A DNA stretch of 24,000 bases from Rhodospirillales bacterium (GTDB taxonomy: Bacteria; Pseudomonadota; Alphaproteobacteria; Kiloniellales; DSM-21159): NCBI GenBank assembly GCA_965247175.1, contig OZ252006.1, forward strand, positions 3,396,786-3,420,785. The letters are read 5' to 3'. This document shows positions 1-24,000 of this stretch, in pieces. Made by a program: the position numbers and the translations under genes. How positions within the stretch are numbered: position 1 is the stretch's first letter; each line of letters starts with the position of its first letter. Under the pieces are notes generated by a model that saw only the letters and a list, made by a program, of their open reading frames with translations, was not told the DNA's origin and made no database searches.

Positions 1-46
1 CGGTCTGCAGGGTCGAGCTCAATCACGCCGCAATCATCGCGCACCG

Positions 47-1174
47 ATGGCCTTTCCTGCAAGATCACCGCATGTGAGCCTGCTTGGCTGCAAGGACGGC
101 CTCACGCGACCATGGCAAGCTCTCCCCATGACCAGCTCACTTCCCGATATCGCCGATCCCACCGCACCCGCCCGTTGGCTCGCCCACTGTCCGGCGCACG
201 CGGCAACGCCCGTGCGATCCCTGGATCCCTTGGCGCGGGCCCTGGATTGGGCCTCGCTCCATGCCAAGGACGAGTCGCCGCGCATGAGGCTCGGCTCCTT
301 CAAGGCACTCGGCGGCGCCTATGCCGTTCTCTGCCTCGTCGAGGAGCGGCTGCGCGATGGCCTGGGCCGCGAGCCCGACGCGGATGAGATTGCTCACGCC
401 AAGGACGGCGCGGCTCTATCCGGCCTGACGGTCTGCTGCGCCTCGGCGGGTAATCACGGTCTGTCCGTCGCGGCCGGCGCGCAGGTCTTCGGCGTGGCTT
501 GCGAGGTCTACCTGGCCGAGACGGTACCCGAGAGCTTCGCCGAGCGCCTGCGGGCGAAGGGCGCCAAGGTGGTGCGCGCCGGCAGCGTCTATGAAGAGGC
601 CATGGCGGCCGCCGCCCAGCGCGCAATCGACGAGGGCGTGACGCTGGTCTCCGACGCCTCCTGGGAAGGCGAGATGCGCGTGCCCTCATTGGTGATGCAA
701 GGCTACGCGGTGCTGGCCGAAGAGGTGCGGCAGGCCTGCGCCGCCTCGGGCCGCTGGCCGACCCACGTGGCTCTGCAGGCCGGTGTCGGCGGCTTCGCCG
801 CGGCGATGGCCGCGCACATCCGGCGGACCTGGCCGCATCAACCGGACATCATGATCGTCGAGCCCGACCGAGCCGCCTGCCTCAAGGCGAGCATGAAGGC
901 GGGCCAACCCACGCGCGCCGACGGTCCCGTCTCGAACATGGGGCGGCTCGACTGCAAGGAGCCCTCGCTGCGGGCCTTCGAGGTGCTGAGAGAGGCGGCC
1001 GACCGCTTCGTGACGGTCAGCGACGCGCAAGCCCAGGCGGCCGTCGAGCGGGTCGCCTCCCATGGCCTGCCGACCACGCCGTCGGGCGCGGCGGGCCTGG
1101 CCGGCATGATCGCGAACAGCCCTGGGCCGGATGCAGAAGTCCTGATCTTCGTGACCGAAGGCGACGTCGCCTGA
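47..1174 (+). CDS. PLP-dependent fold-type II deaminase, diaminopropionate ammonia-lyase-like
   Basis: 375-aa ORF. The PLP-lysine region DESPRMRLGSFKALGGAYAV matches by eye the DESKRFGLNAFKMLGGAYA region I recall from enterobacterial DpaL/YgeX. It also has a glycine-rich GVGGFAAA loop and a C-terminal VTEGD. The frame stays open to the window edge and a second ATG lies at 128, so the start is uncertain. Confidence 0.75.
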   Translation: MAFPARSPHVSLLGCKDGLTRPWQALPMTSSLPDIADPTAPARWLAHCPAHAATPVRSLDPLARALDWASLHAKDESPRMRLGSFKALGGAYAVLCLVEERLRDGLGREPDADEIAHAKDGAALSGLTVCCASAGNHGLSVAAGAQVFGVACEVYLAETVPESFAERLRAKGAKVVRAGSVYEEAMAAAAQRAIDEGVTLVSDASWEGEMRVPSLVMQGYAVLAEEVRQACAASGRWPTHVALQAGVGGFAAAMAAHIRRTWPHQPDIMIVEPDRAACLKASMKAGQPTRADGPVSNMGRLDCKEPSLRAFEVLREAADRFVTVSDAQAQAAVERVASHGLPTTPSGAAGLAGMIANSPGPDAEVLIFVTEGDVA

Positions 1175-1225
1175 GCCGCCGCGCGACCTTGGCGAAACAC
1201 GCCCCTCAACCCAAGAGGACCATCC

Positions 1226-1603
1226 ATGGCCAAACGCTTCATCGTCGAGGTTCCGGGCGTGCCCAAGTCGCCCTCGCCCATCTCTAACGCGGTCGTGGTG
1301 GGCGACACCTGCCACATCTCGGGGCAGCTCGCCGTCTACGACGAGGGCTATCGGCCCGGGACGGCGCGCGAGGAGGCCGAGCGCGCCTTCGAGCTGGTCT
1401 TCGCCATCGCCAAGGAAGCCGGCTTCGCGCGATCGGACATCGTCTACGTCGACCTCGCCTTCTCCGATCTAGCCGAGCTGCCTGAGGTCAACGCCCTCTA
1501 CGGCGAGCTGTTCGATCCCCGGCCCGCCCGCACGATCTATCAGGCCGCGGCCTTGCCCTTCGGCGCCAAAGTGAAGGTGCAGGCCATCGCCATGAAGGGC
1601 TAG
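1226..1603 (+). CDS. RidA/YjgF/UK114 family reactive-intermediate (enamine/imine) deaminase
   Basis: 125-aa ORF of typical RidA size and pattern (ISGQLA..., ARTIYQAAALPFGAKVKVQAIA at the C-terminus). AAGAGGA Shine-Dalgarno at 1213-1219, 6 nt before the ATG. It sits 51 nt downstream of the PLP deaminase. Confidence 0.85.
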   Translation: MAKRFIVEVPGVPKSPSPISNAVVVGDTCHISGQLAVYDEGYRPGTAREEAERAFELVFAIAKEAGFARSDIVYVDLAFSDLAELPEVNALYGELFDPRPARTIYQAAALPFGAKVKVQAIAMKG

Positions 1604-1733
1604 GCCCTCGGCTCTCCCCGGCCGATTGCGGCGGGCCGCCCCACCCGCGCGGCCGAACTCGCCGGCTTGGCCTGGGACGCCAGAGCGGCGTCTGTTAGGT
1701 TCGCCGCCAGGGCGCGAATGGGGGCACCGGGCG

Positions 1734-2990
1734 ATGAACAAGCGAACCTTGCTGTCGGTGATCGGTGGCAATTCCCTCGAGTGGTACGACTTCATGGTCT
1801 ATGCGGGCCTGGCGCCGATTATCTCCAAGGCGTTCTTTCCGCAGTCCGATGCCGGATTTGCCCTGATCCTGACATTCGGCGTCTTCGCGGTCGGCTACCT
1901 GTCGCGTCCTCTGGGCGGATTGCTGATAGGCTATTTGGGCGACCGCCTGGGGCGCCGCCGAGCGCTGATCCTGTCCATCAGCTTGATGGCCATTCCCACG
2001 GCGGCGGTCGGGTTTCTGCCGACCTACTCGGACATCGGCATCGCCGCGCCGCTGCTGCTGTTGGCGCTGCGCCTGCTTCAGGGCTTCGCGGTTGGAGGAG
2101 AGTTTCCCTCCGCCATGTCCTATCTGGCGGAAATTGCGCCGCGCAAGCGCCGGGGATTTGTCGGCAGTTTCGCGATGGGCGGTGTGCTTTTCGGCCTGTT
2201 GCTCGCCAATATCGTGACCGTCACGGTCAATACCAATCTGACCGCCGCCGAAATGGCGGACTGGGGTTGGCGCCTGCCCTTCGTGTTCGCACTGGTGCTG
2301 GCGCTGCTCGTCCTCTACCTGCGCCTCGGCTTGGCGGAGTCGCCGATCTTTTCCAAGAAACGCAACAGCCCGGACGCGGCACAGAACCCGATCGTCAGCG
2401 CGGTTCAAAATCGCTGGCCTGCGATCGTGAAGATCTTCTTCTTCCTGGTCTTCAACAGCATCGCCTTCTACTCGGTCATGGTTCTCGCAACGACCTATCT
2501 GTCGAAGACCGCCGGGTTCACCTACGAGTCGGCCCTGATCATATCGTTGGTCGGGAGCCTCGCGATGCTCGTCCTGCTGCCGCTGGGCGGGCACATCTCC
2601 GATCGGATCGGACGGCGCAAGACCACGGGCATTGCCGCCTTTCTCGGCCTCGTCCTGAGCTATCCGCTGTATCTCGCCTTCACTCAGGGCTCATTCGGCC
2701 TCGCCCTGGCCGCCCAGCTCGTTTTCGTCATGGTGTTGGCGCTTCACATCGGCCCCATACCCAGCCTGATCGCAGAGCAGTTCGGCACCACCCATCGCCT
2801 CTCGGGCGTCGCCATCGCCTTCAACCTCAATCTGTCGATCGTTGGCGGCACCGCCCCGCTGCTCAATGAGTTCTTCCTGCAACGAACGGGCTGGGCTGAA
2901 GCGCCGAGCATCTATCTGATGATCGGCGCAATCGTCAGTCTGATTGCAATCTACAGCCTGCGAGAAACCGCCGACCGTGACCTCGAGTGA
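1734..2990 (+). CDS. MFS transporter, metabolite:H+ symporter (MHS) subfamily
   Basis: N-terminal NSLEWYDFMVYA signature of MHS carriers (ProP/KgtP-like), MFS motif A GDRLGRRRAL, and about 12 hydrophobic segments. The track ORF starts at 1626, but the N-terminal 36 aa are Pro/Arg-rich and unlike a transporter, so I chose the internal ATG at 1734 (MNKRTLLSVIGG). Confidence 0.85.
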   Translation: MNKRTLLSVIGGNSLEWYDFMVYAGLAPIISKAFFPQSDAGFALILTFGVFAVGYLSRPLGGLLIGYLGDRLGRRRALILSISLMAIPTAAVGFLPTYSDIGIAAPLLLLALRLLQGFAVGGEFPSAMSYLAEIAPRKRRGFVGSFAMGGVLFGLLLANIVTVTVNTNLTAAEMADWGWRLPFVFALVLALLVLYLRLGLAESPIFSKKRNSPDAAQNPIVSAVQNRWPAIVKIFFFLVFNSIAFYSVMVLATTYLSKTAGFTYESALIISLVGSLAMLVLLPLGGHISDRIGRRKTTGIAAFLGLVLSYPLYLAFTQGSFGLALAAQLVFVMVLALHIGPIPSLIAEQFGTTHRLSGVAIAFNLNLSIVGGTAPLLNEFFLQRTGWAEAPSIYLMIGAIVSLIAIYSLRETADRDLE

Positions 2991-3042
2991 GCGACCCCAT
3001 GCCGAGACCAGGTCCCTAGCTCTGGCGTTTGCCGCCGTCGAT

Positions 3043-3065
3043 CCGTGAAGCAAGCGGCTTCACGG
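3043..3065 (+). terminator. Perfect 9-bp stem / 5-nt loop hairpin between the MFS gene and sugE
   Basis: CCGTGAAGC (3043-3051), AAGCG loop, GCTTCACGG (3057-3065), about 53 nt after the MFS stop. There is no downstream T-run, so it is not a canonical intrinsic terminator. It could be a weak terminator or an RNA-stabilising element. Confidence 0.3.
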
Positions 3066-3117
3066 CGCGGCCCCATCCGTGGAGGATGCAAGCGACTGAG
3101 ATCTAGGAGTATCGAGA

Positions 3118-3471
3118 ATGAGCGCACTCGGCCTGTCCGCCGTATCGGTTGCTTGGATTGCCCTCCTCTTGGCCGGGCTCTTCGAGATTGGCTGGCCCGT
3201 GGGGCTCAAGATCTCCCAGCAGCCCGGCCGCTTTGCGCCCGGCATCGCCTTGGCCGGCGTCTGCATCTTCGTGTCGGGTATGCTTCTCTGGTACGCGCAG
3301 AAGACGATCCCCATCGGCACGGCCTACGCGGTCTGGGTCGGTATCGGGGCAGCGGGGACCTTCCTGGTCGGGGTCGCGTTCTTCGGCGATACGGCGACGC
3401 TTGTCCGGGTGCTCGGCATCGTGCTGATCGTCGGCGGCGTCGTGACGCTCAAGCTCGGCAGCGTCAGCTAA
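3118..3471 (+). CDS. sugE: SMR-family small multidrug-resistance protein, SugE/Gdx (guanidinium exporter) type
   Basis: 117 aa with four TM segments. GLFEIGWPVGLK (conserved membrane Glu) and PIGTAYAVWVGIGAAGT closely resemble E. coli SugE (LLEVVWAVGLK, PVGTAYAVWTGIGAVG). AGGAG at 3105-3109, 8 nt before the ATG. Confidence 0.85.
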   Translation: MSALGLSAVSVAWIALLLAGLFEIGWPVGLKISQQPGRFAPGIALAGVCIFVSGMLLWYAQKTIPIGTAYAVWVGIGAAGTFLVGVAFFGDTATLVRVLGIVLIVGGVVTLKLGSVS

Positions 3472-3483
3472 CGGCTTGCGGGA

Positions 3484-4122
3484 TCAGGTCAGCTCCCTTA
3501 GCCCGCTCGGCGTCTCGATCTCGGCCCGGTAGCGGAGCTTGGGCCCCCGGACGATCGCCGGCGGACGGTCGATGGCGAGGTCGCGGTAGAGCGCCTCGAT
3601 GGCGGCCGGATCGGGATGTTCCAGGGTGAAGCCACGGAGGCGGGCGCCGAGATCGGGGATGGCGCCCATGGGCTCGGGCGCCCCGCGGCGGTCGATGATC
3701 GAGGGGGCCGCGCCGTCGAGGGGGAGCGAACCGTCCGCGGGGATGGCAAAGGCGAACGAGGGGTCGGCCGGCGGCAGCGGCACCTCCTCCCCGAAGGTCC
3801 CGGGGTGGGCGGAGAGAAGGCCGGCCATGTCCGCGGTGCCGGCAACCCAGCCGCGCAGACGCCGTCCGTCGGCCCAGTCCGACCTGACCTGCGCTTGGTC
3901 GTCGAGACCGAACCAGCGGGCCTGGCCGGGCGCGATACCCTCCGGATCCCACGCCACGATCTCGAGATAGACCGCGCCGCCGAGCCGAAGCCGGTGATTG
4001 TGTGTGCCCATGTAGTCATGCGTCGCCCCGAAGGGCACATCGAGGCCGAGGCAGTCCCGGACATGCGCCACCCCTTCGGCCAAGCTGGGGGCGATGACGG
4101 TGATGTGGTCGAGCGTCAGCAT
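3484..4122 (-). CDS. VOC / glyoxalase-like domain protein
   Basis: 212 aa. MLTLDHITVIAPSLAEG...THNHRLRLGG..YLEIVAWDPEG is the pattern I associate with the glyoxalase-like (Glyoxalase_3-type) domain. GGAGG at 4132-4136 on the coding strand, 9 nt upstream of the ATG. Confidence 0.7.
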   Translation of the reverse strand: MLTLDHITVIAPSLAEGVAHVRDCLGLDVPFGATHDYMGTHNHRLRLGGAVYLEIVAWDPEGIAPGQARWFGLDDQAQVRSDWADGRRLRGWVAGTADMAGLLSAHPGTFGEEVPLPPADPSFAFAIPADGSLPLDGAAPSIIDRRGAPEPMGAIPDLGARLRGFTLEHPDPAAIEALYRDLAIDRPPAIVRGPKLRYRAEIETPSGLRELT

Positions 4123-4267
4123 GTGCGGAAACCTCCGTTGCTACCCCAGGAGCGCGGTCGATCGGACCTGCCGAGAAAATCGACGGGAACCTATGATCTG
4201 GATGGGTCTTCGGCGGGGCGAGTCCCTACCTAGACTACCGTGTGTTCAGCCGTCCAGGAGACCCGAC

Positions 4268-4681
4268 GTGCCACGAGAGACTTTGCAGCCGCCCAAACTG
4301 TTCGACAGCAAGAAATGGGGATTCTCGCAGGTCGTCGTCTCGCCGCCCGGACGGACCGTGCATATCGCCGGCCAGGTCGCATGGGATGCGAGCGAGCGCA
4401 TCGTGGCGGACGACCTGGAGAGCCAGTTCAGGAAAACGCTGGAGCACGTCTTCATCGCCGTTCGGGCGGCGGGCGGAGAACCGGACGACCTCCAGTCCCT
4501 TCGCTTCTATATCCCGAACTTCCGGCCGGGAGAGGACGCCGAGACGATCGCGCGCGTTCTCGTCGATGTCTTCGGCACGGAAAACCCGCCGGCCTCCTCG
4601 TGGATCGGCGTTCAGGCGCTGGCCCAGCCCGAGTATCTGATCGAGGTCGAAGCGACCGCCATCGTCCCGGACCCCGCATGA
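4268..4681 (+). CDS. RidA/YjgF family protein (second paralogue)
   Basis: VHIAGQVAWDASERIV...LESQFRKTLEHVFIAV...PASSWIGVQALAQPEYLIEVEATAIV fits the YjgF/RidA fold pattern. I chose GTG 4268 because AGGAG (4256-4260) lies 7 nt upstream. The track ORF begins at 4094, but that extension is Arg/Cys-rich and runs into the divergent promoter region. Confidence 0.75.
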   Translation: MPRETLQPPKLFDSKKWGFSQVVVSPPGRTVHIAGQVAWDASERIVADDLESQFRKTLEHVFIAVRAAGGEPDDLQSLRFYIPNFRPGEDAETIARVLVDVFGTENPPASSWIGVQALAQPEYLIEVEATAIVPDPA

Positions 4682-5316
4682 CTCCAGACGAGATCGCCCA
4701 TCGTTTCCCGCGGCTCTATCACGTGACCGAGCCGGGCGCGCAGGAGAGCGTGCGCCGGCACGGGCTGCTCTCGACCGTCGCGCTGCTCGATCTCTTCGAG
4801 ACGCCGGCGGCCGAACGGCTCCCGTTGTTGCAGGCGCGGCGGCCGGATCCCGTGCCGCTCTCCCACCCGGTCCATGGCCAAGCGATCCTCAACGACCAGC
4901 GGCCCTTGTCGATGAAAGCGCTGGAGACTTGCCTCGACGACGGCCTCGCGCCGGCCGATTGGCTCGGCCTGCTCAACGGCAAGGTGTTCTTCTGGCCAGA
5001 CGAAAAGCAGCTACAGCGCTTGACCCAGGCGCGCGCCAACCGGGCGCGCCAGCGGGAGGTCCTCGTCTTCGATACGGCGCGGCTGATGGAGGAGAGCTTC
5101 GAGCGACTGCGTCTCTCGCCGATCAACAGCGGCAATACCATGCGACGCCCGGCCCGGCGCGGCCTCGCCACCTTCGCGCTGGCCAAAGACCATGCCTGGG
5201 AGGACTGGCGCGGCCTGCGCGGACGCCGCGACAGCGTGGTCGAGATCGCCATCGACCATCGGGTTGCCTCGGCCGGCGATGCGCTCCTGGAGGTCAGGCG
5301 CGTCGGCGAGGCATGA
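4678..5316 (+). CDS. Conserved hypothetical protein with possible ADP-ribosyltransferase-like (H-x-T ... aromatic ... E) motif order
   Basis: The start ATG overlaps the ridA-like stop (ATGA at 4678-4681). 212 aa with FPRLYHVTEPG at the N-terminus, GKVFFWPDE mid-protein and SVVEIAIDH near the C-terminus. I recall similar proteins annotated only as a DUF, and I cannot name the family with certainty. Confidence 0.6.
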   Translation: MTPDEIAHRFPRLYHVTEPGAQESVRRHGLLSTVALLDLFETPAAERLPLLQARRPDPVPLSHPVHGQAILNDQRPLSMKALETCLDDGLAPADWLGLLNGKVFFWPDEKQLQRLTQARANRARQREVLVFDTARLMEESFERLRLSPINSGNTMRRPARRGLATFALAKDHAWEDWRGLRGRRDSVVEIAIDHRVASAGDALLEVRRVGEA

Positions 5317-5358
5317 CGACCGGATTGTCGCGTTTGTTGAACAACCTGCCGATGGTGA
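5314..5358 (+). repeat. Copy A of a ~50-nt intergenic repeat (TGACGAC ... ACCTGCCGATGGTGA)
   Basis: It shares an exact 7-mer (TGACGAC, directly at a stop codon) and an exact 15-mer (ACCTGCCGATGGTGA, 5344-5358) in the same order and orientation with copy B. GATTG and TTG blocks lie between them. Confidence 0.55.
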
Positions 5359-5364
5359 ACTCAC

Positions 5365-6147
5365 ATGCCTGAACTCGCCGACTTCTTGTCGTTCGCGGTC
5401 GCACTGGCCGACGCCTCTGCCTGCCACGCCAGAGACCATTGGCGTGGCGACTTCGCCGTGACCTACAAGTCAGATGGATCCTCTTTGACGGACGCCGATC
5501 TGAGCATCGAAGCGACCTGGCGGGAGCTCATCCGTCAGCGCTTCCCCTCGCATGGCATCCTGGGAGAGGAATACGGCTCCGAAAGCGGCAGCAGCGCCTA
5601 CACCTGGGTTCTCGATCCGATCGACGGGACGCGTCAGTTCGGAACGGGGCTGCTGAACTTCGCCTCCCTCGTCAGCCTGTGCCGCGACGGCTCTCCGGTC
5701 CTCGGCATCATCGATCTGCCGTTGAGCGGCATGCGATACGTGGCGGCCGAAGGACAGGGCACGCGCTTCGACGGCCGCCCGGTCCGGAGCAGTGGGCAAG
5801 GCGACATCGGCTCCGCGATCGTCAGCCTGGCAAACCCCGAGAGCTTCACCGGCGATGCGGCGGGAGGCTACGAGCGGATGCGCGCCTGCGGGCGGCTCAG
5901 GGTGTTCGACGGCGGGGCGCCGGCCTATGGCGCGCTCTCGCGCGGACTGATCGACGTTTGCCTCAACGGAAGCGATCTCGACGCCTTCGACATCTGCGCG
6001 CTCTGTCCGGTCGTGACGGAAGCCGGGGGCGCGATCTCCGACTGGACCGGGCAAGCCCTGTCGATCGCATCGCGCGGCGTCATCGTCGCCAGCGCCTCTC
6101 CTGATCTTCATGCCGTCGTGCTGAGCAAACTCACGGAACTTGTTTGA
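5365..6147 (+). CDS. Inositol monophosphatase family enzyme (IMPase / HisN / CysQ-like phosphatase)
   Basis: 260 aa with the family motifs GILGEEYG, WVLDPIDGTRQF and the C-terminal DICALCPVVTEAGGAISDW. Substrate cannot be assigned from sequence alone. Confidence 0.8.
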   Translation: MPELADFLSFAVALADASACHARDHWRGDFAVTYKSDGSSLTDADLSIEATWRELIRQRFPSHGILGEEYGSESGSSAYTWVLDPIDGTRQFGTGLLNFASLVSLCRDGSPVLGIIDLPLSGMRYVAAEGQGTRFDGRPVRSSGQGDIGSAIVSLANPESFTGDAAGGYERMRACGRLRVFDGGAPAYGALSRGLIDVCLNGSDLDAFDICALCPVVTEAGGAISDWTGQALSIASRGVIVASASPDLHAVVLSKLTELV

Positions 6148-6214
6148 AAGCCAGGTTGGGTCGGCTTGAACCAGCTCCCATGGCCCGCGGCACCGGTCGG
6201 GCCTCCGGGACATG

Positions 6215-6265
6215 TGACGACAGATTGGTTGCCCTTGCAGTTGTAAAACGACCTGCCGATGGTGA
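6215..6265 (+). repeat. Copy B of the ~50-nt intergenic repeat
   Basis: TGACGAC at 6215-6221 and ACCTGCCGATGGTGA at 6251-6265. It lies in the low-GC3, apparently non-coding gap after the IMPase-family gene. Confidence 0.55.
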
Positions 6266-6308
6266 CAGCGGGTGGGAACCGTTTCTCGACCGAGAGGGAG
6301 TCTGGAAG

Positions 6309-6443
6309 GTGTCGCACTTCGAGTTGATTGCGCTTGCCGCTTTTATCGTCGCCGCCGTCATCTTCACCGTCAGCATCGGGCTGCTGCTGATGCTGGCGCT
6401 GACGCTCTACCGCGAGCGTCAAATGGCGGCCGGAAACCAATAA
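6309..6443 (+). CDS. Putative 44-aa single-pass membrane peptide
   Basis: GTG 6309 is preceded by GAGGGAG (6294-6300) at 8-nt spacing. The product VSHFELIALAAFIVAAVIFTVSIGLLLMLALTLYRERQMAAGNQ is one clean TM helix with a basic tail. Third-position GC is high from 6309 onward (about 36 of 44 codons by my count) but drops in 6180-6308, arguing against the longer 99-aa track ORF. Confidence 0.4.
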   Translation: MSHFELIALAAFIVAAVIFTVSIGLLLMLALTLYRERQMAAGNQ

Positions 6444-6461
6444 GGCTCTAGAGTCCGCCCG

Positions 6462-7064
6462 ATGAGTGAGCCCGCAGACGAGGTCGTCGAGCTCTACCGG
6501 CGTCATGCGCAAGCCTGGGCGCAGGCCCGCGGCGCGAAACTGATCGAGGGGGCATGGCTCGATCGTTTCACAGCGCTCTTGCCCGAACAGGCGGAGATAC
6601 TCGATCTGGGCTGCGGCCCGGGCGTGCCGATCGGGCACGCGCTCGTCGCCCGCGGACACACGCTGACCGGCGTGGACGCCGCCCCCGAGATGATCGCGCT
6701 CTTCGAGAAGAACCTGCCGGGACAAGAAGCCATCGTGGCGGATATGCGCGCGCTGCGACTACAGCGGCTATTCGACGGCCTGCTGGCGTGGGACAGCTTC
6801 TTCCACCTGCCGCCCACGGCGCAGCGCGCGATGTTCCCGGTTTTCCGGGAACATGCCAAACCTGGCGCCGCCCTGATGTTCACCAGCGGCCCCACCTGTG
6901 GCGAGGCGATCGGTGCGCTTGAAGGCGAGCCGCTCTATCATGCGAGCCTGGGGCCCGATGAGTATCGCGCGCTGCTGGATCAAAACGGCTTCGAGATCGT
7001 CTGTCACGCCGTCGAGGATCCGGACTGCGGCGGGCATAGCGTGTGGCTCGCGCAGCGGCGGTGA
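6462..7064 (+). CDS. Class I SAM-dependent methyltransferase
   Basis: 200 aa with SAM-binding motif I ILDLGCGPGVP, followed by an acidic residue after beta-2 (LTGVDAAPEM) and LLAWDSFFHL (motif II/III region). Confidence 0.8.
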   Translation: MSEPADEVVELYRRHAQAWAQARGAKLIEGAWLDRFTALLPEQAEILDLGCGPGVPIGHALVARGHTLTGVDAAPEMIALFEKNLPGQEAIVADMRALRLQRLFDGLLAWDSFFHLPPTAQRAMFPVFREHAKPGAALMFTSGPTCGEAIGALEGEPLYHASLGPDEYRALLDQNGFEIVCHAVEDPDCGGHSVWLAQRR

Positions 7065-7070
7065 GAGGCG

Positions 7071-7610
7071 TCAGTCTAGCTCGACGACCCCGCAGGCCAC
7101 GCGGGGTCCCGCGCCGCCGATCGGCTGGGTGATGTGATCGTCCGGGTTCTCGTGGATGACGAAGGCCGAGCCGTCGCTGTCGATCAGGTTCTCACCGGGA
7201 CCCTCGCCGATGCTGACGAAATGGGTGAAGAGCTCGACCTCTCCGATGCCGTCGGCGCCGATGAAGATGTTCGGCAGGTCGCCCGCTTCCGGGCCATCGG
7301 GATTCATCAAGCCGTGCGCGCCTGGCGCCTTGCCGACGTGACCCATGGATGAGGTGAAGCCGTCTTCGGGATTGCAGACCCCGGCGCTGTGCAAATGCAG
7401 CCCGTGCTTCCCAGGCGTCATGTCGGACACTCTGATGTGGATAAGGATTCCATGCGGGCCCTGCATGATGTTGGCGAAGCCGATCTCGTCGCCGTTGCCG
7501 TCAATCATGACGGCGCTGGCGGTTGCAGGCTCCGCGGCCACGGCGAGGCTGGACGCACTGAGGCAAATGCTGGCCGCCAAGGCGGCGATGCCGATCGATA
7601 GGGTCTTCAT
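7071..7610 (-). CDS. sodC: Periplasmic Cu,Zn superoxide dismutase
   Basis: GLHLHSAGVCNP, GHVG, GDLPNIFIGADG, SAFVIHENPDDH and GGAGPRVACGVV are the SodC metal-ligand and disulfide motifs. Signal peptide MKTLSIGIAALAASICLSASSLAVA. ATG at 7610 is preceded by GGAGGA (7616-7621 on the coding strand). The track ORF extension to 7697 is rejected. Confidence 0.9.
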   Translation of the reverse strand: MKTLSIGIAALAASICLSASSLAVAAEPATASAVMIDGNGDEIGFANIMQGPHGILIHIRVSDMTPGKHGLHLHSAGVCNPEDGFTSSMGHVGKAPGAHGLMNPDGPEAGDLPNIFIGADGIGEVELFTHFVSIGEGPGENLIDSDGSAFVIHENPDDHITQPIGGAGPRVACGVVELD

Positions 7611-7840
7611 TGTCTTCCTCCCGACTGTCTTTGGCCTATTGGTCCTTGCCATGACGTTCGGCGATTGAGACCGCGATCGGCCTGGACACCCACGCACGGC
7701 AGGTCGTCACGATAAAGCAGCCGCTCCGCAATCAGAAACTCGTTTCCCCATAGCTTTGATAGCCGATGCGAATGAGCGGGCGGATGCGATGGCCGAGCCG
7801 TGTCCGACGCGGCGCATCCTTCGACCGGCGGTAAGCCGGC

Positions 7841-10264
7841 TTAGGCCACCGCCTCCAGGCTCGGGACGGCCGCCGGGTCTTCGAGCGCTTCCCACTCCAG
7901 GTCCCCGACATAGCGGTAGGCGAGGCAGCCCTCGGCATCCATCGCAAAGAGGTGCAGCCAGCGATTGTCGAACAGCGCGCGCACCCCGTCGTGGCGCCGC
8001 AGGATGTCGGTCATGGCCTCGCGCGGCGCCTCGATGCAAACTGACAGGCGCAGCGGGTCATGGCTGCTCCGCTCGCCGTCGTTCACTGACTGCCAGGGCA
8101 GGCCGGCGCGCAGCAGCCCGCCGTTGCCTTCGAAGACACCGATGCCGCCGACCACGTTGTGCAGCAGCTTGTTGCCCGAGCCGAAGGTCTGCGGCGCGAC
8201 GGTCGAGCCGTAGTACTGCAGGCTGATCCAGCTCGCCACCACCACCGGCGCGGTCATGATCAGCTCCAGCACACCGAAGCCCTTCTCGCTGTCCTGCTTC
8301 CAGTCGTAGTCGTGCAGGAAAGCGCGGCCCTCCAGGCTGCGTCCGGCGGTGCGGCTGCGCGGGGCGGCGATGAAGGCCTTGCAGCCGGCCAGCGCCCATT
8401 CGGGCCGCACCTCGGCCCAGTCGCGAGAACGCGCGGCAATGTCACCTTCGGCGGCGGCGCGCGGCAGGCGCAAGGCCCGCTCGCCGCGCGTCACCTTGCC
8501 GGCCGCCGCCAGCCACTGCCGGACCCGCCGGAGGTCAGAGGCATGCTCGGGCGAGAGCCGGTCCCGGTCGTAGAGCGTCACCGCGTCGGTGGTTGTGTCG
8601 TGCAGCGCCGCGACGAAGAGCGTGTCCTCCGGCAGGATGATGCCCCGCGCCACCAAACCCTGGCGCACCTCCGTATCGTTGAGCAGCCCGGCCAGCAGCC
8701 GCGCGTTGACCTCTCCCGAGTAGCCGCCGCAGGCGCCGCAGTGCAGCCCGCTGGCATGGGGGTTGTTGACCACGTTGGCGCCGTGGCCGGCGAGCACCAC
8801 GACCCGGGCGAAGCCGCTGGTCAGCGACATGGCGCGCAGCACCGTCTCCGCCGCGCCGATGCGCGTGTCTAGGTCGAGCGACGGGTCGAAGCGCGGCGCG
8901 GGATCGTTGGGCACGGCCATGGGGTTGAGGCCGAGCGCGTCGCGAATCAGCTTGCCGATGTAGACCGGGCCCATGGCCTCGACGAAGGCGAAGGAGGAGA
9001 CGGCGGCGAGCTTGAAGCGCCCCCAGGCCCGCTTGGCACGCGCGGCATAGCGGGCGGCCAGATCGTCGGCCGCGCTGTCGTGGCTGCCCGAGCAGGAGGT
9101 GACGGTGGGGTTGAGCAGCACCGGCAGGCGCAACTCCTCCACGTCCGAGGCGAAGCGGCGATGCTTGGCGAAGACGCCGAAGAAGCCGGCGAAGCCCAGC
9201 GTGCGGATGGCGGGGTCGACGGCTTCGAGGGCGCGGCGGAAGACCTCCGAGCGCACGTCGATGCAGAAGGCCATCTGCAGGGCCGGCCGCGTCTCCCCGC
9301 CGAGGGGCGCCGGGGCTGCGAGCGTTTCGCCGAGGCCGCGTTGGGCGGCGCGCTCGGCGGCTTCCTGCAGGATGGCATCGACGATCAGGGCTGCGCCCGG
9401 CGCGGGCGCGGCCTCGTGCGCGACACGCACCATGCCCCAGTCGTCGGCGATCGCCGCCTCGTGCTGCGCGAACAAGGCCTCTTCCCAGAGCAGCCGGATG
9501 GCCAGGAAGTCAGTGATCGTGCTGTCCGACTCCTCGACCAGCTCGGCGCGCCAGAGCTGATAGCGCGCATACTGCGCCCAGCCGCCGAGCGAGAAGAGAA
9601 GCTGGTGGAAATAGCTCTCCAGCGCGCGTTCGCTTAGGCCGAGCCGCTGCACGGCGCGGGCGATCGCGTCCCGGGGGTTCTGCGGCGCCTCGGCGACGAA
9701 GGCGGCGAAGCCCTCCAGCCCCATGATCTCCGGCGTCAGGTCGTGGGTGCCGTGGGCGCAGAAGGCCGCCCAGGCGCGCTTGCCGCGCGGGGCCGCCCAG
9801 AGCGCCTGGCCCTGGTCGAAGTAGCCGCCCGCCCAGGCGCCGAAGCGCTCGGCGAGCAGGCCGGGCCAATCCATGCCGCTGGCCTCGGCTGCGAGATCGG
9901 CGATGGTCGGCAGCGCTTCGGGCTCCGGCCGCGCGTCTGCGGCGGCAGCCTTCAGCGCGGCGACGTCGGCCGGCTTGTCGGCATGGGGGGAGGCCGCCAG
10001 CGCGGCGGCCAGGTCATCCTCGGTGATCTCGCCGGAGGCAATGCGGCTGAGATACCAGTCGCGCGGCATGGCGACCGGGACCCCGCCGATACGGCCGAGC
10101 CGCGCGCCCGCTTCGGCGAGCGTCTCACCGGTTTGTCCAAGGTAGGGATTGACCGCGACGTAGGAGGCGAGCGGCCAGAGCGGCGGGATCTGGCGGGCCG
10201 CCGCGTCGCCGGCAGTCTCAAGAGCCGAGAGGTCGATGGGCGCAGTCGTGGCGTCGGTCATCAT
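7841..10264 (-). CDS. dabA: DabA (DUF2309) - catalytic, beta-carbonic-anhydrase-like subunit of a DAB inorganic-carbon pump
   Basis: 807 aa with [41 protein letters not shown] and [27 protein letters not shown]. Start ATGATG at 10264/10261 with AGGAG (10274-10278 on the coding strand) 9 nt upstream. It lies 22 nt after the dabB stop. Confidence 0.9.
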
Positions 10265-10286
10265 GGGTCTTGTCTCCTCTCGGGGG

Positions 10287-11846
10287 TCAGGCGGAGCGGC
10301 GGCGGGACCAGTTGCCAACCAGGCGGTCGAACACCGCGTTGGCGTAAAGCCCGTTCGACAGGTGCACGCGCAGGCCGGCGGCGGCCGGGTGATAGGCCCA
10401 GAGTGGGAACATGGCCTGAGCGATGGCCACCATGCCGAAGCTGAAGACCGCGAGCGCCAGAAGCGTCCATTCGAGCGGCCCCGGCGCGGGGGTCGGCGGC
10501 AGGGTGCCGGCGGTCAGCCATTCCGCGCCGGTCTGCAGGGCGAAGTAGCTGACAGAGGCGACGACGGCGTAGAGCGCGACGCGACGGGTCAGCACCTGCG
10601 GCGCCGCATCGGCCAATCCCTGGGCCAGGAGGTAGGCGACACCGAAGATCAGGATGGCGCCCAGGGCGATGGCCTGCGGCGACTTGCCGTCGAGCCCGAA
10701 GGCGAAGGCGGTCACCGCATAGATCGCCAATGCCAGGACGAAGGCGCGGGCCACCGCCCAGCCGTTGGGGATGGCGACCGGGCCCGGCCGGCGAATAGCC
10801 GCCACCAGGTCCACCGCCGTGCCGGAGGCCAGGAAGGCGTGCGCCTTATAGAGCGAGTGGGCGACGATGTGCAGCAGCGCCAGCGGGAAGAGCGCCAGGC
10901 CGCACTGCATGATCATGAAGCCCATCTGGGCGATGGTCGACCAAGCGAGGGAGCTCTTGACCGCCGGCTGGGCCAGCATGGCAAGCCCGCCGAACAGCGC
11001 GGTGAAGCCACCCACCATGACCAGAACCGCCAGAATGCCCGGCGCCAGCAGCATCACGTCGGCAAAGCGGATCAGCAGGAAGCCGCCGGCGTTGATCACC
11101 CCGGCATGCAGCAGCGCAGAGACCGGCGTCGGCGTCTCCATCACCTCGATCAGCCAGCCGTGGGTCGGGAACTGCGCGGACTTGAGAATCGCGGCGAGCG
11201 CCAGCAGGCCGGCCGCCCAGATCGCTCCGGCAGGGGCGACGCCTTCGCGCGCCTCCGTGAGGATCGTTTCGATGTCGGCGGTGCCGTAGCCGAAGAAAAG
11301 TAGCAGCGCCGCGCCGATCAGGGCCGCATCGCCGAGCCGCGAGGTCACCGACTTCTTGCGCGCCGCCCGGATGGCCTGGATGCGGCTGCGATAGAACAGC
11401 AGCAGCCGATGCAGGCAGAGGCTGGTCGCCACCCAGGCGGCGACCAGGTGGACGAGGTTGCCCGACTGAACCAGCAGCAGCACGGCGGCCAAGGTTGCGG
11501 TCATCCAGCCGAGGAAGGCGCCCTGGCGCGCTTCGCCATCGAGATAGGAGCGGGAGTAGCGCACCACCACCCAGCCGACGAAGGCGACGAGAACCAGCAT
11601 GATGGCGCTCACCGCATCCAGCCGTGACGACAGCCCGACCTCCCCGATGCCCAGCAGCGGCCCGGTGCCGGCACCCTCGACGATCACGATCGCTGCCGCG
11701 CCAAGCGCCGCGGCCAGCGCCACCAGGGCTGCGGCCTCGGCGAACTGGGGGACCAGCTTTGGGCGCTGCCCCGGCCGCGTGAAGGCGAAGGCCGCGGCCA
11801 GGAGCAGCACGGCGGGGGCGATCAGGGGCACGAGATCGTAGAGCAT
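10287..11846 (-). CDS. dabB: DabB - NuoL/NuoM/MnhA-type cation-translocating membrane subunit of a DAB pump
   Basis: 519 aa and polytopic, with the proton-antiporter-core motifs [28 protein letters not shown] and [15 protein letters not shown] 11846 ([16 protein letters not shown]) has GGAGAC upstream. The alternative GTG at 11912 would add a 22-aa Pro-rich extension. Confidence 0.88.
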
Positions 11847-11944
11847 CGGCAGGTCGTCTCCGGGGACGGGGCGGGGCGGCGGATCGAACGCTTCCGGATC
11901 TAGGCCCTGCACAGCATCAAGAAAAATACATTGTTTTGGGCTTT

Positions 11945-11965
11945 TCGTTCTGTTTCATAGAACGA
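11945..11965. promoter_or_regulatory. Perfect dyad TCGTTCT-N7-AGAACGA (contains a T-N11-A LysR-type box) in the dabB/lysR divergent region
   Basis: TCGTTCT 11945-11951 and AGAACGA 11959-11965 are exact reverse complements. The dyad sits in an unusually AT-rich stretch and ends 2 nt before the regulator ATG (11968). Confidence 0.55.
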
Positions 11966-11967
11966 TT

Positions 11968-12855
11968 ATGGCCGAGCTGAACTATCACCATCTGCGCTAT
12001 TTCCAGGTCGTCGCGCACGAGGGCAACCTGACCCGGGCGGCGGCGCGGCTGAACGTGTCGCAGTCGGCGGTCTCGACCCAGATACGCCAGCTCGAGGAGC
12101 GGGTCGGCCAAGACCTCTTCGAGCGCCGCGGCCGGGCGCTGATTCTCACCGAGGCGGGGCGCATCGCGCTCGACCATGCCGACGCCATCTTCGCCACCGG
12201 GCAGGAGCTCATCGCCACACTGCAGCAAAGCGGGCGCGCGCGGAAGGCGCTGCGCGTCGGCTCCCTGGCCACCCTATCGCGCAACTTCCAGCTCGCCTTC
12301 CTGCGCCCGATGCTCGGCCGGCCCGATGTCGAGGTCATCCTGCGCTCGGGCAGCGCGGTCGAGCTCTACAGCGCGCTCGCTGCCTTGAATCTCGATCTGG
12401 TGCTGACCAACCAGCCACCGCCGGCCGACGCCTTGACCTCTTTCATCGCGCAGCGCCTGGACGAGCAGAGCGTCAGCCTGATCGGCGTGCCCGCGCTCTG
12501 CCCGCCGGGCCTGTCCCTGGCCGAGCGCCTGGACGAGGCGACCCTCGTCCTGCCGACGGCGGGCAGCGGCCTGCGCATGGGCTTCGATGCCCTGATCGAC
12601 CGGCTGGGTGTGACGCCGCAGATCGCCGCCGAGGTCGACGACATGGCGATGATGCGTCTCTTGGCGCGGGAAGGGGTCGGCCTGGCCGTGCTGCCGCCCA
12701 TCGTGGTGCGCGACGAGCTGGCGGGCGGCAGCCTGGTCGAATGCGCCAAGCTGCCCAATCTCACCGAGCCCTTCTATGGCGTCACGGTCGAGCGACGCTT
12801 TCCCAACCCGCTGCTCGCCGACCTGCTGCGCGAGACGCGGGTTGGGTCTGCGTAG
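11968..12855 (+). CDS. LysR-family transcriptional regulator, NhaR-like subgroup
   Basis: MAELNYHHLRYFQVVAHEGNLTRAAARLNVSQSAVSTQIRQLEERVGQDLFERRGRAL matches by eye the NhaR N-terminus (..NYNHLYYFWHV.KEGS..GAAEAL.L.PQTIT.QIRALEERL...LF.R.GR.L). It is divergent from dabB. Confidence 0.85.
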   Translation: MAELNYHHLRYFQVVAHEGNLTRAAARLNVSQSAVSTQIRQLEERVGQDLFERRGRALILTEAGRIALDHADAIFATGQELIATLQQSGRARKALRVGSLATLSRNFQLAFLRPMLGRPDVEVILRSGSAVELYSALAALNLDLVLTNQPPPADALTSFIAQRLDEQSVSLIGVPALCPPGLSLAERLDEATLVLPTAGSGLRMGFDALIDRLGVTPQIAAEVDDMAMMRLLAREGVGLAVLPPIVVRDELAGGSLVECAKLPNLTEPFYGVTVERRFPNPLLADLLRETRVGSA

Positions 12856-12860
12856 CAGCG

Positions 12861-14081
12861 TCAGGCGCTCTGTGCGGCCAGCGCCGCCGGGCCCCGGGTG
12901 CGACGGGCGGCGCGGTGCTCTGCCCTGATGAGCCAGACCACCGCGAGTCCGGCCAGGCTGGCGAAGACCAGGCCCGCGGCGACGAAGCCCATGGGCTCCC
13001 AGGCCTCCATGGCGGCGCCGAAGGCCGGCGGGCCGCCGAGCGTGCCGAGCTGGTAGAGCACCAGGAAGGCGGCGTTGGCGGCGGCCAGGTCCCTGACCGG
13101 CAGGCGCTCGCCCAGGATGGCGAGGCCCAGCGTGTAGTAGGCGCAGGCCACGCCGCCGAGCACGAAGACGGCGACCAGGGCGAGCAGCGGGCTGCTGCCC
13201 ACGGCGAGGCCGGCCGGGAGGGCCAGGGCCACGAAGCCCGCGATCAGCCCGAGCATCAGCCGCTCGCGCCGCATGCGGTCGGCCAGCCAGCCGAACAGGA
13301 AGGCGAGCACGACGCCGCCCCACAGAAAGGCGCTGACCAGATGCAAAGCCGTGTCGGCGCTCGCCTCCTGGCGCAGGGCGAAGTTGGGAAGCAGCGAAAT
13401 GTAGGAATATTCGATCACACCGGCGACCAGGGCGCCGACCATGCCGATGGGCACGGCGCGCGCGATGGTCAGGAAGCTGCCCGAGGCGTGCGCCTCCATG
13501 GGCGGCGCCAGACGCCAGGCCAGCAGCAGCGGAATGCTGGCCAGAAGCAGCGCGGCCCCACCGAGGAAGTAGGGCGCATCGCCGTCCATCGGCAGGACAC
13601 CGAGGGCGATCGGGCCGGCGCCGTAACCGCCGAAGAGCGCCACCACATAGAGGGCCAGCACCCGGCCGCGCGTCTCCTCGCTGCTGACGCTGTTGATCCA
13701 GGTCTCACCGAGCAGCCAGGGGAACAGCAACCCGAGGCCCATCAGAAAGCGCAAGACCATCCAGCCCTCGACGCTTTGCCACAGGGGCAGCAGGGCGAAG
13801 CCGATCAGGCCCAGCACGCAGCCGCCCGCCATGGCCGGCACGAATCCGAGGCGGGCCGAGATGCGCGGCGCGAAGGGCAGGAGCACGAGGGCGGCCAGCG
13901 CCGGCATGCCGGCGGCGAGGCCGGTCACCCAAGCGGGCGCCCCCCAGGCTTCGAAGGTGAGCGAGGTGAGCGGATAGCCGACGCCGTGCGCCAACCCGAG
14001 AAAGAAAGTCGCCACGACGACGACGGCGATGCCGAGCGCGCGATCGTTTCGGCTCAGCAATGAGGTCGAAGCTGTTGCCAT
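12861..14081 (-). CDS. MFS transporter
   Basis: 406 aa with about 12 hydrophobic segments. ATG 14081 (MATASTSLLSRNDRALGIAVVVV) has AGGAGA 7 nt upstream. The track start at 14147 is rejected. It is convergent with the LysR gene (5-nt gap) and divergent from a TetR gene. Confidence 0.8.
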   Translation of the reverse strand: MATASTSLLSRNDRALGIAVVVVATFFLGLAHGVGYPLTSLTFEAWGAPAWVTGLAAGMPALAALVLLPFAPRISARLGFVPAMAGGCVLGLIGFALLPLWQSVEGWMVLRFLMGLGLLFPWLLGETWINSVSSEETRGRVLALYVVALFGGYGAGPIALGVLPMDGDAPYFLGGAALLLASIPLLLAWRLAPPMEAHASGSFLTIARAVPIGMVGALVAGVIEYSYISLLPNFALRQEASADTALHLVSAFLWGGVVLAFLFGWLADRMRRERLMLGLIAGFVALALPAGLAVGSSPLLALVAVFVLGGVACAYYTLGLAILGERLPVRDLAAANAAFLVLYQLGTLGGPPAFGAAMEAWEPMGFVAAGLVFASLAGLAVVWLIRAEHRAARRTRGPAALAAQSA

Positions 14082-14114
14082 GGAGAGTCTCCTGAAGAGT
14101 CGTCTGTCTCCCCA

Positions 14115-14127
14115 GTGCCCAGGGCAC
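14115..14127. promoter_or_regulatory. 13-bp palindrome GTGCCC-A-GGGCAC in the MFS/TetR divergent region (candidate operator)
   Basis: Exact 6-bp arms at 14115-14120 and 14122-14127. The spacer also carries a 22-nt-spaced direct repeat TTCTGCA (14140-14146, 14162-14168). Confidence 0.35.
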
Positions 14128-14146
14128 CGGAGACTTGATTTCTGCA

Positions 14147-14175
14147 TTGCAAAGATATAAATTCTGCACTATAGA
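14147..14175 (+). promoter_or_regulatory. Candidate sigma70-type promoter for the TetR gene (TTGCAA-N17-TATAGA)
   Basis: TTGCAA 14147-14152, a 17-nt spacer, then TATAGA 14170-14175, in the only AT-rich patch of this spacer. AAGAGGA (14182-14188) follows, then the TTG start at 14198. Confidence 0.3.
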
Positions 14176-14197
14176 GATTTCAAGAGGACTCGTTGAT

Positions 14198-14866
14198 TTG
14201 CCGAGAAAATCTGTGCGGCCCGGCCCCAAGGGCCTGGCACCGGAGGAGATCGTGATGGCCGCCATCGCGGTCTTGGAGGAGGAAGGCCTGGGCGGCTTCA
14301 GCGTCCGCAAGGTCGCGGCGCTGATCGGCTGCGACGTCATGGCCGTGCTCTATCACTACAAGTCCAAGGAGGGCTTGGAGCGGGCCATGGCCGACGCGCT
14401 CAACGCGCGCCTGGTGCCCGTCGATCCCGAAGCGCCCTGGCGGACCCGCCTGGCCGAGCTGGCCTGGCAGTACCGGGCGCTGGCGCTGACCTTCCCCAAG
14501 ACCTTTCCGCTGCTGCTCCGCTTCTGGGTCACCGGCCCGGCCGACTACCGCCACGCGGAGATGGTCTACCAGGCCCTGGAGGATGCCGGCCTGTCCGACG
14601 AGGAGGTCGTCGACTGCTGCTTCGGCTGGTACGCCAGCGTGCTGGGCCTCGCCGCCGCCGAGGCGGGCGGGCTGCTGCAGCCGGCAAGCGCCGAGATGCT
14701 GGCCGAGGTGGAGAGCCTCTCGCCGGGCGACTATCCCATCACCGTCCGCCTGCTGCCGGCCTTCCGCAGGCAGCGGGAGGGCCGTAGCTTCGCCCTGATG
14801 GTCGAGGCGACCCTGACGGGCATCGAGCGTACGCTGGTCGGGCGTTCGGGCACGTCCGCAGGCTAA
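14198..14866 (+). CDS. TetR/AcrR-family transcriptional regulator
   Basis: HTH region EEIVMAAIAVLEEEGLGGFSVRKVAALIGCDVMAVLYHYKSKEGL. The start is uncertain: TTG 14198 has a Shine-Dalgarno at 9 nt, and the alternatives are ATG 14135 (track) and GTG 14213. Confidence 0.8.
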   Translation: MPRKSVRPGPKGLAPEEIVMAAIAVLEEEGLGGFSVRKVAALIGCDVMAVLYHYKSKEGLERAMADALNARLVPVDPEAPWRTRLAELAWQYRALALTFPKTFPLLLRFWVTGPADYRHAEMVYQALEDAGLSDEEVVDCCFGWYASVLGLAAAEAGGLLQPASAEMLAEVESLSPGDYPITVRLLPAFRRQREGRSFALMVEATLTGIERTLVGRSGTSAG

Positions 14867-15360
14867 GCTCGCAGAAATCGCCGGCAGAGTTCGTCGGCGA
14901 AGGCGTGATGAGCGTGCCAGTCCGCCGCCACGGCTTTGCCGTACGTCACCACGCTGCTCAGGTGTGCTTCTGGGCCATCGCCGGTCGCAACATCGCGGAT
15001 GGACACGCTCGCGCGTGGCCAAATTGAGAGCGCGTCGTCGATCCGCGCGGCGGCGAGAGCACGCCGAAGCGGAACGATCCGGCCGTGCGGAAGCTCGAGC
15101 GCGCACTGTGCGTAGAGCGCCGTGAGATGCAGGATCGCGGACCGCCTTGCCCGCGGGTCCGGCCCCTGGCTGTGTTGCAGCGCATAGGCGTCCGTCAGCA
15201 TCTGATGCGCGGGCCAGTAGGCGACATCACTGTAGTGCAGGGCCAAGGACTGGTTGAAGCAGGCCCAGCACCCCGCCGAAGCGGAGAGATAGGCATGGGT
15301 CGGGCCGGGTGACGGCGCGAAGTCGGCCCCGCATCCCGGGCAGGCAAACATCTCTCTCAT
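14863..15360 (-). CDS. Small conserved hypothetical with N-terminal CxxC-N20-CxxC (DUF5946-like by recollection)
   Basis: 165 aa. MREMFACPGCGADF...SAGCWACFNQ gives four Cys at positions 7, 10, 31 and 34. It is the last gene of the EamA-GT1 string, and its stop codon overlaps the convergent TetR stop (CTAA at 14863-14866). Confidence 0.6.
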   Translation of the reverse strand: MREMFACPGCGADFAPSPGPTHAYLSASAGCWACFNQSLALHYSDVAYWPAHQMLTDAYALQHSQGPDPRARRSAILHLTALYAQCALELPHGRIVPLRRALAAARIDDALSIWPRASVSIRDVATGDGPEAHLSSVVTYGKAVAADWHAHHAFADELCRRFLRA

Positions 15361-15396
15361 CTCTTTGTCTTTGGCTGTCGCCGCGCTTCGGCCGGC

Positions 15397-16662
15397 TTAC
15401 GCCGGCACGGCATGCCGTTCTATGAGGTTGGCGGCAGTCTCGGTGCCGCCTTCCTCTGCCATGCGGTCGCCCAGCACCTGCGCCTTGTGCCGAACCTGCG
15501 CCGACTGCAGCTCTCGCAGCGCGGCGGCCAAGCGCTCTTGCGTCAGGCGCTTGAGGGGCAGGGGCGCGGGGCCGACGCCGAGCCGGGCGACCATTCGGCC
15601 CCAGAAGGGCTGATCGCCGAACAGCGGGCAGATCAGGGTCGGCCGCCCCCAGCGCAGGCCGGCGTGCGTTGTCCCGGCGCCGCCGTGATGCACCACCGCC
15701 CGGCAGCGGGGAAACAGCCAGTCGTGCGGAAGGCTGTCGACGATGTGGACGTCATCGGAGGCCGGCACCTCGGAGAGCGCACCCCAGCCCTTGGCGAGGA
15801 TGGCGCGCGTTTTGGTCTCGGCCAGCGCGGCAAGAAGGGCCGAGGCCGGATCACCGCCCCGGACTTTGGGCATGCTGCCGAAGCCGACGTAGACCGGCGC
15901 CGGCCCAGCCTCGAGAAACCGCGCCAACTCGGCCGGCGGCTCCCAGCCTGTCTTCTCCGGCAAGAACCAGTAGCCGGTCACATGCTCCTCCGACCCCCAG
16001 TCGGGGGGCTTGGGAACGATGTGGCGGCTGTGGGCATGGAAGCGCGGGACCGCTCCCCCTCCCGGGCGATAGCCGGCCAGGACGTCCAAGCCGGGTCGGG
16101 CTATCTCCCCCGGATGCCGGGCGAACCACTTGCGCAGCAGCATCCGATAGGCCAGCCGCATGGCCGCGACCACGGTGCGCCCGGATAAGCGATTGGCCAG
16201 CGGGCCGAGATCGGGCAGCGGCAGCAACGGATTGGGAAAGCCGCCGGTCGGAACGTAGGCTGGCTGCAGGAAGGCGGGGAGAGCAACGGCGCCGAGCGAG
16301 CGCGCGAGATAGGGCGCCAGGACGGCCTTGGGGTGATAGATGATCAGCTGGGGCCGGACAGCCTGGGCGATCGCCCAGGTCTCGTCGAGCTGGCGCTGCA
16401 TCACCTCTTGGCTGGCGCGGAAGGCCTTGAGCCAGCCCCGCGGCGACTCCATGGCGGCCTTGATCTCGGGCTGCGCCATCGCCGCCTGCGGGTCGAAGGA
16501 GAGCGGTGCCGCCGTCAGCCCATGCGCTTCGATCAAGCTCTCGAAGCCCTTGCCCGTGCTCAGCGTCACACTGTGGCCGCGGGCGGTCAGCACGGCGCCC
16601 AGCGCGACGAAGGGCTGCACGTCGCCGCGCGAACCGAGGGTGAGGAGCAGGATGTCGGTCAC
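15397..16662 (-). CDS. GT1-family (GT-B, UDP-sugar dependent) glycosyltransferase, MGT/sterol-glucosyltransferase-like
   Basis: N-terminal LGSRGDVQPFVALGAVLTARGHSV and the C-terminal nucleotide-sugar motif VVHHGGAGTTHAGLRWGRPTLICPLFGDQPFWG. GTG start at 16662 with no strong Shine-Dalgarno. Confidence 0.85.
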   Translation of the reverse strand: MTDILLLTLGSRGDVQPFVALGAVLTARGHSVTLSTGKGFESLIEAHGLTAAPLSFDPQAAMAQPEIKAAMESPRGWLKAFRASQEVMQRQLDETWAIAQAVRPQLIIYHPKAVLAPYLARSLGAVALPAFLQPAYVPTGGFPNPLLPLPDLGPLANRLSGRTVVAAMRLAYRMLLRKWFARHPGEIARPGLDVLAGYRPGGGAVPRFHAHSRHIVPKPPDWGSEEHVTGYWFLPEKTGWEPPAELARFLEAGPAPVYVGFGSMPKVRGGDPASALLAALAETKTRAILAKGWGALSEVPASDDVHIVDSLPHDWLFPRCRAVVHHGGAGTTHAGLRWGRPTLICPLFGDQPFWGRMVARLGVGPAPLPLKRLTQERLAAALRELQSAQVRHKAQVLGDRMAEEGGTETAANLIERHAVPA

Positions 16663-16696
16663 GACCGCAACGGGCCGGCCAGGCTGGGAACCGCGT

Positions 16697-17542
16697 TCAT
16701 TTAGACAGCTTTAGCATGACGGTCCCGATCAGGGTGGTGCCGATCGAGGCCAGGCGCGCGAGGTTGAGGCGCTCCTTGAGGAAGAAGACGCCGAAGAGCA
16801 CGGCGAAGACCATGCTGGTTTCCCGAACGGCGGAGACCATCGCCATGGGTGCCTGGGTCATGGCCCAGATGACAATCCAATAGGCCACAAGCGAAACCAT
16901 GCCCGCGAGCGCGCCGAGCTTCCAGGAGCTGCGCAGCGAGTCGGTCACCCGGCCGCGTCGCAGATAGAGCGCCAAGAGAGCGATTGGAATGCCGTTCAAG
17001 AGGTGGACCCAAAAGGTGTAGCTGTGGGGCGTCTCGGCAAGACGGGCACCCATACCATCGACCACCGTGTATCCGGCGATGAAAACGCCCGTGCCCACGG
17101 CATAGAGCATGGCTCTGGGGTCCCGAAAGCCCTCCGCGCCGCGCGTGAGCGTCAGGCTCATGATCCCCAGCGCGATAAGCACGACCGAGAGGGCTGCCTG
17201 ACTGTTGAGGACTTCCCCGACTACGACAACGGAGAGGACTGCGACGATCAACGGCGCCACCCCTCGGGCGATAGGGTAGACGTGGCTGAGATCGCCGTAG
17301 CGATAGGCGCCGATCAGAAACAGGAAGTAGGCCGTGTTGAGCGCGGTGGAGGCCCAGATGTAGGGCCAGCTTTCCGGCGTCGGCACGGCGACGAAGGGGA
17401 CGACCAGCAGGGCGACGGCTATCTGGCTGACCTGCATGATGGCGACCAGGACAAGCCGGTCGGCATTCACCTTGACCAGCGCATTCCAGGCCGCGTGAAG
17501 CAGGGCCGCGCCAAGCACCATGGCAAAGACGCCGGCCGTCAT
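16697..17542 (-). CDS. EamA/DMT-superfamily transporter
   Basis: 281 aa with ten hydrophobic segments in a two-repeat EamA-like layout. ATG 17542 (MTAGVFAMVLGAALLHAAWNALVK) has GGGAGA 6 nt upstream. The track start at 17605 is rejected. Confidence 0.8.
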   Translation of the reverse strand: MTAGVFAMVLGAALLHAAWNALVKVNADRLVLVAIMQVSQIAVALLVVPFVAVPTPESWPYIWASTALNTAYFLFLIGAYRYGDLSHVYPIARGVAPLIVAVLSVVVVGEVLNSQAALSVVLIALGIMSLTLTRGAEGFRDPRAMLYAVGTGVFIAGYTVVDGMGARLAETPHSYTFWVHLLNGIPIALLALYLRRGRVTDSLRSSWKLGALAGMVSLVAYWIVIWAMTQAPMAMVSAVRETSMVFAVLFGVFFLKERLNLARLASIGTTLIGTVMLKLSK

Positions 17543-17654
17543 CGCGATCTCCCTGATGGTCCTGGGTGCCGGTCTCGGCGCGTTTTCCCGATACCGCCGC
17601 CGCATGGCGCCACAGCCGACGGCCGGGCGCTGGACCGCAGAGACTCTCCGGCTC

Positions 17655-18101
17655 CTAAGGAAGAAACTCGGAGTTCCGGTGATGAAGCTCCCATTGGCCC
17701 GATTGACTTCTGTGCCAGACGTTCACGAAACGTAGCGTGCCGGAGACGGCGGTCTCGCCGAAGCTAACATCGACGACCCCCTGACCATAGCTGACGATGG
17801 TGGCGCCGAAATCCCTGAAGGTCATGTCGGGGGTGTCCGCGCGGGTCACGACGACCGCGCCGCCGGTGACCAGGTCGATGAAACTCGCTTCGTCATAGGT
17901 CACGCCGGAGCCGTGCTGATACGCGAAGCCGTCGGCCAGGAGTCGACCGAACGCCTCTCGGTCGGCATCCAGAAAGGCCCGGTAGAAGTCCGCCTCTTGC
18001 GCCCGCACCGCCGCTATCCCGGCGGAGGGGGCCTCTGCCCGGCTGTCGTTCGCGCAAACCATCAAAGCGATCGCCAAGGCCGCACCGAAAAGCGCTCTCA
18101 T
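17655..18101 (-). CDS. Secreted SnoaL/NTF2-like (DUF4440-type) protein
   Basis: Signal peptide MRALFGAALAIALMVCANDSRAEA. EADFYRAFLDADREAFGRLLADGFAY ... VNVWHRSQSGQWELHHRN is the NTF2-like/DUF4440 pattern. GGGAGA 6 nt upstream of the ATG. Confidence 0.7.
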   Translation of the reverse strand: MRALFGAALAIALMVCANDSRAEAPSAGIAAVRAQEADFYRAFLDADREAFGRLLADGFAYQHGSGVTYDEASFIDLVTGGAVVVTRADTPDMTFRDFGATIVSYGQGVVDVSFGETAVSGTLRFVNVWHRSQSGQWELHHRNSEFLP

Positions 18102-18135
18102 CTCATGTCTCCCGAGGTTCGATTAAAACGAGATC

Positions 18136-18159
18136 ATATTTGGTCGATTGACCAAATAT
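18136..18159. promoter_or_regulatory. Operator O1: ATATTTGGTC-GATT-GACCAAATAT (perfect 10-bp arms)
   Basis: Exact inverted repeat read directly from the sequence, in the spacer between the DUF4440-like gene (start 18101) and the TetR gene (start 18205). TTGACC (18148-18153) inside O1 is a plausible -35 for the TetR promoter. Confidence 0.65.
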
Positions 18160-18170
18160 GCAGCCTCTCT

Positions 18171-18192
18171 TATTTGGTTGATCGACCAAAAT
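18171..18192. promoter_or_regulatory. Operator O2: TATTTGGT-TGATCG-ACCAAAAT (near copy of O1)
   Basis: TTTGGT (18173-18178) and ACCAAA (18185-18190) flank a GATC centre. The 18-mer differs from the O1 core at 2 positions. The centres are 34 bp apart. O2 overlaps a possible -10 (TATTTG, 18171-18176), 17 nt after TTGACC. Confidence 0.6.
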
Positions 18193-18204
18193 CAAGACGA
18201 GCGC

Positions 18205-18768
18205 ATGCCGAAGCCGAGACAGTTCGATACGGACGAGACGATCAGCGCGATTCGAGACGTCTTCTGGCGGCAAGGCTATGAGGCGACCAGCATCAGCGAT
18301 CTGGTCGAGGCAACCGACGTGAAAGCCGGCAGCCTGCACGCGGCCTTCGGAACCAAGGCCGATCTCTTCGCGCTCGCCTTTCGCGCCTATGGCGAGCACT
18401 TCGATGCCTGCATGGCGACCGGCCGAAGCGGTGGGGACGCCATACGGGCCTATCTCTACGGGCTGCTCGATGCCGTCACCCGGGATGAGCAGCACAAGGG
18501 CTGTTTGATCGTCCAGTCGTCGGTCGAGCTGGCGCTGCATACAGAGAGCAACCGCGCCGCCATCAAGGCGAAGATGGATGCGCTACTGCGCTTCTTCCAT
18601 GACCGCCTGGCGGAGGAGGGGCTCGAGGACGAGCGGCTGGCGGCCCAGCTCTTCGGCGCGACCGTCGCCCTTCTGACATTAGGGCGGAGCGAGACTCCCC
18701 GTCATGTGCTGCAGCTCATTGTCGAAGGCGCCCTCGATGCCCTGGCCCGTGGGGAAGACCAAGCATGA
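18205..18768 (+). CDS. TetR/AcrR-family transcriptional regulator
   Basis: HTH region TISAIRDVFWRQGYEATSISDLVEATDVKAGSLHAAFGTKADLF. I prefer ATG 18205 over the track start at 18148, which would place the operators inside the coding sequence. Confidence 0.85.
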   Translation: MPKPRQFDTDETISAIRDVFWRQGYEATSISDLVEATDVKAGSLHAAFGTKADLFALAFRAYGEHFDACMATGRSGGDAIRAYLYGLLDAVTRDEQHKGCLIVQSSVELALHTESNRAAIKAKMDALLRFFHDRLAEEGLEDERLAAQLFGATVALLTLGRSETPRHVLQLIVEGALDALARGEDQA

Positions 18769-19232
18769 CGATCGAGATCAGCATTCGCCCGGTCGAGGCG
18801 CAGGACAGTCCGCAGATCGGGGCGATCCTGGCCGCCACCGGACTTTTCCCGGAAGAGATGCTGCCGGAGATGATCGCCGGCTATCTCGACGGCACCAAGC
18901 GCGACATCTGGTTCCTCTGCCGTGCCGATGGCGAGGCCGTCGCCTTTGGCTTCTGCGAGCCTGAACGCATGACCGAGGGCACCTGGAACCTGCTGGCCAT
19001 CTCGGTCCTGCCCCAGCGTCAGGGCACGGGTATCGGCAGCGCCATGATCCGCTATCTGGAAGAGCGCCTCGCCGCGCAGGGCGCGCGCATCCTGCTGGTC
19101 GAGACCATGGGCACGCCCGAGTTCGAGGCAACCCGCGCCTTCTATCGCAAGACCGGCTTCACCGAAGAGGCGCGCATCCGCGAGTTCTACGAAGCCGGCG
19201 CCGACAAAATTGTCTTCTGGAAGCATCTCTAG
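18765..19232 (+). CDS. GNAT-family N-acetyltransferase
   Basis: Acetyl-CoA motif A VLPQRQGTGIGSAMIRYLEERL. The start overlaps the TetR stop (ATGA at 18765-18768). Confidence 0.85.
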   Translation: MTIEISIRPVEAQDSPQIGAILAATGLFPEEMLPEMIAGYLDGTKRDIWFLCRADGEAVAFGFCEPERMTEGTWNLLAISVLPQRQGTGIGSAMIRYLEERLAAQGARILLVETMGTPEFEATRAFYRKTGFTEEARIREFYEAGADKIVFWKHL

Positions 19233-19389
19233 GCGCCGGGCATCGGGACGATTCGCCGCTGGTCTTTTCGACCTTCCCTTGAGCCGGACGGGCTAGGCTG
19301 GCGTTTGCGATGGACAGCTATCTCGCCATCAAGACCCTGCACATCCTGAGCGCGCCGGCGCTCTTCCGGCGGACGCTGGCCAAGCGGCA

Positions 19390-20505
19390 ATGGTAGCGCG
19401 CACGCTGATCATCGGCGGCTATGGCAACTTCGGCAGCACCATCGCCCGAAGGCTGAAGGACGAGCCGGCCATCCGCCTGCTGATCGGCGGGCGCTCGCAG
19501 GAGAAGGCGCAGGGTCTCTGCGCCGCGCTCGATGCGGAGAACAGTCCCGAACCGCACGCCATCGACATCGATGGAGATCTTCGGGAGTCGCTCGCGCGCA
19601 TCGCCCCTGACATCGTCATCCACACCACCGGCCCCTTTCAGAGCCAGGACCAGCGGGTGGCCGAGGCCTGCATCGCCCAGGGCTGCCACTACGTCGACCT
19701 GGCCGACGCCCGCCGCTTCGTCGGCACGATCGGCATGCTCGACCAGGCCGCCAAGGCCGCGGGGGTTTTGGTGGTCAGCGGCGCCAGCTCGGTGCCTTGT
19801 CTGACCGCCGCCTTCATCGACGAAGCGCTGCCCCGCTTCGGTCGATTGGAGGCGCTGGACTACGGCATCAGCGCCGCGCAGCACACCAACCGGGGCCTCG
19901 CGACAACCGCCGCCGTGCTGAGCTATGTCGGTAAGCCCTTCGCCATGCTGCGCGAGGGGGCACAGGGCAGGGTCTATGGCTGGCAGGACCTGCACGCGGT
20001 CCGCTATCCCGAGCTTGGCGCACGCCTCTTCGGCAACTGTGACATTCCCGATCTCGATCTCTTCCCCGAGCGCTATCCGAGCCTGCGTTGGCAGCGCTTC
20101 GCCGCCGGCCACGAGGTCAAGCTGCTGCATCTCGGCACCTGGGCCTTGAGCTGGCTGGTGCGGGCGAGGCTCATCGGTTCCTTGGCCGACTATGCAGAGC
20201 CCCTGCTGCGCGCCGCCTTTCTCTTCGACCGCTTCGGCTCGGGCCGCAGCGGCTTTCACATGATCCTCTCGGGCGTCGGGCAGGACGGCAGACCCAGGAC
20301 CGAACGTGTCTTCCTAGTTGCCCGCTCGGGCCACGGCCCCAACATCCCCTGCATGCCGGCCATCCTGCTCGCCCGGAAGCTTGCCGAAGGCACACTCGAC
20401 AAACGAGGCGCGATGCCCTGCCTCGACCTGATCGATCTTTCGGAATACCTGGCTGCGCTCGAAGGCCTCGACATCGAGGTGACCCGAAGGATGGACGATG
20501 CCTAG
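19390..20505 (+). CDS. Saccharopine-dehydrogenase-like NAD(P)-binding protein
   Basis: N-terminal Rossmann motif TLIIGGYGNFGSTIARRL. Length and mid-region (VIHTTGPF, GCHYVDLAD, VVSGASSVPCL) match the saccharopine dehydrogenase NADP-binding family as I recall it. Confidence 0.7.
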   Translation: MVARTLIIGGYGNFGSTIARRLKDEPAIRLLIGGRSQEKAQGLCAALDAENSPEPHAIDIDGDLRESLARIAPDIVIHTTGPFQSQDQRVAEACIAQGCHYVDLADARRFVGTIGMLDQAAKAAGVLVVSGASSVPCLTAAFIDEALPRFGRLEALDYGISAAQHTNRGLATTAAVLSYVGKPFAMLREGAQGRVYGWQDLHAVRYPELGARLFGNCDIPDLDLFPERYPSLRWQRFAAGHEVKLLHLGTWALSWLVRARLIGSLADYAEPLLRAAFLFDRFGSGRSGFHMILSGVGQDGRPRTERVFLVARSGHGPNIPCMPAILLARKLAEGTLDKRGAMPCLDLIDLSEYLAALEGLDIEVTRRMDDA

Positions 20506-20572
20506 GATCTCGCGGCCTTCCCGCCCTATGACAGCCAGCAAGCGCTACTGAGCGGACAGGGAGAGTTCCACG

Positions 20573-21565
20573 ATGCTCGGTCGCCCCCTCACAACGATTG
20601 CCATGATCGGGCTCGGCGCAGCGGGCGTTGTCGCTGCCGTCGCCGCGACCGGTCTGTCCGAAGCGCGGCAGGGTGAGACCCCGCCCGACTACACGCAGCT
20701 GAACTCGGCCGCCCTGACGGCGGACCAGGCGCCGCACTCGACCCGTGCCCAGGACGGCATGCTTGCCGTTCCGGCGGGGACCTACAGGCTCGGACGAGAC
20801 GACGGGCCGCGCATCGAGCGGCCGGCTCATCCGGTCGCGCTGAAGGCTTTCCGTATCGACCGCACCGAAGTCACCAATGCTGCGTTTGCCGAGTATCTCA
20901 ATGCGCTGGCCATCCCCGTCCGCGAAGCCTTCGAAGCCGGCGAGGCATCTCGGGACGGTCTCGCGGAAGACTCGGCGGCGCTGCTGATGGAAGGGCGCCG
21001 GGGAAGCGACCTCTACCCGATCATCGCGCTCGACGACGACGAGGCACGCATCGGTTACGAGAATGGCGCCTTCCGTCCCACCCCGGGCTACGAGGACCAT
21101 CCCGTCGCCGAGACAACATGGGCCGGCGCACGCGCCTACTGCGCCTGGCGCGGCGCCCGGCTGCCGAGCGAAGCGGAATGGGAGGCCGCCGCGCGCGGCA
21201 GCGACGCGCGACTCTATCCCTGGGGCGACGCAGCGCCTGACGGGACGCGGGTCTTCGTGTCGGGCAGAACAGGAGTGACGGGCCCGGTCGGCGAACGGCC
21301 CGCCGGAGCCTCGCCCAACGGCGCGCACGACATGAGCGGCTCGCTCGCCGAATGGACGTCCAGCCTGATGCGTCCCTATCCCTATGACGCCGGCGACGGA
21401 CGCGAGGCGCCGGACCAGCGTGGCGAACGGGTCACCCGGGGCGGCGACTACATTTTCGACGCCGAGGTCGAGACGCTTACGGCAACGCACCGCAAGGGCT
21501 TCTCCAACGCGCCTGAGCGCGGCCATCGCCACATCGGCTTTCGCTGTGCGGCCTCGGCCGGCTAA
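20573..21565 (+). CDS. Formylglycine-generating-enzyme (SUMF1/EgtB/PvdO) family protein, membrane-anchored or secreted
   Basis: N-terminal hydrophobic anchor, then RPAHPVALKAFRIDRTEVTNAAFAEYL, HPVAETTWAGARAYCAWRGARLPSEAEWEAAARG, YPWGD, GAHDMSGSLAEWT, RVTRGGDY and HIGFRCA. GGGAGAG Shine-Dalgarno 7 nt upstream. Confidence 0.85.
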   Translation: MLGRPLTTIAMIGLGAAGVVAAVAATGLSEARQGETPPDYTQLNSAALTADQAPHSTRAQDGMLAVPAGTYRLGRDDGPRIERPAHPVALKAFRIDRTEVTNAAFAEYLNALAIPVREAFEAGEASRDGLAEDSAALLMEGRRGSDLYPIIALDDDEARIGYENGAFRPTPGYEDHPVAETTWAGARAYCAWRGARLPSEAEWEAAARGSDARLYPWGDAAPDGTRVFVSGRTGVTGPVGERPAGASPNGAHDMSGSLAEWTSSLMRPYPYDAGDGREAPDQRGERVTRGGDYIFDAEVETLTATHRKGFSNAPERGHRHIGFRCAASAG

Positions 21566-21602
21566 GCCGAGCTCACACGAAGAGGAGCCGGAACAGTCAG
21601 CG

Positions 21603-22091
21603 ATGGTCAGCGCGGGCCATCGACCTTACATGCCTTGCATGCCCGAGATCGCCTCGCCGCCCTACAGCTACCGCGTCGATAGCGAGGTGCCCCCCTTCGA
21701 CGACAGCAAACCGCTCTTCGTGTTCGATGGCGTCTGCGTGCTCTGCTCGACCGGGGTGCGCTGGCTGATGCGCCTCGACCGCCAGGGCAAGATCAGCTTT
21801 ACCGCCGGGCAGGAGCCGCTGGGCCAGGCGCTCTACCGGCACTACGGCCAAGCGCTCGACGGCAGCTATCTCCTGATCGCCGGCGGCCGCGCCTTCACCG
21901 CCAGCCGCGGCTACCTGGAGCTGGCCCGCATTCTCGGCGGGCCGTGGCATCTCTTCCGGGCCTTCGCGGTCCTGCCCGAAGGCCTGCGCGACTGGGCCTA
22001 CGACGGCGTCGCGCGCAACCGCTACCGCTGGTTCGGCAAAAGCCTCCACTGCGCCCTGCTGAGCGAGGAGCAGCGCGCCCGGCTGATCTGA
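21603..22091 (+). CDS. DCC-family thiol-disulfide oxidoreductase (DUF393)
   Basis: PLFVFDGVCVLCSTGVRWLMRLDRQGKISF carries the DxxCxxC motif of this family. The start is uncertain (ATG 21603, 21630 or 21639). The track ORF start at 21384 overlaps the FGE gene and is rejected. Confidence 0.75.
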   Translation: MVSAGHRPYMPCMPEIASPPYSYRVDSEVPPFDDSKPLFVFDGVCVLCSTGVRWLMRLDRQGKISFTAGQEPLGQALYRHYGQALDGSYLLIAGGRAFTASRGYLELARILGGPWHLFRAFAVLPEGLRDWAYDGVARNRYRWFGKSLHCALLSEEQRARLI

Positions 22092-22243
22092 CGCGGGCGT
22101 CTATAATTGGCATCGGAAGGCTCGTTTCGATATCGGAACGATCGAGTCCGCATCAAAACCCCTTCATTCCGCTACCGCAATAATCAGATTGTTTCGGCGG
22201 TGACGCTTGGATGGCGACGTGCAGCAAAAGGTCACGACATCGC

Positions 22244-22284
22244 CTGCCGGCATCGTTGGCGAAGCACGTTGGCAATGTCGGCAG
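22244..22284 (+). other. Hairpin 1 in the convergent spacer (10-bp stem, 21-nt loop)
   Basis: CTGCCGGCAT (22244-22253) pairs with ATGTCGGCAG (22275-22284). The single non-Watson-Crick position is a G-U wobble on the plus-strand RNA but a C-A mismatch on the minus-strand RNA. The loop holds a direct repeat, CGTTGGC twice. Confidence 0.4.
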
Positions 22285-22306
22285 CACCGCTCTCCACCCC
22301 TCGGGC

Positions 22307-22342
22307 GGATCGGATGCGCAGCGGTCACGGCGCATCCGATCC
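22307..22342. terminator. Hairpin 2: perfect 13-bp stem, 10-nt loop, between convergent operons
   Basis: GGATCGGATGCGC (22307-22319) and GCGCATCCGATCC (22330-22342). It lies 62 nt beyond the P460 stop. There is no U-tract on either strand, so it is a non-canonical terminator or processing site. Confidence 0.45.
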
Positions 22343-22404
22343 CTGCCGCACAAGAAGGCCGGTTTGGGATAGGGCTGTGATCATCCGACAGGCCAATGCG
22401 GCCC

Positions 22405-22995
22405 TCAGTCGCGCAAGGCCGGATAGGCGCGGACATAGACCCAGTCGGTGGCCTGGGCCGGGACATGACAGGACTTGCATTCTTCGGCGTAGTCCTGGGT
22501 CACGAGGGTTCCAGGCGCATCGGCGGCAAAGAAACCCCAGCCCCAGCCGTCGCCCCACAGCGGATTGTCGGGGTACCTGTCGCTGCTGTCCTTCACCATG
22601 ACGAACCAGCCTTCGAGGTCGGTCGCGTAGGACACCCGCCCGGTCGTGAGGTCTTCCGTCCCGGCCGAGCGCAGCTCCTTGACCAGCACCGTGCCGTCGG
22701 GAAACGCGCCTGTCGCCCGATAGGCTTCGGCGACGCCCGGCTGGGTGTAGACGATGTGCATGCCCTCGGCGCCATCTTCCCCGTTGACGGACCAGCTTCC
22801 CAACATCGTCCAATCGGTCCGAAACGGGAGATCGGGCAGCATGATCGCGCCGTTCTCGTCCACGGCGACGTCGAAGCCCGACACCACCGGAGCAGCGTCC
22901 TGCGCCGACGCAAGGGTCGCGGCGGCTAGGACGGCGGCCCCGATAAGAGCCGTTGCGCAGATGCGCAGATCTCCCGCTGTCGGAAGCCGCCTCAT
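22405..22995 (-). CDS. Cytochrome P460 family protein (paralogue 2)
   Basis: Signal peptide ending LASAQD. Single C-terminal haem motif CKSCH (22465-22479) followed by DWVYVRAYPAL. GTVLVKEL carries a Lys (22678-22680) at the position of the haem cross-linking Lys. The start overlaps the upstream paralogue's stop (ATGA on the minus strand, 22992-22995). Confidence 0.8.
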   Translation of the reverse strand: MRRLPTAGDLRICATALIGAAVLAAATLASAQDAAPVVSGFDVAVDENGAIMLPDLPFRTDWTMLGSWSVNGEDGAEGMHIVYTQPGVAEAYRATGAFPDGTVLVKELRSAGTEDLTTGRVSYATDLEGWFVMVKDSSDRYPDNPLWGDGWGWGFFAADAPGTLVTQDYAEECKSCHVPAQATDWVYVRAYPALRD

Positions 22996-23633
22996 GGTTT
23001 CGCCGCCCGGAGCACAGGGTAGTACTGGGTGAAGACGAAATCGTCCGCCGCGTTCACTTCATGACAGGCGTTGCACGCATCGGCGGGGAAAGCCGTCGCC
23101 GTCTCGGCATAGGGCTCGGGTTGGTGGCCGAAAGAGAAGTATGCCCAGTTCCCGGGCTCGTCCGCGAAACGGGCCGCATCCTTCACTTTCAGTTCGAGGC
23201 CCGCGAACTCGCCCGGGAAGTAGCCTTGGCCTGACGTTTGGGCGCAGGAGCCGTTACTCGGGTCCGGGTCGCAGTCTTCGGCCTGGCGGAGCAGCACGAG
23301 CTCCTTCACAAGCTGCGTCCCGTCCGCCCATTCGCCGGTGCGCTGCCAATAGGCGAAGGCAGACGGCTCGATGTAGACATTGTGGTACTCCGGAAACGGC
23401 GCTTCGCCGCCATTGAGCGCGTTGGGGGTCAGCGGCGCGCCGACGAACACCCAGGACCGCCAGTTCTCCGGCCTGATAACGTCGCCATCGGACGTGAACT
23501 CTGCTCGGGCGATATCTTGAGCGGCGGCGGGATCTTGAGCGGTGGCCGGCAGGATGCCGGCCACCAGTCCGATGCCGATGGTAAGCGCCAGCGCGGCTGG
23601 CCATTGGATGGTGTTGAAGCTCAGATTGGACAT
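22992..23633 (-). CDS. Cytochrome P460 family protein (paralogue 1)
   Basis: It resembles Nitrosomonas europaea cytochrome P460 as I recall it: AEF..DG..I.P.NWR.WV.VG...TPN.LN.G.APF, GTQLVKEL (Lys at 23304-23306), KVKDAARFADEPGNWAYF, and CNACHEVNAADDFVFTQYYPVLRAAK (CxxCH at 23061-23075). Signal peptide ends PATAQD. AAGGAGA lies 5 nt upstream of the ATG. Confidence 0.85.
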   Translation of the reverse strand: MSNLSFNTIQWPAALALTIGIGLVAGILPATAQDPAAAQDIARAEFTSDGDVIRPENWRSWVFVGAPLTPNALNGGEAPFPEYHNVYIEPSAFAYWQRTGEWADGTQLVKELVLLRQAEDCDPDPSNGSCAQTSGQGYFPGEFAGLELKVKDAARFADEPGNWAYFSFGHQPEPYAETATAFPADACNACHEVNAADDFVFTQYYPVLRAAKP

Positions 23634-23747
23634 CGTGGTCTCCTTTTCTGCGGCGCCACGATGTCAGATCGAATTGACGCTGGGGGTTATCGATTCCATT
23701 CCATTTCAGCACGCCGACAGACGCTAGAAAGAGCGGGGAGCCTTGCG

Positions 23748-24000
23748 TTGCAGAACATCGACCTCAAACGCGTCCGCATCTTTCTTCGGGTCAGCGAGAC
23801 GCTCAGTTTTTCCGAAGCGGCGCGGTCGCTGAAGATCTCGCAGCCCGGCCTGACGAAGGCGATCGCCGCCCTCGAGAAGGCGGCCGGCGACCGCCTGATC
23901 CGGCGCGAAGGGCGCAACACCCACCTGACGCCGCTCGGCAAAGCGTTGCTTCCATACTTCAAGGAGCTCGACAGAAGCGCTTCTCACGCGGAAGAAGCCG
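23748..24000 (+). CDS. LysR-family transcriptional regulator (5' part, runs off the window)
   Basis: It is absent from the ORF track because it has no stop. TTG 23748 is preceded by GGGGAG (23735-23740) at 7 nt. My translation is LQNIDLKRVRIFLRVSETLSFSEAARSLKISQPGLTKAIAALEKAAGDRLIRREGRNTHLTPLGKALLP, a canonical LysR winged-HTH. It is divergent from the P460 pair. Confidence 0.8.
   Translation, partial: MQNIDLKRVRIFLRVSETLSFSEAARSLKISQPGLTKAIAALEKAAGDRLIRREGRNTHLTPLGKALLPYFKELDRSASHAEEA

Follow-up and report, generated by a model that had tools for sequence, protein, structure and literature searches.

The RidA proteins of the Rid family possess a conserved arginine that is required for imine hydrolysis, and the Rid4-7 proteins, which are without it, apparently do not hydrolyze imines (PMC4433059). 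Serine is found in about 10% of RidA proteins (PMC4433059), and the Rid1-3 proteins are associated with amine oxidases (Niehaus et al. 2015, PMC4433059). The ADP-ribosyltransferase (ART) fold is shared by DarT (8baq, 7omu, 7omv) and Tpt1/KptA (PF01885; 8tg3, 9ld6). The substrates of Tpt1/KptA are nucleic acids, and the N-terminal lobe of Tpt1 bears the catalytic residues.

In the window studied here, which is the whole 24-kb stretch of DNA that was analyzed, a Rid gene is followed by genes for a DUF7002 protein, an IMPase-family phosphatase, a 44-aa membrane peptide, and a methyltransferase (MTase). The preliminary description had taken this string for one operon serving an unnamed pathway. 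Comparison with related genomes makes it likely that the string is a patchwork of unrelated accessory genes at an indel-prone hot spot, with no conserved operon and no pathway. The region is an ordinary variable region with one uncharacterized enzyme family, DUF7002.

Organization of the gene string

All five genes lie on the plus strand with gaps of -4, 48, 161, and 18 nt (Table 1), and GC3 is of the coding type (0.80-0.86) in all five ORFs. An ATGA (4678-4681) joins the first two genes, the TGA of Rid (4679-4681) overlapping the ATG of DUF7002 (4678). A second ATGA (5313-5316) contains the DUF7002 stop (5314-5316) and opens a 19-codon frame, whose end at 5372 overlaps the IMPase ATG (5365). 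The stop of the membrane ORF (6443) is separated by 18 nt from the methyltransferase ATG (6462), and the convergent SodC gene forms the right-hand boundary. The coordinates, both ATGA overlaps, the 18-nt gap, and the 145-bp VOC spacer given in the preliminary description were all reproduced from the sequence, and Pfam upheld its assignments to the Rid, IMPase, SAM methyltransferase, and VOC families, identifying its "DUF" as DUF7002.

Table 1. Features of the string and its flanks, in window coordinates.
Feature	Coordinates	Strand	Evidence
VOC / Glyoxalase_3 gene	3484..4122	-	PF13468, E = 1.1e-28; divergent from string
VOC-Rid divergent spacer, 145 bp	4123..4267	.	VOC start 4122, Rid start 4268
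Rid (YjgF/L-PSP) family protein, 137 aa	4268..4681	+	PF01042, E = 1.6e-16
DUF7002 protein, 212 aa	4678..5316	+	PF22531, E = 3.2e-64, 216 bits
Direct repeat, left copy, holding most of the 19-codon ORF	5307..5358	+	repeat search, alignment, blastn
IMPase-family phosphatase, 260 aa	5365..6147	+	PF00459, E = 6.4e-43
Direct repeat, right copy	6214..6265	+	repeat search, alignment, blastn
44-aa membrane ORF (GTG 6309, stop 6443)	6309..6443	+	protein and DNA alignments
Class I SAM-dependent methyltransferase, 200 aa	6462..7064	+	Methyltransf_25 (E = 4e-12) /23/11
Periplasmic Cu/Zn superoxide dismutase SodC	7071..7697	-	PF00080, E = 7e-30; NF047632, E = 4.6e-50

A single transcript is possible, since the search found no terminator-like site on the plus strand within the string. 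Co-oriented bacterial genes are commonly packed tightly, and the spacing alone is thus no more than chance expectation. The promoter scan found neither sigma-70-like sites nor EcfG-type GGAAC-N-CGTT sites, the VOC-Rid spacer included, and a general-stress regulon promoter was rejected because the EcfG-type scan gave no match. A search of positions 3000-8000 against Rfam at E <= 1 returned zero matches.

The 44-aa ORF (GC3 0.80, GC2 0.36), which has no match in Pfam, was aligned at the protein and DNA levels against the related loci L083, L085, and L001. It corresponds to the gene of a conserved 130-aa multi-TM protein that has suffered an in-frame internal deletion of 258 bp and a change of start codon from ATG to GTG. 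The position and membrane character of the "44-aa TM peptide" were confirmed, and its identity is that of a deletion remnant of the 130-aa protein.

Gene gain and loss among close relatives

The gene arrangement varies among relatives that are 88-93% identical. L085 and L086, two independent assemblies, read Rid-DUF7002-130aa-broken MTase-SodC: the IMPase gene is absent and the methyltransferase is disrupted, residues 1-65 and 103-199 lying in different frames, and DUF7002 is intact despite both. In L001, a 779-aa minus-strand ORF sits between DUF7002 and IMPase. A DUF2268 gene follows the membrane-protein gene in L001, L082, and L083 and directly precedes the methyltransferase in the first two, the L083 contig ending before that point. 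The same three loci carry a 565-576-aa Amino_oxidase (FAD) gene between SMR and VOC, which is absent from the window. The FAD amine oxidase, the 779-aa ORF, IMPase, and DUF2268 thereby come and go singly between close relatives. The 4-nt ATGA overlap of Rid and DUF7002 is kept in all five loci at least 88% identical (L001, L082, L083, L085, and L086) and could reflect translational coupling. A conserved loop of DUF7002 is replaced in L082, where Rid is intact, and that DUF7002 copy looks inactivated.

Outside these relatives, orthologues of the IMPase (67-75% identity) occur alone in unrelated contexts, and those of the methyltransferase (66-69% identity) stand after an RND pump and a GNAT gene, or alone. 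By its distribution, the IMPase behaves as a variable single-gene cassette. A conserved IMPase-MTase pair, considered because a 200-aa methyltransferase lies near the IMPase orthologue in Nisaea, was rejected, as the two methyltransferases are not specifically related (E = 0.016). A PADLOC match of the methyltransferase to mad2 was ascribed to generic class I MTase similarity; the enzyme probably acts on a small molecule.

Direct repeats of ~52 bp bracket the IMPase gene, as found by repeat search, alignment, and blastn, and the repeat pattern search gave two matches against 0.00 expected by chance. The right copy contains the invariant 15-mer ACCTGCCGATGGTGA, and L085 and L086, which are without IMPase, each hold one repeat copy. 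A 10-kb stretch of L001 contains three direct-repeat families and no others, one around each variable gene: the 779-aa ORF, IMPase, and DUF2268 are each flanked by 44-84-bp direct repeats of local sequence. In two of the three families, the repeat is a copy of the 3' terminus of the gene before it, and the three pairs have no common core. The proteins scanned in the 24-kb window and the genes called at the relatives' loci included no integrase or transposase, and no consistent RNA structure was detected in the repeat element and spacers (folding z-scores 0.0, 0.06, +1.37, and -1.95). The 19-codon ORF (5313-5372) falls within the left repeat copy. An in-frame TAA is present in the right copy, and the ORF is of a different length in L085; it was treated as probably non-coding.

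DUF7002 and its genomic neighborhoods

The DUF7002 protein scores 216.5 bits against PF22531 (gathering threshold 27) and matches the 195-position profile from 1 to 193; the family comprises 1,755 clusters at 50% identity (E <= 1e-3). The AF2 model (pLDDT 89.8) has DarT1 (8baq) as its top Foldseek match (E = 1.7e-4, probability 1.0, TM-score 0.46), and the top PDB matches are all ARTs, namely DarT1, DarTG, cholera toxin A1/LT, pertussis S1, and Tpt1. Matches in BFVD are phage DarT and Tpt1-like proteins, including a phage 'RNA 2'-phosphotransferase'. The protein is thus predicted to have an ADP-ribosyltransferase fold, in agreement with its earlier labeling as an ART-like DUF. Two residues, H15 in strand 12-17 (LYHVT) and E189 in strand 189-193, do not vary among 29 homologues and are candidate catalytic residues. 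DUF7002 would be a stand-alone ART-fold enzyme related to DarT and Tpt1, its probable reaction being the NAD+-dependent ADP-ribosylation of a target that may be a nucleic acid, a nucleotide, or a protein. PADLOC gave no match for DUF7002, Rid, or IMPase, and no paper on DUF7002 or the three-gene cassette described below was found in the searched library.

Across 80 genome loci, Rid, IMPase, methyltransferase, VOC, or SMR was found within 6 kb of DUF7002 in L001 only, whose DUF7002 is 90% identical to the window copy. The genes adjoining DUF7002 fall into 68 Pfam families upstream (76 genes) and 78 downstream (77 genes). Rid accounts for one of the 76 upstream neighbors, in the 90%-identical relative, and Inositol_P (IMPase) for none of the 77 downstream ones. 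At 75% identity (L081), a PEP_mutase-family gene overlaps DUF7002 upstream, and neither Rid nor IMPase is present. A same-strand gene ends at most 60 nt before DUF7002 in 34 of 79 loci, and DUF7002 is often the last gene. Neighbor ORFs were called by a simple GC3 and longest-ORF heuristic, so some are miscalled, and such neighborhood tests are blind to young, lineage-specific pathways. The preliminary description had proposed that its reading would fall if the five genes were never linked elsewhere; linkage proved to be confined to near relatives, as shared descent explains, and to vary even there.

The best lead on DUF7002 is a cassette outside the window. A P-loop/PurA-like gene lies directly upstream of DUF7002 in 12 of 86 loci and is itself preceded by an M78-peptidase-macrodomain gene in eight loci and a degenerate ninth; all of these macrodomain-bearing loci (8-9) are distant from the window. 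The proposed cassette, found in Acidobacteriota, Verrucomicrobiota, and Chloroflexota, would run from an M78 peptidase (IrrE/CapP-type)-macrodomain fusion through a P-loop kinase-PurA-like fusion to DUF7002 and may have an undescribed role in conflict or signaling. This linkage in other phyla makes a nucleotide or ADP-ribose role plausible for DUF7002 itself. We tentatively suggest, as a possibility that is open to considerable doubt, that DUF7002 is an active branch of the DarT/Tpt1-like enzymes and the effector of the three-gene cassette, that the stand-alone alphaproteobacterial copies are domesticated or orphan, and that the copy of the window's clade is Rid-coupled, through translational coupling to a non-canonical Rid protein. 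The size of the family, its DarT-like predicted fold, and the macrodomain/PurA-like cassette give a testable hypothesis of reversible ADP-ribosylation.

Origin of the string

A five-gene operon for a lineage-specific pathway of an NAD- or nucleotide-derived small molecule, leading from ART transfer through dephosphorylation to methylation, is highly improbable and has been largely refuted by comparative genomics. The tight spacing on one strand, with no internal terminator found, would agree with it, as would the ART fold of DUF7002 and the tie of this family to a PurA-like enzyme and a macrodomain in other phyla. However, the gene set is not kept even at 90% identity, and the gene order differs in L001, L085, and L086: an opposite-strand gene breaks the string in L001, DUF7002 persists intact in L085 and L086 without IMPase and with an MTase pseudogene, each gene has orthologues in unrelated contexts, and the 44-aa ORF is a deletion remnant. 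Of the features expected of a conserved operon, the common strand, short gaps, and lack of a terminator stand, and a gene order held across lineages that are not close does not. A smaller unit is also improbable, in which Rid and DUF7002 form a translationally coupled module and the Rid-like protein modulates the ART-fold enzyme or processes its product. Their overlap is kept in all five close relatives, the pair is constant at a locus where IMPase, MTase, DUF2268, and the 779-aa gene are variable, and the frequent terminal position of DUF7002 behind a close same-strand gene fits such an arrangement. Yet the DNA of these relatives is 82-87% identical, and common ancestry would be expected to leave the two genes side by side; by 75% identity the PEP_mutase gene has the overlapping upstream place, a Rid gene is upstream at just one of the 76 loci, and L082 combines an intact Rid with an apparently inactivated DUF7002.

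In L001, the direct repeats enclose precisely the genes that vary, two of the three families duplicating the preceding 3' end, and genomes without a cassette carry one repeat copy, as would be expected of mobile single-gene cassettes inserted site-specifically at the 3' ends of resident genes with CIME- or integron-like att duplication. Such an array is nevertheless unlikely: the scanned window proteins and the relatives' called genes include no integrase or transposase, the repeat pairs share no core, repeat-mediated deletion or repair duplication gives the same pattern, and neither an Rfam match nor a structured-RNA signal was obtained.

The patchwork remains the preferred reading. It is supported by the differing partners at 90% identity, the repeats around the variable genes, and the unrelated contexts of the IMPase and methyltransferase orthologues. 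The hot spot would be small and chromosomal, in a Rhodovibrionaceae-like alphaproteobacterium, and the compact layout of the window would result from the absence of three variable genes together with the 258-bp deletion. Each gene most likely works alone; read-through co-transcription is possible and would be incidental. Deletions at a variable locus can yield tight packing and a shared strand, so neighborhoods need to be checked across genomes before an operon-level function is proposed. Single-gene indels between direct repeats, as seen here, also illustrate clearly and on a small scale the turnover of accessory genes in related marine alphaproteobacteria.

Comparison with known systems

The Rid protein is a clear member of PF01042, with 5v4f as its best PDB match (E = 1.5e-24), and its relatives have an FAD amine oxidase gene two genes off; the window is without that gene. 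Unlike RidA, it reads PAS-S in place of PAR-S/T and lacks the catalytic arginine that RidA requires; in the alignment with PH0854, 'PAS' stands opposite 'PAR', placing a serine at the equivalent of E. coli Arg105. A second Rid gene in the window (1226-1603) does carry PAR. The membership of the family proposed earlier is upheld, and the reading as an imine/enamine deaminase is weakened by this serine; the protein would be of a non-archetypal type.

The IMPase-family enzyme resembles HisN in its PF00459 membership (148 bits), its DPIDGT and GEE motifs, and its best NCBIfam model, TIGR02067 (HisN). However, it scores 197.4 bits against an equivalog cutoff of 275.15, its gene is dispensable in close relatives, and no his genes adjoin it. 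It is probably a sugar-phosphate or histidinol-phosphate-type phosphatase.

DUF7002 resembles Tpt1/KptA in its predicted ART fold (Foldseek probabilities 0.87-0.97), and three of 29 DUF7002 members have weak Tpt1 Pfam matches (best E = 0.011), all below every curated threshold. DUF7002 differs in being a single domain, so the catalytic N-terminal lobe of Tpt1 has no counterpart in it.

The closest known relative by predicted fold is DarT, which DUF7002 also resembles in size (~210 aa). Its invariant strand-1 His (LYHVT) and late-strand Glu (E189) are candidates for the strand-1 His or Arg and the catalytic Glu of ARTs. DUF7002 differs from DarT in sequence: at E <= 10, Pfam returns DUF7002 alone for the window protein and no DarT (DUF4433), and the search against PDB gave a single spurious match (E = 1.6). 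Unlike DarTG, the window has no macrodomain or antitoxin gene alongside, none being found by tblastn or among the Pfam-scanned neighbors. The macrodomain gene in the distant DUF7002 cassettes recalls DarG, but there the macrodomain has an IrrE/CapP-type M78 peptidase as its fusion partner and is separated from DUF7002 by a P-loop/PurA-like gene.

Organization of the string and its surroundings

The window is ordinary chromosomal DNA of a genome of about 5 Mb, with the gene order PLP enzyme, canonical RidA, MFS, SMR, VOC (a gene divergent from the string), string, SodC, DabA/DabB, LysR, and onwards. The string (plus strand, 4268–7064) comprises Rid, DUF7002, an IMPase-family phosphatase, a 44-aa membrane ORF (TM44) and a class I SAM methyltransferase (MTase). 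Every coordinate of the preliminary description proved correct on re-reading of the sequence, and its gene families agree with Pfam, which returned Ribonuc_L-PSP for Rid, DUF7002 (216 bits), Inositol_P for the phosphatase, class I methyltransferase domains for the MTase and Glyoxalase_3 for VOC. The closest NCBIfam model of the phosphatase is HisN, at 197 bits under the cutoff of 275. VOC and Rid start 145 bp apart, and GC3 is of coding type (0.80–0.86) in all string ORFs.

Farther out, the PLP-dependent enzyme and the canonical Rid form the classic RidA/PLP-enzyme pairing, and the DabA/DabB/LysR set is a probable inorganic-carbon uptake module. Synteny with relatives is lost upstream of ~3086; there the relatives have genes for TetR and the YjhX toxin.

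Features of the window and of related loci (L-numbers, genome loci from homologue searches)
Feature	Location	Description
PLP enzyme and second Rid-family gene	window 47–1603	PALP, 375 aa; Rid, 125 aa, with catalytic Arg (PAR-T), at 1226–1603
SMR–VOC gap	window 3471–3484	12 bp
FAD amine-oxidase gene of relatives in this gap	L001:2935–4808	565–576 aa
Rid/DUF7002 junction	window 4678–4681	ATGA common to Rid stop and DUF7002 start
DUF7002/IMPase junction	window 5313–5316	ATGA holding DUF7002 stop; starts a 19-codon frame, ending at 5372, that overlaps the IMPase ATG at 5365
TM44	window 6309–6443	GTG start; 18 nt to MTase ATG at 6462
DabA, DabB-like subunit	window 7841–12855 (−)	DUF2309, 825 aa; proton-pumping subunit; divergent LysR regulator
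IMPase repeats, window	5307–5358 and 6214–6265	
IMPase repeats, L001	L001:9327–9390/10352–10415	64 nt, 77% identity
779-aa ORF	L001:6721–9060 (−)	between DUF7002 and IMPase
Repeats around 779-aa ORF	L001:6601–6644/9290–9333	44 nt, 89% identity; DUF7002 3' end
Repeats around DUF2268	L001:10766–10849/11691–11774	84 nt, 98% identity; 130-aa gene 3' end
Gene order	L083	SMR, amine oxidase (−), VOC (−), Rid, DUF7002, IMPase, 130-aa membrane protein, DUF2268
Gene order	L082	as L083, then MTase, HAD and further genes
DUF7002 loop replacement	L082:6379–6535 (MAG)	in frame, 156 bp
Gene order	L085, L086 (two independent assemblies)	Rid, DUF7002, 130-aa protein, MTase with a frameshift and a deletion, SodC (−); IMPase absent
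Gene order	L081 (75% identity)	PEP_mutase-family gene, not Rid, overlaps DUF7002 start; without IMPase
Three-gene cassette	L057:2800–6663	also L065, L066, L068, L069, L071, L072, L073

Conservation of the linkage

The string had been read as one operon for a pathway that was not recognised. A DUF7002 profile scan of the genome collection gave 80 loci, over which the window's Rid, IMPase, membrane ORF, MTase, VOC, SMR and SodC were used as tblastn queries; string partners were detected only at L001, from a MAG of Rhodovibrionaceae with 90% identity in DUF7002, so the five-gene linkage is not conserved. When the flanking ORFs of all DUF7002 loci were called and scanned with Pfam, 68 families were found upstream and 78 downstream. 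Rid accounted for one of 76 upstream genes and Inositol_P for none of 77 downstream genes, and the sole recurrent partner was an adenylosuccinate-synthetase-like gene. All-against-all clustering of the ORFs agrees with this picture.

The gene arrangement differs even among relatives with 88–93% protein and 82–87% DNA identity. The only constant feature of the clade at or above 88% identity is the Rid–DUF7002 adjacency, which shared descent explains. The 779-aa ORF has weak N-terminal TIR/nucleoside 2-deoxyribosyltransferase-like matches together with AAA_16/STAND-like ones, and on these domain matches may be a defence-type gene. At L082, the 108 bp encoding the most conserved DUF7002 loop (SPINSG..RRPARRG) are swapped for unrelated sequence, reflecting either inactivation of DUF7002 or an assembly artefact.

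The individual genes also occur in other settings. IMPase orthologues with 67–75% identity are stand-alone genes in unrelated surroundings in Mesorhizobium (near ArdC and ParB), Roseibium (beside cytochrome c) and Nisaea. The Mesorhizobium copy (75% identity), also near DUF7007, lies in what looks like a mobile element. A 200-aa MTase near the Nisaea orthologue was considered as a counterpart of the window MTase and rejected, the two not being specifically related. MTase orthologues (66–69% identity) either stand alone or, in a pair of related Rhizobiales genomes (one named Methylocella), come after RND pump and GNAT genes within the conserved run RND pump, GNAT, MTase (~66% identity), PadR.

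The string Rid had been labelled an imine deaminase. Its family membership holds, but the imine-hydrolysis reading is weakened because the Arg required for this reaction (PMC4433059) is replaced by Ser. An association of Rid1–3 proteins with amine oxidases is reported (PMC4433059), and the amine oxidase of the relatives, lost from the window, is a more plausible functional partner of the string Rid.

Repeats, indels and the compact string

In L001, only three direct-repeat families were found in 10 kb, each bracketing a variable gene. These repeats of 44–84 bp duplicate local sequence, and genomes without the gene have one copy. The IMPase repeat holds an invariant 15-mer, ACCTGCCGATGGTGA; a search of the window with the repeat pattern gave two matches against 0.00 expected by chance, and L085 and L086, which lack IMPase, have one copy. 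Likewise, the window has single repeat copies at the sites of the missing DUF2268 and 779-aa ORF. TM44 retains codons 1–18 and the last 26 of a 130-aa multi-TM protein of no known family, kept in all five relatives; the middle was lost in a 258-bp in-frame deletion, and the ATG start became GTG. The bracketing repeats and this deletion thus indicate that the tight packing is a product of indels, which could have arisen by att-like integration or repeat-mediated deletion. No integrase was found among the window proteins scanned, and at the locus neither an Rfam family nor a consistent RNA fold was detected.

With the linkage not conserved, close relatives variable and the packing derived from indels, a single operon or pathway is not borne out. 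The arrangement itself is confirmed and the earlier interpretation only partly supported, being right in gene identities and wrong in the operon and pathway; the string is an ordinary variable accessory region. The remaining interest lies in DUF7002 and the repeat-bracketed gene turnover, neither of which is specific to the five-gene combination.

DUF7002 and its cassette in other phyla

The informative context of DUF7002 lies outside the window. A P-loop kinase-like plus PurA-like gene stands directly upstream of DUF7002 in 12 of 86 loci (complete in 10, a short remnant in two), and is fused to DUF7002 in L068 (757 aa) and the representative P0242 (758 aa). In eight loci and a degenerate ninth (L075), this gene follows another that joins an M78 peptidase of the IrrE/CapP type to a genuine macrodomain; L064 lacks this first gene. 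The PDB matches of the peptidase–macrodomain profile include 2afc, 2fg1 and 5e3b (~1e-45), CapP (2e-8) and IrrE (3e-8). The cassette of peptidase–macrodomain, P-loop/PurA-like gene and DUF7002 occurs in Acidobacteriota, Verrucomicrobiota and Chloroflexota, and its order is therefore kept across phyla; a literature search found no paper on it. Some copies also have a sigma-70-like gene in front. A macrodomain partner is the expectation for an enzyme making a reversible ADP-ribose mark.

The DUF7002 family comprises 1,755 clusters at 50% identity, mostly single-domain proteins of ~210 aa. Sequence methods detected no relationship to ADP-ribosyltransferases (ARTs) except weak Tpt1 matches in three of 29 members. 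H15 (LYHVT, strand 1) and E189 are invariant in the homologues and, judged from the alignment, would fit an active site of the H...E type seen in ARTs. Overall, DUF7002 appears slightly more probably than otherwise to be an NAD+-dependent ADP-ribosyltransferase. AF2 models it with confidence (pLDDT 89.8). Its top Foldseek match in the PDB is E. coli DarT1 (E = 1.7e-4, probability 1.0, TM-score 0.46), followed by DarTG, cholera toxin/LT, pertussis S1 and Tpt1/KptA, and its BFVD matches are phage DarT and Tpt1-like proteins.

Follow-up and report, generated by a model that had tools for sequence, protein, structure and literature searches.

The 24-kb stretch of DNA analysed here, referred to as the window, carries two adjacent and co-oriented genes, dabB and dabA, together with a lysR gene read divergently from dabB. 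A preliminary description of the gene pair had reported open reading frames of 519 and 807 aa, separated by a 22-nt gap with a Shine-Dalgarno sequence; we found both frames at the same coordinates, and all the peptide motifs quoted in that description occur in the dabB and dabA translations. The features of the locus, in order of position, are the following.

7841..10264, minus strand: dabA (807 aa; ATG at 10264, stop at 7841), catalytic subunit, cytoplasmic and beta-carbonic-anhydrase-like, bearing a membrane hairpin
10265..10286, minus strand: dabB-dabA spacer of 22 nt with Shine-Dalgarno sequence GAGAGGAGA, read directly from the sequence
10287..11846, minus strand: dabB (519 aa; ATG at 11846, stop at 10287), polytopic subunit of NuoL-like type that conducts ions
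11897..11902, minus strand: -10-like TAGATC, its leading TA invariant at fixed spacing in 59 loci
11922..11935, minus strand: box AACAATGTATTTTT, candidate site for activation at the dabB promoter, whose -35 position it overlaps
11945..11965, no strand assigned: inverted repeat TCGTTCT-N7-AGAACGA of the T-N11-A type, candidate LysR recognition site
11968..12855, plus strand: LysR-family regulator, 295 aa, divergent from dabB, putative regulator of dabBA

The tight spacing of dabB and dabA implies co-transcription. Both start sites agree with those of the closest relative (locus L001), a Rhodovibrionaceae MAG with 93% DabA identity, which is colinear from MLYDLVPL in DabB, where the ATG start is kept, and from MMTDATT in DabA, with identical lengths for both proteins. 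A 541-aa reading frame from GTG 11912 was rejected as dabB on this comparison, and also because this GTG falls within the conserved promoter region; an 825-aa frame from TTG 10318 was likewise rejected as dabA. Values of dN/dS against L001 (0.126 for dabA, 0.126 for dabB and 0.090 for lysR) indicate purifying selection on each of the three genes. Scans of the dabBA operon for sigma-70 consensus promoters and for terminators returned neither, and no RNA genes emerged when the window was scanned with Rfam and for tRNAs.

Pairing of dabB with dabA was found in 79 of 80 related loci, the exception (L061) being a 2.9-kb contig that starts inside dabA. The downstream sodC gene (7071-7697) was considered as an operon member and rejected, given that it was conserved in 0 of the 80 relatives. 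No DabC reading frame lies between or after dabB and dabA, which are flanked by lysR and sodC, and the locus is therefore of the DAB2 type. The window holds no nuo, mrp, RuBisCO, carboxysome or cbb genes, in agreement with the preliminary description, which had seen no RuBisCO or carboxysome genes there and no nuo or mrp neighbours of the NuoL-like gene. The lysR-dabB-dabA module also occurs on 126 plasmid records, and gammaproteobacterial copies are closer to the one studied here than many alphaproteobacterial ones. Named relatives belong mostly to genera of marine heterotrophs and are largely marine or halophilic, and the clade also holds the known phototrophs or autotrophs Rhodoplanes, Acidiphilium and Thioalkalivibrio. 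The nearest family, Rhodovibrionaceae, includes the phototroph Rhodovibrio.

The divergent lysR gene and its candidate operator

Neither the divergent LysR gene nor its operator featured in the preliminary description. The encoded protein matches PF00126 (N-terminal HTH_1, E 4e-24) and PF03466 (LysR_substrate, E 3e-21), and these two domains, the divergent target and the T-N11-A repeat identify it as a predicted LysR-type regulator. Its top NCBIfam match was the Na+-responsive NhaR, at 110 bits and thus far under the cut-off of 219, and the closest solved LysR-type regulator was 5y2v_A, a cyanobacterial "Rubisco operon transcriptional regulator", with a weak and generic similarity (E 1e-15). 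Of the 80 related genome loci, 72 carry a homologue of this LysR gene upstream of dabB and divergent from it; L081 and L082, both on plasmids, show the same arrangement.

The 121-nt lysR-dabB intergenic region contains a conserved candidate operator, in which the inverted repeat TCGTTCT-N7-AGAACGA is followed after exactly 12 nt by AACAATGTATTTTT and then by the invariant TA. The arms of the repeat are 100% complementary, and the repeat ends 3 nt before the lysR ATG. Among 73 related intergenic regions, 59 have the GTTC-N9-GAAC core and the downstream box at a fixed distance; in these 59 loci the box lies 12 nt from the palindrome, with most of its positions more than 90% conserved. In the window the box occurs once, against a chance expectation of 0.01 matches. 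A simple scan made no sigma-70 call at TAGATC, as expected for an activator-dependent promoter.

On the basis of this conservation we propose a binding site and an effector for LysR, most likely the regulator of dabBA. In this scheme LysR would recognize both the palindrome GTTC-N9-GAAC and the box AACAATGTATTTTT, switching on dabBA under a shortage of inorganic carbon and repressing lysR itself. A conserved LysR with a fixed-spacing operator across dozens of genera offers a testable regulatory layer for dabBA, and one that could reveal how heterotrophic marine bacteria sense inorganic-carbon shortage.

Family membership and mapped residues of DabA and DabB

DabA matched Pfam PF10070 over nearly the full profile (E 2.2e-259, 863 bits, positions 3-747 of 747), and its best PDB match was 9rd0_A, DabA2 of Halothiobacillus neapolitanus (E 4.1e-171). 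For DabB, Pfam returned PF00361 (E 7e-39) and PF00662 (E 4e-9), and the best PDB match was DabB2, chain 9rd0_B (E 1.3e-73; residues 8-510 against chain positions 14-523). The two profiles by which the preliminary description had proposed to check the pair, PF10070 and PF00361, are thus both strong matches, and its identification as DabB and DabA is borne out by full-length profiles, by 9rd0 chains as best structural matches and by the catalytic and coupling residues, all of which are conserved as far as they could be mapped. The same description had called the system hidden and routinely mis-annotated. This still applies to RefSeq, where the pair is named "proton-conducting transporter membrane subunit" and "DUF2309 domain-containing protein", and to NCBIfam, whose nearest model for DabB is NF006029, named NuoL (356.8 bits, slightly below the cut-off of 380), but no longer to Pfam, which now calls PF10070 "DabA". 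Our results provide a functional label for a gene pair that RefSeq still gives DUF2309-type names.

By alignment, the DabA zinc site C334/H494/C509 corresponds to C351/H524/C539 of H. neapolitanus, and the Asp-Arg dyad D336/R338 to D353/R355. Within a diverse alignment of 62 DabA sequences, C334, D336, R338, S339, C509 and L625 were invariant, and H494, R620 and W623 were each present in 61. L625, inside the DW(x3)RPEW.L motif, is equivalent to H. neapolitanus Leu658, which replaces the Gln or His of canonical beta-carbonic anhydrases (10.64898/2026.03.13.711513). The lid motif GFAGFFG was found in 119 of 120 close homologues. An AF2 model (pLDDT 89.9, pTM 0.91) placed a helix hairpin at residues 395-443, with helices at 395-422 and 425-443, and this hairpin is the predicted membrane-inserting "finger" or "elbow". 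Its second helix contains E429, equivalent to H. neapolitanus E444 and a Glu in 53 of the 62 homologues.

In DabB, alignment to 9rd0_B showed intact ion-path residues: K222 and D173 (DabB2 Lys235 and Asp185), R170, H247 (the essential His260 of DabB2) and H326/H330/K334. The position of DabB2 I151, which is that of NuoL E144, is occupied by the hydrophobic V139.

The loop NNP....(L)D-CGACGG, which joins DabB to the DabA active site (10.64898/2026.05.01.722082), is present in DabA, with H508 at its Asp position. H508 adjoins the zinc ligand C509, where H. neapolitanus DabA2 has Asp538. Among the 62 diverse sequences this column holds D in 36, H in 8, Q in 8, A in 5, E in 3 and N in 2; among the 120 closest homologues, the 118 in which the motif was found carry H, Q, N or Y, and never D. 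The replacement of Asp by His, Gln or Asn beside the zinc ligand is, as judged from these alignments, a clade-wide substitution. In DAB1 of Thermocrinis albus, DabA E704 and D708 are acidic residues that hydrogen-bond DabB (10.64898/2026.05.01.722082); they correspond to A504 and H508 here, so that both acidic residues are replaced and the details of coupling may therefore differ. Covariation of DabA position 508 with the DabB segment after TM11 had 12 natural fusion proteins only to draw on, and the segment is too variable. The clade variant is a natural one on which to test the models of DabA-DabB coupling put forward in the 2026 cryo-EM preprints.

Proposed mechanism and role

We consider it probable, at roughly 85%, that the locus encodes a self-regulated, LysR-linked, two-subunit vectorial carbonic anhydrase of the DAB2 type that supplies bicarbonate. 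While gene structure, family, residues and the conservation of module and operator come from the present analysis, the mechanism is transferred from homologues, for which it and the residue roles have been described (10.64898/2026.03.13.711513, 10.64898/2026.05.01.722082). By analogy, CO2 would diffuse into the cell and be hydrated at the deeply buried Cys-His-Cys zinc site of DabA. Inward cation flow, most likely of H+, would pass through the NuoL-like DabB and be transmitted to DabA by the membrane-inserted helix hairpin and the zinc-site loops, and the substrate and product tunnels of DabA would open and close in response. Such gating would make hydration one-way and raise bicarbonate above equilibrium. 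A plausible role for dabBA is the heterotrophic supply of bicarbonate to carboxylases in ambient or low CO2, given that DAB homologues serve heterotrophs according to PMC6689103, and that a heterotrophic role is also described in 10.1101/476713. The anaplerotic use of bicarbonate suggested in the preliminary description is likewise a reasonable proposal.

The operon could instead take up inorganic carbon on behalf of a CO2-concentrating mechanism whose RuBisCO, and perhaps carboxysomes, would be encoded elsewhere in the genome. DABs were discovered as parts of such mechanisms (10.1101/476713), the clade includes the phototrophs and autotrophs named above, the family Rhodovibrionaceae contains the phototroph Rhodovibrio, and the closest solved regulator, albeit by a weak and generic match, governs a Rubisco operon. 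However, beyond the lack of RuBisCO, carboxysome and cbb genes in the window, a crude motif test found no RuBisCO signature within 6 kb on either side of dabA in the 80 related loci, and the named relatives are mostly marine heterotrophs; we regard this reading as unlikely.

Also to be weighed is a Na+-coupled bicarbonate transporter, in which DabB would conduct Na+ and HCO3- would be taken up. Staphylococcus aureus MpsAB is argued to use the sodium gradient (10.64898/2026.03.13.711513) and is termed a bicarbonate transporter in PMC6689103; the largely marine or halophilic habit of the relatives and the sub-threshold NhaR match of LysR fit this as well. Yet the beta-carbonic-anhydrase zinc site and the hydrophobic tunnel residues are intact, arguing for CO2 as the substrate, and DabB retains the Lys and His residues of the NuoL proton path. 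Moreover, H. neapolitanus DAB2 needs no Na+ and fails to rescue a strain without the nhaA and nhaB sodium antiporters (10.64898/2026.03.13.711513). Na+-coupled uptake of HCO3- is, on balance, quite improbable.

A stray or remnant complex I or Mrp subunit beside an unrelated DUF protein, or an exergonic DabA driving ion export as hypothesized from COGNAT in 2017 (PMC5700660), is barely credible: DabB does match NuoL and MnhA models of NCBIfam, but all NuoL/MrpA models score under their cut-offs, the best NuoL/NdhF match in the PDB (E 3e-44) is far weaker than that to DabB2, nuo and mrp genes are missing from the neighbourhood, the pairing with DabA is kept in relatives, and experiments show gradient-driven accumulation of inorganic carbon and not the reverse (10.64898/2026.03.13.711513, 10.64898/2026.05.01.722082).

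Going beyond the bicarbonate-supplying DAB2-type enzyme that we favour, the LysR-linked clade might form a cassette that is self-contained, moves horizontally and serves to acquire inorganic carbon, with a dedicated sensor and a rewired DabA-DabB coupling interface. This extension is speculative and rather doubtful, and we retain it because the substitution at position 508 is clade-wide, the module occurs on plasmids and gammaproteobacterial copies are closer to this one than many from alphaproteobacteria. If it were true, the regulator would read inorganic-carbon or cation status via a rigidly spaced operator, and A504/H508 could alter gating or the coupling ion relative to H. neapolitanus and T. 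albus.

Comparison with known systems

The closest counterpart is DAB2 of H. neapolitanus (PDB 9rd0, 9rd8, 9rd9), which like the locus has two subunits without DabC, both of which align full-length with the proteins encoded here. The shared features include the Cys2His zinc site, the Asp-Arg dyad, the Leu658 and Glu444 equivalents, the tunnel-gate residues R620/W623 and the DabB2 ion-path residues. In contrast, identity is moderate, several loops are shorter (DabA has 807 aa, while DabA2 numbering extends to 827) and His508 takes the place of Asp538 beside the zinc Cys. The locus also differs in its alphaproteobacterial host, in having no CO2-concentrating genes visible within 24 kb and in its link to a divergent LysR with a conserved operator. 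The DabABC systems of T. albus and H. neapolitanus (DAB1) have the DabA and DabB folds in common with the locus, as well as three DAB motifs, namely the G(I/F)(A/G)GFFG lid, NNP....CGACGG and DW(x3)RPEW.L. Unlike the locus, DAB1 has DabC, and its loop motif reads NNPYESALDCGACGG, of which the locus lacks both DabB-contacting acidic residues.

Likened by description, S. aureus MpsAB and Bacillus subtilis NdhF-YbcC have the same gene order, a NuoL-like gene followed by a YbcC-like one. MpsAB, whose coupling ion is disputed, serves a non-autotrophic host by supplying bicarbonate for growth in air (10.1101/476713, PMC6689103); the literature searched for both terms reported no LysR link for MpsAB. 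The same layout as here, with a reverse LysR 5' of a nuoL-like and ybcC operon, was described for the "clade A" ybcC neighbourhoods of COGNAT (PMC5700660), in a 2017 paper that predates the DAB function and does not describe the operator or the substitution by His, Gln or Asn. Vectorial CO2 hydration is likewise coupled to an NdhF/NuoL-type subunit in cyanobacterial NDH-1 CupA/CupB (10.64898/2026.05.01.722082), which differs from the locus in its unrelated catalytic subunit, its redox drive and its place in the large NDH-1 complex; the dabBA locus is not a member of these complexes. Judged by its sequence, the locus is an intact and ordinary member of the well-described DAB family, for which cryo-EM structures are known, and it leaves the general picture of DABs unchanged.

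Identity and gene models of dabB and dabA

The preliminary description had recognized the gene pair at 7841-11846 as DabB and DabA of a DAB inorganic-carbon pump, and this identification was correct. DabA matched the whole profile of Pfam PF10070 (E 2.2e-259) and the cryo-EM chain 9rd0_A of Halothiobacillus neapolitanus DabA2 (E 4.1e-171, residues 20-786). DabB matched PF00361 and PF00662, and its best solved relative was 9rd0_B (DabB2; E 1.3e-73, residues 8-510), ahead of every NdhF or NuoL chain by some 30 orders of magnitude. The identification had been made to depend on strong Pfam matches and on the absence of nuo and mrp genes, none of which occur in the 24-kb window. The remark that such pairs are mis-annotated held in part: RefSeq plasmid homologues carry the generic labels "proton-conducting transporter membrane subunit" and "DUF2309 domain-containing protein", but Pfam already names PF10070 "DabA, probable inorganic carbon transporter subunit". 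In the NCBIfam search, the nearest model to DabB was NF006029 ("NADH-quinone oxidoreductase subunit L"; 356.8 bits, just below the cut-off of 380), and no model matched DabA.

An ORF listing placed two long minus-strand ORFs within the interval, and the following models were read from the sequence:

ATG 11846 to TGA 10287, minus: dabB, 519 aa
dabB-dabA spacer, minus: 22 nt, containing GAGAGGAGA
ATG 10264 to TAA 7841, minus: dabA, 807 aa

The peptide motifs quoted earlier were all found in the translations. Given that the closest relative (L001, a Rhodovibrionaceae MAG with 93% DabA identity) was colinear and identical in length from the ATG starts, and that GTG 11912 sits between conserved promoter elements, the gene models first proposed were right. 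The longest mechanical ORF starts, GTG 11912 and TTG 10318, lie further upstream and were rejected as gene starts.

Divergent LysR regulator and gene neighbourhood

11968-12855, plus: LysR-family regulator (HTH_1 and LysR_substrate domains), divergent, upstream of dabB
11945-11965: perfect inverted repeat TCGTTCT-N7-AGAACGA, ending 3 nt short of the lysR ATG
11922-11935: box AACAATGTATTTTT, exactly 12 nt beyond the inverted repeat
11902-11901: invariant TA, 20 nt past the box

A divergent LysR homologue occupied the same position in 72 of 80 related genome loci and DabB preceded DabA in 79, most exceptions being contigs that stop short of the flanking region. The last three elements lie in the 121-nt lysR-dabB spacer. 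The box occurred once in the window (0.01 matches expected by chance). Of the 73 related intergenic regions, 59 shared both palindrome and box at identical spacing; box positions were mostly >90% conserved, and the sequence between elements varied freely. In the classical LysR layout, a recognition site near -65 accompanies an activation site over -35 and a -10 element. The palindrome, box and TA would fit these three sites, which predicts a dabB transcription start near 11890, and the 27 bp separating the centres of the two sites here is the distance expected of LysR-type regulators. The lysR start codon, so close to the palindrome (11965-11970), has no recognisable Shine-Dalgarno. CAT directly beside A(T/A)CGTTC was kept across relatives, an arrangement that would imply lysR autoregulation and possibly unusual translation initiation.

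The closest solved relative of this LysR was 5y2v_A (E 1e-15), a cyanobacterial protein named "Rubisco operon transcriptional regulator", and the regulator's top NCBIfam match, NhaR, fell far below threshold; both are only weak hints. The arrangement of LysR, nuoL-like and ybcC genes was noted in 2017 as "clade A" in the COGNAT paper (PMC5700660), and no LysR-MpsAB connection was found in the literature searched.

Other genes in the window are as follows:

7071-7697, minus: Cu/Zn superoxide dismutase (SodC), 143 nt downstream of dabA
12861-16662: cluster of an MFS transporter, a TetR regulator (14135-14866, plus), a DUF5946 protein (14863-15360, minus; E 4e-23, no other domain) and a macrolide/EryCIII-like glycosyltransferase (15397-16662, minus)
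4240-5316, plus: DUF7002 protein (E 1e-63), no other domain
17655-18101, minus: DUF4440 protein, no other domain
22405-22995 and 22992-23633, both minus: neighbouring cytochrome P460 paralogues whose genes overlap (PF16694, E ~1e-25 each), a family linked to hydroxylamine and NO chemistry

No terminator was predicted between dabA and sodC, and sodC adjoined dabA in none of the 80 relatives. Synteny with L001 included the MFS and TetR genes on the lysR side and was lost directly past dabA. Two extra same-strand genes, often with a 4-nt overlap, followed dabA in 23 of the 80 loci and a Mesorhizobium terrae plasmid, encoding a PAPS_reduct-domain protein (PF01507; RefSeq "CysD") and a DUF6671 protein (PF20376). 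Examples include related loci L008 (8451-10207) and L057 (8497-10250) and plasmid locus L081 (7424-9216), as well as L053, L073, L080 and others, suggesting a four-gene operon variant; neither gene is present in the window. ORFs of 194, 205 and 308 aa (3045-4233, plus; 14180-15106, minus) had no Pfam match, and the last, which overlaps the oppositely oriented TetR gene, is probably a high-GC shadow ORF.

Proposed role and spread

Following published DAB work, a buried zinc site would hydrate CO2, cation flow through DabB would drive conformational gating that makes hydration one-way, and bicarbonate would build up in consequence. By analogy, the most likely role here is bicarbonate supply to carboxylases in a heterotroph, as proposed for heterotroph DABs (10.1101/476713) and shown for Staphylococcus aureus MpsAB (PMC6689103). 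RuBisCO, carboxysome and carbonic-anhydrase genes were absent from the 24-kb window; less probably, the operon could serve a CO2-concentrating mechanism for a RuBisCO encoded elsewhere in the genome.

Against L001, dN/dS was 0.126 for dabA, 0.126 for dabB and 0.090 for lysR. DabA homologues number in the thousands: at least 5814 reached E <= 1e-10 among the 8000 candidates scored, and, counted separately, 2869 clusters at 50% identity passed that threshold. Gammaproteobacterial DabA (Woeseiaceae, Thioalkalivibrio, Wenzhouxiangella) was 76-77% identical, nearer than many alphaproteobacterial copies (66-70%), and DabA matched 126 plasmid records; the lysR-dabB-dabA trio was confirmed in the two plasmids inspected, one a 30-kb mobilizable Sulfitobacter plasmid. 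This closeness and the plasmid occurrences suggest horizontal spread.

Comparison with solved DAB systems

Defining residues from the cryo-EM preprints on DAB2 (Lo et al. 2026, 10.64898/2026.03.13.711513) and DAB1 (Phillips et al. 2026, 10.64898/2026.05.01.722082) were mapped via HMMER alignments, then checked by index.

Residues in H. neapolitanus DAB2, then at this locus
DabA zinc ligands: C351/H524/C539; C334/H494/C509
DabA Asp-Arg dyad: D353/R355; D336/R338
DabA proton-relay Ser: S356; S339
DabA Leu in place of canonical Gln/His: L658; L625
DabA tunnel gate: R653/W656; R620/W623
DabA hairpin Glu: E444; E429
DabA lid motif: n/a; GFAGFFG
DabB ion pair: K235/D185; K222/D173
DabB Arg 3 residues ahead of the ion-pair Asp: R182; R170
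DabB hydrophobic residue at NuoL E144: I151; V139
DabB essential His: H260; H247
DabB TM11 triad: H-x3-H-x3-K; H326/H330/K334

Across 62 diverse DabA homologues (36-81% identity), C334, D336, R338, S339, C509 and L625 were invariant, and H494, R620 and W623 were kept in 61. The confident AlphaFold2 model of DabA (pLDDT 89.9, pTM 0.91) contained a long helix hairpin (395-443) with E429, the expected "finger"/"elbow". Given that a DabC ORF is absent at the locus, the system is of the two-subunit DAB2 type.

In Thermocrinis albus DAB1, E704 and D708 of the loop NNPYESALDCGACGG hydrogen-bond DabB beside the zinc Cys (10.64898/2026.05.01.722082), whereas DabA here has A504 and H508 in their place. 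The residue preceding the Cys was His in ~100 of the 120 closest homologues (the tally rests on the 118 in which the motif was found), otherwise Gln, Asn or Tyr, and never Asp; in the 62 diverse sequences the column held Asp 36, His 8, Gln 8, Ala 5, Glu 3 and Asn 2. A compensating change was looked for in DabB and not found. Judging from these alignments, the residue-508 change is a clade-level variant at a proposed DabA-DabB coupling contact. The locus falls within a very large clade, of which it is typical, and the system itself is well described and now structurally solved. The additions beyond the initial identification are the conserved LysR regulator with its operator and the His508 clade variant.
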